Source: Elusimicrobiota bacterium
GTDB taxonomy: Bacteria; Elusimicrobiota; Elusimicrobia; UBA1565; JACRDR01
Reading direction: 5' to 3'
Length of the DNA: 64,000 bases
Assembly: GCA_041694815.1 (NCBI GenBank)
Contig: JBGFSC010000007.1
Span: 64,138-128,137 of the forward strand
Of the stretch, positions 1 through 64,000 are shown piece by piece. Made by a program: the position numbers and the translations under genes. A model generated the notes under the pieces. That model ran no database searches and was not told the DNA's origin. It saw only the letters and a list, made by a program, of their open reading frames with translations. The stretch's first letter is position 1, and each line of letters opens with the position of its first letter.

Positions 1-327
1 GACGTCGACCAAATGAGGGCGCGTGAGTTCATAGGAGCGGATCAAGCCTTTGTTGGCCCTGGAGACTACGTTAAGCAGCGCGCCGACATAGCTCCTGTAG
101 ATCGAGGTCGCTCTTACATGATCCTTGGTCCCTCGGTAGGCGACCTTAGCGAAGACCTTGGAACACTCAGCCATGCAGAAGTTCGGCACGTAGAGATTGG
201 CCCGCCTTTGGCCTCCAAGTTCGAGCAACTTGAGCACGGCCAGTCGCACCCGCAAGGTGAGACCAGGGTCTTTTACAGGAATAAAGGCCGGCACCAATGC
301 CGACGCGTCAATCAAGAAATGACGCAC
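1..327 (-). CDS. PIN-domain (VapC-like) toxin, runs off the window edge
   Basis: Hand translation from GTG 327: MRHFLIDASALVPAF...LYVPNFCMAECSKVF. This shows the PIN N-terminal hhDaSah motif and a later conserved Glu. No stop before position 1. Not in the ORF track. Confidence 0.7.
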   Translation of the reverse strand, partial: MRHFLIDASALVPAFIPVKDPGLTLRVRLAVLKLLELGGQRRANLYVPNFCMAECSKVFAKVAYRGTKDHVRATSIYRSYVGALLNVVSRANKGLIRSYELTRPHLVDV

Positions 328-333
328 CGCGAC

Positions 334-489
334 CTACTTCAGGGCTTCTTTCAGTTCGCGGGAGGTAAGAGGTTTCTCGCTGAGAGGCGGAAGGGAATCG
401 ATAGTCTCGACCACCTTTTTAACACGGGGGCTGAGTTTCTTCCAGCCCTTCTCCCCGTGCTCTTCTTTGTAGATTTGCTTTAGGGTCAT
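334..489 (-). CDS. 51-aa basic protein, putative antitoxin
   Basis: MTLKQIYKEEHGEKGWKKLSPRVKKVVETIDSLPPLSEKPLTSRELKEALK, preceded by GGAGG and lying directly upstream of the PIN gene. Confidence 0.6.
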   Translation of the reverse strand: MTLKQIYKEEHGEKGWKKLSPRVKKVVETIDSLPPLSEKPLTSRELKEALK

Positions 490-646
490 CCCGCCTCCCC
501 TCAAGTATGAGCTATTTTACCAAAAATGCAAGAGGGCCCTGGCGCTTGGGCCACAGGGGGCCAACATCATTTCGTTGGAGGGCCGTTCTTCCGGGCACCC
601 CTATTAATACGAACTAGGGCGAAAAAAGTTCCGTGAAAAAACGAGC

Positions 647-976
647 TGCGCCGGGCAGGACTTGAACCTGCGACCACCCCGTTATGCCTCTCACTCCGGG
701 CTTTCCCCGGCCGCAGCGCGTTGTGAGCTGGACTATGTCATGTCCCGCGAGGGGACCCGGGCGTATAGTCTCTGAACCTTTCCGCTGTGTCAGCGGACTT
801 GGCTGCCGATCGTCCAATCCCAGGATTTTTTGGCCGTCGCGCCTGCCGTCGCCGGCTACGCTGTGGCGTCCTGGGCTCTCAGGAGATCCCGGCAATTTGC
901 CCGGTTATCCACTGCCGATTGCTCGGCAAGGAGCCCAACTTGAGCGGGGCGCTCTAACCCACTGAGCTACCGGCGC
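647..976 (-). tRNA. tRNA with CAT anticodon (probably tRNA-Ile2), intron-split; exons 976-943 and 686-647; CCA not encoded
   Basis: Joined exons give GCGCCGG TA GCTC AGTGGGTTA GAGC G CCCCG CT|CATAA CGGGG TGGTC GCAGG TTCAAGT CCTGC CCGGCGC A, a complete cloverleaf. Confidence 0.95.
687..942 (-). ncRNA. Group I self-splicing intron, 256 nt, no ORF
   Basis: P AATTGCCGGGA, Q GATCGGCAGCCAAG, R GTTCAGAGACTA, S GACATAGTCC. P3 is CCGGGC/GCCCGG. The 5' exon ends in U, which pairs with G in P1 (GCU|CA...UGGGC). The intron ends in G. Confidence 0.95.
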
Positions 977-985
977 ATCAAAAGT

Positions 986-1016
986 ATTCTACTACTTCCA
1001 GCCTTTTAAATGGCAA
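986..1016 (-). promoter_or_regulatory. Candidate sigma70 promoter for the tRNA
   Basis: TTGCCA-N19-TAGAAT ending 9 nt before tRNA G1; the spacer is long. Confidence 0.45.
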
Positions 1017-1153
1017 AGACGGCAACCACGACCTTTGCTTCGATTACTGATATTCGCATAAGTAATAGATCATTTAAGGCAGGCCTCGGAAGCTTGGTGC
1101 CCATGATAGATACCCACTCTGCCGTGACGCTCATGCTGGCGACCGGATAAGCT

Positions 1154-1564
1154 CTAAATAGGATAGCTGCAATTTAAACTTGAGCGAAACAGCTGCTTTG
1201 AAAATCGCTTCGCCAACGATCGGACAAATTCGGCTTCCCGTCCCTGTGGAACGCCCACGATAACCATAACATGAAAGACTTCTTTGGTGCCAGGGTTCCG
1301 GAGCTGCGCGGCATGATTGAAGTCGATAATGCCCTTAAAGGATATTTCAGGAACAGAAGCGACAAGAGATATGGCATTAGCTTTAGTCGCCTCGGTATCT
1401 GCTGGGGTACTGCCAACCAGCGAGGGACCTTTAAAAGTCAAAACTACGATGCCAGGAGTGAACTCTTTGCATCCCAGGTCCAAGGTCGGCCCCTGTTCCT
1501 GTGAAAAAGCAGCCGAAGCAAACAACGCGACCACTAAGAATGCGCCGTAATTTATCTGAACCAT
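1154..1564 (-). CDS. Secreted protein resembling a stand-alone subtilase (S8) prodomain
   Basis: Signal peptide; motifs EFTPGIVVLTFK and VGVPQGREAEFVRSL; GGAGAGG before the ATG. Confidence 0.55.
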   Translation of the reverse strand: MVQINYGAFLVVALFASAAFSQEQGPTLDLGCKEFTPGIVVLTFKGPSLVGSTPADTEATKANAISLVASVPEISFKGIIDFNHAAQLRNPGTKEVFHVMVIVGVPQGREAEFVRSLAKRFSKQLFRSSLNCSYPI

Positions 1565-1845
1565 TTCCTCTCCGTGTAAGTCTCACAGCCTGCAGGAGTA
1601 GTATTAACTCTATTAGGCAATTACCACATGGGCCGCAAGGCCTAATTCTTGCAAGTCTTTGGGCCCAGATGCACGGACCCAGAGGGCCTAGTGATCCGCC
1701 CAGATTTAACTTGGAAGTGCAACCGGCGAGAGCGGATGCCGCGATGACGTCGGCCGCGCTGGAGCGCAGGAATATCCATCGATCACTGCGCCTGCTTGGC
1801 GAGAAAGTCGGAATTGCCTCTAATTGACCTGCTCGAGCGCTCTCC

Positions 1846-1969
1846 TAATAATAGGATACCGAGCAGGTAGGCTTGGACTGGGTCAGCGACCCTCGAAACG
1901 GCGAGCCGCTTCCAGGAAAGCGGCGAAGCTCGCCTGGAACAGCTCCTCGCCGTCGGCCTTGGACAGACC
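1846..1969 (-). pseudogene. Remnant of an ECF sigma factor (region 2)
   Basis: GLSKADGEELFQASFAAFLEAARRFEGR, then a stop and +1 shift to PVQAYLLGILL, resembling the ECF pattern AEDLVQE-F-AF...RFEGRSS--TWL-GIL. Confidence 0.45.
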
Positions 1970-2131
1970 CGGCCCGAGATCGTCTCCGTTCGTTTTCCTT
2001 GAAGATTTCTTACAATATAGGTATCGATCGACATGAAGGCTAGATTCTGGATTGTAACACTTGCAGGCCGCGGCCGGCAGTGTAATGTTCGGCGCCTCCC
2101 GCGCACTCATCCGCGAGGGAGGAAAAAGACC

Positions 2132-3148
2132 ATGCCGAGAACAATACGCTGGGGGATGGCATTGGCGCTAGTATTCACGGCCGTTCTGCTAGGGGTTCAT
2201 TGGATGGAGGCTTCGATGAAGACAGAAAAGACGAGCAAGGAAGAGCTGCGTAATCGCCTCACTCCCGAGCAGTACCGAGTCACGCAGGAAGACGGCACGG
2301 AGCCGCCGTTTAAGAACGCCTACTGGGACAATCACGAGGAAGGCCTCTACGTTGACGTAGTCTCGGGGGAGCCGTTGTTTAGCTCCAAGGACAAGTTCGA
2401 CTCCGGCACCGGCTGGCCGAGCTTCACGCGCCCCGTTGAAGAGGGCGGCACGGTGCTCAAGACCGACCGCACGCTCTGGATGACGCGCACCGAGGTCCGC
2501 TCGAGGAAGGCCGACTCGCATCTGGGCCATGTCTTCGATGACGGCCCGGCCCCTACCGGCAAGCGCTACTGCATCAATTCTGCGGCGTTGCGCTTTATCC
2601 CCGCCTCTAGGCTCGAGGCCGAGGGCTACGGGCGCTACTCCAAGCTCTTCGAGCGCAAGGCCGCCTCCGCCCAGACCCAGAAGGCGGTCTTCGCCGCCGG
2701 CTGCTTCTGGGGCGTGGAGGACGCCTTCAGCAAGGTGCCCGGGGTGCTGCGCACCCGCGTGGGCTACACCGGCGGGACGGTGAAGGACCCAAGCTATGAG
2801 ATGGTCTGCTCGGGCAAGACCGGGCACGCGGAGGCCGTCGAGGTGGAGTTCGACCCCGCCCAGGTTTCCTATAACCGCCTCGTCGAGGTGTTTTGGAAGA
2901 TCCACGATCCCACCACGCCCAACCGCCAGGGCCCCGACGTGGGCCACCAGTACCGCTCGGCCATCTTCACGCGCGGCCCCGAGCAGCACAAGGAGGCCCT
3001 GGCCTCCCGCGAGCTCTTGGCCCGCTCGGGCAAGCTGCGCCGCGAGATCGTCACCGAGATCGCCCCGGCCTCGGAGTTCTATCCGGCCGAGGACTATCAC
3101 CAGCAGTACTACAAGAAGCGCGGCGGCAAGTCCTGCCGTATATTCTAA
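2132..3148 (+). CDS. msrAB: Bifunctional methionine sulfoxide reductase MsrB-MsrA with an N-terminal signal/TM segment
   Basis: MsrB motifs [14 protein letters not shown] and RYCINS; MsrA motifs GCFWG and [13 protein letters not shown] precedes ATG 2132, so the track start is too far upstream. Confidence 0.95.
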
Positions 3149-3169
3149 GCTGACGCCGCTAATTCTCAC

Positions 3170-3217
3170 GGTGCCAGGGATTGACTTTCGCCTAGGCGAA
3201 AGTCAATCCCTGGCACC
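3170..3217. repeat. Perfect 48-bp palindrome (REP/MITE-like), copy 1
   Basis: GGTGCCAGGGATTGACTTTCGCCT|AGGCGAAAGTCAATCCCTGGCACC. Confidence 0.9.
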
Positions 3218-3243
3218 ATCATTACGGGAGTGATGACATCGCA

Positions 3244-3273
3244 TTGACAATTCCGTGCATATAGTGCTACGTT
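3244..3273 (+). promoter_or_regulatory. Candidate sigma70 promoter
   Basis: TTGACA-N18-TACGTT with a TGn extension, 18 nt before ATG 3292. Confidence 0.5.
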
Positions 3274-3291
3274 TCTTAAATCCATTTTGTC

Positions 3292-4542
3292 ATGCGCCAG
3301 TTCGCTCTACTACTTCTGTTGCTGCTCCTGGCCCCCGACGCGCGGGCGACCTGGAGCTTTTTAGGCGACGCCAACCTCTTCCTCGGCCAATATTATTTCG
3401 ACCGCAGCGCCGGCTCGCTCAACGGCTTTACCGACCTGAATTTCCAGCAGTCCAAGAGCTTCTCGCCCTCCTCGGGATTCTTCATCAGCGAGCGCTCGAT
3501 CTACTCGGGGTTCAAGCAGGTCAACGAGCTGGCCGGAGGCGGCACGCTGTTCCAGCAGAGCCTCGACAACTCCATCGGCGTCAAGTATATCCATCGCTTC
3601 GAGGGCGGCTATAGCCTAAAGCCCCGCATCGGGGTGCGCAACCAGCTTTTCCGAGAAACCGTTGACGAGGATTGGACCAAGGGACTCTACGATTTCTGGC
3701 GCTACGAGACCGGCATCACCTGGGAACGAAAGACCCGGCTAGGCTTGTCGATCCCTTGGACCTACCAGCTCTCCTACGACGCCTACTACACCAATTACAC
3801 GCACTTTAAATCCCTCGCCGCGCAGGCCGCCCAGCTGGGCGCCGCCCTCGGTGTGGCTCCCAATCCGGGCAAGAAGACGCTCGACACCGTAACCAACCAA
3901 ATCACCTACCGCAGCGATTTCGACCTTCCCGGATTCACGACGCTCTACGGCATGTACTCGCTGGCCTGGGTCACCTTCGTCGACCAGAACATCGTCAACC
4001 GTCAGGGGCAGTATCTCGATTCCAAGCGCGCCGATACCTTCCAGACCCTGGCCATGGGCGTATCCAAGCGCCTGTCGGACTTCAACGGGATATGGCGCTG
4101 GGACCTGGGCGGCATACGCCCCGTGCCGAGCCTGGGCGTGTCGGTTTCCAACCTGGACTCCAACCAGAACAATTTCGACACCGACCCGACCCGCCTGAAA
4201 TATATCGGCGGGTTCTTCAACTACTGGGAGACCCACTTCACCCCAGGCATCGACCTGACCTCGCTCAAGACCCAGTTCAATCTGCGCATGGTCTACGATC
4301 TCGGCTATCGAACGTTCTCAGGCCGCCTGTCGCAGGAGGCCAGCGGCGCCTACCGCAGCGACAAGCTCTACCAGTTGACCCACAGCGTGTTCATCGAGGC
4401 CACCTATCCGATTTGGGGAGGCCTGGCCTTCAAACTCCGCGGCCTGTGGGCCGACTCCAACGCCAACACCGACTTCGAGCGGACGTACCGCTACAATTTC
4501 GTAAGCTACAACTATTTCGCGGGGGTGGCATGGAGAATATAA
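3292..4542 (+). CDS. Putative outer-membrane beta-barrel protein
   Basis: Signal peptide, alternating aromatic-rich strands and a beta-signal-like C terminus (YFAGVAWRI). Confidence 0.7.
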   Translation: MRQFALLLLLLLLAPDARATWSFLGDANLFLGQYYFDRSAGSLNGFTDLNFQQSKSFSPSSGFFISERSIYSGFKQVNELAGGGTLFQQSLDNSIGVKYIHRFEGGYSLKPRIGVRNQLFRETVDEDWTKGLYDFWRYETGITWERKTRLGLSIPWTYQLSYDAYYTNYTHFKSLAAQAAQLGAALGVAPNPGKKTLDTVTNQITYRSDFDLPGFTTLYGMYSLAWVTFVDQNIVNRQGQYLDSKRADTFQTLAMGVSKRLSDFNGIWRWDLGGIRPVPSLGVSVSNLDSNQNNFDTDPTRLKYIGGFFNYWETHFTPGIDLTSLKTQFNLRMVYDLGYRTFSGRLSQEASGAYRSDKLYQLTHSVFIEATYPIWGGLAFKLRGLWADSNANTDFERTYRYNFVSYNYFAGVAWRI

Positions 4543-6101
4543 TTCGCGCCGTCGTCCTATCCGTCGTGCTGGTTTCTTCCGCGCGGGCCATACCGGCACC
4601 AGTGCAGATACAGCTCGTTCCTCAGGGACAAGTCGAGATACGCGGCGCAGGCGGAGAATGGACTCGAGTCTCCGGGCGCATCAATCTAGAACCCGGGCAG
4701 GAGGTGCGCACCAAGGACGCCTCGGCGGCGCTCATCACCTTCTCCGACGGCTCCAAGCTCGCCCTTTCTCCCAACGCGCAGTTCGCCGTGGAGAAATCGG
4801 ATCGCCAGGAGACGACGCTCAAGCTCGGCCTCGGCAAGCTCCGCGCCTTCTTCGCGGGATACATGAGCAGCCGCCTGAGCGTGCGCACCCCGACGGCGGT
4901 CGCCGCCGTGCGCGGCACCGAGTTCGAGCTCTCCGCCGACTCGCAAGGGCAGAGCGAGGTCAACGTCCGCGAGGGGCATCTGGAGGTCTCTGATAATCAG
5001 GGTCGGCAGGCGGTGGTCACCTCCGAGGAGACGCTGCGCGTCACCGAACGGGGCATGGAAAGGCCGCAGCTCGTCTCGCTCACCGACGAGCGCGCCCAGC
5101 AGGCCGCTCGGCCCCTCGTGGTGATGGCCGAGACGGGCAAGGACCAAACCCGCACGATGGTCGAGGAGCTACGCAACCGGGAGCTCAAGGCCAACGAGGC
5201 GCAGCTCGGCAAGAATATCATCGACGCCTTCGGCAGACGCGTGCGCTTAGAGGAATACCTGCTGCGCCCGGCCCCGAACCAATTCAAGCTGCTCTTCTTG
5301 AGCTTCCGCGAGAACCGCTTTGACTGGGGCCATCTCATCGAGACCTTCAAGAACCCGATCCCCAACGACTTAAGCCAGCTCTCCTCCATTTTCGCCGGCT
5401 CCTTCTTCTCGAAGACGGCGCCCTCGAACTGGATCACCTACATGGAGTTCTTCGCCACCAACACCGTCGACTCGATCAAGGAGACCATCACCTTCGGCGA
5501 CCCGACGGCGATCGATTTCAGCGGCTTCGGTCCGAGCGTGGGCACGCGGTATTACCCGGCCACCATGGATTACAAGCAGATATTCAGCGGCCCCGGGGTG
5601 CCGGGGGGCACGCGCACCCAGTTCCGCTTGCAGCACTCCTGGAATAACCCGAATCCGGGGCGCATCACCTGGCAGCAGGACGTGGTCAACAACCTCGGCG
5701 TCCTGACGCCGATATTCCAGGCCGCGATGAACCCCGCCAACGCCGCCGAGGTGGCGGCCGACGGCATCGAGACGATCAACCTCTACGGGAATCCGACGAT
5801 CGACTTCAACACCGTGACCTCCTTCCCCAGCGGCAAGGGCAAGGCCGATTTCATGAGCAAGACGACCTACGCGGACAATTCCTGGGTATCGACACGCAAG
5901 ATCTTGGTTAGCAACGAGGGTAATATCTTCGATTTTGCCAACCCCAACGCCGACGCTTTCACGAAGGTGGGCAACTACAACGTGGAGATCGTGGTCGGCT
6001 CGAGCATGTTCCAGGGGCGCGACATCGACGTGATAATCGCCCCAGAGATCCTGTCGCAGAAGAAGACCGGCACGACCCAGCCGGACGCGTTCAGCCCCTA
6101 A
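4530..6101 (+). CDS. Secreted FecR-domain protein with a long uncharacterised C-terminal region
   Basis: Start MENIIRAVVL overlaps the barrel gene; FecR motifs A-ITFSDGS and TPTAVAAVRGTEF, V-VREG. Confidence 0.8.
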   Translation: MENIIRAVVLSVVLVSSARAIPAPVQIQLVPQGQVEIRGAGGEWTRVSGRINLEPGQEVRTKDASAALITFSDGSKLALSPNAQFAVEKSDRQETTLKLGLGKLRAFFAGYMSSRLSVRTPTAVAAVRGTEFELSADSQGQSEVNVREGHLEVSDNQGRQAVVTSEETLRVTERGMERPQLVSLTDERAQQAARPLVVMAETGKDQTRTMVEELRNRELKANEAQLGKNIIDAFGRRVRLEEYLLRPAPNQFKLLFLSFRENRFDWGHLIETFKNPIPNDLSQLSSIFAGSFFSKTAPSNWITYMEFFATNTVDSIKETITFGDPTAIDFSGFGPSVGTRYYPATMDYKQIFSGPGVPGGTRTQFRLQHSWNNPNPGRITWQQDVVNNLGVLTPIFQAAMNPANAAEVAADGIETINLYGNPTIDFNTVTSFPSGKGKADFMSKTTYADNSWVSTRKILVSNEGNIFDFANPNADAFTKVGNYNVEIVVGSSMFQGRDIDVIIAPEILSQKKTGTTQPDAFSP

Positions 6102-6110
6102 GTCGCGCTC

Positions 6111-6395
6111 TCAAGCGGTTGGAGGCCATCGTCGAGCGGCATGCAGGATGGCTAATATTTCTATTCGATCGTCCTTGACCCGGTAAGGAATAACGAAAGG
6201 TATTCCGGCAACTACGAGCTCTCTCGTTCCCTCGATCCGTCCGCTTCGGCCTAAATGAGGATGCTCCAGCAGGACTTGCGCCGCATTCCGGAGGCGCCTG
6301 ACGACGGCCTCGGCTGCAACTTGTTTTTCCGCGGCGATATAATCATAGACTTGAGCCAGGTCCTGCACCGCCAATCGGGTCCAGAATAGCCTCAC
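6111..6395 (-). CDS. Type II toxin, RelE/ParE family
   Basis: GTG start overlaps the antitoxin stop (GTGA): MRLFWTRLAVQDL...HPHLGRSGRIEGTRELV...ILAILHAAR. Confidence 0.9.
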   Translation of the reverse strand: MRLFWTRLAVQDLAQVYDYIAAEKQVAAEAVVRRLRNAAQVLLEHPHLGRSGRIEGTRELVVAGIPFVIPYRVKDDRIEILAILHAARRWPPTA

Positions 6396-6634
6396 CTGCG
6401 TTTGCGCCGTCGCGAGAAAGCGTGCTTCACATCGGAGTCTGCGACAAGCTCTCCCGCTTCCGCCTGCCGAAGGCCTTCTTGTATATGCTCCATTTGCCAC
6501 CGGTAAACCTCAAGATAGGACCGAACGGCTTCGTTTAAAACATAGCTGCGATCGCGATCAAGGCCGGCAGCGATCGCGTCCAGGGCCCTCTTTTGATTGG
6601 CATCTAAGCGGAAAGTAATTGTTTCCCGGCGCAT
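6392..6634 (-). CDS. CopG/ribbon-helix-helix antitoxin
   Basis: TITFRLD...ALDAIA...DRSYVLNEAV...IQEGLRQAEAG; SD AAGGAGG. Confidence 0.9.
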   Translation of the reverse strand: MRRETITFRLDANQKRALDAIAAGLDRDRSYVLNEAVRSYLEVYRWQMEHIQEGLRQAEAGELVADSDVKHAFSRRRKRR

Positions 6635-6645
6635 AAATCCTCCTT

Positions 6646-6692
6646 AATACATTGACATACATTAGCTTACACTAGAATATATCCGATTGCAA
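6646..6692 (-). promoter_or_regulatory. Toxin-antitoxin promoter and likely operator
   Basis: TTGCAA-N17-TAAGCT followed by two AATGTAT direct repeats before the SD. Confidence 0.6.
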
Positions 6693-6747
6693 GTGGGTTC
6701 TCCAAACCTAATCCGGTTGCAGTATTTGCAACTGGCTGACATTCTGG

Positions 6748-6786
6748 CTGACAAATTTGTGTCCCCGGGGACACTAAGATTGTCAG
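6748..6786. repeat. Imperfect inverted repeat with a perfect 16-bp core GTGTCCCCGGGGACAC (6759-6774)
   Basis: CTGACAAATTT-GTGTCCCC|GGGGACAC-TAAGATTGTCAG; CTGGCTGACA is duplicated at the left end. Confidence 0.7.
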
Positions 6787-6806
6787 AAGCCCCTTAACCA
6801 AGGCCC

Positions 6807-7163
6807 TTACTTTTTCTTTTCGGCGCCGGTTGCGGGGGTGGCTCCGGCAGTCGGAGTGGAAAGCTCCACCTCACTAGCAGTGCTCGTGGACTTCGAAAGG
6901 CTCCGCTTCGCTTTCGCGGCGGCCGCTGCGTCGCGCCGGGCCTGGGCGAGCTCACCAAAAGCCTTGCGGCAAGCGGGCAGGGCGACATCCTGGCGGTTCC
7001 TCAAGCAGCGCATCAGCTTGGATCCCTTAAGGCCGGAACAGAACAATCCGATCTCGTTGTCGCAGATATCCTCGATATTCGCCTCGCCGGTGTGAGCGGC
7101 TGGAAGGCATAAAGCCGTCAGCAGGCCGGCCGCGAGGGCTCGTCGTAAAAATTTGAAAGGCAC
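6807..7163 (-). CDS. Secreted cysteine-rich-repeat protein
   Basis: Signal peptide; C-DNEI---C...CL...L---C spacing; low-complexity tail. Confidence 0.7.
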   Translation of the reverse strand: MPFKFLRRALAAGLLTALCLPAAHTGEANIEDICDNEIGLFCSGLKGSKLMRCLRNRQDVALPACRKAFGELAQARRDAAAAAKAKRSLSKSTSTASEVELSTPTAGATPATGAEKKK

Positions 7164-7281
7164 TGCTATTTATATAGGAATTAAACCCCGCCGGGTCAAG
7201 AAGCAATCGCGACAGAAGTAATCGCGCGGCACAACCAGTCGCAAGGAACTCGAAGCGGCGCTGGAATTCGTCAAAAAAAGA

Positions 7282-10200
7282 TTAGAAGGCGTGCACGGCC
7301 GCGGTGGCGCGCACCGACGCGTCGGGGTCGCCCCGCAGCCTCGAAACCTCTTCCTTGAAATTCTTGAAGCGCGGGCGGATCGGCTCCTGGGCGGCCGCCC
7401 CCATGGCGGCGATCGCCGTGCGCCGGACGAAGGGGTCCGGGTCGGAAAGCCCGCGCGCGGCCAGGTCGTAGACGGCGCCCTCGTAGGACTGCGCGGCCGC
7501 CAGAGCGGCCAAGGAGCGCGTGCGCGGCTCCGGCGACTCCCCGGCGCGGCGTATCGCCGACTCGGCGGCGAGCCCCATTTTCCCCAATGCCAGCGCGGCG
7601 GCCTCGCGCAGCACGGCCTTAGGATGCTCCAGTCCCAGGGCCACGCGGGAGGCGTCCCGCGCGTCGCCGATCTTTCCCAAAGCGAGCAGGGCCGACTCCT
7701 CGATGTCCGGCTCCGGGTCCCGGATGAGCTCGTGCAGCAGGGCTCTAGCCTCCTCGATCAAGCCCTCGGATTCCTTGATCTCGGCGGCAATGGCCGTGCA
7801 GGCCTGCGGCTTGCCGTTGAGTATCTTGCCCAATTCGAGAAAGGCGTCCGGAGTGGCCGGGTCGAAGGGATTGGCGATGCGGTTCATGATAGCCCGACGA
7901 TCGTCGGCGTTGGGGACCCCCGCCACCGAGAGCGCCCCATAGAGGTCGGCCAGGTACTTGCGGCCAAAGCGCCGGAAGGCGTCCTCGCGCCAAGGCTTGC
8001 CGCAAGCGGCTAAAAGCTGCTTAAGGAAGCTCAGGCGGCCCGGCTCCTCCCCGCCCGCGCGATCAAATAGCGCGCCCAACAGGGCGGCGGCCGCGCGCCG
8101 CACCCTGGGCTCGGGATCCTTGCGGGCTAGGGTTGCGATCTTGAGCCCTTCGCGCGCCGGGGCATAGGCGAATTGACCGGTCACCAACGCCCGGCGCAAT
8201 CCCGCCGAGCCCTCCCATTGGCGGTAGAGCGCCGCGCTCGAATCGTAGGCGGCCAGCAGTATGCGCCACCAGATGAACTCGTCGAAGCCCTCGGGCGAAA
8301 GAAGGCTCGCGAGCTCGAAAACCCCGGGCTCGCCCAGGCCCAGGAGCCTGAGCACGGCCTGGCGAGGTATATGCCCGTCGAGATCGCCCCCCGAGGCCAA
8401 GGCGAGCCAGCCGCGGACCTTGTCTCCTCCCGCCTCGGCCTCGGCGAGCTTGCGCCAGGACTTCATGCGCTCGCGCAGCGCGGCCTCCTCGCGTTCCGCG
8501 TCCAAGGAGCGCCAGGAAGGCGCCGGGAAGCTTGCTCCGGCGTCGGCGGACCAGCCCCCGTCGGAGACGAGAGCTCCCCAGGGAGTGCTTTGGAATACGG
8601 GAGCGCTCGAGAATTCGGCCGAATGGCCCAGGCGATTGTCGCGCCCCTGTATCTCCGCCAAACCCCAGCTCGGCTCTCCCCGCTTCATCACGCCCGAGGC
8701 GAACTCGGGCAGGATCAGCAGATTGCCGTCGCCGCGGATGCGGGTGAGCGCGACGCCGTTTACATCCCCGCGCCCAGAGCTCCATTGGGCGTAAAAGGTG
8801 TTCCCGGAACCCAACGCGTCGAGAACGCCCACTCCGTTATCCCATCCATAGGCCGGACCCACGCCCCAGTTCAAGACCGCATTGCCATCCCCCTCTAGCC
8901 GAAGAGCCCCCACGGCCGTGTGCACCCCCGCGCCCTGCGCGTAGCGCCGGGCCTGCAACCGGTTTCCATTGCCAACAATCCATAAGGCGCCCAGGCCATG
9001 CCAGTACCCGCTGCCCTGCGCGAAATAGCCGCTCGAAAGCCGCGCGCCTTCGCCTTCGACCCTCGCCAAGCCGAAACCTCCGGCGGCGAAGGCGCGCGGC
9101 CCGCGTCCCGTCCCCTGACAAAAGCCGATCGAAGCCGCCGACTCGTGCGGGTCTGGATACTCGAGCCCGCAGTCGAGCCGAGCGCCGCCCCCGCGGTGAT
9201 GGAAGATGCCCGCGCCGCGGCTGGAGCCGTGCCCTTGGGCCGCGTAGCTGGCGCTGAAAGTCGAGCGGCTCGCCTCGGCGTCCAAGACCCCGGCCCCGAA
9301 GGCCCCGGCCCCCTGCGAGAAATCGCCGCTGGAAAACTCCAGGCGCTCGCCGCGCGCCAGCGCGCCTCCCGCCCCGAAGAGGCCGGCGCCGAGGGAGAAC
9401 GGCCCCGCGGCGAGCCGCTTTTCTCCCTCGGGGTTCGGCAGGTAGAGCAGCCCGATGCCGAACAGTCCCGAGGCCGCAGAGGCGCTGCTTTCGACGACGA
9501 CATCCGAGCCGAAATCGAGAATCACGCGCACTTCGCCGGGCCCCGCGGCGGCGGCCGGGCCCGCATGGCGATTTTTCCCCCCGAGATCGACGATCAACGC
9601 GGCTTTCCGTAAATCCTCGGCCTCGTAGGCGTCGTCTCCGGCGCCGCGGACGAGCACGTCCCCGGCCGGGCTCTGCCAACGCAGGCGCAGTCCCGCGGGG
9701 GCCTTCGCCTTCCGGAAAACCTCGAAATGTTTTTCGATGCTCCTAGAGAGCACCTGCGCCGCCAACACCGCGGAGGCCGGGTCCCAGCGCTCGGCCAAGG
9801 CGAACGCCTCGGGCGCGGGGCGCTCGAAGCCTGCATGCATCAGCGAAGCGCGGAAGGACTGCTCCAGGCGCAGCCGATCGGGCGCTGGCAGGTTCTCCAG
9901 CGCGCGCGACAGCACGGCGCCGGCCTGCGCGACGGCCGAAAGAATCTCCGCCATCGGCCCGCGCAATCCGAGCGGCAATTCCTTAGGCAGCGAGCCGGGG
10001 GGTATGGAGCCTCCGGGCTCCAAGGTCTGCTTTCCCGCGCCGATCAAGGAGCCGGCCAGCTCCAGCTGGGAAGAAAGGCTCCGCGCCGCGGCGAGCGAAG
10101 ATCCCCAGGACTCGATCGAGCCCGGAACCGACAAGGGGTCCTCCATCGCATTCTCGATCTCGGGCATTGTCCAGCGCGTGGGCCAGCGGCCCGGATGGGT

Positions 10201-10305
10201 GCTCAAATCCTCGCGCGAGGCCCGTAACGCGGCGGCGGCCTTCTCCAGCGGTGACTCCTCGGCCCGCAGCGGCGATAAGATCAGCATCAACCAGATGATA
10301 TTCAT
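7282..10305 (-). CDS. Large secreted protein with Gly-rich QG-G..G-G-L repeats and C-terminal HEAT repeats
   Basis: Repeats SQGAGAFGAGVL, AQGSGYWHGLGAL and AQGAGVHTAVGAL; HEAT motifs DPEPRVRRAAA and DPDPFVRRTAI. Confidence 0.75.
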   Translation of the reverse strand: MNIIWLMLILSPLRAEESPLEKAAAALRASREDLSTHPGRWPTRWTMPEIENAMEDPLSVPGSIESWGSSLAAARSLSSQLELAGSLIGAGKQTLEPGGSIPPGSLPKELPLGLRGPMAEILSAVAQAGAVLSRALENLPAPDRLRLEQSFRASLMHAGFERPAPEAFALAERWDPASAVLAAQVLSRSIEKHFEVFRKAKAPAGLRLRWQSPAGDVLVRGAGDDAYEAEDLRKAALIVDLGGKNRHAGPAAAAGPGEVRVILDFGSDVVVESSASAASGLFGIGLLYLPNPEGEKRLAAGPFSLGAGLFGAGGALARGERLEFSSGDFSQGAGAFGAGVLDAEASRSTFSASYAAQGHGSSRGAGIFHHRGGGARLDCGLEYPDPHESAASIGFCQGTGRGPRAFAAGGFGLARVEGEGARLSSGYFAQGSGYWHGLGALWIVGNGNRLQARRYAQGAGVHTAVGALRLEGDGNAVLNWGVGPAYGWDNGVGVLDALGSGNTFYAQWSSGRGDVNGVALTRIRGDGNLLILPEFASGVMKRGEPSWGLAEIQGRDNRLGHSAEFSSAPVFQSTPWGALVSDGGWSADAGASFPAPSWRSLDAEREEAALRERMKSWRKLAEAEAGGDKVRGWLALASGGDLDGHIPRQAVLRLLGLGEPGVFELASLLSPEGFDEFIWWRILLAAYDSSAALYRQWEGSAGLRRALVTGQFAYAPAREGLKIATLARKDPEPRVRRAAAALLGALFDRAGGEEPGRLSFLKQLLAACGKPWREDAFRRFGRKYLADLYGALSVAGVPNADDRRAIMNRIANPFDPATPDAFLELGKILNGKPQACTAIAAEIKESEGLIEEARALLHELIRDPEPDIEESALLALGKIGDARDASRVALGLEHPKAVLREAAALALGKMGLAAESAIRRAGESPEPRTRSLAALAAAQSYEGAVYDLAARGLSDPDPFVRRTAIAAMGAAAQEPIRPRFKNFKEEVSRLRGDPDASVRATAAVHAF

Positions 10306-10383
10306 AAGTAGCGGCGGGCCCTGTCGGGCACTCCGTGATCACGGCATTGTAGCACCCTGAGAACTATCCTAAAATCCCCCCGC

Positions 10384-11127
10384 ATGCTCGTCGACGAATT
10401 GCTTAAGGAATGGAAGGCCAACGGCAGGCGTTGGCAGGAAGCCTCCCGGCATTGGACTATGCCGCATATCGAGGCCTTCCACCCGGCGGTCTACGCCGCC
10501 GACCTCTACGAGCAGTTCCTCAGGCGCTTCCCACCGGAGCGCGGCGCGATACTTGCCACGAGCCTCAATCCCGGCCCCTTCGGCATGGCGCAGACGGGAA
10601 TCCCCTTTACCGACTGCCGCACGGCCAGAAGCGAGCTCGGCCTTCCCGTCGACATTCCCGGACGCGCTCCCCCGCGCCTGGTCCGCCTTCTCAAGAAAGA
10701 GTCGGGCGCCTGGCGCAGTAGCTACGAGCGCTCCTGCATCGGCGTCTACCGCTTCCTGCGCCTGGCCTGGCCGGACCTTCGCTCGGCCGCGCGCAACTGG
10801 ATCGTGCTCAATACCTGCCCCGCCCTTTTCTTGCGCTCGGATATCTGGAAAAACATCACGCCGGCCGACGCGGCCCTGCGAAACCTGCCGGGGCTGCAGG
10901 ATTTGCGACGCCAGGCGATCAAGCGATTCGCGCGCGTGCTGCGGCCGCGGGCCGTCGTGTGCATCGGCAAGGACGTCGAAAAGATCGTCGGCCCCGTCGC
11001 CGAGGCCGAGCTGGGGCGCGGCCGCGTGCTCTACTACCCGCACCCGGCGCGCGCGGTCCCGGAGCTCTGGGCCCGCGGGCTTCATGAGGAACTCAGGCGC
11101 CGCGGCCTGCTACAAGCTAGGCCTTAG
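10384..11127 (+). CDS. SMUG1-type (family 3) uracil-DNA glycosylase
   Basis: LNPGPFGMAQTGIPF motif, N-CP strand and C-terminal HP motif (YPHPAR). Confidence 0.85.
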   Translation: MLVDELLKEWKANGRRWQEASRHWTMPHIEAFHPAVYAADLYEQFLRRFPPERGAILATSLNPGPFGMAQTGIPFTDCRTARSELGLPVDIPGRAPPRLVRLLKKESGAWRSSYERSCIGVYRFLRLAWPDLRSAARNWIVLNTCPALFLRSDIWKNITPADAALRNLPGLQDLRRQAIKRFARVLRPRAVVCIGKDVEKIVGPVAEAELGRGRVLYYPHPARAVPELWARGLHEELRRRGLLQARP

Positions 11128-11234
11128 GGCTTATTTTTCGAGTTCCCTTTTCGCCCAGGCGCTAAAGCACCAACTGAAACTACAATTAGGAAGGAGATCG
11201 GGTCCTGCCGGGCACGGGACTCGAAGGGGTTTTC

Positions 11235-11858
11235 ATGAAAAAAATCATTTTAGCCGCGTTGTCCGCCTCTTTCCTGGCGCCGGCGTTCGCGCGCGCGAGC
11301 TGCAGCATCTCGGTAAGCGTCCATACGAACATCGACAGGTTGAGTCTCGATCAGCAGGTCGGAGCCGAACGGCTCGACTGCCGCAGAAGCCCCGGCCGCG
11401 GCTTCCAGGTGCACGTCATCCGCCGGGTCAAGACCTCGGCCTCGGCCTCCGCCTCGACGCGGGCGAGCGCCAGCGGCAGCGCCTCGGGCAGCACCTGGGG
11501 TTCCTGCACGGCCTCCTGCTCCAACGGCGGCAGCGGCAGCTGCAGCGCGTACGGCAGCTACCACGACTACTGTTCCGATTCCGGCTCCGCCAGCGACGGC
11601 GCCTCGGCCCAGGAGGAGAGCGTGTTCACCGTCGCCTGGGCCGAGGCGGCCGCCATCGAGGCCAAGGGATACGCCGTCTCCGGCGAGGGCGAGAAATGCG
11701 AGCTTCAAGACAAGGATGGCGCCGCGCTCGACGCGCTTAAGGCCATCGCGCTGGTCACCTGGGTCTACGGCGAGGCCTTGATGACGGAAAACGGCGCGGA
11801 TTTAAAGATCTACGACAAGCTCTCCAAGAAACCCTCGAAGAAGGACGCCTCCAAATGA
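11235..11858 (+). CDS. Secreted Ser/Ala/Gly-rich, Cys-containing hypothetical protein
   Basis: Signal peptide MKKIILAALS; ATGA overlap with the next gene. Confidence 0.7.
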   Translation: MKKIILAALSASFLAPAFARASCSISVSVHTNIDRLSLDQQVGAERLDCRRSPGRGFQVHVIRRVKTSASASASTRASASGSASGSTWGSCTASCSNGGSGSCSAYGSYHDYCSDSGSASDGASAQEESVFTVAWAEAAAIEAKGYAVSGEGEKCELQDKDGAALDALKAIALVTWVYGEALMTENGADLKIYDKLSKKPSKKDASK

Positions 11859-12979
11859 GACCTTTTCTACTGGCCCTCTGCCTCGTTTCTCCCGCCGCCG
11901 CCCAGTTCGAGGAGGCCGAGTCGGCCTTCGAGTCCCTGCGTCGGATGAGCCTCTCCGATCTCAAGGACGCCGCCGCCGGCATGCCCGCGCCGATAGCCAG
12001 GCCCGTCTCCCGACGGGCTCAGGATGGACTGCGTGTCAGCGACGCTACGGTGGCCGAGAGCGAGCGCTCCCAATGCCCGCGGAAATCGGAGGCCTTAAGC
12101 GGTTCGCCCGACACCGACCTGTTCACCTACATCGGCTTCCGCTGGGTGCGCTCCGACGAGTCGACCTGCTCGGCCTCGCCCTCGGACAAGGTTCTCTACA
12201 TCGAGGAGCAGCGCGACCGCCTCGTCTTCTCGGCGCCGCCCGATCTCGAGGATCCCTCCAAGGCCCGGGCGGAGTACGACTACGCCCTGACAGCTCCCGA
12301 ATACAAGATCCGCCGCAATTATTATTTCCGCACGGAGCTCGACGGGACCCGGCGCTTCTACCATCACGACGCGAGGCTCTATACCGGCCGCAAGATCCCG
12401 GAGACGGTGCAAGTGGCCTTCCCGAACCGCGCCGCCTTCCCGCTGTTGCCCTGGGAGGAGCCGGAATCCTTCACGCTGCGCTACGGCCGGCTGGAGGGGG
12501 CCCTTTTGGCGCCGGAGCGCAAGGTCTATGACTACCTCCCGCGCGCGACGAACGGGACGAACGCCGCTGGCGATCGCATGACTCGGATCGAGTTGACGGC
12601 CCAGCGGAAGATGGCACTGACCGGGCCGGACCCGGCAGGGGTACGCCTAAGCCTGGAGACGGAGGGAAGCGACCTCATGCTGCGGCTCGAGGATCGCTGG
12701 GCAGCCTATTACGCGGGAGAGAAGATACAGCTTAAGATCAAGCTAATGAAGAGCGTCTTCTGGTTCGTCAACAAGACCGCCTACGAGTTCGACGTCGCCT
12801 TGGACGTCGATCGCGAGATCCGCATCATCCCGACATCCTCCCTCTGGGACGCCTTCCGCAAGGACGGCATCTCCCGGGGCCATGAATACCAGGCCGAGTG
12901 GAGCTTCCGGCGGGCCGACAGCAAGATCTCCGGCGGGGACTGGGTCCCGAAGGGCAAGACCAACAAGCTTAAACTTTAG
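11855..12979 (+). CDS. Secreted hypothetical protein
   Basis: Signal peptide ending AAA-Q; 374-aa ORF with normal codon usage. Confidence 0.75.
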   Translation: MRPFLLALCLVSPAAAQFEEAESAFESLRRMSLSDLKDAAAGMPAPIARPVSRRAQDGLRVSDATVAESERSQCPRKSEALSGSPDTDLFTYIGFRWVRSDESTCSASPSDKVLYIEEQRDRLVFSAPPDLEDPSKARAEYDYALTAPEYKIRRNYYFRTELDGTRRFYHHDARLYTGRKIPETVQVAFPNRAAFPLLPWEEPESFTLRYGRLEGALLAPERKVYDYLPRATNGTNAAGDRMTRIELTAQRKMALTGPDPAGVRLSLETEGSDLMLRLEDRWAAYYAGEKIQLKIKLMKSVFWFVNKTAYEFDVALDVDREIRIIPTSSLWDAFRKDGISRGHEYQAEWSFRRADSKISGGDWVPKGKTNKLKL

Positions 12980-13976
12980 ACGGCTCGGCGGGGCAGCTGG
13001 GGTAGATGGCGTAGCCGCCATACAGCGGGTCGCCATAGCGCCCGCGCTCTCTATATCCGGGATTAAAAACCTTGACCCCACCGACTTTCCGGTAGATGAA
13101 TGGGCTCAATGCCAGGCGTTCGGCATGCCAGCGTCCCTCCCGACCCGAAGGAATTTCGATCCCCGGCCCGTAGAGCATAAGATCAGGGGCATCATCTCTG
13201 GGCGGCCTAGCTACGGGACAGACGCCCACTCCCTCGTGGGACACATTGATGAGCTTGTGGCCCATTTCATGGGCCAGGACCTTGGGCTGGCCAAAGCCCC
13301 CGGCTCGGGGGCTCAACGTAATGACGCCCTTGAAACGATCAGGCACCCGGTTCTCCAAAATATAGGGCGGAAACGATAGGCCCGAGGTCAAGGTCTCCTC
13401 GATTCTCCAGCGATCGGCCTCTTTCGGATCGCGCATGTGCATCGGAAAGCTCACTTCTCTTAAGCAAACGACTTGGAGGGACTCTCCCCTCTCGGTGATA
13501 CCCCTCAAAACTCCCTCGAAAACCTGGAGAGCCCGCTCGCTCAATGCGTACCGAATCATCTCTAGATAGGCGTAGAGATCCCTTTCGCTCAATTCCGGCT
13601 GACTCGTATCCCCGGTCATAACGGTCGCCGAAAGTCTCAACCAGTCCTCGGGCGCGCGTATTTTTCGAGCCCCGAGGAGGCGCACTTGCAACCCATGAGC
13701 TCCAAAGGCCTTTTTCGCGGCCAGGATCTGCGGACGCATCGCCTCCCAGGTAACGAAACTGCCGGAAACGATATGAACGGCGATATCGACGGTAGGAGCG
13801 CCGTCCTTTAAATCCCGATTGAATTCCTCGATGGGGTAGGTCTCGAGGATCTCCGTCCGATTGGAACAGTCCAGCGAATGAATCATCTCCGACGCCATCC
13901 TTCCGGCTTCCTCGAAGCCTTGTGAATACGCCAGCGTCGAAAACGCCGCGCCCATGAGGAAAAGAAGGTTTCGCAC
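12969..13976 (-). CDS. Secreted zinc metallopeptidase (metzincin-like)
   Basis: Signal peptide; HEMGHKLINVSH followed by a Met-turn-like DLMLYG. Confidence 0.7.
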   Translation of the reverse strand: MRNLLFLMGAAFSTLAYSQGFEEAGRMASEMIHSLDCSNRTEILETYPIEEFNRDLKDGAPTVDIAVHIVSGSFVTWEAMRPQILAAKKAFGAHGLQVRLLGARKIRAPEDWLRLSATVMTGDTSQPELSERDLYAYLEMIRYALSERALQVFEGVLRGITERGESLQVVCLREVSFPMHMRDPKEADRWRIEETLTSGLSFPPYILENRVPDRFKGVITLSPRAGGFGQPKVLAHEMGHKLINVSHEGVGVCPVARPPRDDAPDLMLYGPGIEIPSGREGRWHAERLALSPFIYRKVGGVKVFNPGYRERGRYGDPLYGGYAIYPSCPAEPSKV

Positions 13977-14028
13977 GGCTCGAGTATAACTTGTTGGTTG
14001 AGGAAAAATCTAGTAAAATTCGATCTTC

Positions 14029-16602
14029 ATGCCGTCGGCGGCCGAAGCAAGACTCGATACCCCCCTGATGCGGCAGTACCAGGCCTTGAAGGCCTCCTAC
14101 CCCCACGCGCTGCTGTTTTTTAGGCTCGGCGATTTCTACGAGATGTTCCATGACGACGCCAAGAACGCCAGCGCCGCCATCGGCCTGACGCTCACCGCCC
14201 GCCAGGGCGTGCCCATGTGCGGGGTGCCCGCGCATTCCTGCTCCGGCTACATCGCGCGTCTGCTGAAGGCCGGCTACAAGGTGGCCATCGCCGACCAGAT
14301 GGAGGAGGCCGGCAAGGGCCTGGTGCGCCGCGAGGTGACCCGGCTGATCACCCCCGGCACCGTCGTCGAGGACGAATTGCTGGAGGCCGCCGCGTCCAAT
14401 TACCTAGCCGCCCTCGAGTTCGACAGCGTCGGCTGGGGCCTGGCCTGCGTCGATGTCTCCACCGGCGAGTTCTGGGCCACCCAGGCGATCAACGACGCCG
14501 GGGCGCGGGCGCTGCTCGGGCTCTTGTCCAAGACCGGGCCGGCCGAGCTGCTCGTGGCCCCGCCGGCCGCCAAGGCCTTGGACCTTCGCTCCGCCTTAAG
14601 CGAGAAGACGGCCGTCACCCTCTACGAGCCGCCGAGCGGCCCCGCCCCCGACTGGCAGGAGGAGCCCCTCTGGCGCAACCGGCACCTGGCCCGCCGCGCC
14701 GCCGCCACGGCCCACGCCTACGTCCGGGACACCCAATCGCATCTGGCCTCGATGCTTACCCCTTCCTACCGGGAGGCTCAGGCCGAGATGCAGCTCGATG
14801 AGAACGCCATCCGCACCCTGGAGCTCGTCTCCTCGCCGCACGGGCGGCGCAACACGCTCTGGGGCACGCTCGACCGCTGCCGCACCCCGATGGGCAGCCG
14901 CTTATTGCGGCGCTGGGTCCTGCACCCCTCCACCGATATCCGCGAAATCGAGCGCCGGCAGAACTCCGTCGAGGAATTGATCGAAAAAAGCGCGGCCCGC
15001 GGGAACCTCGGCAACGTGCTCGCCGACGTCGCCGACATCGAACGCCTGGTCTCCCGCCTGGCCACCCGCTCGGGCGCGCCGCGCGATTTGGCCGCCCTGC
15101 GCGACTCGCTGGGTCAATGGCCCCGGCTACGCGCCTGGCTGGCCGACTCGGAGTTCTGTTCGGGGCTTAAGACCCTCGCCTCGGCCCTTCAGGAGGCTTC
15201 CCGGCCCGTCTTGCCCCTGCACGCGGAGCTCATGAGGGCCTTAAGCGACCGACCCCCGGCGCGGGCCTCCGACGGGGGGGTCATCCGCCCGGGCTACGAC
15301 GCCGAGCTCGATGAGATCCGCGCCATCAAGGCCGACAGCCAGAAATTCCTGGGCGCGCTCGAGGCGCGCGAGCGCGCCTCGACCGGGATCGGGTCGCTTA
15401 AGGTCGGCTACAACTCGGTGTTCGGCTACTACATCGAGGTGACCCGGCCTCATCTCTCCAAGGTTCCCCCCTCCTACACGCGCAAGCAGACCTTGGCCAA
15501 CGCCGAGCGCTTCATCACCGGCGAGCTCAAGGAGATGGAGTCCAAGATACTCGGCGCCGAGGAGCGCATGCTGCGCCTGGAGTCGAGGCTCTTCGAGGAG
15601 CTGCGCCTGCGGGTCGTATCGCGGCACGCCGCCCTCTCCGCCCTGGCCGGGCTGCTCGCCGAGCTCGACGCTCTCAACGCCTTGGCCGACATAGCCGCCG
15701 CCAACGATTACGTCAAGCCGCGCGTCGAGCTCTCGCATGTCCTGAGGATCGAGGACGGCCGCCACCCCGTGGTTGAAAACAGCGTGCCCGCCGGCTCCTT
15801 CGTGCCCAACTCGATAGCGCTCGATGGGGACGAGGCGCAGATACTCGTGCTCACCGGCCCCAACATGGGGGGCAAGAGCACCTTCCTGCGACAGAACGCC
15901 CTCATCGCCCTCATGGCTCAGATGGGCGGCTTCGTGCCGGCCAAGTCGGCCACGATCGGCATCGTCGACAAGATCCTCACGCGCATCGGCTCGCAGGACG
16001 CGCTACCCAAGGGCGAGTCGACCTTCATGGTCGAGATGAACGAGACCTCCCAGATACTCAAGTCCGCCACGCCGCGCAGCCTCGTGGTGCTCGACGAGGT
16101 GGGCCGTGGCACCTCGACCTTCGACGGCATCTCCATCGCCTGGGCCGTGCTCGAGCACCTGCAGGCAGCCTACCGGCCGCCGGAGCCGGCCCCGGGGTCC
16201 CCCCGCGGGCCGCGCACCCTGTTCGCCACCCACTACTTCGAGCTCACTCGCCTAGCCGAGCTGCTGCCGGGCGTGCGCAACGCCAACGTCCAGGCCCGCG
16301 AGTGGCTCAACGCCTCGGGGCACACCGACGTCGTCTTCCTGCACAAGATCGCCGACGGCCCGGCCGACCGCTCCTTCGGCATCCACGTGGCCAAGCTCGC
16401 GGGGCTGCCCGAGCCCTGCCTCCGTCGCGCCCGCGAGATACTCGCCGGGCTCGAGGGCCAATCGAAGGCCCCCGCCCAGGAGCCGCGGCTGCCCCTCTTC
16501 GAGGACCACGCGGTGCTGCAGGAGATGCGCCTCCTCGACTGCGACGAGATCACGCCGGTCGAGGCCCTGCGGAAGCTAGCGGAATGGAAAAAGAAGCTCT
16601 AG
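14029..16602 (+). CDS. mutS: DNA mismatch repair protein MutS
   Basis: TPLMRQY, GDFYEMF, TGPNMGGKST, DEVGRGT, FATHY. Confidence 0.98.
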   Translation: MPSAAEARLDTPLMRQYQALKASYPHALLFFRLGDFYEMFHDDAKNASAAIGLTLTARQGVPMCGVPAHSCSGYIARLLKAGYKVAIADQMEEAGKGLVRREVTRLITPGTVVEDELLEAAASNYLAALEFDSVGWGLACVDVSTGEFWATQAINDAGARALLGLLSKTGPAELLVAPPAAKALDLRSALSEKTAVTLYEPPSGPAPDWQEEPLWRNRHLARRAAATAHAYVRDTQSHLASMLTPSYREAQAEMQLDENAIRTLELVSSPHGRRNTLWGTLDRCRTPMGSRLLRRWVLHPSTDIREIERRQNSVEELIEKSAARGNLGNVLADVADIERLVSRLATRSGAPRDLAALRDSLGQWPRLRAWLADSEFCSGLKTLASALQEASRPVLPLHAELMRALSDRPPARASDGGVIRPGYDAELDEIRAIKADSQKFLGALEARERASTGIGSLKVGYNSVFGYYIEVTRPHLSKVPPSYTRKQTLANAERFITGELKEMESKILGAEERMLRLESRLFEELRLRVVSRHAALSALAGLLAELDALNALADIAAANDYVKPRVELSHVLRIEDGRHPVVENSVPAGSFVPNSIALDGDEAQILVLTGPNMGGKSTFLRQNALIALMAQMGGFVPAKSATIGIVDKILTRIGSQDALPKGESTFMVEMNETSQILKSATPRSLVVLDEVGRGTSTFDGISIAWAVLEHLQAAYRPPEPAPGSPRGPRTLFATHYFELTRLAELLPGVRNANVQAREWLNASGHTDVVFLHKIADGPADRSFGIHVAKLAGLPEPCLRRAREILAGLEGQSKAPAQEPRLPLFEDHAVLQEMRLLDCDEITPVEALRKLAEWKKKL

Positions 16603-18359
16603 CCGCGTCACGAATCCGCCGCCTCCCCCCCGCGGTCGCCAGCCTCATCGCCGCCGGGGAGGTGATCGAGCGCCCCGCCTCCGTCTTAAAGGAGCTCCTC
16701 GAGAACTCCCTCGACGCCGGGGCTTCCCGCATCCGCGTCGAGGCCCAGGCCGCGGGCCGGAAGCTGCTTCGGGTCTCCGACGACGGCTCCGGCATGGGCC
16801 CCGAGGATTGCCGCCTGGCCTTCGAGCGCCACGCCACCAGCAAGATCCGGAGCCTGGAGGATTTGGGTCGCTTGAGCAGCTTCGGCTTCCGCGGCGAGGC
16901 GCTATTTGCCATCGCGGCGGTCAGCCGCTGCTCCATCACGAGCACGCCCCGCTCAGGCTCCGTGGGCTGGACCGTGCAGGTCGAGGGGGGCAAGACCCGG
17001 GCCGACCGCGAGGCCCCTCCCGCCCCCGGCACCGTCGTCGAGGTCAAGGACCTTTTCTTCAATACCCCCGCGCGGGCTAAGTTCCTCAAGTCCGACCCGT
17101 CAGAGAAAAGCCACCTGACCCGAGTCGTCGAGGAGGCCGCCCTAGCCAACCCCCAGACGGCCTTCCAGTACAAGTCGGACAAGCGAGGCGTACTGGATCT
17201 GGCCGCCTGCGGCGGTCCCGTCCAGTCCCGCGCGCTGGGTCGCGTGCGCGACGTGCTGGGCGCAGGCCTTTGCGACGGGCTGCTCAGCGTGGCCGAGTCG
17301 AGGCCCGGCTTGTCGCTGCGCGCCTACGCGTCCGCGCCCGACCGGCTGAACCCGACGCGCCATTTCCAATTCTGGTTTCTCAATCGCCGGCCCATTTCCA
17401 GCCGCCTGCTGCAGCAGGCGCTATATCGCGCCTACGAGCCTTTCCGGTCGGGGGAACGGCATCCCGCCGGCGTGTTCTTCCTCGAAATGCCTGCCGACCG
17501 CTTCGACGTGAACGTGCACCCGGCCAAGCGCGAGGTGCGCTTCCGCCATGAGCGCGAGCTCTACGAGGCGATCGCCGGGGCCCTATCGGCCGTGCTGCTC
17601 AAGTCCAAGGGAATTCCCGCCCTGGCCCGCGCGCCGCGCGCGGCCCCGGCCGAGACGCGCGAGGTCGTCGCCGCGTACCAGATATCGGGAGCCGGCGCCT
17701 CCGCGGTGGGCGAAGCCCCCCTGGAACTCGGCCTGGAGGCCCCAACGCCGGCCGAGGCCCCCCGCTGGTACACGCCCCCTTTCCGCTTCCTCGGCCAGAT
17801 CGAGCAGGCCTACCTGGTGTTTGAGGCCGCCGGCGGCATATTGCTCGTCGACCAGCACGCCGCGCAGGAACGCATATTATTTGAGCGCTACCAGGCCGAG
17901 CTTGAGTCCGGCGCGCCCGGCCAGCGCCTGATGCTGCCCGTTTCCATCGAGCTACCCGCCTCGCAGGTCCAGAGCATACTCGCGCGCTCCGAAAGGCTGC
18001 GCCGGGCCGGCTTCGAGCTGGAGCCTTTCGGCAAGACCACGCTCCAGGTGACCGCCGCTCCGGCCGCCTTCGCCAAGGCGGCGGATCTAAGGGAGATGGT
18101 CCACCGCCTGCTCGACCACCTGCAATCGGTGCCCGAGGCCGCCTCGAGCGTTCGGCAGGAGGCCTTGGCCACCATCGCCTGCAAGGCGGCGGTCAAGGCG
18201 CATGACCGGCTCGGCGCGGCCGAGGCGGCGGCCCTGCTCGAGGATCTGCGGGACTGCCGCGATGGCAGCGCCTGCCCCCACGGCCGCCCGTCCATGATCT
18301 CGCTGTCGCGCGACGAGTTGGCCCGCCGCTTCAAGCGCCCCGGCCCCCCGCCGTTGTGA
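16584..18359 (+). CDS. mutL: DNA mismatch repair endonuclease MutL
   Basis: IAAGEVIERP, GFRGEAL; endonuclease motifs DQHAAQERILFE, ACK and CPHGRP. ATG 16584 overlaps the mutS end. Confidence 0.97.
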   Translation: MEKEALAASRIRRLPPAVASLIAAGEVIERPASVLKELLENSLDAGASRIRVEAQAAGRKLLRVSDDGSGMGPEDCRLAFERHATSKIRSLEDLGRLSSFGFRGEALFAIAAVSRCSITSTPRSGSVGWTVQVEGGKTRADREAPPAPGTVVEVKDLFFNTPARAKFLKSDPSEKSHLTRVVEEAALANPQTAFQYKSDKRGVLDLAACGGPVQSRALGRVRDVLGAGLCDGLLSVAESRPGLSLRAYASAPDRLNPTRHFQFWFLNRRPISSRLLQQALYRAYEPFRSGERHPAGVFFLEMPADRFDVNVHPAKREVRFRHERELYEAIAGALSAVLLKSKGIPALARAPRAAPAETREVVAAYQISGAGASAVGEAPLELGLEAPTPAEAPRWYTPPFRFLGQIEQAYLVFEAAGGILLVDQHAAQERILFERYQAELESGAPGQRLMLPVSIELPASQVQSILARSERLRRAGFELEPFGKTTLQVTAAPAAFAKAADLREMVHRLLDHLQSVPEAASSVRQEALATIACKAAVKAHDRLGAAEAAALLEDLRDCRDGSACPHGRPSMISLSRDELARRFKRPGPPPL

Positions 18360-18395
18360 CGATCGCTTGACGGCAATTAGTACTATAATGGGAAA

Positions 18396-19469
18396 GTGCA
18401 AGCGATCGAGTTCGATCCGCTCTTCAACATCAGCCTTTACGTCAGCGTCCTGCTCGCCTGGCTGGTGCTGCTCATCACGGCGGCGCTGGTCGTCTCCAAG
18501 ATAACCCGCCGCCTCTGGCAAAGATACTCCGAGCGCCGCCAGGCCTTCTACCTTCCTTTGATACTGAAGGCCGTCGCCGAGGAAGGTTCGGTCGAGTTGA
18601 TGCCGCGCTCCACTTACCGCTGGGGCGATCGCGGCATCGTGGAGGCGGCGCTCTTGCAGTGGACGCAGACCTTAAGCGGCTTCGGCCTGGAGCGCATTAG
18701 CCGCATCTTCGAGGAGGCGGGCTTCGCCGACGAGGAGATTCGCCGGCTCAAGGATTGGCGCTGGTGGGCGCGGGCGCGGGCGGCCAAGCGGCTCGGCACC
18801 ATGAATTGCGCCAAGGCCTCCGAGGCCCTGATCCGGGCCCTGAAGGACCCCGTCATCGAGGTGCGCCTCGTCTGCGCCTGGGCCCTGGGACGGCTGGGAA
18901 GGCTGGAGGCGGTCGAGCCCATGATGCAGGCCCTGGCCCCCCATTCGCGGCTGGGAGCGCTGAGCCTGACCCATGTCATCTTGCAGATGGGACCGCGCAC
19001 GGCGCCGGTACTCGAGCGCATGCTGGGCCAGGGCGACCCCGCGGCCCAGGCCCTGGCCATACGCCTGCTGGGGGATCTCAAGGACCAGGCGGCGCTGCCC
19101 TTGCTGCTCCCCTTCGTCGGCTCCGACAGCCTGGAGCTGCGCATCGCCGCCTGCCGGGCTATCGGCGTGCTCGGCCAGGAGCAGGGTTGGGAGGCCATGC
19201 TCGGCGCCCTCGAGGACACGGCCTGGGAGGTGCGCGCACGCGCGGCATGGTCCTTGGGCATGCTCAAGGTCCCGGCGAGCGCCGCGGCGTTGGCGGCGGC
19301 CTTGGGCGACCGCTCCTGGTGGGTGCGGGTCAACGCCGGCGAGGCCTTGGCCCGGATGGGAGAGCGGGGTCGCGAGGCTCTCGAGCGGGCCCTCTCGCAT
19401 CAGGACCGATTCGCGCGGGACATGGCCGCCCAATGGCTCGAGGAGTTGGCCTTGGGGAAGGTCCATTGA
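18396..19469 (+). CDS. Membrane-anchored HEAT-repeat protein
   Basis: N-terminal TM helix; repeats WWARARAAKRLG, WEVRARAAWSLG, WWVRVNAGEALA. Confidence 0.85.
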   Translation: MQAIEFDPLFNISLYVSVLLAWLVLLITAALVVSKITRRLWQRYSERRQAFYLPLILKAVAEEGSVELMPRSTYRWGDRGIVEAALLQWTQTLSGFGLERISRIFEEAGFADEEIRRLKDWRWWARARAAKRLGTMNCAKASEALIRALKDPVIEVRLVCAWALGRLGRLEAVEPMMQALAPHSRLGALSLTHVILQMGPRTAPVLERMLGQGDPAAQALAIRLLGDLKDQAALPLLLPFVGSDSLELRIAACRAIGVLGQEQGWEAMLGALEDTAWEVRARAAWSLGMLKVPASAAALAAALGDRSWWVRVNAGEALARMGERGREALERALSHQDRFARDMAAQWLEELALGKVH

Positions 19470-20887
19470 ACTGGCTGCGCCTGGCCTTAGGCGAGATCCA
19501 GCGCGGGATCCTGATCTATTTCCTGGGCCTCAACGCCCTCTACTTCGTGCTGGTGCTCATCTCCATCTTCGCCATACTGCGCTACATGCGCGCGATGAGC
19601 TACCGCAACCTGCAGGAGGTGCTCAAGTCCAAGCTGGCTCCGCCCATCTCCGTGATCATCCCGGCCCATAACGAGTCGGCCGGCATCGTCTCGGCCGTCA
19701 AATCCATCTTCCAGCTCAACTACCCGGAGTTCGAGATCATCGTCGTCAACGACGGCTCCACCGACGACACGCTCGAAAAGCTCGTCCGAGCCTTCCGGCT
19801 GCGAAAGACCAAGCGCGTCTACCACAAGAGCCTGCCCACCCGGGACGTGCGCGGCATCTACGCCTCGCGGATGGCCGCGCCATGGGCCGAGCTCGTCGTC
19901 GTCGATAAGGAAAACGGGGGCAAGGCCGACGCGCTCAACGCGGGGGTCAACGTCTCCCGCTACCCGCTCTTCTGCTCGGTCGACGCCGACTCAATGCTCG
20001 AGCGCGACTCGCTCCTGCGCGTGGCCATGCCCTTCATGGAGCGCGGCGACATCGTCGGGGTGGGAGGCATCGTGCGCGTGGCCAACGGCTGCTTCATCTC
20101 CCAGGGGGTCGTGCGCTCCATCGGCCTGCCCAATCAATGGCTGCCCTGCTTCCAGGCCGTCGAGTACCTGCGGGCCTTCCTCTCGGGGCGCATCGCCTGG
20201 GCCAGCCTAAGAAGCCTGCTGGTGATCTCGGGGGCCTTTAGCCTGTTCAAGAAATCCGCCGTGGTGGAGGTCGGCGGCTACGATCGGGACACCGTCGGCG
20301 AGGACATGGAGCTCGTCGTTCGCCTGCGGCACGCGCTCAAGCCCCTGGGCAAGCCCAGCGAGGTCGACTTCGTCCCCGACCCGGTCTGCTGGACCGAGGT
20401 CCCCGAGAATCTGCGGACGCTATGGCGCCAGCGCAACCGCTGGCATCGCGGGCTGGCCCAATGCCTCTACCGGCACCGGGGCATGACGTTCAACCCCCGC
20501 TACGGCGTCATCGGGCTCGTGGCGGCCCCCTATTTCTGGATCGCGGAGCTGCTGAGCCCCGTCATCGAAATCGCCGGCTATTTCGTCTTCTTCCTCTCGC
20601 TGCTCTTGGGCTCGTTGCAATGGAAGGCCTTCGCGGCGTTTTTGCTGCTCTCGGTAATGATGGGTATCAACCTCTCGCTGTTCGCGGTGGTGCTCGAGGA
20701 GTTCACCCTGCACCGCTACCCGCGGGTACGCGACTTCCTGCGCCTGCTCGCCGGGGCGGTATTCGAGAACATCGGATACCGCCAGATCACCACACTGGCG
20801 AGGCTCGACGGCATCCTGGACAATTTCCGCCAGCAGTACGCCGAATGGGGGACGATTGAACGCAAGGGCCTGGATACTGCCGCTTAG
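19466..20887 (+). CDS. Processive GT2 glycosyltransferase (polysaccharide-synthase type)
   Basis: TTG start overlaps the previous stop; motifs NDGSTD, GGKADALN, DAD, GED and QRNRW; TM helices at both ends. Confidence 0.9.
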   Translation: MNWLRLALGEIQRGILIYFLGLNALYFVLVLISIFAILRYMRAMSYRNLQEVLKSKLAPPISVIIPAHNESAGIVSAVKSIFQLNYPEFEIIVVNDGSTDDTLEKLVRAFRLRKTKRVYHKSLPTRDVRGIYASRMAAPWAELVVVDKENGGKADALNAGVNVSRYPLFCSVDADSMLERDSLLRVAMPFMERGDIVGVGGIVRVANGCFISQGVVRSIGLPNQWLPCFQAVEYLRAFLSGRIAWASLRSLLVISGAFSLFKKSAVVEVGGYDRDTVGEDMELVVRLRHALKPLGKPSEVDFVPDPVCWTEVPENLRTLWRQRNRWHRGLAQCLYRHRGMTFNPRYGVIGLVAAPYFWIAELLSPVIEIAGYFVFFLSLLLGSLQWKAFAAFLLLSVMMGINLSLFAVVLEEFTLHRYPRVRDFLRLLAGAVFENIGYRQITTLARLDGILDNFRQQYAEWGTIERKGLDTAA

Positions 20888-21632
20888 TCTGCTCTCGGCC
20901 GCGCCGGCGGCGGCGCAGTCGCGCATCGACGCGGGAGCCGCCGTCGAGGATTACAGCTTCTTTAAGGCCGCCGGCGTCAATACCTGGACCCAGGGCCTCT
21001 TCCGCGGGCGCGACGGGCGTTTCGGGATACTGGCGGGGCAATCGACGCTTAGGCGCTTCGGCTTCACCGACTCGCAAGGGAGCCTAGGCGGCGTCGCCCG
21101 ATTATCGGCGCGCGGCAGCGTCGAGGCGAAGCTGAGCATCGCCCCCGAGGCGCAGATCCTGCCGCAATGGGCCGTCGACGCGCTGGCCTACCAGGGCTTA
21201 CCTAGGGCCATGACGCTGACGCCGGGCTATCGCTTTTCGCGCTACGCCATCGCGGATGTGCATACCTGGAGCCTCGGCTGGGAATGGGAGAACCGCCGCC
21301 TCTCCGTCACGCTGCGGCCGTACCTGAGCTTGAATTATTTCCGGCAAGGGCCCGTCGGCGGCAGGGCCTATCCGGCCTTTTTCGCGGAGCTGCGCGTCCC
21401 CCTGTCCTCGGGCATACTCCTCGCGCCTTCCTACGCCTGGCGCGAGGAGGCCTTCCAGGCGGGAGCCCCGGGACGCTTCTCCATGGGAAGCTTCAAGGCT
21501 CACACGGGACGTATCGAGGCGCGATTGCCCTTCGGCGAGCCGTTTTTGCTGCGCCTGGCCTGGTCGTACGAGGGGCGCATCCCGATGGCCTACCTGCGCC
21601 AATACGAGGCCGGGCTCACCCTATTCTTCTAG
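20856..21632 (+). CDS. YaiO-like outer-membrane beta-barrel
   Basis: Signal peptide, amphipathic strands, C-terminal YEAGLTLFF; adjacent to the GT2. Confidence 0.7.
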   Translation: MNARAWILPLSLLSAAPAAAQSRIDAGAAVEDYSFFKAAGVNTWTQGLFRGRDGRFGILAGQSTLRRFGFTDSQGSLGGVARLSARGSVEAKLSIAPEAQILPQWAVDALAYQGLPRAMTLTPGYRFSRYAIADVHTWSLGWEWENRRLSVTLRPYLSLNYFRQGPVGGRAYPAFFAELRVPLSSGILLAPSYAWREEAFQAGAPGRFSMGSFKAHTGRIEARLPFGEPFLLRLAWSYEGRIPMAYLRQYEAGLTLFF

Positions 21633-21659
21633 ACTGATCTCGTAGGTCGTTTTTGGGCC

Positions 21660-21687
21660 TTGACTTTAACCGGCCCGGAGGTATACT
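21660..21687 (+). promoter_or_regulatory. Near-consensus sigma70 promoter with no downstream plus-strand gene
   Basis: TTGACT-N16-TATACT between convergent genes. Confidence 0.6.
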
Positions 21688-21692
21688 AGCGG

Positions 21693-21778
21693 ATGTCGCC
21701 GTAGTAGAAGTGAGCACGAGTTTCGGGGCCCAAAAACGCTCGATTGATCGAGGCCAGTTTTCGGGCCCCCCTCGTTTT
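21693..21778 (+). ncRNA. Candidate small RNA, or a long terminator hairpin
   Basis: Nested pairs ACGAG/CTCGT, GGGGCCC/GGGCCCC, AAAAC/GTTTT and TCGA/TCGA (21716-21775), followed by Ts. Confidence 0.4.
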
Positions 21779-22728
21779 CAGCGCAAAAGTTTCTTAAGCC
21801 AGAGCGGGGCGAGCAGGGTCGTGAAGGCGATCATACCAAGCAACGCGGCGTAGAGCGACGCGCCCAAGCTTTGCGCGGCAAGCCCCGCCTGGGCGAAGAT
21901 AAGCCCCACCTCGCCGCGCGGCACCATGCCCACGCCGATGGCCCAGCGGTTGAGCCCCTGGCCCCGCGCCGCCCAGCCGCTGGCCAGCTTGCCGAACACC
22001 GCGGCGGCCGTAAGCAGCAGGCATAGGAGCAGGGTCCGGGCCAGGCCGTCTCCCGGGGGGAGGGTGCCCATCTGAGCGCCGGCCATGACGAAAAAGAAAG
22101 GGGCCAAGCGCTTCTCGAGCGGCAGCATCAGCCAGGCGATCGGCTTCCCCCAGCCCCTGGCGGAAAGCCAGAGTCCTAGCGCGAAGGCCGCGACGATGCC
22201 GAAGCCGCCAAAGGAGGCTCCGGGCAAAAACAGCAGGAGCAGCAGGGCCAGCACGTCGTCGATGACGGCCGCGCCCAGGATGATCTCCGACTCGGGCAGG
22301 TGCAGACAATCAAGGTCAAGCAGCACCCGGACGGTCACGCCCACGCTGGTCGCCGTCAACGCCGCGCCGGTAAACAGCGCGGCCGCGCCGCCGTAGCCCC
22401 AGGCCAGAACGAGGGCCGATCCCAACAGGAAGGGCAAGAGCATCCCGCAGAGCGCCACGGCCATGGCCGCCGGCCCGGCCTGCTTGAGCCCCTTCCAGTC
22501 GCTCTCCATTCCGGCCCGAAAGAGCAAGAGCAGCACGCCCCAGTGGGCCAGCGTGCTCAGCACCGGGTCGTCGGGCTTAAAAACCCCGCGCAGGCCCAGG
22601 GCGAGCAGAACCCCGCCCAGCAACTCGCCGACGACGGCCGGCTGCCCCATCTTTTCGGCCAAGGCGCCCATCGCCCAAGCGGCGGCCAGGACCAGCGCCA
22701 GGTCGAGCAGTATCTGGAATAGGCTCAT
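21778..22728 (-). CDS. Cation:proton antiporter (CPA2-like), unusually short
   Basis: GQPAVVGELLGG, ATSVGVT, AAVIDD, GMVPRGEVGLI. Confidence 0.9.
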   Translation of the reverse strand: MSLFQILLDLALVLAAAWAMGALAEKMGQPAVVGELLGGVLLALGLRGVFKPDDPVLSTLAHWGVLLLLFRAGMESDWKGLKQAGPAAMAVALCGMLLPFLLGSALVLAWGYGGAAALFTGAALTATSVGVTVRVLLDLDCLHLPESEIILGAAVIDDVLALLLLLFLPGASFGGFGIVAAFALGLWLSARGWGKPIAWLMLPLEKRLAPFFFVMAGAQMGTLPPGDGLARTLLLCLLLTAAAVFGKLASGWAARGQGLNRWAIGVGMVPRGEVGLIFAQAGLAAQSLGASLYAALLGMIAFTTLLAPLWLKKLLR

Positions 22729-22752
22729 GGCACCGATGATATTAAATCTCGG

Positions 22753-23091
22753 CTACTTGCGGCGAAACTTGAGTATCTGTTCGACGAGGCTTAAGATATC
22801 GGCGACGTTCTTGCGCGATTCGCCGCGGATGAGTCGGGCGAAGCTGCGCATGGCGACGGCGTCGTCAAGTTTCTTTTGCCCGTCGCGTGCGTCGACCTTG
22901 ACAAGGTCGGAGACGGGCAATTCCAGGGCGACGGCGAGCTTATCGAGCGTCTCCAGGGTGGGCCTGCGGTTTCCGCTTTCGATGTAGGCGAGGTAGCTGG
23001 TGCTGATGCCGGCCTTCTCGGCCAGCTGTTCGATGGAAAGATGGGCGGCCTTGCGCTTTTGACGAATCCGCTGCGCGATCAGCCGTATCAT
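22753..23091 (-). CDS. XRE-family HTH transcriptional regulator
   Basis: LSIEQLAEKAGISTSYLAYIESGNRRPTLETL. Confidence 0.9.
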   Translation of the reverse strand: MIRLIAQRIRQKRKAAHLSIEQLAEKAGISTSYLAYIESGNRRPTLETLDKLAVALELPVSDLVKVDARDGQKKLDDAVAMRSFARLIRGESRKNVADILSLVEQILKFRRK

Positions 23092-23207
23092 GACAGCCAG
23101 ATTCTAGCTATTCTTTTTAGACTTCTAACATGGACTCGCGGTGATTCCTTTTTATGACTCACAGTTAATGCCGGCCGATTAATTTGCTATAAATAGGCGC
23201 TCTTACG

Positions 23208-23552
23208 ATGCCTAAGAAAAAAGACGAGGAGAAGGCGGAGTTCTCCTATTCCGTCGACGAGTTGATCGAGAGCTGGAACCCCGGGGCCCAGCGGCTCTAC
23301 GGCTATTCCTCCGAGGAGATGATCGGACGCGCCGTCACGCGCCTGATCCCGGACGACAAGCTCCGGGAATTCGCCGAGCTGCACGGCCGCCTGCTGCGGG
23401 GGGACTCCGTCGGCCGTATCGAGACCGTGCACCAGCGCAAGGACGGGACTGCGGTGCCCGTCTCGCTGGTCGTTTCCGCCGTGCGGGGCGCCAGCGGGCG
23501 CCTGGCCGCCGTCGGCATCATCGCCTCCAAGCTCGAGTCCAAGAAAAACTAG
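23208..23552 (+). CDS. Stand-alone PAS-domain protein
   Basis: SWNPGAQRLYGYSSEEMIGR...RKDGTAVPVSL. Confidence 0.85.
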   Translation: MPKKKDEEKAEFSYSVDELIESWNPGAQRLYGYSSEEMIGRAVTRLIPDDKLREFAELHGRLLRGDSVGRIETVHQRKDGTAVPVSLVVSAVRGASGRLAAVGIIASKLESKKN

Positions 23553-23572
23553 TGCTGCGACCGTGGCACTAG
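23549..23572. terminator. Hairpin between convergent PAS and yceI genes
   Basis: CTAGTGC...GCACTAG stem with AAAAA on its left, giving a U-tail on the minus strand. Confidence 0.45.
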
Positions 23573-24157
23573 CTATTTCTTGGCTATGCCCTCGATCTCG
23601 AGGGTCACGTCCACCTCGTCGCCGACCATCACGCCGCCGGTCTCCAAGGGCTTGTTCCAGGTCAGCCCAAAATCCTTGCGGTTGAGCTTAGTCGTGGCCG
23701 TGGCGCCGAGCCGCTGGTTGCCCCATGGGTCCTTCACCGTGCCCCCGATCTCGAGGTCTAGCGTCACGGGCTTGGTCACCCCGTGCAGGGTCAAATCCCC
23801 GACCAGCTTGGCCTTGTTACCGTCAGCCTTGAGCACGCGGTTGCTCTTGAACGCGATCGTCGGGAACTTGTCGACGTCCAGGAAGTCGGCCGAACGCAGG
23901 TGCTGGTCGCGCTTCTCGACTCCAGTATTAATGCTCGCAGCGTCGATGAGGGCCTCCACCTTCCATTCCTTGGGCTTGTCCTTGACGTAGGTGACCGTGC
24001 CGCTGAACTTGCCGAAATTGCCGTTGACCCGGCTGACCATCAGGTGCCTCACGCGGAAATTCACACCGCTATGGGTGGGGTCTATCTCATAGACCTCCGC
24101 GGCCGCCGGGGCCGCCAGAACCGCCGCGCACAACGCCGCCCGCATCCACTGTCTCAT
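23573..24157 (-). CDS. YceI-family protein
   Basis: IDPTHS, RDQHLRSADF, GDLTLHGVTKPV; GGAGG SD; TTGACA-N17-TATGTT upstream. Confidence 0.95.
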   Translation of the reverse strand: MRQWMRAALCAAVLAAPAAAEVYEIDPTHSGVNFRVRHLMVSRVNGNFGKFSGTVTYVKDKPKEWKVEALIDAASINTGVEKRDQHLRSADFLDVDKFPTIAFKSNRVLKADGNKAKLVGDLTLHGVTKPVTLDLEIGGTVKDPWGNQRLGATATTKLNRKDFGLTWNKPLETGGVMVGDEVDVTLEIEGIAKK

Positions 24158-24203
24158 GTTTTCCTCCAGGAGCCATCCAACATAATATTCCGCTCGCCCC
24201 TTG

Positions 24204-24998
24204 TCAATCCCTGGCGCCGTCTATAGCTTGGCATCTCCCGCAGTAATAGGAGCTTCGCCCGCCGAAAGGCCGCCGCGTGAGCTTGCGGCCGCAGCGCGGG
24301 CACCCCGCCTTCCATTTGCCGCGCACCCCGGTAAGCCAGTCGGGCCGGGGCGGGACCATCCCGGCCTCGACGGACTTCTTGAGCACCGTCTCCATCTTCT
24401 CGAAGAGCCTCTTGAGCTCCCCGCCCTTAAGCTCCGAGACGCGACGCTGAGGGGCGAGCTTGGCCTGCCAAAGTATCTCGTCGACGAGCACGTTGCCTAG
24501 GCCGGCGAGGATCGTCTGGTCCATGAGCGCGGCCTTAAGCTGCGCGCGGCGCCCCCGCAGGCGCTTTGAGAACCGCTCCCAGCCCAAACCCCAGGCGTCC
24601 GGACCCAGGGGGCCGAGCAGCCTTTGGAGCTCCTCGGCGCGCGTGGCCAGCCACAGCCCGCCCAGCTTGCGCACGTTGCGGTAGCGCAGTTCGCCGCCCT
24701 CCAGGACGAAGGTCGCCCGATCGTAGACCGTGCGCCCCCACTCGTCGTCACCCCACAGAAGATCGCCCGTCATGCCGAAATGAATGAGCAGCGTCGGGCT
24801 GTCGGTGGGGGCGATTAGCCATTTGCCGAGCCGCCGCGGCTTGCCGAAACGCCGGCCTTCGAGGGCGCCTACGAGCTCCTTGGGCTCGACGTTGCGCACG
24901 ATGCCGGGGTCGCTTAAGACCACACGGTGGATGGTTTTCCACGAGGCGCGCCTCTCGAAAAAGCGGCGCATTCTCTCCACATCGGGCAATTCGGGCAT
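24204..24998 (-). CDS. mutM: Fpg/Nei-family DNA glycosylase
   Basis: True start MPELPDVE at 24998; HFGMTG, H2TH GLGN and the CPRC...CGRC zinc finger. Confidence 0.85.
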   Translation of the reverse strand: MPELPDVERMRRFFERRASWKTIHRVVLSDPGIVRNVEPKELVGALEGRRFGKPRRLGKWLIAPTDSPTLLIHFGMTGDLLWGDDEWGRTVYDRATFVLEGGELRYRNVRKLGGLWLATRAEELQRLLGPLGPDAWGLGWERFSKRLRGRRAQLKAALMDQTILAGLGNVLVDEILWQAKLAPQRRVSELKGGELKRLFEKMETVLKKSVEAGMVPPRPDWLTGVRGKWKAGCPRCGRKLTRRPFGGRSSYYCGRCQAIDGARD

Positions 24999-25720
24999 CA
25001 AAGGCTCGCGAGCAGCCCGGCCGAGGCCAGGATTAGCGCTCCGGCGTGAACGGCCAGCCGCAATCTGGGCGAGGGCCAGCGCCACGAGCAGGCGCCTTGG
25101 CGCTCCAGCGGCCTTAAAATCCGCCGGAAGGCCCCTTCGGCCAATACGAATCCGGCGATGCCGTCGGCCACCCAATGTATCTTGATGGCGGCGGTGGAGG
25201 CAAACATCAGCCAGAACCAGCCTTGAAAGGCCAAGGCGGCCCTGGGCGCCAATGGCTTGAGCGCCCGGCAGAGGAACCAGCCGCCGGCCACGTGCAGCGA
25301 TGGCCAGGCGTTCCACGGCGGCGACAGCCCGTAGAAGAAGCGCACCAGCGAGGGCAACGCGCCGCGCAGCTCCGAGTCTGGCATGAAGAGAGGCCCCGCG
25401 CTGGTGGGAACGAGCAGGTACAGCAGGAAATGCGCCGCGACCAGGGCGAAATAGGCGAAAAAGGCCCGGCGCACGGCGAATAGCCCGCCGTAGCGGGCGA
25501 TCAACAGGCCCGCCAGCACCGGGGCCGCGAAGGCCAGGGCGTAGGGGATCACGAACACGGGCATGAACGGTATGGCGTCGTCTAGCCGCGTGCGCAGCCA
25601 GGGCGTGAGGTCGACGCCCCGCCAGGAGGCCAGGCGCCCGATGACGATGTAGAAAGAAAAACAGACGTAGCCGGTGGCGCCCAGCAGCACGCCTTCTATG
25701 ACGTCGCCCGTTTTTCGCAC
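24998..25720 (-). CDS. PAP2-superfamily membrane protein (IPC-synthase/Aur1-like)
   Basis: LDDAIPF, NAWPSLHV and HWVADG motifs; several TM helices. Confidence 0.8.
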   Translation of the reverse strand: MRKTGDVIEGVLLGATGYVCFSFYIVIGRLASWRGVDLTPWLRTRLDDAIPFMPVFVIPYALAFAAPVLAGLLIARYGGLFAVRRAFFAYFALVAAHFLLYLLVPTSAGPLFMPDSELRGALPSLVRFFYGLSPPWNAWPSLHVAGGWFLCRALKPLAPRAALAFQGWFWLMFASTAAIKIHWVADGIAGFVLAEGAFRRILRPLERQGACSWRWPSPRLRLAVHAGALILASAGLLASL

Positions 25721-25789
25721 GGGCGCATCCTAGGAATTCTGGAGAAAGCCTAAAACGACAAGCGGGTAACGGTTTTGTATCATCGGCTC

Positions 25790-27055
25790 ATGGAACACCC
25801 GCGCGGGCTTTACGTGCTCTTCTTCACCGAGATGTGGGAGCGCTTCTCGTATTACGGGATGCGGGCCCTTCTGGTCTATTACATGACCAAGCAGCTCCTT
25901 TTTTCCCAGAGCCAGTCCTCGCATATCTACGGGCTCTACACCGGCTTCGTCTATTTCACCCCGTTCTTCGGGGGGCTTCTGGCCGACCGCCGCCTGGGCC
26001 AGCGCAAGGCCGTCATCCTGGGCGGGGTGCTCATGGCCATCGGTCATTTCCTGATGGCCTTCGAGAGCCTGTTCTTCGCCGCGCTCGTGTTCTTGGTCCT
26101 GGGCAACGGCTTCTTTAAGCCCAATCTGTCGACGCAGGTGGGCAGCCTCTATCCGGCCGGAGACCACAGGCGCGACCGGGCCTTCAGCATCTACTACGTC
26201 GGGGTGAACCTGGGGGCCTTCCTGTCGCCCTTGGTCTGCGGCACACTGGGCGAAAGGTACGGCTGGCATTACGGTTTCGCGACGGCCGGCATCGGGATGG
26301 TGATCGGCCTGCTGATCTACCTATGGGGCCAGAAGCATCTGGCGCCGGATAACATCACGAAAAGCGGCGGCGAGGCCGCGGCCCCACTCTCGCGCGACGA
26401 CAAGAGCAAGATCGCGGCGCTGGTGGTGCTCTGCGCCTTCAACATACTCTTCTGGGCCATCTATGAGCAGCAGGGAAACACCCTGGCGCTGTGGGCCGAC
26501 GCCAACACCGACCGGAGGCTCTTCGGCTGGGAGATGCCGGCCTCCTGGGTGCAGTCCTTCAACCCGGCGATGATATTCCTATTCACCCCGCTTCTGACCT
26601 CCTTCTGGGCCTGGCAGGCCAAGCGCGACAAGGAACCGAGCAGCATGGTGAAGATGGCCATCGGCTGCATACTGCTGGGCCTGTCCTTCCTCGTCATGAT
26701 CCCCCCGGCCCGGGCCAGTGCGGCCGGCCAGGCGGCGGGGCTGGGCTGGCTGACGGCCTGCCTGGCGATCCTTACCCTGGGAGAGCTCTATCTCTCGCCC
26801 GTCGGCCTATCGCTAGTGACGAAGCTCGCTCCGGCGCACATGGTCTCGATGCTCATGGGCATGTGGTTCTTGTCGAGCTTCTTCGGCAATTATCTGGCCG
26901 GATACCTGGGCACGTTTTGGGAAACGATGAGCAAGGAAAGCTTCTTCCTAATGCTGGCGGGGCTCTCGGCCGCCGCCGGGGTCGGGATCCTCATCGTGCT
27001 CAAGCCGCTCAAGAAGGCCATCGGGCACGGCCGTGAGCAAGCGCTGGATGTTTGA
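25790..27055 (+). CDS. POT/PTR-family peptide MFS transporter
   Basis: HPRGL...EMWERFSYYGMR, GNGFFKPN, GELYLSPVGLS; ATG 25790 preferred as start. Confidence 0.95.
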   Translation: MEHPRGLYVLFFTEMWERFSYYGMRALLVYYMTKQLLFSQSQSSHIYGLYTGFVYFTPFFGGLLADRRLGQRKAVILGGVLMAIGHFLMAFESLFFAALVFLVLGNGFFKPNLSTQVGSLYPAGDHRRDRAFSIYYVGVNLGAFLSPLVCGTLGERYGWHYGFATAGIGMVIGLLIYLWGQKHLAPDNITKSGGEAAAPLSRDDKSKIAALVVLCAFNILFWAIYEQQGNTLALWADANTDRRLFGWEMPASWVQSFNPAMIFLFTPLLTSFWAWQAKRDKEPSSMVKMAIGCILLGLSFLVMIPPARASAAGQAAGLGWLTACLAILTLGELYLSPVGLSLVTKLAPAHMVSMLMGMWFLSSFFGNYLAGYLGTFWETMSKESFFLMLAGLSAAAGVGILIVLKPLKKAIGHGREQALDV

Positions 27056-27370
27056 TTAGGCTCCCGTAAATTCGACGTGATCCTTGCGCATGCCCTGCTC
27101 GATCCACTCTTCAAGCGACGCGAAAAATACCGTGGCCGGCCACTCGGGTGACGGCTCGGGCCGGCTACTCCAAGTCAGGTGTACGACAGCGAAACGACTG
27201 GAATGCCCGAATAAAGCGAATAGGACATCGTCGTTATCGGTCCGTCGCGCCACTGAAACGGCCTTGACCCCGTAGAGGGGATGGCCGGGGCGAAGCTCCC
27301 GAGCCAGTTCCTCCTCGAATCCAACGTCCGCCGGCAGCCAGGGGGGGAGCCAGTCGATATCGATCATCAA
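27056..27370 (-). CDS. Hypothetical protein
   Basis: ELARELRPGHPL...DDVLF...AVVHLTW; overlaps the yjbQ stop. Confidence 0.7.
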   Translation of the reverse strand: MMIDIDWLPPWLPADVGFEEELARELRPGHPLYGVKAVSVARRTDNDDVLFALFGHSSRFAVVHLTWSSRPEPSPEWPATVFFASLEEWIEQGMRKDHVEFTGA

Positions 27371-27759
27371 TCGATAAGGCGGCCAATAATGGAGCGCTCC
27401 CTCGGCCCGTTGAACTCCAAGAGCAGCACGCGCTGCCAGGTGCCGAGGGCCAGCCGCCCGTTTTCGATCGGCAGGCTGAGCGAAGGCCCGATGATGGAGG
27501 AGGCCATATGGTCCGGCGCGTGGGAGGGGTCGTGGCCGTGGCGGAAGCGGATCTTGGGGATCATGGACTCGGCCACCTCGAGAAGGTCCTCGCCCGTTCC
27601 CTCGCCCGATTCGCCGACGGCCAAGGCGGCGGTGGTGTGCTGGACGAACAAAAGGCAGACCGCGGCCTTCGAGGAGCCGAGCTTGCTTTCGACGAGATCG
27701 GTGATGTCCAGCACGTCCTTGGGACGCCTGGACTTTATCCTCAGGCTGAAGCCGGCCAT
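27367..27759 (-). CDS. yjbQ: YjbQ/UPF0047 family protein
   Basis: DITD, HTTA, LALGTWQ, EFNGPR. Confidence 0.9.
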   Translation of the reverse strand: MAGFSLRIKSRRPKDVLDITDLVESKLGSSKAAVCLLFVQHTTAALAVGESGEGTGEDLLEVAESMIPKIRFRHGHDPSHAPDHMASSIIGPSLSLPIENGRLALGTWQRVLLLEFNGPRERSIIGRLID

Positions 27760-27797
27760 GGAGTTAGTCTAGCATCCGCTGCCCCGCGCGGCAACGC

Positions 27798-27911
27798 TTA
27801 CGTGCAGCCGCGCAAGAGGAACAGGCCGAAGAGCACGGGCAGCGGCACCCCCAGCAGCCAGAGTATGGCCCAGCCGATTTTACCGTTTTGCGAACGCAGC
27901 GTTGTCTTCAT
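27798..27911 (-). CDS. 37-aa small membrane protein (not in ORF track)
   Basis: MKTTLRSQNGKIGWAILWLLGVPLPVLFGLFLLRGCT; TAGACT-GGAGGC-ATG upstream. Confidence 0.65.
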   Translation of the reverse strand: MKTTLRSQNGKIGWAILWLLGVPLPVLFGLFLLRGCT

Positions 27912-27966
27912 GCCTCCAGTCTATACGCGGGAGTTGTCGGCGGCGTGGAGTCGCTGTAACTCTTAC

Positions 27967-29052
27967 TTATATTAAGGAAACGGCGTAGGGGCTGGGTTTG
28001 CCGCGGAACCATCTTTCGGGAGGGACATAGTCCATCTGCCTCAGGGACAGGCCTACCCAAAGCGCCGCCACCGCGGCGTGCGCCAGCACCGCTCGGCGCA
28101 TATACTTTCGCGCCTGGGCCTCGTCCGTATCGGAAAGAAAAAAGACATCCCCCATCCCGGCGTCTGCCAAGCCCAGCGTGACGTTCGAAAGCAAGGAGTC
28201 GAAGAAGGGCAAGGCCTTCGGGGCACGCACGACCAGGCGCTCGGAGTCTACGGCTTCTGGCGCGTCCGCCCGCGTTTCGACGCGGCCCAGGACGTACACG
28301 GGGTCCCCATCGGCGATGAATTGGCGGCGCTCGCCCATCGAGAGCTCCTCCCTCCTTTTCGTGACGGCGACCTCGCAGAAGCGGACCCCGAAAAACAGCG
28401 GCGACCAGCTGGTGCGTATTTTGGCTTCCTTGGGGTCCACCAAAATCCGTCCCGTCCCGTCCTCCAGATAAAACGGCGGCAGCCGCGATTCCTCACGCAC
28501 CTCGTTGGCGTCGCTGGTTTTGACGGTGTAGACGCGGTGGCCGAGCACGGCCTCCGGCGGAAAGCCGTCGAGTGGCTTGCCGATGCGGCGGGCCCGGCCG
28601 CGCAATTCGCAGAGCCCTATGGCGGCCGATCTCGCGGCGGCCGTGGGTAAAAGCCGCGAATGCCAGGAGTGACGCCAGAACCATCGGGCCTCCAGGATCA
28701 GGGCGCAGACGCCGAACCAAACCCCGCTGGCGCCGGCGAAGGTTTCAAAGCCGGGCCCCGGCAGCAGCAGGCGGGCGACTTCGACCGCGGTAGGGCCTTC
28801 GGTGCGGGCGAGCAAGAAAAGGACGATATGCCGGAACGGGGCGAGATACCCGGCCAGGGCGACGGGCATCAACGCGAGCATTCCGATCGCCCTGTATGGG
28901 CCGATCCACGGAGATTGGGAAGGATTTCTCAGCGCGAAGGCTGCGCCGAGGGCGAAGAGAATGGTGAAGAGGATGATGAAGGGTTTCAGTAGAAGGCCGC
29001 CCAGGAAAAGAAGGAAGCCGTAGGCGAGTGAGAGGAATAAAGTCGTTTTCAT
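27967..29052 (-). CDS. Membrane protein with a GIDE-like domain
   Basis: N-terminal TMs; PT---RSAAIGLCELRG, PFYLEDGTGRILVDP, GDPVYVLG, FFLSD. Confidence 0.7.
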   Translation of the reverse strand: MKTTLFLSLAYGFLLFLGGLLLKPFIILFTILFALGAAFALRNPSQSPWIGPYRAIGMLALMPVALAGYLAPFRHIVLFLLARTEGPTAVEVARLLLPGPGFETFAGASGVWFGVCALILEARWFWRHSWHSRLLPTAAARSAAIGLCELRGRARRIGKPLDGFPPEAVLGHRVYTVKTSDANEVREESRLPPFYLEDGTGRILVDPKEAKIRTSWSPLFFGVRFCEVAVTKRREELSMGERRQFIADGDPVYVLGRVETRADAPEAVDSERLVVRAPKALPFFDSLLSNVTLGLADAGMGDVFFLSDTDEAQARKYMRRAVLAHAAVAALWVGLSLRQMDYVPPERWFRGKPSPYAVSLI

Positions 29053-29095
29053 CCCCTTACGAGGTCACGCTAGTTTTGACTACAGATGGACTGAT

Positions 29096-29572
29096 TCAGT
29101 TTACGTTCAGCGCCGTATTTAGTCTTCGCAAACTATTCTTCGGCCAAACCTTCTTCGTAACGTAATATTCGCGGAACGCAGGAGTCCCCTGGGGAAGCTT
29201 GACCCACGGCAGCTTCGCCCGAGTGTAGATGTGCATGTCGGGCTTAAGCGCGCTCGGGTCATCCAGCGTGCCGACGCGCACGAAGCGGATCTGCGGCCGC
29301 CGCCCGTAATCGCTCCACACAGCGACCTTGCACTTGCGGCAGCGGTAGATGTCATGCGGCGCGTGGGCGCGCGGCACCGCGACGGGCTCCGGCCTGCCGC
29401 GCAATCTCTTGATCAGCGACGTTTCGATGATGGCGTTGAGCACGAACGCGCTGCCCGTCTGCCTCTGGCAATTGCTGCAATGGCAGCAATGCACGCGCAT
29501 CGGCTTGGCCAGCAGCTCGTAGCGCACGGCTCCGCAGGCGCAGCCGCCCTGAAGCCTTTTCGCCATCAGCAC
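29096..29572 (-). CDS. GFA (glutathione-dependent formaldehyde-activating) family protein
   Basis: GGCACGAVRY, CHCSNCQR, C--C, GTLDDP. Confidence 0.92.
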   Translation of the reverse strand: MLMAKRLQGGCACGAVRYELLAKPMRVHCCHCSNCQRQTGSAFVLNAIIETSLIKRLRGRPEPVAVPRAHAPHDIYRCRKCKVAVWSDYGRRPQIRFVRVGTLDDPSALKPDMHIYTRAKLPWVKLPQGTPAFREYYVTKKVWPKNSLRRLNTALNVN

Positions 29573-29576
29573 GTTC

Positions 29577-29912
29577 TCACTTCGCCAGCCCGTGCAAGAA
29601 CCAATTGACCACCGACAAGACCGCCGCGAACGCCAGCGCCCACAGGAGGTTCGCCACCTCGAAGCCGGGCACGAGCAGCGTGACGAGCTGCACGCAGCCC
29701 CCGATGATGACGAAGGTAAACAGCCCCAGTGTAAGGATATTAATGGGAAGGGTGAGGATAAACAGCAGCGGCCTCAAAAACGCGTTGACGATGCCCAACA
29801 CCACCGCCGCGACCAGCGCGCTGCCGAAGCCCGCGACATGCACCCCGGGCAGCACATGGGCCGCCACGTAAACCGCGACGGCGCTCAGAAGCACATGGGC
29901 CAGGATCCGCAT
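29577..29912 (-). CDS. 4-TM 'phage holin family' (YvlD-like) membrane protein
   Basis: LGIVNAFLRPLL..LTLPINILTLGLF. Confidence 0.9.
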   Translation of the reverse strand: MRILAHVLLSAVAVYVAAHVLPGVHVAGFGSALVAAVVLGIVNAFLRPLLFILTLPINILTLGLFTFVIIGGCVQLVTLLVPGFEVANLLWALAFAAVLSVVNWFLHGLAK

Positions 29913-29982
29913 GGAGTGACGATCCCGTGACGGGATGCCGCCATTCTAGCATACTCTTGTAACTATTAGAGGTACGGCCCCT

Positions 29983-30387
29983 TCAACGCAACTTGCGGTC
30001 GAGGAAATCCAGAAGGGCGCCGCGCTCGTCGTCGATCTCCCGCGCCGTGCGCAAGCCCAGGCGCCGGAGCAACGGCATGGGCGGGCACCAGCCCTGCACG
30101 GAGTGCTGGAGCAAAAAAGCGGACACCACCCCCGAAAGCAGGTACCAACGCCGGTTGACGAAGGTTCCGAGTAAAATTCCCAACAAAGCGAAGCTGGCCG
30201 CGTTGGTCTCCAATACCCGCTCGATGTCCCATTCGACGTCGAGCTCGCCGAGGCGGCGCTCGATCGCCTGCCGGTCGGCCATGGCGTAGCGCTCGATGTT
30301 GCGCGTCGTCCGCCATTGGATGAGGTCGTTGATATCCTCGCGCGTATTGTCGCGCACCCGCGTCGCGGTCTTGGCGAAAATGGTCAT
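29983..30387 (-). CDS. DUF2892-like membrane protein
   Basis: EWDIERVLE...FLLQHSVQGWCPP...GLRT; GAGGTG SD. Confidence 0.8.
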   Translation of the reverse strand: MTIFAKTATRVRDNTREDINDLIQWRTTRNIERYAMADRQAIERRLGELDVEWDIERVLETNAASFALLGILLGTFVNRRWYLLSGVVSAFLLQHSVQGWCPPMPLLRRLGLRTAREIDDERGALLDFLDRKLR

Positions 30388-30441
30388 AATGTCACCTCAC
30401 TATTATGATACCACGAGGGTCGCGCCCGCCCTTTGACGCTT

Positions 30442-32334
30442 TTACGACGGTTTGAGGTCAATCCAATCCCAGGCGGAGCGGTGCGCGCCGGTTTTCTCGA
30501 AATGCTCCAGGAGATCGGCGAAAAGGGGTTGGGCGGCCACGGTGCCGCTGTCGCCGACCACGATAAGGCCGCGCCGCGCGCGGGTGAGCGCCACGTTGAG
30601 CCGGCGCCCGTCCTCGAGGAAGCCGATCTCCCCCTGGTCATTGGAACGGACCAAGGAGAGCAGCACCGCCTCCTTCTCGCGGCCCTGGAACCCGTCGACG
30701 GTGCCCACCTCGACGGCGGCGGGCACGAGCGCCTTGAGCGCGCGGACCTGGGCGACGTAGGGCGTGAGCACGGCGGCCGAGGAGGGCGGCAGCCCGGCCT
30801 CCAATAACTCGCGCAGGAGCCGCGCCACGAGGGAGGCCTCTTCGTCGTTGCGGCGGCTCTGCAGCCACTCGTCCCAGCTTTCTTGGTAGCCCGTGCCGGC
30901 GGTGTCGACGAAGCTCACGGGCCGCTCGGTCAAGCGGGTTTGAGCCACGCCGGGCAGCTCGCAGAGAAGGTGCGCGCGCACGGACTCGTCGGCGATGAGC
31001 TTGCCCCCGTAGAAGCGCCGGGAAGGGAAGTCCATGATGGCCTCGTGCATCCGGTACTGCACGCGCAGCATCTTCTTGGCCTCTTCCGGCAAAATTGGCA
31101 TGAGCCGCTCGAACATGGTCACCGCCAGGCCCTGCTTGGCCGCCGACTCGCTGTAGAGGGTCGGGGCCAGCTGCATGGGGTCTCCGGCGAAGACGGCCTT
31201 CTTGGCGCGCAGCACGGCGACCCAGGAGAGCGGCTCGGTGGCCTGGCTGGCCTCGTCTAGCACGGCTAGATCGAAGCTCTGCCGGCTCAAGAGGCGGCCG
31301 ATGGAGCCGTGCGTCGATAGGACCACCTGCGCGCCGCCTATGAGCTCGCGGACGATGGCCTCCTCGATGTCGCGCGCCTCGCGCCAGAGCCGCCCGATAT
31401 CGCGCTGGCGCTCGTGCCGCTCCTCCCAGCCGAGCTGGACGCGATCGGCGCGGCGGGAGCGCTGCCTCATGAGCCTCTCGCGCTCGAGGTCCAAGTCCCG
31501 GATGCGCTTATACTCCGGGTGCTCGTGGATCTGGAAGGCCAGCGTGGCGTGGCGCAGGGCCTCGAGCGTGCGTGCGGGGTGGCCGGCGCGCACTAGGCGA
31601 AGGCCCAGCGGCAACAGCTTCTCGAGCATGTTGTCGACGGCGATGTTGGAAGGGGCGGTGGCCAGAACGCGCTTGCCGGCGCGGGCGGCCTGCGTGATGA
31701 CCTCGACTAAGACCGTGGTCTTGCCGGTGCCGGGGGGGCCGTGGATCAAGGCCGCGTCGCGCGCGGCCAGGGCGGCCAGCACGGCCTCTTTTTGGAACTC
31801 GTTGAGCGCGGGGTTGCGGAAGGAGACCTCGCCGAGCTCCCCGATCTCGGCGGCGCGCTCGCCCAAGAGCACGTCGCGCAGCCGCGAGGCCTTGGGGCCG
31901 AGGCGGGGCGCTTCCTCCAGGGCACGCTTCATGCGCTTGTAGGTGGCGTCGGAGCCGATCAGGTGAACGCTCCAGCGCCCGCCGGGGAGCTTTTCGGGGA
32001 GCGCGGCGTTCATGGCCACCTGGATGTCGAACTCGCCCACGTCCATGAGCGTGCCGTCGAGTCGCTGGCCGGCGGGGGCCTCGACGCTGACCAAGTCCCC
32101 CCGGTTCATGGCGTGGAAGGGGCTGATCTCCTCGCCGGCGCTCCGGCGCGAGAGCTTGAGCACCGGGATGCCGCCTCCCATGGGGCCCGCCGATTCGGCC
32201 CAGAGCCGGGTGACGGTCTTGCCGGCCTGCTCGCGCAGGGCGGCGGGGAAGCGCTCGAGCTCGAGCTTATTCTGCTCGATCTCGGCCTCGCGCTCGATGT
32301 CGAGCAGCCGGGAGAGCTGCTGGAAGTGGCTCAC
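30442..32334 (-). CDS. SF1 Upf1/IGHMBP2-like helicase
   Basis: HGPPGTGKT, APSNIAVDN, DEASQ, GDPMQL, QYRM, GFQGREK, RLNVALTRA. Confidence 0.95.
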   Translation of the reverse strand: MSHFQQLSRLLDIEREAEIEQNKLELERFPAALREQAGKTVTRLWAESAGPMGGGIPVLKLSRRSAGEEISPFHAMNRGDLVSVEAPAGQRLDGTLMDVGEFDIQVAMNAALPEKLPGGRWSVHLIGSDATYKRMKRALEEAPRLGPKASRLRDVLLGERAAEIGELGEVSFRNPALNEFQKEAVLAALAARDAALIHGPPGTGKTTVLVEVITQAARAGKRVLATAPSNIAVDNMLEKLLPLGLRLVRAGHPARTLEALRHATLAFQIHEHPEYKRIRDLDLERERLMRQRSRRADRVQLGWEERHERQRDIGRLWREARDIEEAIVRELIGGAQVVLSTHGSIGRLLSRQSFDLAVLDEASQATEPLSWVAVLRAKKAVFAGDPMQLAPTLYSESAAKQGLAVTMFERLMPILPEEAKKMLRVQYRMHEAIMDFPSRRFYGGKLIADESVRAHLLCELPGVAQTRLTERPVSFVDTAGTGYQESWDEWLQSRRNDEEASLVARLLRELLEAGLPPSSAAVLTPYVAQVRALKALVPAAVEVGTVDGFQGREKEAVLLSLVRSNDQGEIGFLEDGRRLNVALTRARRGLIVVGDSGTVAAQPLFADLLEHFEKTGAHRSAWDWIDLKPS

Positions 32335-32427
32335 GCGTCCATTCTAGCATGGGTCCTTCGGCCCTTGTCGGGGCGCCGGAGCCAGGTTACAATGGAACTA
32401 ATTCACCCGCTCGATCGTATAAATGGC

Positions 32428-32715
32428 ATGAACCTTCGAACGCTAGCTACCAAAACGGACCTGGCAATTCTCAATCATGGGATTCGCGAGGTCGAAAAGA
32501 AGCTTGATTTCAAAATAGGTAAAGTGGCCGCGTATGTGATACGCGTCGAAGCGAAGATGGAGCGGATGGAAGAGCGCATCATCGATCGCATGGACAAGGG
32601 ATTTTCCAAGGTGCTAGAGCGTTTGGATGATTTTGCCGGAAAGCTCCGCGATCTCGACCAACGGCAGATCGTAACGAGTTACCGCGTCGACTGGTTGGAA
32701 AAGCGGCTGGATTAG
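32428..32715 (+). CDS. Small coiled-coil protein (LATK-DL type)
   Basis: MNLRTLATKTDL...heptad pattern; this is the C-terminal part of track ORF 31741-32715, whose upstream part is antisense to the helicase. Confidence 0.55.
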   Translation: MNLRTLATKTDLAILNHGIREVEKKLDFKIGKVAAYVIRVEAKMERMEERIIDRMDKGFSKVLERLDDFAGKLRDLDQRQIVTSYRVDWLEKRLD

Positions 32716-32719
32716 CGGC

Positions 32720-33412
32720 TCAGGGAAGATTCCAGATCGGGTGCCATTGCGGCACCAGGCGAACGTCCCGGCAGACATCCCGCGCCCGCTCTAAAAACTG
32801 CGCCGCGAGCGCGGGTTCGATCGATCGGACCGGGCCGATCGGGGTCGCCGGCTGCAGCACTAAAGGAACCTGCGGGAAATCCCCCATCAATTCGAGCACC
32901 CGGGCCCATTCCGACGGCGTCGAGCGGTCGGTCAGCACCACCTTGACGAAGGTTTTTTCGGGGCAGACCTCGAGGAATCGGCGATGGGCCGACCATAAGA
33001 CCCGCCGGGGGATCAAGGCGGAGGGAAGCTTGACGTCCATCGCGATCTGGTCGCACAGCGGAGCGAGCGGTCTCAAGGCGTCGGCAAGCGTGCCGTTGGT
33101 CTCGAGATAATTCTCCAGGCCCCGATCCCGGGCCCAAGGCATCATCTCGCGCAGGAAGCCGGCGTGCAGCAGCGGCTCACCTCCGGTCCAGGAGACGGAG
33201 CGGTGCGCGCGCTCTTTTTGGAGCTGCAGGATGCGCTTTTGCAGGCAGTCCCGACCCCAGGGCCTGCCCGAGGGAATAGGGATCGTCTCCGGCTCATCGC
33301 AGTAGTCGCAATGCAGGTTGCAGCCGCCGAAGCGAACGAATATCTGCCGCTCGCCCAGTCGCACGCCCTCGCCCTGAAGCGAGGAGAATATCTCGACGAT
33401 CCGGGCCTTCAC
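32720..33412 (-). CDS. queE: 7-carboxy-7-deazaguanine synthase (radical SAM)
   Basis: EIFSSLQGEG, CNLHCDYCD, TGGEPL, ETNGT, PQWH; GTG overlaps the queC stop. Confidence 0.93.
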   Translation of the reverse strand: MKARIVEIFSSLQGEGVRLGERQIFVRFGGCNLHCDYCDEPETIPIPSGRPWGRDCLQKRILQLQKERAHRSVSWTGGEPLLHAGFLREMMPWARDRGLENYLETNGTLADALRPLAPLCDQIAMDVKLPSALIPRRVLWSAHRRFLEVCPEKTFVKVVLTDRSTPSEWARVLELMGDFPQVPLVLQPATPIGPVRSIEPALAAQFLERARDVCRDVRLVPQWHPIWNLP

Positions 33413-34074
33413 GCGAGCGCCGGGTCGGGCAACCCCGCCTCCGAGAAGCCCTTGGCGCGCAGCTTGCAGGAATCGCAACGGCCGCAGGGCTTGGACCCGC
33501 CCGCATAGCAGGACCAGGTCGACTTCAGGGGGACCCCCAATCTCTTGGCTAGCCGGACGATGGCGGCCTTATCCAGCGAGACGAGCGGGGCCAGCACGCG
33601 TATGCCCCGGCCCTCGGTGCCGGAGCGCGTGCCGGCCTTAAGCGCCTTCTGAAAGGCCTTATGAAACGCCGGCCGGCAGTCGGGGTATCCTGAATAGTCC
33701 AGGGCGTTAGCCCCGGTGACGATGGCCGAGGCGCCGATCGAATCGGCCAGGCTCGCCGCCAGGGACAAGAGCAACGTATTGCGCGCGGGGACGTAGGTCG
33801 AAGGGATGCCTCCCGAGCCGATGCGCGGCAGCGGGACGTCGGGCAGCCGGCCTCGGCCCAGCAGCGAAGAGACCGACAGCCAGGGTAGGCGGAGCCGGAT
33901 CACCGAGAGGGGCACCGTGGCCTGTCGCGCCACGGCGCGCGCCGAACGCAGCTCCCGGGCGTGCCGCTGCCCGTAGAGCACCGAGAGCGCCCGGCAGCGG
34001 TAGCCGCGGGACTTGGCCCAGAAGAGGCAGGTGGAGGAATCGAGCCCCCCGGAGAGCAGGACGACGGCCTTCAC
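33409..34074 (-). CDS. queC: 7-cyano-7-deazaguanine synthase
   Basis: KAVVLLSGGLDS, TYVPARN, DYSGYPDC, TWSCY...CGRCDSC. Confidence 0.96.
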   Translation of the reverse strand: MKAVVLLSGGLDSSTCLFWAKSRGYRCRALSVLYGQRHARELRSARAVARQATVPLSVIRLRLPWLSVSSLLGRGRLPDVPLPRIGSGGIPSTYVPARNTLLLSLAASLADSIGASAIVTGANALDYSGYPDCRPAFHKAFQKALKAGTRSGTEGRGIRVLAPLVSLDKAAIVRLAKRLGVPLKSTWSCYAGGSKPCGRCDSCKLRAKGFSEAGLPDPALA

Positions 34075-34916
34075 CGCGCCTTGGCTTTTTCGGCGGGCGA
34101 GGGGAAGACGCCGGCGAGGGCCTTGCGGCATATCTCGCAGACCTCCGCCGAAGAGTTCTCCGAGCGGCCGAGCCATTCGAGGTAGGAGCGGTCGATCCGC
34201 GCGACCTCCTCGAGGGGGCGGCCGTGGTATTTGCCGAAATTGAACGTCGCCACGCCGTGCCGCCAAACGAACTTCCCCTTGGGGTCGACGTGCTTGGGGT
34301 CGACGGCGTTGCAGAGCTCGTGGATCGCTTGCAGGTCGGCGGGCAGGCTCTTGATCCCCTTGGGGTCCCCGTAGGCTGACAATTGCGCCTCGAACACCGC
34401 CAAGGCCGCCTCGGCGTCGGCCCTGGCGTGGTGCGCGTCCTCGAGCGTCTTGCCGCAGTAGAACTGCATGGCGGCGGCCAGGTTGCGCGGCTCCATCTTG
34501 TGGAAGATGATCAGGGCGTCGACGGCGCGCCGCCCCGCGAGGTCGAAGGGGAGTCCCGCGCGCTTGAACTCCGCCGAGAGCATGGGCAGGTCGAAGCGGC
34601 AGATGCCGAAGCCGCCGAAATCGCAGTCGCCGAAGAACTCGAGAAGCCGGGGGGCCAGCTCGCGGAAGCTCGGCGCGCCCCGGACCATCTCGTCGGTGAT
34701 GTGGTGCACCTGCGTGGCCTCGGCCGGGATGGGGATCTGCGGGTCGACCAAGGACTCGAAGCTCGAGCGCGAGCCGTCGACGCCTACGCGCACGCAGGCC
34801 ACCTGCACGATGCGATCGCGCGCGACGTCGACCCCGGTAGCCTCGAGATCGAAAAAAACGAGTGGACGATCAAGCTTGAGCGGCATGGTTTTCACCGCGG
34901 CGGGAGCCGTATTCAT
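34071..34916 (-). CDS. DEDDh 3'-5' exonuclease (DnaQ-like)
   Basis: FFDLEATG, FD, AHHARADA, FNFGKY; start at 34916 or 34886. Confidence 0.9.
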   Translation of the reverse strand: MNTAPAAVKTMPLKLDRPLVFFDLEATGVDVARDRIVQVACVRVGVDGSRSSFESLVDPQIPIPAEATQVHHITDEMVRGAPSFRELAPRLLEFFGDCDFGGFGICRFDLPMLSAEFKRAGLPFDLAGRRAVDALIIFHKMEPRNLAAAMQFYCGKTLEDAHHARADAEAALAVFEAQLSAYGDPKGIKSLPADLQAIHELCNAVDPKHVDPKGKFVWRHGVATFNFGKYHGRPLEEVARIDRSYLEWLGRSENSSAEVCEICRKALAGVFPSPAEKAKAR

Positions 34917-34920
34917 TTTA

Positions 34921-35307
34921 TCAATTTCGGCGGGCGACCAGCTCGATCTCGACGAGCGCCCCCTTGGGCAGCCCTGAGACCTCCACCGTGGCGCGCGCCG
35001 GGAAGGGGCCATGCCCCCCGAAGGCGCGGGAATAGGCCTCGTTCATGGCCTGGAAATCGCTCATGCTCTTGAGAAACACCGTGGTCTTAACCACGTGCTT
35101 AAAGCCGAGCCCGGCGGCCTCCAATATGGCCTCGAGGTTCTTGAGCACTCGCTCGGTCTGCGCCGCGGCGTCCTCGCCGGTGAGCCGGCCGGTCTGGGGG
35201 TCGAGCGGGATTTGTCCCGAGACGAAGACCAGGTCTCCCGATGAGACGGCCTGGGAATAGGGGCCGATCGCCTCCGGCGCCTTGGCGGTCGAAATCGCTT
35301 TTTTCAT
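34921..35307 (-). CDS. ridA: RidA-family enamine deaminase
   Basis: APEAIGPYSQA, SGQIP, PARATVEVSGLP. Confidence 0.93.
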   Translation of the reverse strand: MKKAISTAKAPEAIGPYSQAVSSGDLVFVSGQIPLDPQTGRLTGEDAAAQTERVLKNLEAILEAAGLGFKHVVKTTVFLKSMSDFQAMNEAYSRAFGGHGPFPARATVEVSGLPKGALVEIELVARRN

Positions 35308-36671
35308 GCGGCCTCCGAGGCGCGCTTGGCGGCGTACGCCGCCGCGGCGGCCGATAGAAACGCCAAAAACATCGAGGAGGCGATCGCGCCCAGCCACAAC
35401 CCGAAGCTGCGGGCGAAGGCCCCGTCCGAGACGAACCACAGATCCAGCAATTTGGTGGGCTCAAGCCCCAGGAGCCGGGAGGGCAGCAGCGAAAAGGCGA
35501 AGAAGAGCGGCGCGCAAAGCATCAGCAGCACGAGCGGCACCTGCCGCAGCGGGCGGCCGAGCCAGCCCGTCGCCGGCCCGGACTCGGAGTCGAAGAGCTC
35601 CCTGGCGCGCTCGGAGGCCTTCCCCCACCCCAGCCCGTCCTTGGCCATCAGGGCCGCGGTCAAATAGCCCGACAAGGGAGCTCCCACCCGGCACATCCAG
35701 GCCCATCGGGAGGAGCCACGGCGCACCAGGAATTCCCAGGGCCATACGGCGACGAGCAGGTACACGCCCAGGGAGACGAGGGACGGGACGGCGCGCAGCG
35801 CGCGGCCCGCGCCGCACCAGAACCCCGCCTGGGGAAGGCTCGCCGATTGGGCGAGCAGGGCGGCGGGAACGAAAACGGACAAGCCGGCGGCGAGATAAAA
35901 CCCCATCCAGAAGCGCAGGAAGGCGGGCGTTCCCAGGGGTTCGGGTCGCTCGCCCAGCACGCGGATCGCGCCGCCGATCGCGCGGCCGCCCGCCACACCG
36001 ACGACGGCCAACAACAGCGCCGCCGAAAGGCATGGGAAGAGCAGGAAATCCGCGCGGGAGTAAAGCAGCCGGATCGAATCGCCGGCCAGCCTGCCCGGCT
36101 CGCCGGATTGATCGAGCAGCGAGATCCCCATCCGGTACCACAGCAGGCCCGCGATCTGGACGCAGGCCGTCCACAGCAATAGCCCTTTCCATAGATCGGG
36201 AGACGTCTCGCGACGACGCGAGGTGCGGGGCGTCGCTGCCGGGGTGCGGTTGCCCAAGAGCTGCCGCAGAGAGGCCCCGGCCTCGCGGACCTCGGGCGAC
36301 TCATCCTTCTCGGCGGCGACGGCGGCCTCGCGCAGGCGTGTTTGCCACTCCACCCGCCGATCGGCGGGCAGGTGCCGCCAAGCCTTCAGGCCGCCGACGG
36401 CGTGCCGGCGTAGCTCGGGGTTCTCGTCCTTGCAGGCCGAAAGCAGGACTTCGAGCGCAGGCTCCTCGTGGAAGCTCTCGACGCGGCGGTAGAGCGCGTC
36501 GAGCACCCAAAGCCGGGCGTAGGGGTTCTTCGCCTGCCGGTAGAGCCGCTCCAGTTTTCCCAAGGCCTCCGGCGAACGGTCGCCCTCAAGGGCGCTCAAG
36601 GCGTCGGGCGGCGTGGCGCTGGAGGCGGGCGAGGCCCCCAGGAGCAGGAGCAGAGCCAGGCAGCGGCTCAC
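35304..36671 (-). CDS. Protein with signal peptide, HEAT repeats and a multi-TM C-terminal domain
   Basis: GTG at 36671 overlaps the rho stop; DENPELRRHAV and DESPEVREAGA, then hydrophobic helices. Confidence 0.7.
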   Translation of the reverse strand: MSRCLALLLLLGASPASSATPPDALSALEGDRSPEALGKLERLYRQAKNPYARLWVLDALYRRVESFHEEPALEVLLSACKDENPELRRHAVGGLKAWRHLPADRRVEWQTRLREAAVAAEKDESPEVREAGASLRQLLGNRTPAATPRTSRRRETSPDLWKGLLLWTACVQIAGLLWYRMGISLLDQSGEPGRLAGDSIRLLYSRADFLLFPCLSAALLLAVVGVAGGRAIGGAIRVLGERPEPLGTPAFLRFWMGFYLAAGLSVFVPAALLAQSASLPQAGFWCGAGRALRAVPSLVSLGVYLLVAVWPWEFLVRRGSSRWAWMCRVGAPLSGYLTAALMAKDGLGWGKASERARELFDSESGPATGWLGRPLRQVPLVLLMLCAPLFFAFSLLPSRLLGLEPTKLLDLWFVSDGAFARSFGLWLGAIASSMFLAFLSAAAAAYAAKRASEAA

Positions 36672-37645
36672 GTGATGGATTCGATCACCTGTAGCAGGCG
36701 CTCGTTGGTCGGGTGCCGCCGCAGCATGTCGACGAGGTTGCGCGTAGCCTCCAAATCCGGCATCACCGCCAGGGCCCTGCGCAGCCGCCAGACCTTCTCG
36801 AGGGTGGGCGCCGGCAGCAGCAGCTCCTCGCGCCGCGTGCCGGTGTTCTTGACGTGGATCGCGGGGAAGAGTCGCGCCTCGGCGGCCGGGCGGTAGAGCA
36901 CGAGCTCCATGTTCCCGGTGCCCTTGAACTCCTGGAAGATAACCTCGTCCATCCGCGAGCCGGTGTCGACGAGTATCGTGGCGAGGATGGTCAAGGAGCC
37001 GCCCTCCTCGAGCTTCCTCGCGGCGCCAAAAAAGCGGCGCGGCACCTCCATGGCCCGCGAGTCGAGCCCGCCGGTCATGGTCTTGTTGCCCGTGGCGGCC
37101 GTGTTGTGCACGCGCGAGAGGCGCGTCAGGGAGTCGACGACGATCATCACGTCCTCTCCCTGCGCCGCCGAGGCCACGGCCTGGTGGTAGACCGTCTCGG
37201 CCAGGCGTATATGCTCGTCGTAGGCGCGGTCGGAGGAGGAGGCGTACACCTCCGCGGTGACGCTGCGCTTGAAATCCGTCACCTCCTCGGGACGCTCGTC
37301 GACGAGCAGGCAGAGCACGCGCATGGCGGGCTCGGCTTTGGCCACGGCCTGGCAGAACTGCTTGAGGATGGTGGTCTTTCCGGCCTTGGGCGGGGCGACG
37401 ATGAGCCCGCGCTGACCCTTGCCGACGGGGGCAAGCAGGTCGACGGCCCGCATCGCGGGCTCGCTGGAGCCGCGCTCGAGCTGTATCCACTCGTGCGGGG
37501 TCAGCGGGGTCTTGGCCAAGAATATCTTCTCGGCGTCCGTACGCTGGGGGGCGGCGGGCCGGTTTTCCCGGAAACCCCCCCCGCCTTGCCCTCCGGGGGC
37601 TGGGCGATGGGGACGGTGGTGGTGCCTGTGGCGGGGATCTCTCAT
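36668..37645 (-). CDS. rho: Rho-family ATPase lacking the N-terminal RNA-binding domain
   Basis: GKGQRGLIVAPPKAGKT, DERPEEVTD, DSLTRL, GSLTILAT, EFKGTGNME, TRREELL; strong SD GAGGAGG; only 325 aa. Confidence 0.9.
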   Translation of the reverse strand: MRDPRHRHHHRPHRPAPGGQGGGGFRENRPAAPQRTDAEKIFLAKTPLTPHEWIQLERGSSEPAMRAVDLLAPVGKGQRGLIVAPPKAGKTTILKQFCQAVAKAEPAMRVLCLLVDERPEEVTDFKRSVTAEVYASSSDRAYDEHIRLAETVYHQAVASAAQGEDVMIVVDSLTRLSRVHNTAATGNKTMTGGLDSRAMEVPRRFFGAARKLEEGGSLTILATILVDTGSRMDEVIFQEFKGTGNMELVLYRPAAEARLFPAIHVKNTGTRREELLLPAPTLEKVWRLRRALAVMPDLEATRNLVDMLRRHPTNERLLQVIESIT

Positions 37646-37655
37646 AACTTCCTCC

Positions 37656-38237
37656 TCATGTCTGTCCGTCCAAAACGAAAGCCCCAGGCCAGCGGGCGTT
37701 CAAGGCCGATAAGGCGTGCTGGAGCAGCCGCGCGGTCCAGGCCAGTACATCCTCGGGCGGCTCGCCGTTCTCGACGCCGCGGCCGAAGACGTGGGACCAG
37801 GGCATCCCGGAGGCCCCGGCCTGCAGATGGCGGCGGAAATGGCGCTTGAAGGCCTCGATCCATTCCTCCGCCTCGGCCGCGGGAAGCCCCGAGGCCGTCA
37901 GGCGCGAGCGCAGCATCCCGCCGTCGAGGGAGGCCTTCCAGTCCGGCTCCCGCAGGCGCGACTCCTCCTGGAGCAGGCGCTGCCCCGTCGGGTCGGCGGC
38001 GATCCAGCCCATGGCGGCGGCGACCTCGCCCAAGGCGCGCAGCAGGGGCAGGGCCTCGTCGGCATGCTGCTCCTTGCAGAGCAGGGCGACGGCGTCGGCG
38101 AGCCGGCAGCAGCGCCCGGCCGCGGCCGTCAGCCAGGCGGCGGCCCTGTCGTCGGCCTTGAGCTCGGGCCCGACCCGGCTAAATCCGTTGTCGAAGGCCG
38201 CCTTGAAGGCCCCCACGCGCCGGATCAGGCTTTCCAT
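37656..38237 (-). CDS. Hypothetical helical protein
   Basis: 193-aa ORF with normal codon usage, co-oriented directly upstream of rho. Confidence 0.7.
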   Translation of the reverse strand: MESLIRRVGAFKAAFDNGFSRVGPELKADDRAAAWLTAAAGRCCRLADAVALLCKEQHADEALPLLRALGEVAAAMGWIAADPTGQRLLQEESRLREPDWKASLDGGMLRSRLTASGLPAAEAEEWIEAFKRHFRRHLQAGASGMPWSHVFGRGVENGEPPEDVLAWTARLLQHALSALNARWPGAFVLDGQT

Positions 38238-38260
38238 GCTGCGCTCCGGTTTGGTATCGT

Positions 38261-38635
38261 ATGGAGATCGTGCCCACCATACTCATCGTCGACGACGACA
38301 TCGACCTGGTCCAAATATTGACCACCGCCCTGGGGGCGGCCGGCTACAAGATCGCCTCCGCCTCCGACCCCAAGACGGGGCTCGAGAAGGCCCGCTCCAC
38401 CAAGCCGGACCTCATCATCCTCGACTACCACATGCCCGGGGAGACGGGGGCCCATCTCTTCGAATCCTTCCGGCGCAACGGCTCCACGGCCAAAACCCCG
38501 ATACTCTTCATGAGTGGGGAGGCCACCGAGGAGCAGATCAGCTCCGAGACCGCCGATTTCGCCAACACGCGCTTCTTGCCGAAGCCAGCGCATATCGCCG
38601 ACCTGCAGAAGACGATACGCGAGATGCTGTCTTAA
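38261..38635 (+). CDS. Single-domain response regulator (receiver)
   Basis: ILIVDDD, PDLIILDYHMP, PILFMSG, LPKP. Confidence 0.93.
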   Translation: MEIVPTILIVDDDIDLVQILTTALGAAGYKIASASDPKTGLEKARSTKPDLIILDYHMPGETGAHLFESFRRNGSTAKTPILFMSGEATEEQISSETADFANTRFLPKPAHIADLQKTIREMLS

Positions 38636-38720
38636 GGTGCCAGGCATCCACTTTCTACACTTTCTCCACTTACTCTGAATCAGAAAGTTGAGAAAGTGTA
38701 GAAAGTGGATGCCTGGCACC
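38636..38720. repeat. 85-bp inverted repeat with perfect 31-bp arms (REP/MITE-like), copy 2
   Basis: GGTGCCAGGCATCCACTTTCTACACTTTCTC...GAGAAAGTGTAGAAAGTGGATGCCTGGCACC, between convergent genes. Confidence 0.9.
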
Positions 38721-38724
38721 GCTG

Positions 38725-39129
38725 TTACCATTGCGTCCTCTCTCCCCCCCGGATGGCTTCCTTGGGAATGCGCAAGGTTAGGGTGCAGGCATCGTCGTAG
38801 CCGAATTCCATCTTCGCGATCTCGGCCTGCCTGAGCAGCGGGCGGATGCGCTCGGGCGGCACCAGCTTGCGTAGCTGGACAATGAGCTTCTCCTGCGCCT
38901 CGATCGCCGCGCCCTCGCGGGCCACCAGTCGACGCTGCTCCGGCCGCGTCTCCCCGTATTCGGGGGCCCCACGGCCCACGCCAACCAAGTACTCGCGCCC
39001 ATCCGGAAATCGGATGAGATTCTGCAGGGTCAATTCCTCGACGGGGATCTGATGCACCTTGGGCGTCTGTGTGGGCTGCAAGCAGCCCGCGAGAATCAAC
39101 ATGAGCATGGGACTCAATCGAAGCGCCAT
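38725..39129 (-). CDS. Putative lipoprotein
   Basis: LAGC lipobox; VGVGRG...AREGAAIEA resembles LPP20-type proteins. Confidence 0.7.
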   Translation of the reverse strand: MALRLSPMLMLILAGCLQPTQTPKVHQIPVEELTLQNLIRFPDGREYLVGVGRGAPEYGETRPEQRRLVAREGAAIEAQEKLIVQLRKLVPPERIRPLLRQAEIAKMEFGYDDACTLTLRIPKEAIRGGERTQW

Positions 39130-39914
39130 ACCGAGACCTCCCGTATCTTAAGCGCCGCCGAGATCCGACGCGCGATGCTGAGGAAACGCTCCGGGCCGTC
39201 GGAGACGAAGTAGCGCCGCGTCGCCTCCCCGGAGCGACGGCGCAGGCTCATCTGCTCAAGGAGCGAATCGGCCTCGCGGGCCGTCTGCTCGGCCGAATCG
39301 ATAAGCCGCACGGAAGACCCCATCGTTTTCCTTAATACGGGCTTGAGCAAGGGATAATGCGTGCAGCCGAGGATCAAGGTATCGACGCGCGCCTGCTTGA
39401 GTGGCTTAAGATAACGCGCCGCCACCGCCGTGGTCAGGGGGTGGGACCACCATCCCTCCTCGACCAAGGGCACGAAGAGCGGGCAGGCCGCCACCACCGC
39501 CCGGACCCCGGGGAGGCGGCGCTCGAGGGCCTTCTGGTAGCCCCCGCTCTTGACCGTGGCCTCGGTGGCGATGACGCCGACGCGCCGCGCCCTCGAGGAG
39601 GACGCGGCGCGCACGCCGGGCTCAAGCACACCGATCACCGGGATCGGCAGTTCCGCCTGGAGCCTCTCGAGGGCCAAAGCCGAGGCCGTGTTGCAGGCCA
39701 CGACCATCAGCTTGATGTCGTGGCTCAACAGGTAGCGGCCGACCTGCAAGGCGCAGCGTTCCACGGCCTCCTTGGATTTCGACCCGTAGGGTAGGTGCGC
39801 CGTGTCGCCGAAATAGACCAGGTGCTCGCCAGGCATGCGGCGCGAGAGCGCCTTGAGCACCGTCAGGCCTCCCATTCCCGAATCAAAGACACCGATGGGC
39901 CGGTCCACGCTCAC
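39114..39914 (-). CDS. murI: Glutamate racemase
   Basis: IGVFDSGMGGLTV, ACNTAS, LGCTHYP. Confidence 0.97.
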   Translation of the reverse strand: MSVDRPIGVFDSGMGGLTVLKALSRRMPGEHLVYFGDTAHLPYGSKSKEAVERCALQVGRYLLSHDIKLMVVACNTASALALERLQAELPIPVIGVLEPGVRAASSSRARRVGVIATEATVKSGGYQKALERRLPGVRAVVAACPLFVPLVEEGWWSHPLTTAVAARYLKPLKQARVDTLILGCTHYPLLKPVLRKTMGSSVRLIDSAEQTAREADSLLEQMSLRRRSGEATRRYFVSDGPERFLSIARRISAALKIREVSVWRFD

Positions 39915-41086
39915 GGATGCTTGGCCCCCAGGCTCCAGTCCTGCCTCGCGGCGAATTCCGCGATGGCCCGGTGCAGCGCCTCCACAAGGCGGCGGCGGAA
40001 GCGCTTGGAGCCGAGCTTCGACTCGTCGGCGGCGTGGGAGAGAAAGCCCATTTCGACGAGCACGGCCGGGGCGTCGGTACCTCGCAGCACGTAGAAGGCC
40101 GCCTGCTTGACCCCCCGGTCCTGCATCGAGACGCCGCGGTGCTGGCGCAGGAAGCGGGTCATCAGCCCGGCCAGCACCGAGGCCCCGTTGATGTACTCCG
40201 TCTTGGCCATGGCGTGCAGCAACAGGGCGGCCTCCTCATCGGGCGGTGGGCCGCCGCCCTCGAGCTTGATCACCGAGTTCTCGACGTCGGCCACGCGTTC
40301 GGCCTCGGGGTCGGAAGCCTTCTCGGATAGGAAATATATCTCGTAGCCGTTCTCGGAGCGCTGAGAGGCCCAGTTGCAGTGCAGGGAGACGAAGAGGTCG
40401 GCATTGAACTCGTTAGCCATGCGCGAGCGCTCGGCCAGCGGCACGAAGACGTCCTTGTCGCGCGTCAGGAGCACCTCGAAACGCCCGTCCTCCCGGAGCA
40501 GCTCGGCCAGCTCGAGAGCGGCGGCAAGGTTGACGGTCTTCTCGAGCGTGCGACGCCGCCCAACGGTCCCAGAGTCCTTGCCGCCGTGCCCGGCATCGAT
40601 GACCACGCGGCGCTTGGGGTGCATGGCGGCCACCGGCGCCGTAGAGGCCGAGACCCGCTGGCCGTTAGGCTCCTCGCGCTTGTCGATGATCAGGGTCCTC
40701 GACGCGGCGTCGAAGCGGCTGTCCATGCGCGCGAGCTCGGCGAATTCGGGGGAGAGGAAGAATTCGAGGGGAATGAAGGCGATGGAGGCCCTCACTAGCA
40801 CCGGATGGCCCAAGGCCAACGGCTTAGAGCCGATGCGGGCCTCCTTGGAGTCGAGCACCAGCTGCACCTGAGTGCCGCGCAGGCTGAGCTGGACCTTGCC
40901 CGAGGCCGGGCGCCAATAAAAACGGGCGCCGTAGAGCTGGGCCGCCCGATCGCCGCGCAAAAACAGCGCCGCTCCGACCCGGTAGGCGTCGACGGAGCGC
41001 TCCTTGCCGGAGACGACGCAGCGCAGCGTCTCCATGGCGGAGGCGGGGGCGGCGAAAAGCAGGGCGGCGGCGAGGAGAAGGTTCAT
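39911..41086 (-). CDS. N-acetylmuramoyl-L-alanine amidase (Amidase_3)
   Basis: Signal peptide from ATG 41086; IDAGHGGKD, EK, SLHCN, VLVEMGF. Confidence 0.92.
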   Translation of the reverse strand: MNLLLAAALLFAAPASAMETLRCVVSGKERSVDAYRVGAALFLRGDRAAQLYGARFYWRPASGKVQLSLRGTQVQLVLDSKEARIGSKPLALGHPVLVRASIAFIPLEFFLSPEFAELARMDSRFDAASRTLIIDKREEPNGQRVSASTAPVAAMHPKRRVVIDAGHGGKDSGTVGRRRTLEKTVNLAAALELAELLREDGRFEVLLTRDKDVFVPLAERSRMANEFNADLFVSLHCNWASQRSENGYEIYFLSEKASDPEAERVADVENSVIKLEGGGPPPDEEAALLLHAMAKTEYINGASVLAGLMTRFLRQHRGVSMQDRGVKQAAFYVLRGTDAPAVLVEMGFLSHAADESKLGSKRFRRRLVEALHRAIAEFAARQDWSLGAKHP

Positions 41087-42888
41087 TCGAGGATGATGCG
41101 GTAATCCTCCCACTTGAGCAGCGGATCGCCCTGTATCTTGATGGCGCGGTGGACATTCTTCTCGATAACGGCCTGCTTCTCCGCGAAGCCCTCGGCCAGC
41201 TGCGGGTGCAGCAGCAGGCGGATCTGCCCGCCGGGGCGGCCCTGCGTCAGCTCGTGAATCTCGCGCTGGATGCGGATGCGGATGCTCTCGGCCGAGAGCA
41301 CGCGGCCCGAGCCGTGGCACTCGGGGCAGCCGTCGGTCATGAGGCTCACCGTCGACTCGCGCTTTCGCTCACGCGTCATCTCGATGAGGCCCAGGCGGGT
41401 GATGGGCAGGATACGGATCTTGGCACGGTCGCGGCGGACGGCGTCGGCTAAGGCTTCCATGACCCGGTTGCGGTTGGAAGCCTTCTTCATGTCGATGAAA
41501 TCGATGACCACGATGCCACCAATGTTGCGCAGCCGCAGCTGGTGGGCGATCTCGTAGGCGGCCTCGATGTTGGTCATGGTCACCGTCTCTTCCTGGGACT
41601 TCGACCCCGTGAAGCGCCCGGTATTGACGTCGATGGCGCAGAGGGACTCGGCCTCCTGGACGATGATGGTGCCCCCACTGGGCAGCGCCACCTTGGTCTG
41701 GCGGAGCTTCTCGATCTCATGTTCTAGATTGAAGGCCGTAAATATCGGTGTCTTGGCGTCGTAGAGGCGCACGCGCTCCTTGAGCTCCGGGGATATTTTG
41801 TTGATGAAGTCGAGCACGTTGTGGTAGGCCTCCTTGCTGTCGAGGAGGTAGACGTAGACCTGCTCCGAGAGCAGGTCTCGCGCGACCTGCATGGTCAAGT
41901 CGAGGTCCCGGTGCAGGAGGCAGGGCGGCGGCGTGGACTGGAAACGCCGCTCGACGGCCTCCCAGGTGCGCATGAGGTACTTGACCTCGCGCTCGAGCTC
42001 CTGCTCGCTGGCCCCCTCGGCCTCGGTCCGGACCACCACGCCCTTGCCGGCCATGACCTCGGCGACGAGGCGGTCGACGATCGTAGACAGCCGCTTGCGT
42101 TCGTTGGGGTCGACGATGTGCTTGGAGATGCCGACGTAGTTCTGGAACGGGGTGAAGACCAGGTAGCGACCCGGCAACGAGACATCCATCGTGACCTTCA
42201 TGCCCTTGGTGCCGATGGCCTCCTTGGCCACCTGCACCATGACATGCTGGCCCTTCTTCAAGGTCTGGTCGATCGGCGCCCGGGTATCGCCCAACACGTC
42301 GGAGATATAAAGGTAGGCGTTCTTCTCGAAGCCGATGTTGATGAAGGCCGAAGAGATCCCGGGCAGCACGTTCTCCACGACCCCCTTGTAGATATTGCCC
42401 ACGATATTCTGGGCGCTCTTGCGCTCCCAGAGCAGCTCGACGAGGCGGTTGTCCTCCAGGATGGCCACGCGGGTCTCCTCGAAAGAGGTGTTGGCGAGTA
42501 TCTCACGCTTGAGCTGCCGCCTGCGGTCGGCGACGTGGCTGGGCTCTGGCCTCTGCTGCCGGCGCCGGTCGCCCACGCGGCCCCGCCCCTGCTGCTCACG
42601 CTCGCCCCGGCGCTCCGGGCGCTGCTCGGGCCTGCCGTCCCTGCGCTCCTGGGGCGGGCGTTGCGGCGGGACGGCCGTAGCCGGCGGAGCGGGGGCCGGA
42701 GACTGGGCCTTGAGCGCCGCCTCTTTCTCCTCCTCGAACTGCGCCAAGGCCTCCTCCATGTCCATCTCCTCGGCCTCCTGGATGGAATGGATCTCGGCGC
42801 CGATCGCGTCCTCTTCCTCCGACCCTTCCGCGGCATCGTCGCCGGCGGGGACCGATTCAAAATGCTGCTTCGATTCGTTTTCTTGCAT
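41083..42888 (-). CDS. Rne/Rng-family ribonuclease with an N-terminal disordered extension
   Basis: GNIYKG, QVAKE, IDVNTG, GGIVVIDFIDM, CPECHGSG; AGGAG SD before 42888. Confidence 0.93.
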   Translation of the reverse strand: MQENESKQHFESVPAGDDAAEGSEEEDAIGAEIHSIQEAEEMDMEEALAQFEEEKEAALKAQSPAPAPPATAVPPQRPPQERRDGRPEQRPERRGEREQQGRGRVGDRRRQQRPEPSHVADRRRQLKREILANTSFEETRVAILEDNRLVELLWERKSAQNIVGNIYKGVVENVLPGISSAFINIGFEKNAYLYISDVLGDTRAPIDQTLKKGQHVMVQVAKEAIGTKGMKVTMDVSLPGRYLVFTPFQNYVGISKHIVDPNERKRLSTIVDRLVAEVMAGKGVVVRTEAEGASEQELEREVKYLMRTWEAVERRFQSTPPPCLLHRDLDLTMQVARDLLSEQVYVYLLDSKEAYHNVLDFINKISPELKERVRLYDAKTPIFTAFNLEHEIEKLRQTKVALPSGGTIIVQEAESLCAIDVNTGRFTGSKSQEETVTMTNIEAAYEIAHQLRLRNIGGIVVIDFIDMKKASNRNRVMEALADAVRRDRAKIRILPITRLGLIEMTRERKRESTVSLMTDGCPECHGSGRVLSAESIRIRIQREIHELTQGRPGGQIRLLLHPQLAEGFAEKQAVIEKNVHRAIKIQGDPLLKWEDYRIILE

Positions 42889-42904
42889 GATGTCTCCTAA
42901 ATGG

Positions 42905-44239
42905 CTACGCAAACGAGTAATGATGGGAATAGATGTTCATCACGATTCCCAAGGTCCAAAGATTAATCACCAGGCTCGAACCCCCATAGGAGACGAGCGG
43001 CAGGGGCAATCCGGCCACCGGAAAAAGCCCCAGGCACATCCCCACGTTGATCGCCAGGTAGGCGGTATACATGGCTGCCAGCCCCGCGCAGACCAAAAAG
43101 CCGTAGCGGTCCCGCGAGAGCCTCGCGGCGCAGACCACGCGCCAGATCAGCATCAAATAGAGCAGTAGTACCGCCGAAGCGCCCCAAAAACCCATCTCCT
43201 CGCCGATGACGGCGAAGATAAAATCGGTGTGACGCTCGGGCAAGAAGCCCAATTGCGACTGGGTGCCGGAAAATATCCCCTTTCCCCCCATCCCTCCCGA
43301 GCCGATGGCCACCAACGCTTGGTTTACGTTGTAAGAGGCTCCCTGCGGGTCGATCTCGGGGGCCAGGAAGGCCAAAAAGCGCTTGCGCTGGTAGCCCTTG
43401 ATCTGGTGGTTGATGGCCTCCGCCGAGCCGAGACCCCCCAACACCACCATGGCGGTGGTCGCGAAGATCAGCCAATGCACCGGGGCGCGCGCCCAATGCG
43501 TCAGTTTCCACAAGAAGAACGCGACTAGAAATATCCCCGCCGCCGCCAGCAGCAGGCTCTTGCCGGGGGTCGACAGCGACAGCAGGAAGGCGGCCGTCGG
43601 CGAGGAGGAAACCCATTGCGGGCGAAGTGAAAGCAGGGTCCAGAGCAGCGGCAGGCCCAGCGTCAAGCTCCCGTAGAGGCCCATGGCCAGGATATGCGCC
43701 ACGTTGGCCCCGGCGCAGAAGAGCATCGCCAGGCTCATCGGGAAGAACACGAGGCAGGAGGAAAAATCAGGTTCCTTCAAGATCAGCACCAGCACCAGGG
43801 CGCAGAGCCCACCGGCCTGCAGGAAGGTCTTGAGATGGTGGATGCGGTCGGCCCGCCGATCGAGGAAGGTCGCCAGGACCAGCACGGTACACACGCGCGC
43901 GAACTCGGATACCTGGAAATTGAAGAAGGGGAGTTGAAACCACGCCCGCTGGCCGCGCAGCTTGACACCGACGAAAAGCACGGCGACGAGCAGCAGCAGG
44001 GTAATCCCGTAGAGGGCCTTGCTCTGGTCCTGGAATACCTGGTAATTGACGCTCACGCCGAGCAGGAACAACCCCACGCCGATAGACAGGGCCAGAAAAT
44101 GCCTCTGCAAGACCTGCCCGTAATTGGCCTGTCCCAGGGAGGCCGAGAGTATCCCGAGCGTCCCGATGAGGAGCAGCCCGCCCATCGCCACCAATAGCAT
44201 CCAGTCCCAACGCCCGCGCATCCCAGCCTTAATGGACAT
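42905..44239 (-). CDS. rodA: Rod shape-determining protein RodA
   Basis: AIGSGG, FLPERHTDFIF, PLVSYGGSS; follows mrdA. Confidence 0.93.
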   Translation of the reverse strand: MSIKAGMRGRWDWMLLVAMGGLLLIGTLGILSASLGQANYGQVLQRHFLALSIGVGLFLLGVSVNYQVFQDQSKALYGITLLLLVAVLFVGVKLRGQRAWFQLPFFNFQVSEFARVCTVLVLATFLDRRADRIHHLKTFLQAGGLCALVLVLILKEPDFSSCLVFFPMSLAMLFCAGANVAHILAMGLYGSLTLGLPLLWTLLSLRPQWVSSSPTAAFLLSLSTPGKSLLLAAAGIFLVAFFLWKLTHWARAPVHWLIFATTAMVVLGGLGSAEAINHQIKGYQRKRFLAFLAPEIDPQGASYNVNQALVAIGSGGMGGKGIFSGTQSQLGFLPERHTDFIFAVIGEEMGFWGASAVLLLYLMLIWRVVCAARLSRDRYGFLVCAGLAAMYTAYLAINVGMCLGLFPVAGLPLPLVSYGGSSLVINLWTLGIVMNIYSHHYSFA

Positions 44240-46094
44240 AAGGCCTCCCAGGTGACGGGGCCCGCGCCGGCGGCTGGGCGGGCCTGAGCTCCTCGATATT
44301 CGGCTCGGCCTCGGCCGGAGGAGATTCGGGCTCGGCCGGCGTGGGAGCCTCAATGCCGAAGGCGGTACGGATAATCTTGCGGGCTACCGGGCCCGCGGCC
44401 TCCGAGCCGTGGCCTCCCTGCTGGATCAATACGGAGACCGCTAGGGTCGGGGGCTCTCCTTCCTTGCCCGCGTAGGCGACGAACCAGGCGTGATCGTCGC
44501 CATGAGGGTTCTGGGCGGTGCCGGTCTTGCCGGCGATGGTCAGACCCGGGGTCTGCATCCGCACCCCGGTGCCCGAGCGCACCACCTCGAGCAGCCCCGC
44601 GTGAAGCAGGTCCCAGGTCTGGGGCTTAAGATCGATCGTACCCAATAGCTCCGCCTTCTGCCGGTACTCGGGCCGCCCGTCGGAATATTCGATCCGGTTG
44701 ACGAAATGCGGCCTCCACATCTGTCCCCGGTTAGCCACCGCCGCGACCACGACGGCCATCTGCAGGGGGGTTACGAGCATCTCCCCCTGGCCGATGGAGA
44801 GGTTGCAGGTGTCGCCGTCATGCCAGCCGGCCTTGCGCGCGCGCCGCGCCTGCGGGCCGAACATGTTGCCGCTCTTCTCGCCCGGAAGGGCGATGCGGGT
44901 CCTCTGCCCCAGGCCGAAGATCCGCCCATAACGCTCGATGAGATCCGCCCCGACGCGCAGGCCCATCTTGTAAAAATAGACGTCGCAGGAATTGGCCAAT
45001 CCCGACGTCCATTCCTGGTACTGGTGGCCTTTCTTCTGCCAGCACCGGAACACATGCTTGCCCAGCTCGAAGTAGCCGGGGCAGAAAGTTCTGTCGCCGG
45101 GGAGGACCCGATTCTCGTTGAGCATGGCCGCGCCTGAAATGATCTTAAAGGTGGAGCCGGGCTCGAAGGTGCCGGATAGTGCGAGGTTGAACTCGGGGAA
45201 TTTCGCGAGTTTCACCGTGCCCTCGGGAAGGAGGAATTGGTTCGGGTCGTAGTCGGGAATCGAGGCCAGCGCCAAGATTTCCCCGTTGCGGGGATCGAGC
45301 ACGACGGCCGCCCCGGCGCGTGAGGGCGAGGTGCGGATGGCGTCCTCGGCGGCCTTCTGGATGTTGGCGTCGAGGGTGATGTGGATGTTGCTGCCCGCGC
45401 GCCAGGGCACGTGCTCGAGCAGCCGGCGCATGCGCCCCGCCGCGTCGATCTCCATGCGGATGCCGCCGTCGATGCCTCGCAGCTCCCTTTCGAACATCTT
45501 CTCGAGACCCGCCCGGCCCACCCGGGAATCGACGCGGTATCCCCTTCCCTTGAGCTCCTTCCATTCCTTTTCGTTCATACGGGCCATGTAGCCCACCAGG
45601 TGGCTCGCGAAAGCCCCGAATGGGTAGTAGCGCCGTGCCTCGACGATCAGGTTGACTCCGGGATAGATCGTCTTGAGCTCGGAGAGCTTGAACATCCTCT
45701 GGGACGTCAAGTTCTCCGCCAGGCGGATCGCCGACTCCTCCCGCACGGCCGTGCGCAGGGTGTCGAGCAGGACGGCGGGGTCCTGTCCCAAGAGCGGGGC
45801 GAGGTCGGCCGAGAGGCCCTTCAAGTACTTTTCGTCGTCGTCCTTGCCCGGCATGTAGATCATCGAGAACGCGGCCTGGTTGGTGGCGATCAAACGGCCG
45901 TTGCGGTCGTAGATGCGGCCGCGCGGGGCGGTCTGCCGGAGCAGCTGGGTGCGGTTTCGCTCCGCCGCGAGGGTGTAGCGCACGTTATGGATCACCTGCA
46001 CCTGCAGCAGCCTGACCCCGAGTACGGCGACGGCGGCGTAGCAGCAGATCCACAGGAAATTGAGGCGCTCGTAGAGTGGGGTGCGGTTCACCAT
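44229..46094 (-). CDS. mrdA: Penicillin-binding protein 2
   Basis: APRGRIYDRNG, STFK, SCD, KTG. Confidence 0.95.
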   Translation of the reverse strand: MVNRTPLYERLNFLWICCYAAVAVLGVRLLQVQVIHNVRYTLAAERNRTQLLRQTAPRGRIYDRNGRLIATNQAAFSMIYMPGKDDDEKYLKGLSADLAPLLGQDPAVLLDTLRTAVREESAIRLAENLTSQRMFKLSELKTIYPGVNLIVEARRYYPFGAFASHLVGYMARMNEKEWKELKGRGYRVDSRVGRAGLEKMFERELRGIDGGIRMEIDAAGRMRRLLEHVPWRAGSNIHITLDANIQKAAEDAIRTSPSRAGAAVVLDPRNGEILALASIPDYDPNQFLLPEGTVKLAKFPEFNLALSGTFEPGSTFKIISGAAMLNENRVLPGDRTFCPGYFELGKHVFRCWQKKGHQYQEWTSGLANSCDVYFYKMGLRVGADLIERYGRIFGLGQRTRIALPGEKSGNMFGPQARRARKAGWHDGDTCNLSIGQGEMLVTPLQMAVVVAAVANRGQMWRPHFVNRIEYSDGRPEYRQKAELLGTIDLKPQTWDLLHAGLLEVVRSGTGVRMQTPGLTIAGKTGTAQNPHGDDHAWFVAYAGKEGEPPTLAVSVLIQQGGHGSEAAGPVARKIIRTAFGIEAPTPAEPESPPAEAEPNIEELRPAQPPARAPSPGRPYVH

Positions 46095-46573
46095 GGGCGC
46101 GCGGTGGGCCGCAGGGCCCGCTCCGCCAAGGAGAAGAGTACGGGCGCCAGCAGGCCGTTATAGACGGGGATGACGAGCAGGGCCGCCCAACCGGCCCAGA
46201 AGGCTTGGCGCTGGAAGACCAGGCCGAGCCCGGCCAGCGCGACGAAATACAGCAGCGAGAGTATGGCCGTCATAGCGGCCTGGGAGGCCGGCGTCGACAT
46301 GTCCATCTGACGGCGACCGGCGCCGACGAGGTAGGCCGTCCCGGTTAATAGCAGGGCGTTGGCGCCGAAGAGGTGCACATCGAGCGCATCTAGGAACAGC
46401 CCCCAGAAGAACCCGTAGCATTGCCCCGCCACGGGGCCGTACTGCGAGGCGACGGCCAGCGTCAGGACCAAGAGCAGCTGGGGGGCCAAGCCGTAGAAGG
46501 GCAGGTAGGTGCACCACCACCAGTGCGCCAGCAATCCCGCCAAGAAAAGGCCGACGGCGTAGAGAGCCCTCAT
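46088..46573 (-). CDS. mreD: Rod shape-determining protein MreD
   Basis: Hydrophobic, GFFWGLFLD motif, between mreC and mrdA. Confidence 0.88.
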   Translation of the reverse strand: MRALYAVGLFLAGLLAHWWWCTYLPFYGLAPQLLLVLTLAVASQYGPVAGQCYGFFWGLFLDALDVHLFGANALLLTGTAYLVGAGRRQMDMSTPASQAAMTAILSLLYFVALAGLGLVFQRQAFWAGWAALLVIPVYNGLLAPVLFSLAERALRPTARPW

Positions 46574-47394
46574 TTCGACCTCTGCCGAACCAGGATCATG
46601 ACTTCCTTCAGGACGGAAGCCTGCACGGCGGGCGTCACCTCCACGGATTGGAAGGCGAGGAATGGGTCGCTCGCGAAGACGCGCGAGATATGGCCGACGA
46701 GTATGTCGGGCGGAAAGGTCTCGCTGGTGGGCGAGGTATAGACGGCTTCGCCGATGGTGAACTGCGCCTCCTCGGGAAGGTAATTCATGCGCAGCTTCGG
46801 GTTCCCCTGGCCCTCAATCAAGCCCTCCCATTGTTTGGAGGGGATGTAGGCCGCCGCCGAGGAGAGCTCGTCGGTCAACAACAGCACCTTGGACCAACGC
46901 GGCCCGATCTCGGTGATGCGCCCCACGGCCCCAAGCGTCCCCCCCTTGAGCCCCAGTACGGGCGCGTTGAGCTCGAGCCCGTCCTTTTCGCCGGCATCGA
47001 CGAGGAGGAAGCGGAACCAGTTAGGGGACTCGCGCTTAACCACCCTCGCCCAGAGGAGCAGCCGGCCCTGGCCGGGCTTGATCCCCAGCTCGCCGCGCAG
47101 GCGTTCGTTCTCGCGGCGCAGGCTCTCGGCCTCGGCCTTGAGCAACGCCGCGTTCTTGAGCTCCTCGCGCAGCTCGCGGTTCTCGATGTCGGCCAGGATC
47201 AAGTGCCGGATGCTTGATGGGATGCGGGAGAAGCGCTCGGCGGCGCGCGACCCATGGAAGGGGATCGGGTTGAACAGGTAGGAGAGCCCGGCCTTGAACG
47301 ACTGCACCAGCGGCGACATGGGCAGGCAGAGCAGGGTCAACGACACGGCGCTGAAGAAAACCAACAGGTAATTAGCGATGCGCTTTCCGCCCAT
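46570..47394 (-). CDS. mreC: Rod shape-determining protein MreC
   Basis: LRRENERLR coiled coil, SKVLLLTD, FPPDILVG. Confidence 0.92.
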   Translation of the reverse strand: MGGKRIANYLLVFFSAVSLTLLCLPMSPLVQSFKAGLSYLFNPIPFHGSRAAERFSRIPSSIRHLILADIENRELREELKNAALLKAEAESLRRENERLRGELGIKPGQGRLLLWARVVKRESPNWFRFLLVDAGEKDGLELNAPVLGLKGGTLGAVGRITEIGPRWSKVLLLTDELSSAAAYIPSKQWEGLIEGQGNPKLRMNYLPEEAQFTIGEAVYTSPTSETFPPDILVGHISRVFASDPFLAFQSVEVTPAVQASVLKEVMILVRQRSK

Positions 47395-47429
47395 AAGGGA
47401 CGAGAGAGACGAATGCGTCTCGTTTCTGG

Positions 47430-48485
47430 CTAGCGCGAAGTGCCGTAGCGGTACGACGTCACGAAGTCCGGGCGCCGGTGCCGGATCTGCTCGAGTTCCT
47501 CCAGGAACTTCCCGGTGCCCATCGCTACGCAGCTCAAGGGATCGGCCGAGCGGTGCACGGGGAGCTCGGTCTCTTGCCGGATCAAATCCGGCAAGCCCCG
47601 CAGCAGGGTTCCCCCGCCCGCCAGCACCATCCCACGATCCACCAAATCCGCAGCCAATTCCGCCGGCGTCTCCTCCAGCGTGTTTTTGATCACATCCAGG
47701 ATGAGCTGCACCGGCTCCATGAGCGCCTGGCGCACCTCTTCCGAGGTGATGAGAACGGTCTTAGGAAGGCCGGTGGCCTGATCCCGGCCCTTCACTTCCA
47801 TCGTCTTCTCCTCCTTGAGGGGGAAGACGGAACCGATCTGTATCTTGACGTCCTCGGCGGTTGTCTCGCCGATGAGTAGGTTGTATTTCCTCCGGAAATG
47901 CTGCATGATCGCGTCGTCCATCTCGTCGCCGGCGATGTCGATGGACTTCGACACCACCATCCCGCCCAGGGAGATCACGGCGACCTCGGTCGTCCCGCCG
48001 CCGATATCGACGATCATGTTGCCGTGCGCCTCGGAAATGGGCATGTCGGCCCCGATGGCCGCCGCCATGGGCTCCTCGATGAGGTAGACCTCGCGCGCCC
48101 CGGCCTGCTCGGCCGACTCTTGGACGGCGCGGCGCTCGACCTCGGTGATGCCGGAGGGGATGCCGATAACGATCCGGGGGTGCAGCAGGCTCCTGCGGTT
48201 GTGCACCTTGCGGATGAAGTACTTAATCATCTCCTGCGTCACCTCAAAATCCGCGATGACGCCGTTGCGCAGCGGGCGCACGGCCACGATAGAGGCCGGC
48301 GTGCGGCCCAGCATCCTCTTCGCCTCGGCCCCGATGGCCAGCACGCGCCGCGTCTCCCGATCGATGGCGACCACCGAGGGCTCGCGCAGCACGATACCGT
48401 GATTCTTCACATAGACCAGGGTATTGGCCGTGCCCAGGTCGATGCCCATGTCGTTGGAGAAGAGGCTGAAGAGGTAGTCGAACAT
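47430..48485 (-). CDS. mreB: Actin-like MreB
   Basis: [27 protein letters not shown]. Confidence 0.98.
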
Positions 48486-48829
48486 TACGATACCAGGCGC
48501 ACCAACCCGAGCTCGGAATTGTCCCCGGCGCGCGTTTTCGTGCGCAGCACCTGCGTGTAGCCACCGGGGCGGCTCGAGTAGCGCGGCACGATCACGTCGA
48601 AGAGCTTCTTGTAGACGAGCTTGTTGCGTACGTGCCGGCGCACCTGCTGGTGCTTGCCGTTCTTGGCCTGGGTGATGATGCGCTCCGCGAAAGGTCGGAG
48701 CTCCTTGGCTTTGGCGATGGTCGTTTCCACGCGTTCGTGCAGGAAAAGGCTCGTGGCAAGGTTGGACAAGAGCGCACGGCGGTGCGGGCCGGTCCTGCCC
48801 AGCTTGCGTCCTCCGTAATGTTTTATCAT
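48485..48829 (-). CDS. rplQ: 50S ribosomal protein L17
   Basis: RKLGRT..HRRAL, TT..KAKELR, RPGGYT. Confidence 0.97.
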
Positions 48830-48852
48830 TTTTTACCTCGAAATCCTCGCGC

Positions 48853-49851
48853 TTAGACTTGCATCCCCAAGGAGAGGCCCATATCCTTGAGCCGGTCCTT
48901 GATCTCGTCGAGGGACTTCTTGCCGAAGTTCTTGACGGCCATGAGCTCCTCGGACTTCTTCGTGACCAGGTCGCGGATGGTCTTGATCCGCGCCACCTTG
49001 AGGCAGTTGGACGCGCGCGAGGAGAGCTCGATCATCTCGACCGGCTGGTTGAGCAGGTCGCGCAGCTTGGCGTCTAGGGCGACGCCGCCCTCCGCGCCGC
49101 CGACCTCCCCTCCCGCGGAGAAGTCCCCGTCGGCGGGCGCCGACGCGGCCAGCTCGCTCTCCGGGATGAAGATGTTGAGCGACTCGCGAAGAAGCTTGGC
49201 GGCCTTGATCAAGGCGTCGGCCGGGGTGATCGAGCCGTCCGTCCATATCTCAAGGATGAGGCGGTCGTAGTCGGTGATCTGACCCACCCGGGCGTTTTCG
49301 ACGTCGTAGTGCACCTTGACCACCGGCGAGAACAGGGCGTCGACGGGAAGGAACCCAGCCGGCCAATGGGCTTGGGCCCGGAGCTCCTCGGCCGGGATAT
49401 AGCCGCGGCCCTTAGAGATCTCCAGCTCCATCTCCAGCTTCCCGCCCGCCTCCAGATGCGCCAGCACCAGATCGGGGTTGACGATCTCGACGTTGGAGTT
49501 GACTTGGATGCTCTTGGCCGTCACCGGGCCTTCCTTCTTGACGCTCAGGTAGACCGTCTCCGGCCCGTTCGAGAAGATCTTCATACGCAGCTTCTTCAAG
49601 TTGAGCAGGATGGTGATGACGTCCTCGCGCACGCCGGTGATGGTCCCGTACTCGTGTCGGGCTCCCTCGATGCGCACGGCGGTGACCGCCGCTCCCTCCA
49701 GGCTCGAGAGCAGCACGCGGCGGAAGGAATTGCCGATGGTGTGCCCGTAGCCGCGCTCGTAGGGCTCCGCCACGAACTTGGCGTAGCTCTCCGTCATCGT
49801 CTTGTCGTCTACGTGGAGCTTCTGGGGCAGGATCAGTTCTTTATATGCCAT
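48853..49851 (-). CDS. rpoA: RNA polymerase alpha subunit
   Basis: [23 protein letters not shown] 49851 after GGAGG. Confidence 0.98.
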
Positions 49852-49859
49852 GGGGCCTC

Positions 49860-50486
49860 CTACTTCGAGTAATATTCGACGATCAGTTGCTCGGTCACCG
49901 GGAAGGAGACCTCCTCGCGGGAGGGCTCCCGGAGCACCTTGGCGCTGAGCTCGGCCTCGTTGAATTCGAGAAACGAGGGCCTCAGCGACTTGCGGCTGGC
50001 CGTGTCGAGGCTGAGCTTGACGTTGACGTTCTCGCGCAGCTTCAAGTCGACGGAGATCTTGTCTCCCGGCTTGACCTCGTAGGACGGGATGTTGACCGGC
50101 TCGCCGTTGACGCGGACATGCCCGTGCAGGACGAGCTGGCGGGCGTACTTGATGCTGGTCGCCACCCCCATGCGGCGGACGATGTTGTCGAGCCGGCATT
50201 CCAGATAGCGCAGGAGCTCCTCGCCCGTCTTGCCGGTCGCCTTCGAGGCGCGCGCCACGAGATGCTGGAGGGGCCTCTCGGTCATGAGGGCCATGCGGCG
50301 TAGCTTTTGCTTCTCGCGCAGCCGGATGGCGTATTCCGAGGGTTTGCCCCTCTGCGGCTTGGCCATGCCGGGAGTCGTCGGACGCTTCTCCAGCGTGCAC
50401 TTGGTGATGCATTTGTCGCCTTTGAGGAAAAGCTTGACCTGCTCCCTCCGGCAAAGCCTGCAGACGGGTCCTATGTGTCGTGCCAT
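49860..50486 (-). CDS. rpsD: 30S ribosomal protein S4
   Basis: CRLCRRE, LREKQK, RLDN, LIVEYYSK. Confidence 0.98.
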   Translation of the reverse strand: MARHIGPVCRLCRREQVKLFLKGDKCITKCTLEKRPTTPGMAKPQRGKPSEYAIRLREKQKLRRMALMTERPLQHLVARASKATGKTGEELLRYLECRLDNIVRRMGVATSIKYARQLVLHGHVRVNGEPVNIPSYEVKPGDKISVDLKLRENVNVKLSLDTASRKSLRPSFLEFNEAELSAKVLREPSREEVSFPVTEQLIVEYYSK

Positions 50487-50490
50487 GCGA

Positions 50491-50946
50491 TTATACTCTC
50501 CTGGGTTTTGGGGGGCGGCAGCCGTTGTGCGGAAGCGGCGTGACGTCCTTGATGCTTAAGATGTGCAGGCCCACGGTCTGCAAGGCGCGGATCGCGGTCT
50601 CGCGTCCAGGCCCCGGGCCGTTAATGAAGACGGCGACCTGCTTGACGCCGAGCTCCACGGCCCGGCGGCCGACCTTGCTGGCGGTCATCTGAGCCGCGAA
50701 AGGCGTGCCCTTGCGGGTGCCCTTGAAACCCGAGGCCCCGGCCGAAGCCCAGGCCAAGGTGTCGCCGCGCTCGTCGGTGATGGTCACGATCGTGTTATTG
50801 AAAGACGACTGGATGAAGACCTTGGCGAAGGTCACCGATTTCCAATTCTTCTTTCCCCCACGCGGCTGCGCGCCGCGCTGGGGCTGCTGTGTAGCGCCCG
50901 CGGCGGGGCGCTCCGGGTTGCTGGGGGGCTGCTTTTCGTCTGCCAT
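50491..50946 (-). CDS. rpsK: 30S ribosomal protein S11
   Basis: [26 protein letters not shown]. Confidence 0.98.
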
Positions 50947-50959
50947 GTGTTCCGTCCTC

Positions 50960-51385
50960 CTACTTCGCCGCCGGCTTGGGCGCCGCCGCGGGCTTGGCCG
51001 CGGGAGCCGAGGGCGCCTTGCCGGACCCGACCGTCTTGCGCCGTCCGCGGCGCGTGCGTGCGTTGGTGCGCGTGCGTTGCCCGCGCACGGGAAGGTTCCG
51101 GCGGTGCCGCACGCCCCTCCAGGACCCGATCTCGATGTAGCGATGGATGTTCTGCTGCAGCTGCCGCCGCAGTTCGCCTTCCACCTTGTAGTCCTTAGTA
51201 AGGATCGAGTTGATAAGACCGACCTGGCTCTCGGTCAGGTCCTTGACCCGGGTCGACGGGTCCACCGACCCCTTGAGCTTATCGAGTATGTCTAGCGAGG
51301 TCTTGCGGCCGATCCCGTAGAGATAGCCCAAGGCGATATCGATCCTCTTATTCTTCGGCAAATCCACTCCCGCGACGCGTGCCAT
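50960..51385 (-). CDS. rpsM: 30S ribosomal protein S13
   Basis: [25 protein letters not shown]. Confidence 0.98.
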
Positions 51386-51393
51386 CTGACCCC

Positions 51394-51507
51394 CTATCCT
51401 TGGCGCTGCTTATGGCGGGGATTGGAACACAGCACCCGCACCACGCCCGCGCGCTTGATGATCTTGCACTTCTGGCAAATCGGCTTGACGCTGGCTCTCA
51501 CTTTCAT
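51394..51507 (-). CDS. rpmJ: 50S ribosomal protein L36 (zinc-binding form; not in ORF track)
   Basis: [37 protein letters not shown]. Confidence 0.97.
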
Positions 51508-51509
51508 GC

Positions 51510-51728
51510 CTATTTCTCCCTATAAACGATGCGCCCGCGGCTCAGGTCATAAGGCGAGAGCTCGAGCTTGACCTTGTCGCCCGGCAATATCTTGATGTAA
51601 TGCATGCGCATCTTGCCCGAGATGTGCGCCAGGACCACCTTGTCGCCCGGGATCTGCACCCGGAACATCGCGTTGGGCAGGGCCTCGAGTATGCTGCCTT
51701 CGACTTCGATCTTGTCTTCCTTCCCCAT
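51510..51728 (-). CDS. infA: Translation initiation factor IF-1
   Basis: [21 protein letters not shown]. Confidence 0.98.
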
Positions 51729-52496
51729 TTATCCCCTGGCCGTGAGCACCTGCGGCCCGTCCTTCGTCACGGCGATCGTGTGCTCGAAATGCGCCGACCA
51801 TGTCCCGTCGGCGGTCACGGCGGTCCAACCATCGTCCAATATCCGGACATCGGGGGCCCCGATGTTGACCATCGGCTCGACGGCGAGCACCATGCCCTCG
51901 GCCAGACGCAGGCCCGTGCCCGGCTTGCCATAATTGGGCACCGGCGGGTCCTCGTGCAGCGCGCGGCCGATGCCGTGGCCCACGAAAGAGCGCACGACCG
52001 AATAGCCCTTCGACTCGACGTGCCGCTGCACGGCGGCGCCGACGTCCCCCATCCGCTTATCCGGCCACATCTGATCGATGCCTTTCTCCAACGCCTCCCG
52101 CGTGGCCGCCAAAAGGCTCTCGGCCTCCGCCGAGACATTCCCCACCGGGACGGTGAGCGCGGAATCGGCGTAATAGCCCCTCCATACGACGCCAAAGTCG
52201 AGGCTGACCAGATCCCCGGCCTTAAGCTTCTTGCCCTTATTCGGGATCCCGTGCACGACCTCCTCATTGACCGAAACACACAAAGACGCGGGAAAGCCGC
52301 GGTAGTTCAGAAAGGCCGGCTTGGCCCCGCGCCGCTTGATCTCCGAGGCGGCGATGCGGTCGAGCTCCCAGGTGCTCACGCCCTCTTGGGTGGCCGCCGC
52401 GACCATGTCCAGGATGGCGGCGACGATGATCCCGGCCTCGCGCATGAAGCCGATCTCCTGGGGGCTTTTGAGCTCAACGGTCGCCACGGGACTCAT
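51729..52496 (-). CDS. map: Type I methionine aminopeptidase
   Basis: CVSVNEEVVHGIP, GHGIG..LHE, SAHFEHT. Confidence 0.97.
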   Translation of the reverse strand: MSPVATVELKSPQEIGFMREAGIIVAAILDMVAAATQEGVSTWELDRIAASEIKRRGAKPAFLNYRGFPASLCVSVNEEVVHGIPNKGKKLKAGDLVSLDFGVVWRGYYADSALTVPVGNVSAEAESLLAATREALEKGIDQMWPDKRMGDVGAAVQRHVESKGYSVVRSFVGHGIGRALHEDPPVPNYGKPGTGLRLAEGMVLAVEPMVNIGAPDVRILDDGWTAVTADGTWSAHFEHTIAVTKDGPQVLTARG

Positions 52497-53149
52497 TTCG
52501 CCTTGACCGCCGATTGGTCGATGATCGAGACGAGGGCCTCGGTGACCTTTTCCGTGGGTTGGTTCCCGTCGACCTCGAAAAAAGACTGTTCGGCCTTGTA
52601 GTAGGCCACCAGGGGCCTCGTTAAGTCCTCGTAGACCATCAGGCGTTTGCGCACCGTGGCCTCTGAATCGTCCTCGCGCTGGATAAGCTCGCCGGAACAT
52701 TTGTCGCATTTGCCCTCGACGGCCGGTGGGCGCGTTACTATGTTGAAGAGCTCGCCGCAGGTCTTACAACTACGCCGGGAGGTGAGCCTCTCGACGACGG
52801 CCTTTTCGTCCATGTTGAGATAGAGCACGAGGTCGATCGCGGAGCCCGATTTACGCAGGTATTTGTCCAAGGCCTGGGCCTGCTCGAGCGTACGGGGGAA
52901 GCCGTCAAGCAGCCAGCCGGACGGACTGGCGTCAAGCTTGGAGGCGACGAGTTCCACTACCACGGGATCGGGGACCAAGGTGCCGCTCTTGAGATACCCC
53001 TCCACTTTTTGGCCGAGCTCGCTCTTGGCGGCGATCTCGGCGCGGAAGAGGTCACCCGTCGCGATATGGACGACACTGTAGCGGGCCGACAACAGCTTGG
53101 ACTGGGTCCCTTTCCCCGCGCCCGGGCATCCTAATAGGACGATTCTCAT
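52493..53149 (-). CDS. adk: Adenylate kinase (zinc LID)
   Basis: GCPGAGKGTQ, LDGFPRT, CKTC...CDKC. Confidence 0.97.
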   Translation of the reverse strand: MRIVLLGCPGAGKGTQSKLLSARYSVVHIATGDLFRAEIAAKSELGQKVEGYLKSGTLVPDPVVVELVASKLDASPSGWLLDGFPRTLEQAQALDKYLRKSGSAIDLVLYLNMDEKAVVERLTSRRSCKTCGELFNIVTRPPAVEGKCDKCSGELIQREDDSEATVRKRLMVYEDLTRPLVAYYKAEQSFFEVDGNQPTEKVTEALVSIIDQSAVKAK

Positions 53150-54483
53150 GAGCTAGCCCCCACGTTGAACCAGCGCTGCTTGATGCGGCCCTTCTTGAGG
53201 AAGCCTTCATAATGGCGCATGATCAGGTGGGCCTCCAATTGGCCCATCGTGTCAAGCGCGACGCCGACGGTGATCAGCAGGGCGGTCCCGCCGAGGTAAA
53301 AGGGGGCGTTGAAGACGTTCTGGAGATAATCGGGCAGGACCGAGATAGCCGCCACGAACAGCGCTCCCCCGAGGGTGATGCGCTCCAATATCCACTCGAT
53401 ATGCTTGGCCGTGGGCTCGCCGGGGCGTATGCCCGGGATGAATCCTCCCGACTTTTTCATGTTCTCGGCCAAGTCGATGGGGTTGATGCTCACCGAGTTG
53501 TAGAAGTAGCAGAAGAAGACGATCAGCCCCGCGTAGAGCGCCTGGTAGACCCAGGAGCCGCGGTTGAGGAAATCCGTCACCCGCTGGGCCCAAGGGGCTT
53601 CCGGCGAGAACTGGATCACGGTATAGGGCACCAGGAGCAGGCTCGAAGCGAAGATCACGGCGATGACGCCGGACTGGTCCACCTTGAGAGGCAAAAAGCT
53701 CGAAGCCCCACCGTACATCTTGCGCCCGACCATGCGCTTGGCGTATTGAACGGGGATCTTGCGCTGGGCCGTCTCGACTTCGACCACCGAGAGAATGATG
53801 CCGACCGCGATCACCAGTAGCAGCAGCGCCTTAAGGAGACTGACCTCCTCGGCCTGCACCAGCTGGATCAGATTTAAGGCGGCGCTGGGGATGCGCTCGA
53901 CAATGCCCGCGAAGATGATGAGCGAGATGCCGTTGCCGATCCCCTGCTCGGTCATCTGCTCGCCGAGCCACATGATGAAGATTGTGCCCGCGGTCAGGGT
54001 CAGCACGGTCACGAAATAGAACCACGGGCTGGGATCGAGCACCACGGGAAGGTTGCCCGGGGTGGGGGTCTTGGCGATCATCATGGTCAGCCCGAAGGAT
54101 TGGAAGGCGGCCAAGAGCAGGGTCAGGTAGCGTGTCAACTGGTTGAGCTTGCGCCGTCCCAGCTCGCCCTCCTTGTGCAGACGGTCCAAGTAGGGCAACA
54201 CGTGAGCGCCCTGCAGGAGGCTGAGGATGATCGAGGCATTGATGTAAGGCATCACGCCCATCGAGAATATCGAGAAGCGTCCTAAGGCGCCGCCCGAGAA
54301 TATGTTCAAGAAGCCCAGGAGGCTGTTGGCCTGCGCCTGGAAGATCGAGCGCAGGGCTTCCCCGTTGATCCCGGGGATCGGGATCGCGGCGCCGACGCGG
54401 TAGACCGCCAAGGCGCCCAGGGTATAGAGGACGCGCCGTCGAAGGTCGGGGACTTCGAAAAGGTCGCCGAAGGATCGGATCAC
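53146..54483 (-). CDS. secY: Preprotein translocase SecY
   Basis: GVMPYINASII, GIGNGISLIIF, FIPGIRPG. Confidence 0.98.
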   Translation of the reverse strand: MIRSFGDLFEVPDLRRRVLYTLGALAVYRVGAAIPIPGINGEALRSIFQAQANSLLGFLNIFSGGALGRFSIFSMGVMPYINASIILSLLQGAHVLPYLDRLHKEGELGRRKLNQLTRYLTLLLAAFQSFGLTMMIAKTPTPGNLPVVLDPSPWFYFVTVLTLTAGTIFIMWLGEQMTEQGIGNGISLIIFAGIVERIPSAALNLIQLVQAEEVSLLKALLLLVIAVGIILSVVEVETAQRKIPVQYAKRMVGRKMYGGASSFLPLKVDQSGVIAVIFASSLLLVPYTVIQFSPEAPWAQRVTDFLNRGSWVYQALYAGLIVFFCYFYNSVSINPIDLAENMKKSGGFIPGIRPGEPTAKHIEWILERITLGGALFVAAISVLPDYLQNVFNAPFYLGGTALLITVGVALDTMGQLEAHLIMRHYEGFLKKGRIKQRWFNVGASS

Positions 54484-54956
54484 GCGCGCCCGACGACCTC
54501 CGCGGTGCCGCCCGCCTTCTGGATCTTCTCGGCCGCGCTCTTGGAGAAGGCGTGGGCCTGGACCTTGAGGGGACGCGACAGCTCCCCGTCTCCCAGGACC
54601 TTCACCGAGGCATCTCCCGAGCTGAGCCCGTGCATCCGAAGCGCCTCCAGGGTGACCTCGGTTTGGTTCTTGAAGACCCGCTCGAGGTCGGAAAGGTGCA
54701 CGACCTGCACCCGCTTGCGGAAAGCCGCATTGGAGAACCCTCGCTTGGGGATGCGGCGCAACAGCGGTGTCTGCCCGCCCTCGAAACCGACGAGCTTGCC
54801 GTCCCCCGAGCGAGAACGCTGCCCCTTTTGTCCCCGAGTGGAGGTCTGGCCGTGGCCGGAGCCCTCGCCGCAGCCGAGCCTCTTGCGGCGGTGGCGCGAG
54901 CCCGGCGCGGGCTTGAGATTCTGGAGCCGGACCGTCGTATGGTTCTTGTCGTTCAT
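54480..54956 (-). CDS. rplO: 50S ribosomal protein L15
   Basis: RGQKGQRSR, GFEGGQTPL, RIPKRGF. Confidence 0.97.
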   Translation of the reverse strand: MNDKNHTTVRLQNLKPAPGSRHRRKRLGCGEGSGHGQTSTRGQKGQRSRSGDGKLVGFEGGQTPLLRRIPKRGFSNAAFRKRVQVVHLSDLERVFKNQTEVTLEALRMHGLSSGDASVKVLGDGELSRPLKVQAHAFSKSAAEKIQKAGGTAEVVGRA

Positions 54957-54958
54957 TT

Positions 54959-55534
54959 TTATTTCCCGCGGAGCTTGGCTACCGCCTCGCGCGTGCGCAA
55001 TTGCGCCAGGGCGTCGAAGGTGGCGTAGACCATGTTGAAGCAATTGGAGCTGCCGAGGCTCTTCGTGAGGATGTTCTTGACCCCGCCCGCTTCGAGCACC
55101 GCGCGCACCCCGCCACCGGCGATGACGCCCGTTCCGGGCGCCGCCGGCTTCATCCATACCTTGCCGGCCCCGTAGCGGCCTATGACCTCATGCGGGATGG
55201 TGCCATCGATGAGGGGAAAGTTAATCATGTGCTTGCGGGCGTGAGCCGATCCCTTCTGTATCGAGGGCTGCACTTCCTTGGCCTTTCCCAAGCCCGTGCC
55301 CACGCGCCCGTTCATGTCCCCGACGACGACCAAGGTCGAAAAGGAGAAGCGCTTGCCTCCCTTGACGACCTTGGCGACGCGGTTGATGGCGATGACGGTC
55401 TCCTTGAGCCCGGCGGCCTCCGCCTCGCTCTGGCGCTGGAACCTCCCGCGCGGCCGGCCTTGCGGGCCGCCCGATCGCTGGGGGGCGGTCTGCGCCGGGG
55501 GCGCGCTGGGGGCTTGGGTGGCGATATCGGACAT
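54959..55534 (-). CDS. rpsE: 30S ribosomal protein S5
   Basis: [23 protein letters not shown]. Confidence 0.98.
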
Positions 55535-55543
55535 GGTCTTCTC

Positions 55544-55906
55544 CTAGAATTGCAGGCCGGCGGCCCTCGCCGCGTCGGCCAATGCCTTGATGCGGCCGTG
55601 GTAGACGTTGCCGCCGCGGTCGAAGGCCACTTGCTTGACGCCGGCCTGTGCCGCCTTCTGCGCGATCAGCGCGCCGACGGCCTTGGCGGCCTCGACGTTC
55701 TTGCCGGATTTGGACTTCTCCCGGACCTCTTTCGAGAGGCTCGAGGCGTAGGCGAGCGTCTTGCCCTGCGCGTCGTCGATGAGCTGGGCGTAGATATACT
55801 TGAGCGAGCGCCGCACCGCCAGGCGCGGCCGCCCGTGGGAGCGCAGCGCGACCTTCTCGCGCACCCGGTTCTTCCTGAATTCGTAGCGGACCTTCTTGTC
55901 TTTCAT
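55544..55906 (-). CDS. rplR: 50S ribosomal protein L18
   Basis: [21 protein letters not shown]. Confidence 0.98.
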
Positions 55907-56478
55907 TATTTCTTAGCTCCTGCACTTGCGCCGGCGCCGACACCGGCGGCGGTCTTGCCGGCCTTGCGTACGATGTGCTCGCCGCGGTAGCGGATGCCCG
56001 TGCCCTTGTAGGGCTCGGGGGGCTTGATCGCGCGGATGCGAGCGGCCGTCTGGCCCACTAGGTCCTTGTCGGCCCCCGAGAGCGTGATGGACACGGTCTT
56101 GGGGTCGACGGCCAACTTGATCCCCTTGGGGATGTGGAAATCGACGGGGTGCGAATAACCCAGGTTGAGCGTCAGCTTGTCGCCGGCCACCGCCGCCTTG
56201 AATCCCAGCCCCACCACGTCCAATATCTTGGTGAAGCCCTTCTCGACGCCCTCGATGATGTTGGCCACCCGGGCGCGCGACATGCCATAGACGGCGCCCA
56301 GCTCCGAGCCCCCGGAGAGCGAGAGCAACACCTTGCCGTCCTTAAGCTCGGCCTTAACGGAGGGATGCAGCGCCAGGCTAAGCTCGCCCAACGGCCCCTT
56401 GGCCGAGACCCTGCCCCCCTCGATCTTGACCTGGACCCCGGAGGGGACGGGAACTGGCATTTTTCCTATTCTAGACAT
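55906..56478 (-). CDS. rplF: 50S ribosomal protein L6
   Basis: MSRIGK, LGYSHP, PEPYKG. Confidence 0.98.
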
Positions 56479-56484
56479 GGTTCG

Positions 56485-56877
56485 TCACCAGACCTGACAA
56501 AGGATCTCGCCGCCGACCTTCTTCTCCTTGGCCTGGCGGTCGGTAAGCACGCCACCGGGGGTCGAGAGGATCGTGACCCCGAAGGCCCCGCGTACCTTGG
56601 GGATCTCGCGGTAGCTGCGGTAGACCCGCAGGCCCGGCCGCGAGACGCGCTTGAGTCCGCGGATCACGAGCTCCTTCTCGGGGGAGTACTTCAGGAAGAC
56701 GCGGATGCTGCCGCGCCGCCCTTCGTTGTAGAGCGACTTGTAATTGGCGATGAAGCCCTCTTCCTTGAGGACGCGCACGATCTCCATCTTCAGGTTCGAA
56801 TAGGGGATATCGACGCGGTCCTTGAGCTTCGCGTTCGCATTGCGGATGCGGGTGAGCAGGTCGGCGATCGGGTCCAT
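56485..56877 (-). CDS. rpsH: 30S ribosomal protein S8
   Basis: DPIADLLTRIRN, SRPGLRVY. Confidence 0.98.
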   Translation of the reverse strand: MDPIADLLTRIRNANAKLKDRVDIPYSNLKMEIVRVLKEEGFIANYKSLYNEGRRGSIRVFLKYSPEKELVIRGLKRVSRPGLRVYRSYREIPKVRGAFGVTILSTPGGVLTDRQAKEKKVGGEILCQVW

Positions 56878-56886
56878 GCTAGTTCC

Positions 56887-57072
56887 TTACCACGAGGATT
56901 TCTTGACGCCCGGGATCTGCCCGGCGTGCGCCATCTTGCGGAAGCAGATGCGGCAGAGGCCGAAGTCGCGGTAATAGCTCCGCGGGCGGCCGCAGATCTG
57001 GCAGCGGTTGCGGTAGCGCGTGGCGAATTTTTGCGGCTTCTTCATCTTTGCGACCCATGCGATGGTGGCCAT
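56887..57072 (-). CDS. rpsN: 30S ribosomal protein S14 (short zinc-binding type)
   Basis: RCQICGRPR...LCRICFR. Confidence 0.97.
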
Positions 57073-57088
57073 GATCTTTTATCCTTAG

Positions 57089-57790
57089 TTAAGCCGCGGC
57101 GAGTTCGCCCTTCTTGACGGCCGCGGGGGCGCGCTTTTTAAACGGCAGCCCGAGCTGCGTGAGCAGCTCCAGGCCCTTCTCGTCGGAGCCCGCGTCGGTG
57201 ACGAAGGTGATGTTCATTCCCCTCGCCTTGGGGGACTTTTCCACGTTGATCTCGGAGAAGATGTGGTGCTCCCGCAGTCCCAGGTTATAGTTGCCCGAGC
57301 CGTCGAAGCCGTTGGGCTCCAGGCCCCGGAAGTCCCGGATGCGCGGGATTGCCGTGGCCACGAGCCGGTCGAGGAACTCGAACATCCGGTCGCCGCGCAG
57401 CGTCACGCGCAGGCCGATGGGCATGCCCTGGCGCAGCTTGAAGTTGGAGATCGACTTCTTGGCTCGGCGGATCTGCGGCAGCTGCCCCGTGATCTGCGAG
57501 AGCTCCTCGCGGGCGATGTCTAAGGCCTGGATGTTCTCCTTGGCCTCGTTGACCCCTACATTGACGACGATCTTGAGCAGGCGCGGGGCCTGCATGGGAT
57601 TCTGGAGGCCCAACTTCTCGAGCAGGCTCGGCACGACCTTTTCCTTATAATAGGCCTTCAGCCGGGGGACGGGGTGCGGCGTCTCGCCCTCGGATTTGGG
57701 GGAGGCCTTCGCGGCAGCCTCTCGGGCCGCCTTCTCGGCCTGGGCCTTGAGCCCGGCCGCCTTGGCTTTGTCCAATTTCGTTTCGGCCAT
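57089..57790 (-). CDS. rplE: 50S ribosomal protein L5
   Basis: ITGQLP, VTLRG, PRIRDFRG. Confidence 0.98.
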   Translation of the reverse strand: MAETKLDKAKAAGLKAQAEKAAREAAAKASPKSEGETPHPVPRLKAYYKEKVVPSLLEKLGLQNPMQAPRLLKIVVNVGVNEAKENIQALDIAREELSQITGQLPQIRRAKKSISNFKLRQGMPIGLRVTLRGDRMFEFLDRLVATAIPRIRDFRGLEPNGFDGSGNYNLGLREHHIFSEINVEKSPKARGMNITFVTDAGSDEKGLELLTQLGLPFKKRAPAAVKKGELAAA

Positions 57791-58098
57791 CAGAGTATCA
57801 CCTCGGAGCACAACCGGCAGACGCGCACGCGCTCGCCGGTGGAAAGCTTATCCAGCTTGGGACGGTTGGGCTTCTGGCACTTGGGGCAGACCAGCATCAC
57901 CTTCGAGACGGCGATCGGGGCCTCCATCTTTTGGATGCCTCCGGGCTCGGAGGGCTTCGGCTTCTTATGTTTGGTGATCATGTTAACCTTGGCCACCAGT
58001 ACCCGCCCATCCTCGGAGAAAACTTTAAGCACCTCGCCCTTCTTGCCCTTGTCCCGCCCCGACAGGACGAGCACCGTATCCTTCTTGCGCAGTTTCAT
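57790..58098 (-). CDS. rplX: 50S ribosomal protein L24
   Basis: [12 protein letters not shown]. Confidence 0.97.
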
Positions 58099-58463
58099 AT
58101 GACCTCGGGAGCCAATGAGATGATCTTTAAGAAGTTCTTGTCGCGCAGCTCGCGGGCCACCGGGCCGAACACGCGCGTGCCCTTCGGCTCGCCCTCGGCG
58201 TCGACGACGCAGGCGGCGTTATCGTCGAAGCGCACGTAGGAACCGTCGGGCCGGCGGTGGTTGTTGCGCATGCGCACGATCACCGCCTTGACCACCTCGC
58301 CCTTCTTGATGGCGGCTGTCGGCGTGGCGTCACGGACCGAGCAGACCACGATGTCCCCGAGCGAGGCGTAAGTCCGCGTCGACCCGCCCAGGACCTTGAA
58401 GCATTGCAGCTTGCGCGCGCCGGAGTTATCGGCGACGTTGAGGATGGTTCTCAGCTGGATCAT
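58095..58463 (-). CDS. rplN: 50S ribosomal protein L14
   Basis: [21 protein letters not shown]. Confidence 0.98.
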
Positions 58464-58786
58464 TTCGGAGCCTCGGCAACCACGCCCTTTTCCTGCGGCG
58501 CCGCGACCTTGGGGGCGGTCTTGAGCACGCGCACCAGGCGCCAGCGCTTGAGCCTCGACAACGGGCGCATGCTCATAATCTCGACCAAGTCCCCCTCGCG
58601 AGATTCGTTCCCCTCGTCATGCGCGTAGAAGCGGCTGCGGCGCGTGACGATCTTCTCGTAAAAGGGATGCCGGACCCGTCGCTCGACGTCGATGACGCGG
58701 GTCTTGTTCGTTTTGTCCGAGACCACCACGCCGACGATGACGCGGCGGCGGTTGCGGACGGGACCTTCGGGTTGCTTGCTTGCCAT
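58460..58786 (-). CDS. rpsQ: 30S ribosomal protein S17
   Basis: GVVVSDK, AHDE, RPLS..KRW. Confidence 0.97.
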
Positions 58787-58796
58787 GTCTTATCCC

Positions 58797-59015
58797 CTAA
58801 CCTTTCGGCTTGGCGGAGGCCAAGTCCTTCTCGCGGATCCAAGTCTGGAGCCGGGCGATGTGCCGGCGCAAATTCCTGAGCTCCGCGGTATTCTGGACCG
58901 ACACGGAGCGATGCTTGAAACGAATCTTGAAATGCTTCTCCCGGCTAGAGCGTAGCTCGGCCTGGAGCTCGGCGACCGACAGGTTGCGCTTGGCGTCTTT
59001 CTCTTTCGCTTTCAT
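58797..59015 (-). CDS. rpmC: 50S ribosomal protein L29
   Basis: [10 protein letters not shown]; position between rplP and rpsQ. Confidence 0.92.
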
Positions 59016-59428
59016 CTTTCTTCCCGGACGATGAATTTTGTTCGGATCGGCAGCTTATGGGCGGCCAGGGTCATGGCCTCCTGCGCGACCTCGGTGGTCA
59101 GTCCCTCGAGCTCGAAGAGCACGCGGCCCGGCTTGACGACGGCGGCCCAGTGGTCCGGCGCGCCTTTCCCCTTTCCCATGCGGGTCTCCGCTGGGTGCTT
59201 GGTGATGGCCTTGTCGGGGAAGATGCGCACCCACAGCTTTCCGCCCTTCTTGATGAACCGGGTCAGGGCCACGCGGCTGGCCTCGATCTGCCGGGCCGTG
59301 ATCCATTTAGGCTCGAGCGCCTTGAGCCCGTATTCGCCGAAGGCGATCTCCGTGCCGCGCTTGGCCAGCCCCTTGATCCTGGGGTGGCTGTGCGGCTTGC
59401 GGTATTTGACTCTCTTGGGCATCAACAT
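59012..59428 (-). CDS. rplP: 50S ribosomal protein L16
   Basis: [18 protein letters not shown]. Confidence 0.98.
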
Positions 59429-59431
59429 ACG

Positions 59432-60283
59432 CTATTCCTCGCCTTCGGTCATGTCCTCGCCGGTGAGCTGTGCTAAGGCGGAGGCCGGCAGCTCCGGCAT
59501 CTCCCCCTTCTCCTCGGCCGCCGTGGCCGACGCGGGGATGGCCAAGGAGGCCTCCTCGCCCGCCGGCTCGAGCGTGGGCGCGGGCTTCTCTAGAAGCACC
59601 GGTTTGACGGAGGCGGCCTCGGCCTTCTTGGCCTCGGTCAAGAGCTCCTTCATGCTCTTGGCGAAGAGCTGCTTCTTGAAGATCCAGACCTTGACCCCGA
59701 TGAGCCCCATGGCCGTGTGCGCCTCGGCGAAGCCGTAATCGATATCGGCGCAGAAGGTATGCAAGGGCACGCGCCCCTCGCGCTGCCACTCCCGCCGCGC
59801 GATCTCGTTTCCCCCGAGCCGGCCGGCGACCATGACCTTGATCCCGAGGGCCCCGGCCTGCAGGGTCCGCTCCATGGCGCGCTTGATGGCGCGGCGGTGG
59901 GCGATGCGCTTCTCCAGCTGTAGGGCGATGGCCTCGGCGACGAGCCGTGAGTCGAGCTCGGGCTCCTTGATCTCCATGACGTTGATAAAGGTCTTGCGCG
60001 AGGTGATGCCCTCGATGGCCGTCCTCAGGGACTCGATGTCGACGCCCTTCTTGCCGATCACGACCCCGGGCCGCGCCGTGTGGATGTTGACGCGCAGGTA
60101 GGAACCGGCACGCTCGATGCCCACCCAGCTGACGGCCGCCAGGCGGAAGCGGTCCTTGACCAGGCTGCGGATCTTGAAGTCTTCGCCGATGAGCGCCGGG
60201 ATCTCCCGGGGAGCGAACCACTTCGACTCCCAATCCTGGATGTAGCCCAGGCGCACCGCGCGTGGATTAATTTTTTGTCCCAT
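59432..60283 (-). CDS. rpsC: 30S ribosomal protein S3
   Basis: [25 protein letters not shown]. Confidence 0.98.
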
Positions 60284-60284
60284 G

Positions 60285-60632
60285 TTATTTACCGTCCGAA
60301 ACGACGACCGTGATGTGGCAGACCTTGCGCTTGAAGGTGTTCGCGCGGCCCTGCGGCGCCGGCATCACCCGCTTCATCGGGCCCATCGGACCCTGGCCGA
60401 CCCAAGCCGCCTTGACGAAGACCGACTGGGGCTCGAGCTTGCGCCCGCGCCGCACGGACAGGTTCGCCGCGGCGGACTTGAGCGTCTTGGCGACCACCGC
60501 GGAGGCCGCGCGCGGCACCGCCGGCAATATGGATTCGGCTCCCAATACGGATTTGCCCCGGATCTGGGCGAGAACCTGCGCGACCTTGCGCGCGCCGTAC
60601 CTCTGGAATCGTGCGTGGGCGATCGCTTCCAT
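60285..60632 (-). CDS. rplV: 50S ribosomal protein L22
   Basis: KSAAAN, PAPQGRA, HITVVV. Confidence 0.95.
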   Translation of the reverse strand: MEAIAHARFQRYGARKVAQVLAQIRGKSVLGAESILPAVPRAASAVVAKTLKSAAANLSVRRGRKLEPQSVFVKAAWVGQGPMGPMKRVMPAPQGRANTFKRKVCHITVVVSDGK

Positions 60633-60663
60633 CAGATAGTCCCCCGAACCGTTGTCGTTCTCA

Positions 60664-60951
60664 TCAAGTCAGCTCCGTGGCTTCCTTCGTATGGGCCTGT
60701 CCGTGGCCCTTGAAGAATCGCGTGAAGGCGAATTCGCCGAGCTTGTGGCCGACCATCTGCTCGGAAATGTAGATCGGCAGGAACTTTCGGCCGTTGTGCA
60801 CCGCGAAGGTGTGCCCCACGAATTCCGGGACGATGGTGCAGGCCCTCGCCCAGGTCTTGACCACCTTTTTTTCCCCGGCGGAGTTCATCTTCTGCACCGT
60901 CTCGAGCAGGTTATGGTCGACGAAAGGGCCCTTCTTCGTTGATCTTCCCAT
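60664..60951 (-). CDS. rpsS: 30S ribosomal protein S19
   Basis: [16 protein letters not shown]. Confidence 0.98.
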
Positions 60952-60952
60952 G

Positions 60953-61792
60953 TTATACCGCCTTTGCCTTGCGCCGGTCTTCGACGATCATCCAACCCCA
61001 AACCTTGCGCTTGTTGCGAGTCTTAAATCCCTTGGCTAGCTGGTTCCAGGGCGACTTGGGGTGGTTGCCACCCTTGGCCTTGCCGCGACCACCTCCCAGC
61101 GGGTGGTCGACGGCGTTCATCGCGCCGCCGCGCACCGTCGGACGGATCCCGAGATGGCGGGAGCGCCCGGCATTGCCGAGGTGGATCGTGTTGTGCTCGA
61201 TGTTTGAGACCTGCCCGATCGTCGCCATGCACTCGCGGGGGATCAAGCGGATCTCGCCGGAGGGCATCTTCACCTGGGCGTAGGGGCCGTCCTTCGACAT
61301 GAGCTGCGCCTGGGTGCCGGCGGCGCGCATCATCTTGCCGCCCTTGCCCGGGACCAGCTCGAGGTTGTGGATGAACGTGCCGTCGGGGATGTTGTTGATC
61401 GGCAGGGCGTTGCCCACCTTGATGTCGGCCTCGGGCCCAGAGACGACGGTGTCTCCAACCTTAAGGCCCACCGGATGCAGGATGTATCGCTTCTCCCCGT
61501 CCTTATAATGGAGAAGGCAGATGCGCGCGGAACGGTTCGGGTCGTACTCGATCGAGGCGACCTTCGCCGGCACCCCTGCCTTGTCCCGCTTAAAATCGAC
61601 GAAGCGGTAGCTTTGCTTGTGCCCGCCGCCCTGGTGGCGGACCATCACCTCGCCGGTGTTGTTTCGCCCGCCCTTGCCGCGCAGGCCCACCGTAAGGGAC
61701 TTCTCCGGGGCTTTCTTGGTCAGCTCCGAGAAATCCGCCACGTCCATGTGGCGCCTGGAAGGCGTGTACGGCTTAAAGCTCTTAATCGCCAT
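60953..61792 (-). CDS. rplB: 50S ribosomal protein L2
   Basis: [21 protein letters not shown]. Confidence 0.98.
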
Positions 61793-61796
61793 GTTC

Positions 61797-62096
61797 TTAG
61801 CCCGCCTGCTCTACGAGATCGATCTTTTGGCCCTCGCCAATGGTGACGACGGCCTTCTTCCAGTCCGGCTTCTTGCCGACGCTGCGCCCGAAGCGGCGCA
61901 TGCCGCCGAGCACGTTGATGGTGCGCACCTTCTTTACGTCGACCTTGAAGATCTCCTCCACGGCCCGCTTGATGTCGGGCTTGCTGGCGCCGGGCTCGAC
62001 TTCGAAGACGTATTGGTTGAACCTCTCCTTGAGCATCGTACTGCGCTCGGTCAGCAGCGGGCGCCGGATGAATCGGTAGGGGTTGAATTCGTTCAT
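61797..62096 (-). CDS. rplW: 50S ribosomal protein L23
   Basis: [21 protein letters not shown]. Confidence 0.97.
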
Positions 62097-62097
62097 G

Positions 62098-62718
62098 TCA
62101 ATTCCAGCGGGAGCTTAGCTTTTCCAGCGCTCCCTTCGTCACGATGAGTTTGTCGCAGTTGAGCACCGCGTAGGCGTTCAAATGCGCCGCCAGCATGATC
62201 TTGAGCTCCGGCACGTTGCGGCTGGCGAGCGCCAGGTTCTTGTCGTAGGCCTCCAGGACGAGCAGGGATTTAGGCCTGGCCCCCAGGCTGCGCAGCATCT
62301 GCGAGACCTGTTTGGTCTTGGCGCCGTCGAGCGAGAGCCCCTCGAGCACGCGCAGGGAGCCCTCCGCGGCGCGGGCGCTTAAGGCCTGCGCCAAGGCCAG
62401 CTTCGACTTCTGCCTCGGCAGCTCGAGGCGGAAGACGCGCCGGCGCGGCCCGTGCGCGACGGCCCCCTTGCGCCAGAGAGGGGAACGGATCGAGCCCGCG
62501 CGCGCGCGCCCCGTATGTTTCTGCTTCCAGGGCTTGTGCCCTCCGCCCGAGACCTCCGAGCGGGTCTTGGTATGGGCCTGGCCGCGGCGCTGGTTGGTCA
62601 AGAAGACCGTGGTTACCTCGTGCAGGAAGCCGGGCCTCGGCTTGAGCGCGAAGACGTTGTCGGGCAGAGTCACCGTGCCAACCGCCTCACCCTTCCAGTT
62701 TAAGACTTGCGTTTCCAT
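62098..62718 (-). CDS. rplD: 50S ribosomal protein L4
   Basis: [25 protein letters not shown]. Confidence 0.98.
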
Positions 62719-62719
62719 G

Positions 62720-63538
62720 TTATTTCTTCTCCGCCGGCTTGCTGGTCGCCTGGGCGGCCGCCTTGGCGCCCTTCGCCTTGATGATGTTGCCCATCTTGTC
62801 GCGGAGCACGGCGACCTGCTTGCGGATGATCCTCACCTTCTTGTTCTTGACCGTCTCCCCGACGAACACCAGCGAGCCCACCGGGCCCGGCACCGAGCCG
62901 TTGACGTAAAGGAGGTGCTTGCCCGGGTCCACCTCGACGACCTCGAGCTTGTGCACGGTGGTGGCGGCGTTGCCGAGATGTCCCGCCATGCGCTGGCCCG
63001 GCAGCACGCGGCCCAACGAGCGGCGCGCCGCCAGCGAGCCGGGGGAGCGCTCCTTGTCGGAGGCCCCGTGCGAGCCGGGCAGCCCGCGGAAATTGTGCCG
63101 CTTCATGACCCCGGCGAAGCCCTTGCCCTTGGAGACGCCGTGGACGTCGACGTAATCGAGGGGCTTGAAGCGCCCCTCGAGGTCGACTTGTTGACCGACG
63201 GCGAAGCCGGCGGTCTCGTTTATGCGGAACTCCCTTAAATACTTCGCAGGTGGCAGCGAAGAAGCCTTGAATTGGCCCAGCAAGGATTTTGTGAGAGACT
63301 TTTCCTTCCTCTTGCCGAAGCCCAACTGAACCGCATTATATCCGTCTTTTTCGTCCGTCTTTATGCCGTAGACGGGGCAGGGGCCCGCCTCGATGACGGT
63401 CACGGGCACCAGCTTGCCGTCGGCGGTGAAGACCTGCGTCATACCCTTCTTCTCGCCGAGCAGCCAGCGGAAAGTGGCCGGCGCCTTCTTCGCGCCGTCG
63501 GCTGCCGCCTCTGCTGTCTTCTTCTCTTCTTCGCTCAT
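62720..63538 (-). CDS. rplC: 50S ribosomal protein L3
   Basis: GMTQVF, DGYNAVQ, SKGKGFAG. Confidence 0.98.
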   Translation of the reverse strand: MSEEEKKTAEAAADGAKKAPATFRWLLGEKKGMTQVFTADGKLVPVTVIEAGPCPVYGIKTDEKDGYNAVQLGFGKRKEKSLTKSLLGQFKASSLPPAKYLREFRINETAGFAVGQQVDLEGRFKPLDYVDVHGVSKGKGFAGVMKRHNFRGLPGSHGASDKERSPGSLAARRSLGRVLPGQRMAGHLGNAATTVHKLEVVEVDPGKHLLYVNGSVPGPVGSLVFVGETVKNKKVRIIRKQVAVLRDKMGNIIKAKGAKAAAQATSKPAEKK

Positions 63539-63550
63539 GGTCCCTCTTGC

Positions 63551-63877
63551 TTAAAGCTTGATCTCCACGTCCACCCCGCCGGGCAGGTCGAGCTTCATGA
63601 GCTCGTCGACCGTGCGCGAGGTCGGACTCTTGAGCTCGATGAGACGCTTGTGCACGCGCATCTCGAACTGCTCGCGGGATTTCTTGTCCACGTGCGGCGA
63701 GCGCAGCACGGTGTACTTGCGGATATGGGTCGGCAATAGCACCGGTCCCGCCACCACGGCGCCCGTCCGGCGGGCGGTGTCGACTATCTTGCCCACGGAC
63801 TGGTCCAGCACGCGGTGGTCGTAGGCGCGCAGACGGATGCGGATGCGGCTCTGGGGGGTCAGGGTCTGTTCGGCCAT
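63551..63877 (-). CDS. rpsJ: 30S ribosomal protein S10
   Basis: [23 protein letters not shown]. Confidence 0.98.
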
Positions 63878-63878
63878 G

Positions 63879-64000
63879 TTATTCCACGATGGCGCTGACG
63901 ACGCCCGCGCCCACCGTATGGCCCCCCTCGCGGATGGCGAACCGCAGCCCCTGCTCCATCGCCACCGGCGTGATCAACGTCACGTTCATGTCGATGTTGT
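63879..64000 (-). CDS. tuf: Elongation factor Tu, C-terminal end (partial)
   Basis: ...[34 protein letters not shown] directly upstream of rpsJ. Confidence 0.95.

Follow-up and report, generated by a model that had tools for sequence, protein, structure and literature searches.

The minus strand between positions 976 and 647 of the window very probably carries a single-copy, non-initiator tRNA(CAU) gene, most likely for tRNA-Ile2, which is interrupted at U33/C34 by a 256-nt IC3-like group I intron removed by standard splicing. The window is the 64,000-nucleotide stretch analysed here, from Elusimicrobiota bacterium (assembly GCA_041694815.1, contig JBGFSC010000007.1, positions 64,138-128,137 of the forward strand), and all positions below are window positions unless a contig or locus is named. 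The organism is uncultured, and its genome assembly amounts to 2.77 Mb in 54 contigs, with a completeness of 97.8%.

The split gene was read from the sequence and is detected with the intron option of ARAGORN, and its 5′ exon matches intron-less orthologues. The 5′ exon (976..943, minus strand, 34 nt, with a 3′ end in ...CCCCGCT) reads GCGCCGG-TA-GCTC-AGTGGGTTA-GAGC-G-CCCCG-CT, that is, the 5′ strand of the acceptor stem (GCGCCGG), the D arm, the 5′ strand of the anticodon stem (CCCCG) and the loop bases C32 and U33. The 3′ exon (686..647, minus strand, 40 nt) runs from CATAACGGGG to CCGGCGCA, the CCA not being encoded. It reads CATAA-CGGGG-TGGTC-GCAGG-TTCAAGT-CCTGC-CCGGCGC-A, and provides C34 A35 U36 A37 A38, the anticodon-stem strand CGGGG, the variable loop, the T arm, the acceptor strand CCGGCGC and the discriminator A73. 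The intron (942..687, minus strand, 256 nt) was recognised by its match to Rfam RF00028, by covariation and by nine homologues. It starts with CAAGTT (first bases CAAGTTGGGC) and ends with GAGAGG, the last base, at 687, being the omega G. Intron base i corresponds to window position 943−i.

Placement of the splice sites was examined by enumerating the eight possible positions in the anticodon loop. A U at −1 together with a G at omega was obtained for position 2 only (CU|CAUAA), meaning an insertion after the second anticodon-loop base, at U33/C34, which is position “2” in the numbering of Williams. Position 5, after U36, would leave an A at −1, a T at omega and the anticodon CAA. With the chosen placement, the computed spliced product is a clean cloverleaf of 74 nt with anticodon CAT according to ARAGORN, and the predicted exon junction is CCCCGCU-CAUAACGGGG. 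Among relatives, ARAGORN reported 17 intron-less CAT tRNAs at 16 loci, a set consisting of orthologues and at least one degraded second copy. All of them have the loop CTCATAA (...GCTCATAAC...), exactly the one predicted for the spliced product. The CU|CAUAA placement is thus supported, since the intron-less orthologues read the same loop independently. The junction proposed by the ARAGORN intron option, which finds the split gene with its 256-nt intron, is shifted, and the gene is labelled Leu(CAA). We rejected this junction, as it has an A at −1 and a T at omega, and a loop absent from every intron-less orthologue. In its default mode, ARAGORN finds no tRNA at this locus, as had been anticipated for standard callers in the first-pass annotation of this DNA.

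The covariance search with RF00028 that this annotation had recommended gave a match on the minus strand from 966 to 710 (model positions 1-253, 46.1 bits, E 1.2e-9), the only one in the whole 2.77-Mb genome. The match is sub-threshold, because its score is below the Rfam gathering score of 50. Other members of the family described below score 57.1 bits (in genome G151) and 44.6 bits (in G314). The two overlapping 93-aa open reading frames that had been pointed out here are indeed in the ORF listing, at 614..895 on the minus strand and 684..965 on the plus strand, over the tRNA and the intron. Both are probably spurious, since the structured RNA that they overlap shows conservation of its base pairs. 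The intron has no ORF of its own and no endonuclease gene. A promoter and terminator consensus scan over 500..1200 found none adjoining the gene.

A P1-P9 fold, together with the tRNA stems, was drawn from the sequence, and pairs were counted on an alignment of 8 pre-tRNAs. Standard pairs were found in 97.5% of 785 cells, compared to 32-47% when the 3′ partners were slid by 1-3 columns. This control favours the drawn structure, because the structure was derived from one of the eight aligned sequences; counting pairs changed on both sides is free of that bias. Such two-sided changes affected 33 of the 99 pairs, 27 of them inside the intron, a number that none of 500 shuffles reached. The core helices P3 to P8 and the P3/P7 pseudoknot are present, and pairing ranges from 87 to 100% per helix over the eight sequences. 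Independently, the minimum-free-energy fold (z = −3.45) recovers P2, P3, P4, P5 with its extension, P6, P8, P9a and P9b.

All helices lie on the minus strand. P1 (933..945) is formed by exon bases G31, C32 and U33 and intron base C1 with the guide GGGC (intron bases 7-10, window 936..933). Its G-C, C-G and U.G pairs are found in 8/8 aligned sequences, the U33.G wobble at the 5′ splice site thus being invariant. At the fourth pair, four sequences have C-G and the other four U.G. The P2 hairpin (909..931), closed by a GNRA-type loop, GCAA in this copy, has 9 pairs, 5 of which changed on both sides, and is found in the minimum-free-energy fold. In P3 (899..904 with 762..757), 3 of the 6 pairs changed on both sides and 100% of the cells are paired, the 3′ strand (757..762) being placed by the covariation count. 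P4 (894..889 with 809..804), also recovered by energy minimisation, encloses P5 and an extension resembling P5a-c (888..810). Five of the 7 pairs of P5a changed on both sides, and the inner hairpin is almost invariant over the eight sequences. The P6 and P6a region covers 776..803, with 5 of 6 pairs of P6a changed on both sides. P7, which crosses P3 to form the pseudoknot, pairs 765..770 with 736..731. Both strands, the 3′ one being 731..736, are backed by the covariation count, and the 5′ strand also by the RF00028 alignment; 5 of its 6 pairs are invariant, and 97.9% of the cells are paired. P8 (742..756) is a hairpin of 5 pairs, 2 of them changed on both sides. The 3′ part of the intron (690..727) folds into a three-way junction made of the P9 stem, P9a and P9b, the latter with a GAAA-type loop, and 5 pairs in total changed on both sides there. 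P10 is weak: pairing of C34 with the guide is always possible, and pairing of A35 only in 4 of the 8 aligned copies. By analogy with its nearest outside relative, a tRNA-Leu(UAA) intron, the intron may be assigned to the small tRNA type and called IC3-like; in the database cited in Williams 2020 (bioRxiv 10.1101/2020.01.27.920355), each of the four classical tRNA types is labelled IC3.

These results bear out most of what had first been read from the letters: a cloverleaf interrupted by 256 nt with group I core elements, a U.G wobble and a terminal G, and CU|CAUAA as the sole placement, one in eight, that obeys the U/G rule. The suggestion that the intron begins with CA like the 3′ exon, as fits an exchange between P1 and P10, holds for this copy and fails as a rule for the family, as the start is CA in 5 of 9 copies and TA or TG in the other 4.

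The distribution of the intron was first assessed with a core pattern (P7 5′ strand, gap, P7 3′ strand) scanned over 185,579 species, with one genome each. Six hits were obtained, all in Elusimicrobia/Elusimicrobiota MAGs, which agrees with the earlier statement that the lineage is non-cyanobacterial. In metagenomes and viruses, the same pattern matched one viral contig and 4 metagenome contigs, of which one was new. By blastn, 4 of the 61 genomes examined from the same order contain the intron, as do 5 of the 401 that were sampled across the phylum, the genome under study being counted both times. This Elusimicrobiota intron family is rare (5/401 genomes), and its hosts belong to four families (f1, f2, f3 and f8), all of one class. 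Overall, nine distinct copies were collected, of 256-276 nt and 74-88% identical, all in the same tRNA and at the same site. In all nine, the base at −1 is U, the omega base is G and the 3′ exon begins with CATAACGG, and the guide GGGC is invariant across the family. A survey of related genomes, also recommended at first reading, thus yielded both intron-bearing copies, nine in number, and intron-less alleles with the CTCATAA loop. That the whole arrangement is a chance resemblance or an assembly chimera, with no intron at all and with the 93-aa ORFs as the real genes, is scarcely credible. Both ORFs do exist, but the same arrangement recurs in metagenome contigs and in assemblies made independently for four families of the class, and conservation tracks base pairs, not codons.

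Elsewhere in the window, 3168-3219 is a perfect inverted repeat some 50 nt long (CGGTGCCAGGGATTGACTTTCGCCT / AGGCGAAAGTCAATCCCTGGCACC). Matches to several microRNA models were obtained there on both strands. They are far below gathering scores, look like spurious matches to the palindrome and are separate from the intron.

The identity of the interrupted tRNA was then considered. Its G1-C72 and C11-G24 pairs show, in agreement with the first reading, that it is not an initiator (C1xA72, A11-U24), and the initiator tRNA of the genome, with C1xA72, is encoded by a separate, uninterrupted gene on contig C25. The next acceptor pairs are G3-C70, C4-G69 and C5-G68. According to the accessible part of Silva et al. 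2006, G3, A3, C70 or T70 mark tRNA-Ile(CAT), and are diagnostic because tRNA-Met and tRNA-fMet usually carry C3-G70; in that same part, G3 or C70 is reported as never found in Met or fMet. Using ARAGORN, the CAT genes found elsewhere in the genome were one initiator, one fragment (contig C54) and one Met-like gene (contig C20), and no second tRNA of the host type was found in the whole genome. The C20 tRNA, also a non-initiator, has G2-C71, C3-G70 and G4-C69. Its G2-C71 and C3-G70 make an acceptor that we take to be of the MetRS type. This tRNA type was matched in 57 of the 61 relatives searched, intron-bearing genomes included, and all 30 orthologues fetched keep G1 G2 C3 G4, with G2-C71 and C3-G70, and the loop TTCATAA. 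The acceptor-stem differences and this conservation in relatives indicate that the host tRNA and the C20 tRNA are two distinct, co-existing types. Judging by the published acceptor-stem discriminators, it is highly probable that the host would be the tRNA-Ile2, of the lysidine type.

A TilS protein is present in the genome, scoring 181.5 bits against a cut-off of 93.6. The candidate (L038:1396-2265, contig C15) is 289 aa long from the first ATG, and in Pfam only the PP-loop domain was matched, and none of the C-terminal domains of TilS. ARAGORN detected no gene for a tRNA-Ile(UAU) in the genome. Of the 690,046 codons counted in 1,395 long ORFs, a crude set, 3,421 are ATA, which amounts to 11.7% of the Ile codons.

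The same intron and site could also reside in an elongator tRNA-Met, the C20 tRNA then being the real tRNA-Ile2. We hold this to be unlikely, although several observations point that way. Over bases 6-68, the C20 tRNA shares about 84% identity with the tRNA-Ile(GAU) of this genome on contig C35, and its best annotated full-length-like matches in E. coli include a tRNA-Ile(CAT) annotated by PGAP. Three of the nine intron-bearing genes (L022, L023 and L027) have a Met-like C3-G70, with C4-G69 kept. Moreover, a short TilS may make no use of acceptor-stem determinants; in Aquifex, such short enzymes reportedly need not read the acceptor stem. Against this stand the G3 of 6 of the 9 intron-bearing genes and of most intron-less orthologues, a base that Met and fMet never carry in the part of the Silva survey cited above, and the C4-G69 pair, which every one of the 9 intron-bearing genes has, as do 16 of the 17 tRNAs called without an intron, the exception being the degraded copy. 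The constancy of G2-C71 and C3-G70 in the C20 type also speaks for a tRNA-Met there. The six best annotated phage matches of the C20 tRNA are tRNA-Met as well, which is weak evidence because ARAGORN-style annotation labels every CAT tRNA as Met. When the 3′ exon, an intron-less orthologue and the C20 tRNA were compared by BLAST to annotated E. coli and phages, matches to Lys, Arg, Met and Ile tRNAs were obtained alike, which did not tell the two tRNA types apart.

Partial or duplicated CAT genes were encountered during this search. At one locus of a relative (L011, G049:C11), two intron-less Ile2-type copies lie about 1.3 kb apart, the second with a degraded acceptor 5′ end. The fragment at C54:94489-94564, called “tRNA-Met(CAT)” by ARAGORN, has a 3′ half identical to that of the C25 initiator and an unrelated 5′ half; this resembles the duplicated 3′ end of a tRNA that an element leaves behind when it integrates into a tRNA gene. 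At C20:58979-59019, about 1.1 kb from the full gene of the Met-type tRNA (C20:57819-57891), 41 nt repeat the 5′ half of that gene at 98% identity, perhaps also left over from an integration or a duplication.

Returning to the host as a tRNA-Ile2, its gene is single-copy and needed by the cell, from which it would follow that the intron must splice. The opposite reading, a decayed remnant no longer able to splice in what would be a pseudogene, could draw on the RF00028 score below the gathering cut-off, on the lack of a homing endonuclease and on the rarity of the family in the phylum. It is nevertheless very improbable, since the genome, 97.8% complete, has TilS, uses ATA codons and contains no other gene of this tRNA type. 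In addition, compensatory changes have preserved all core helices in the nine copies, at identities of 74-88%, and no variation was seen in the guide GGGC, in the U at −1 or in the omega G.

Splicing would proceed along the usual two steps. P1 would form between the internal guide GGGC and the end of the 5′ exon, G31 C32 U33, placing U33.G at the splice site, and a free guanosine bound in P7 would attack after U33. The terminal G at 687 would then replace the guanosine, and the 3′-OH of U33 would attack after this terminal G, joining CU to CAUAA and restoring the CUCAUAA anticodon loop. Only after splicing would TilS modify C34 to lysidine, for AUA reading, and IleRS charge the tRNA. Catalysis, as well as this order of splicing and modification, is inferred from the model. 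The sequencing runs listed for the stretch were three DNA runs, each with a 0.04 share of its words, and no RNA run. The intron itself would be part of a radiation of tRNA group I introns in this Elusimicrobiota class.

Other introns of the class were collected with RF00028, which gave matches in 41 of 151 sampled genomes, with up to five per genome. [quoted passage not shown] Fifty class loci (in the series L071-L125) were typed with ARAGORN and the U/G rule, 13 of them without a clear call. The commonest typed host was tRNA-Asn(GUU), and Leu(UAA), Phe(GAA), Arg(UCU) and initiator tRNAs were found as well. Eight loci (L096, L098, L110, L113, L119, L121, L122 and L123) are true initiator tRNAs split at CU|CAUAA. 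Several introns of the class are 500-700 nt long and may hold ORFs.

Introns outside the family were scored with an nhmmer sequence profile of its nine members. The best outsider was the tRNA-Leu(UAA) intron of a phage (86 bits, profile positions 34-228), followed by an Arg(UCU) intron (39.7 bits) and by fMet introns at 32 bits and below (L096 = 32). Among these outsiders, only fMet introns and one Arg(UCU) intron were aligned by the profile up to the 3′ end. The guide GGGCUC is common to the family and to the fMet introns L096 and L119, while L098 and L110 start differently, and a similar P9 end, GCCG[A/T]AGTGG..G|CATAAC, is found in fMet introns L096, L110 and L119. The phage intron lies in a 240-kb viral contig (L037/L101, G442, ~223.1-224.0 kb), where a tRNA-Leu(UAA) is split at CUU|AAA by 732 nt (RF00028, 70.9 bits) with an HNH-like ORF in the 5′ part. 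The same contig contains a second split tRNA (L102), with a 234-nt intron (RF00028, 38.3 bits), some 6 kb upstream of the split tRNA-Leu. A looser viral scan with the pattern AAGGTTCAGAGACTATAC returned 3 contigs; the two new ones, at 23-36 bits and with no recognisable split tRNA, were discarded.

At the level of sequence, these resemblances fit a movement of related introns between tRNA genes. A more precise scenario, which we put forward tentatively and regard as rather improbable, is that one lineage of small tRNA introns moved between tRNA genes of Elusimicrobiota without an endonuclease of its own. The Ile2 intron would then combine a core of the tRNA-Leu type with the guide and 3′-terminal domain of an initiator intron, and would have entered, probably by reverse splicing, a second tRNA with a GCU|CAUAA target.

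Compared to known systems, the closest by position is the initiator intron, fMet.2Ug, with the same site and the same CU|CAUAA target; cyanobacteria, among them Synechocystis PCC 6803 and Gloeobacter, are the classical hosts of this insertion at 33/34 (PMC8450103), so that the fMet-type site assigned at first reading, position “2”, is confirmed. The host differs, as it is not an initiator here (G1-C72, C11-G24). Similarity to the fMet introns of Elusimicrobiota is low over the whole sequence, as with L096 at 32 bits on the family profile, and nothing in this 202-nt copy, the sole one aligned, was aligned to the long P5 extension. The closest by host are the Ile2 introns, which include those of Azoarcus sp. 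BH72 pre-tRNA-Ile(CAU), Acidovorax and Burkholderia (PMC8450103). These share with the present one the host kind and the state of a small, ORF-less group I intron in the anticodon loop, but the Azoarcus intron, “Ile2.5Ug”, sits after U36 (position 5, 36/37), whereas the present one sits after U33. The nearest relative outside the family is the phage tRNA-Leu(UAA) intron, 63% identical over 231 nt and with the same layout of the P5 extension, although it occupies another tRNA and another site (CUU|AAA, 34/35), has an HNH-like ORF and belongs to a phage rather than a bacterium. As for size and architecture, the Azoarcus intron is about 205 nt long, with neither the P5 extension nor the P9 three-way junction found here.

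The first-pass annotation had presented a fMet-type intron in a non-initiator tRNA of a non-cyanobacterial lineage as undescribed. This claim to novelty probably fails. Williams 2020 (bioRxiv 10.1101/2020.01.27.920355) raised the number of tRNA intron settings from the four classical ones (Leu.3Ug, Arg.5Ug, fMet.2Ug and Ile2.5Ug) to 21, among 5,292 introns, and an intron of the present kind at this site seems to be already catalogued. The name “Ile2.2Ug” is absent from the searchable literature texts, the table of the 21 settings in that preprint being an image, and the names “fMet.2Ug” and “Ile2.5Ug” are found in searchable literature only in the same preprint. The accessible parts of a database paper (PMC11835236) and of a review (PMC3984707) contain nothing on the U33/C34 site, and no paper in the searched literature contains “Elusimicrobi*” together with “group I intron”. 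Site, mechanism and host tRNA type all have precedents, and no new question is opened. What is new is an endonuclease-free, ninefold-sampled Elusimicrobiota family with a long P5 extension, a modest novelty.

The family nevertheless widens the range of tRNA group I introns by one phylum. Its nine covarying sequences, whose P5 extension is unusual and whose P9 is a three-way junction, could be of use in work on ribozyme structure. For the organism, the practical consequence is that the gene most likely decoding AUA is invisible to default tRNA finders, and two false 93-aa ORFs would be called instead, so that Elusimicrobiota annotations and checks of tRNA completeness will show a missing Ile2 or Met tRNA; the same problem of missed tRNAs is described for other lineages in the tRNAscan-SE 2.0 paper. 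Finally, if the tentative scenario of movement between tRNA genes is true, the family would represent a natural retargeting of a ribozyme through anticodon-loop identity.
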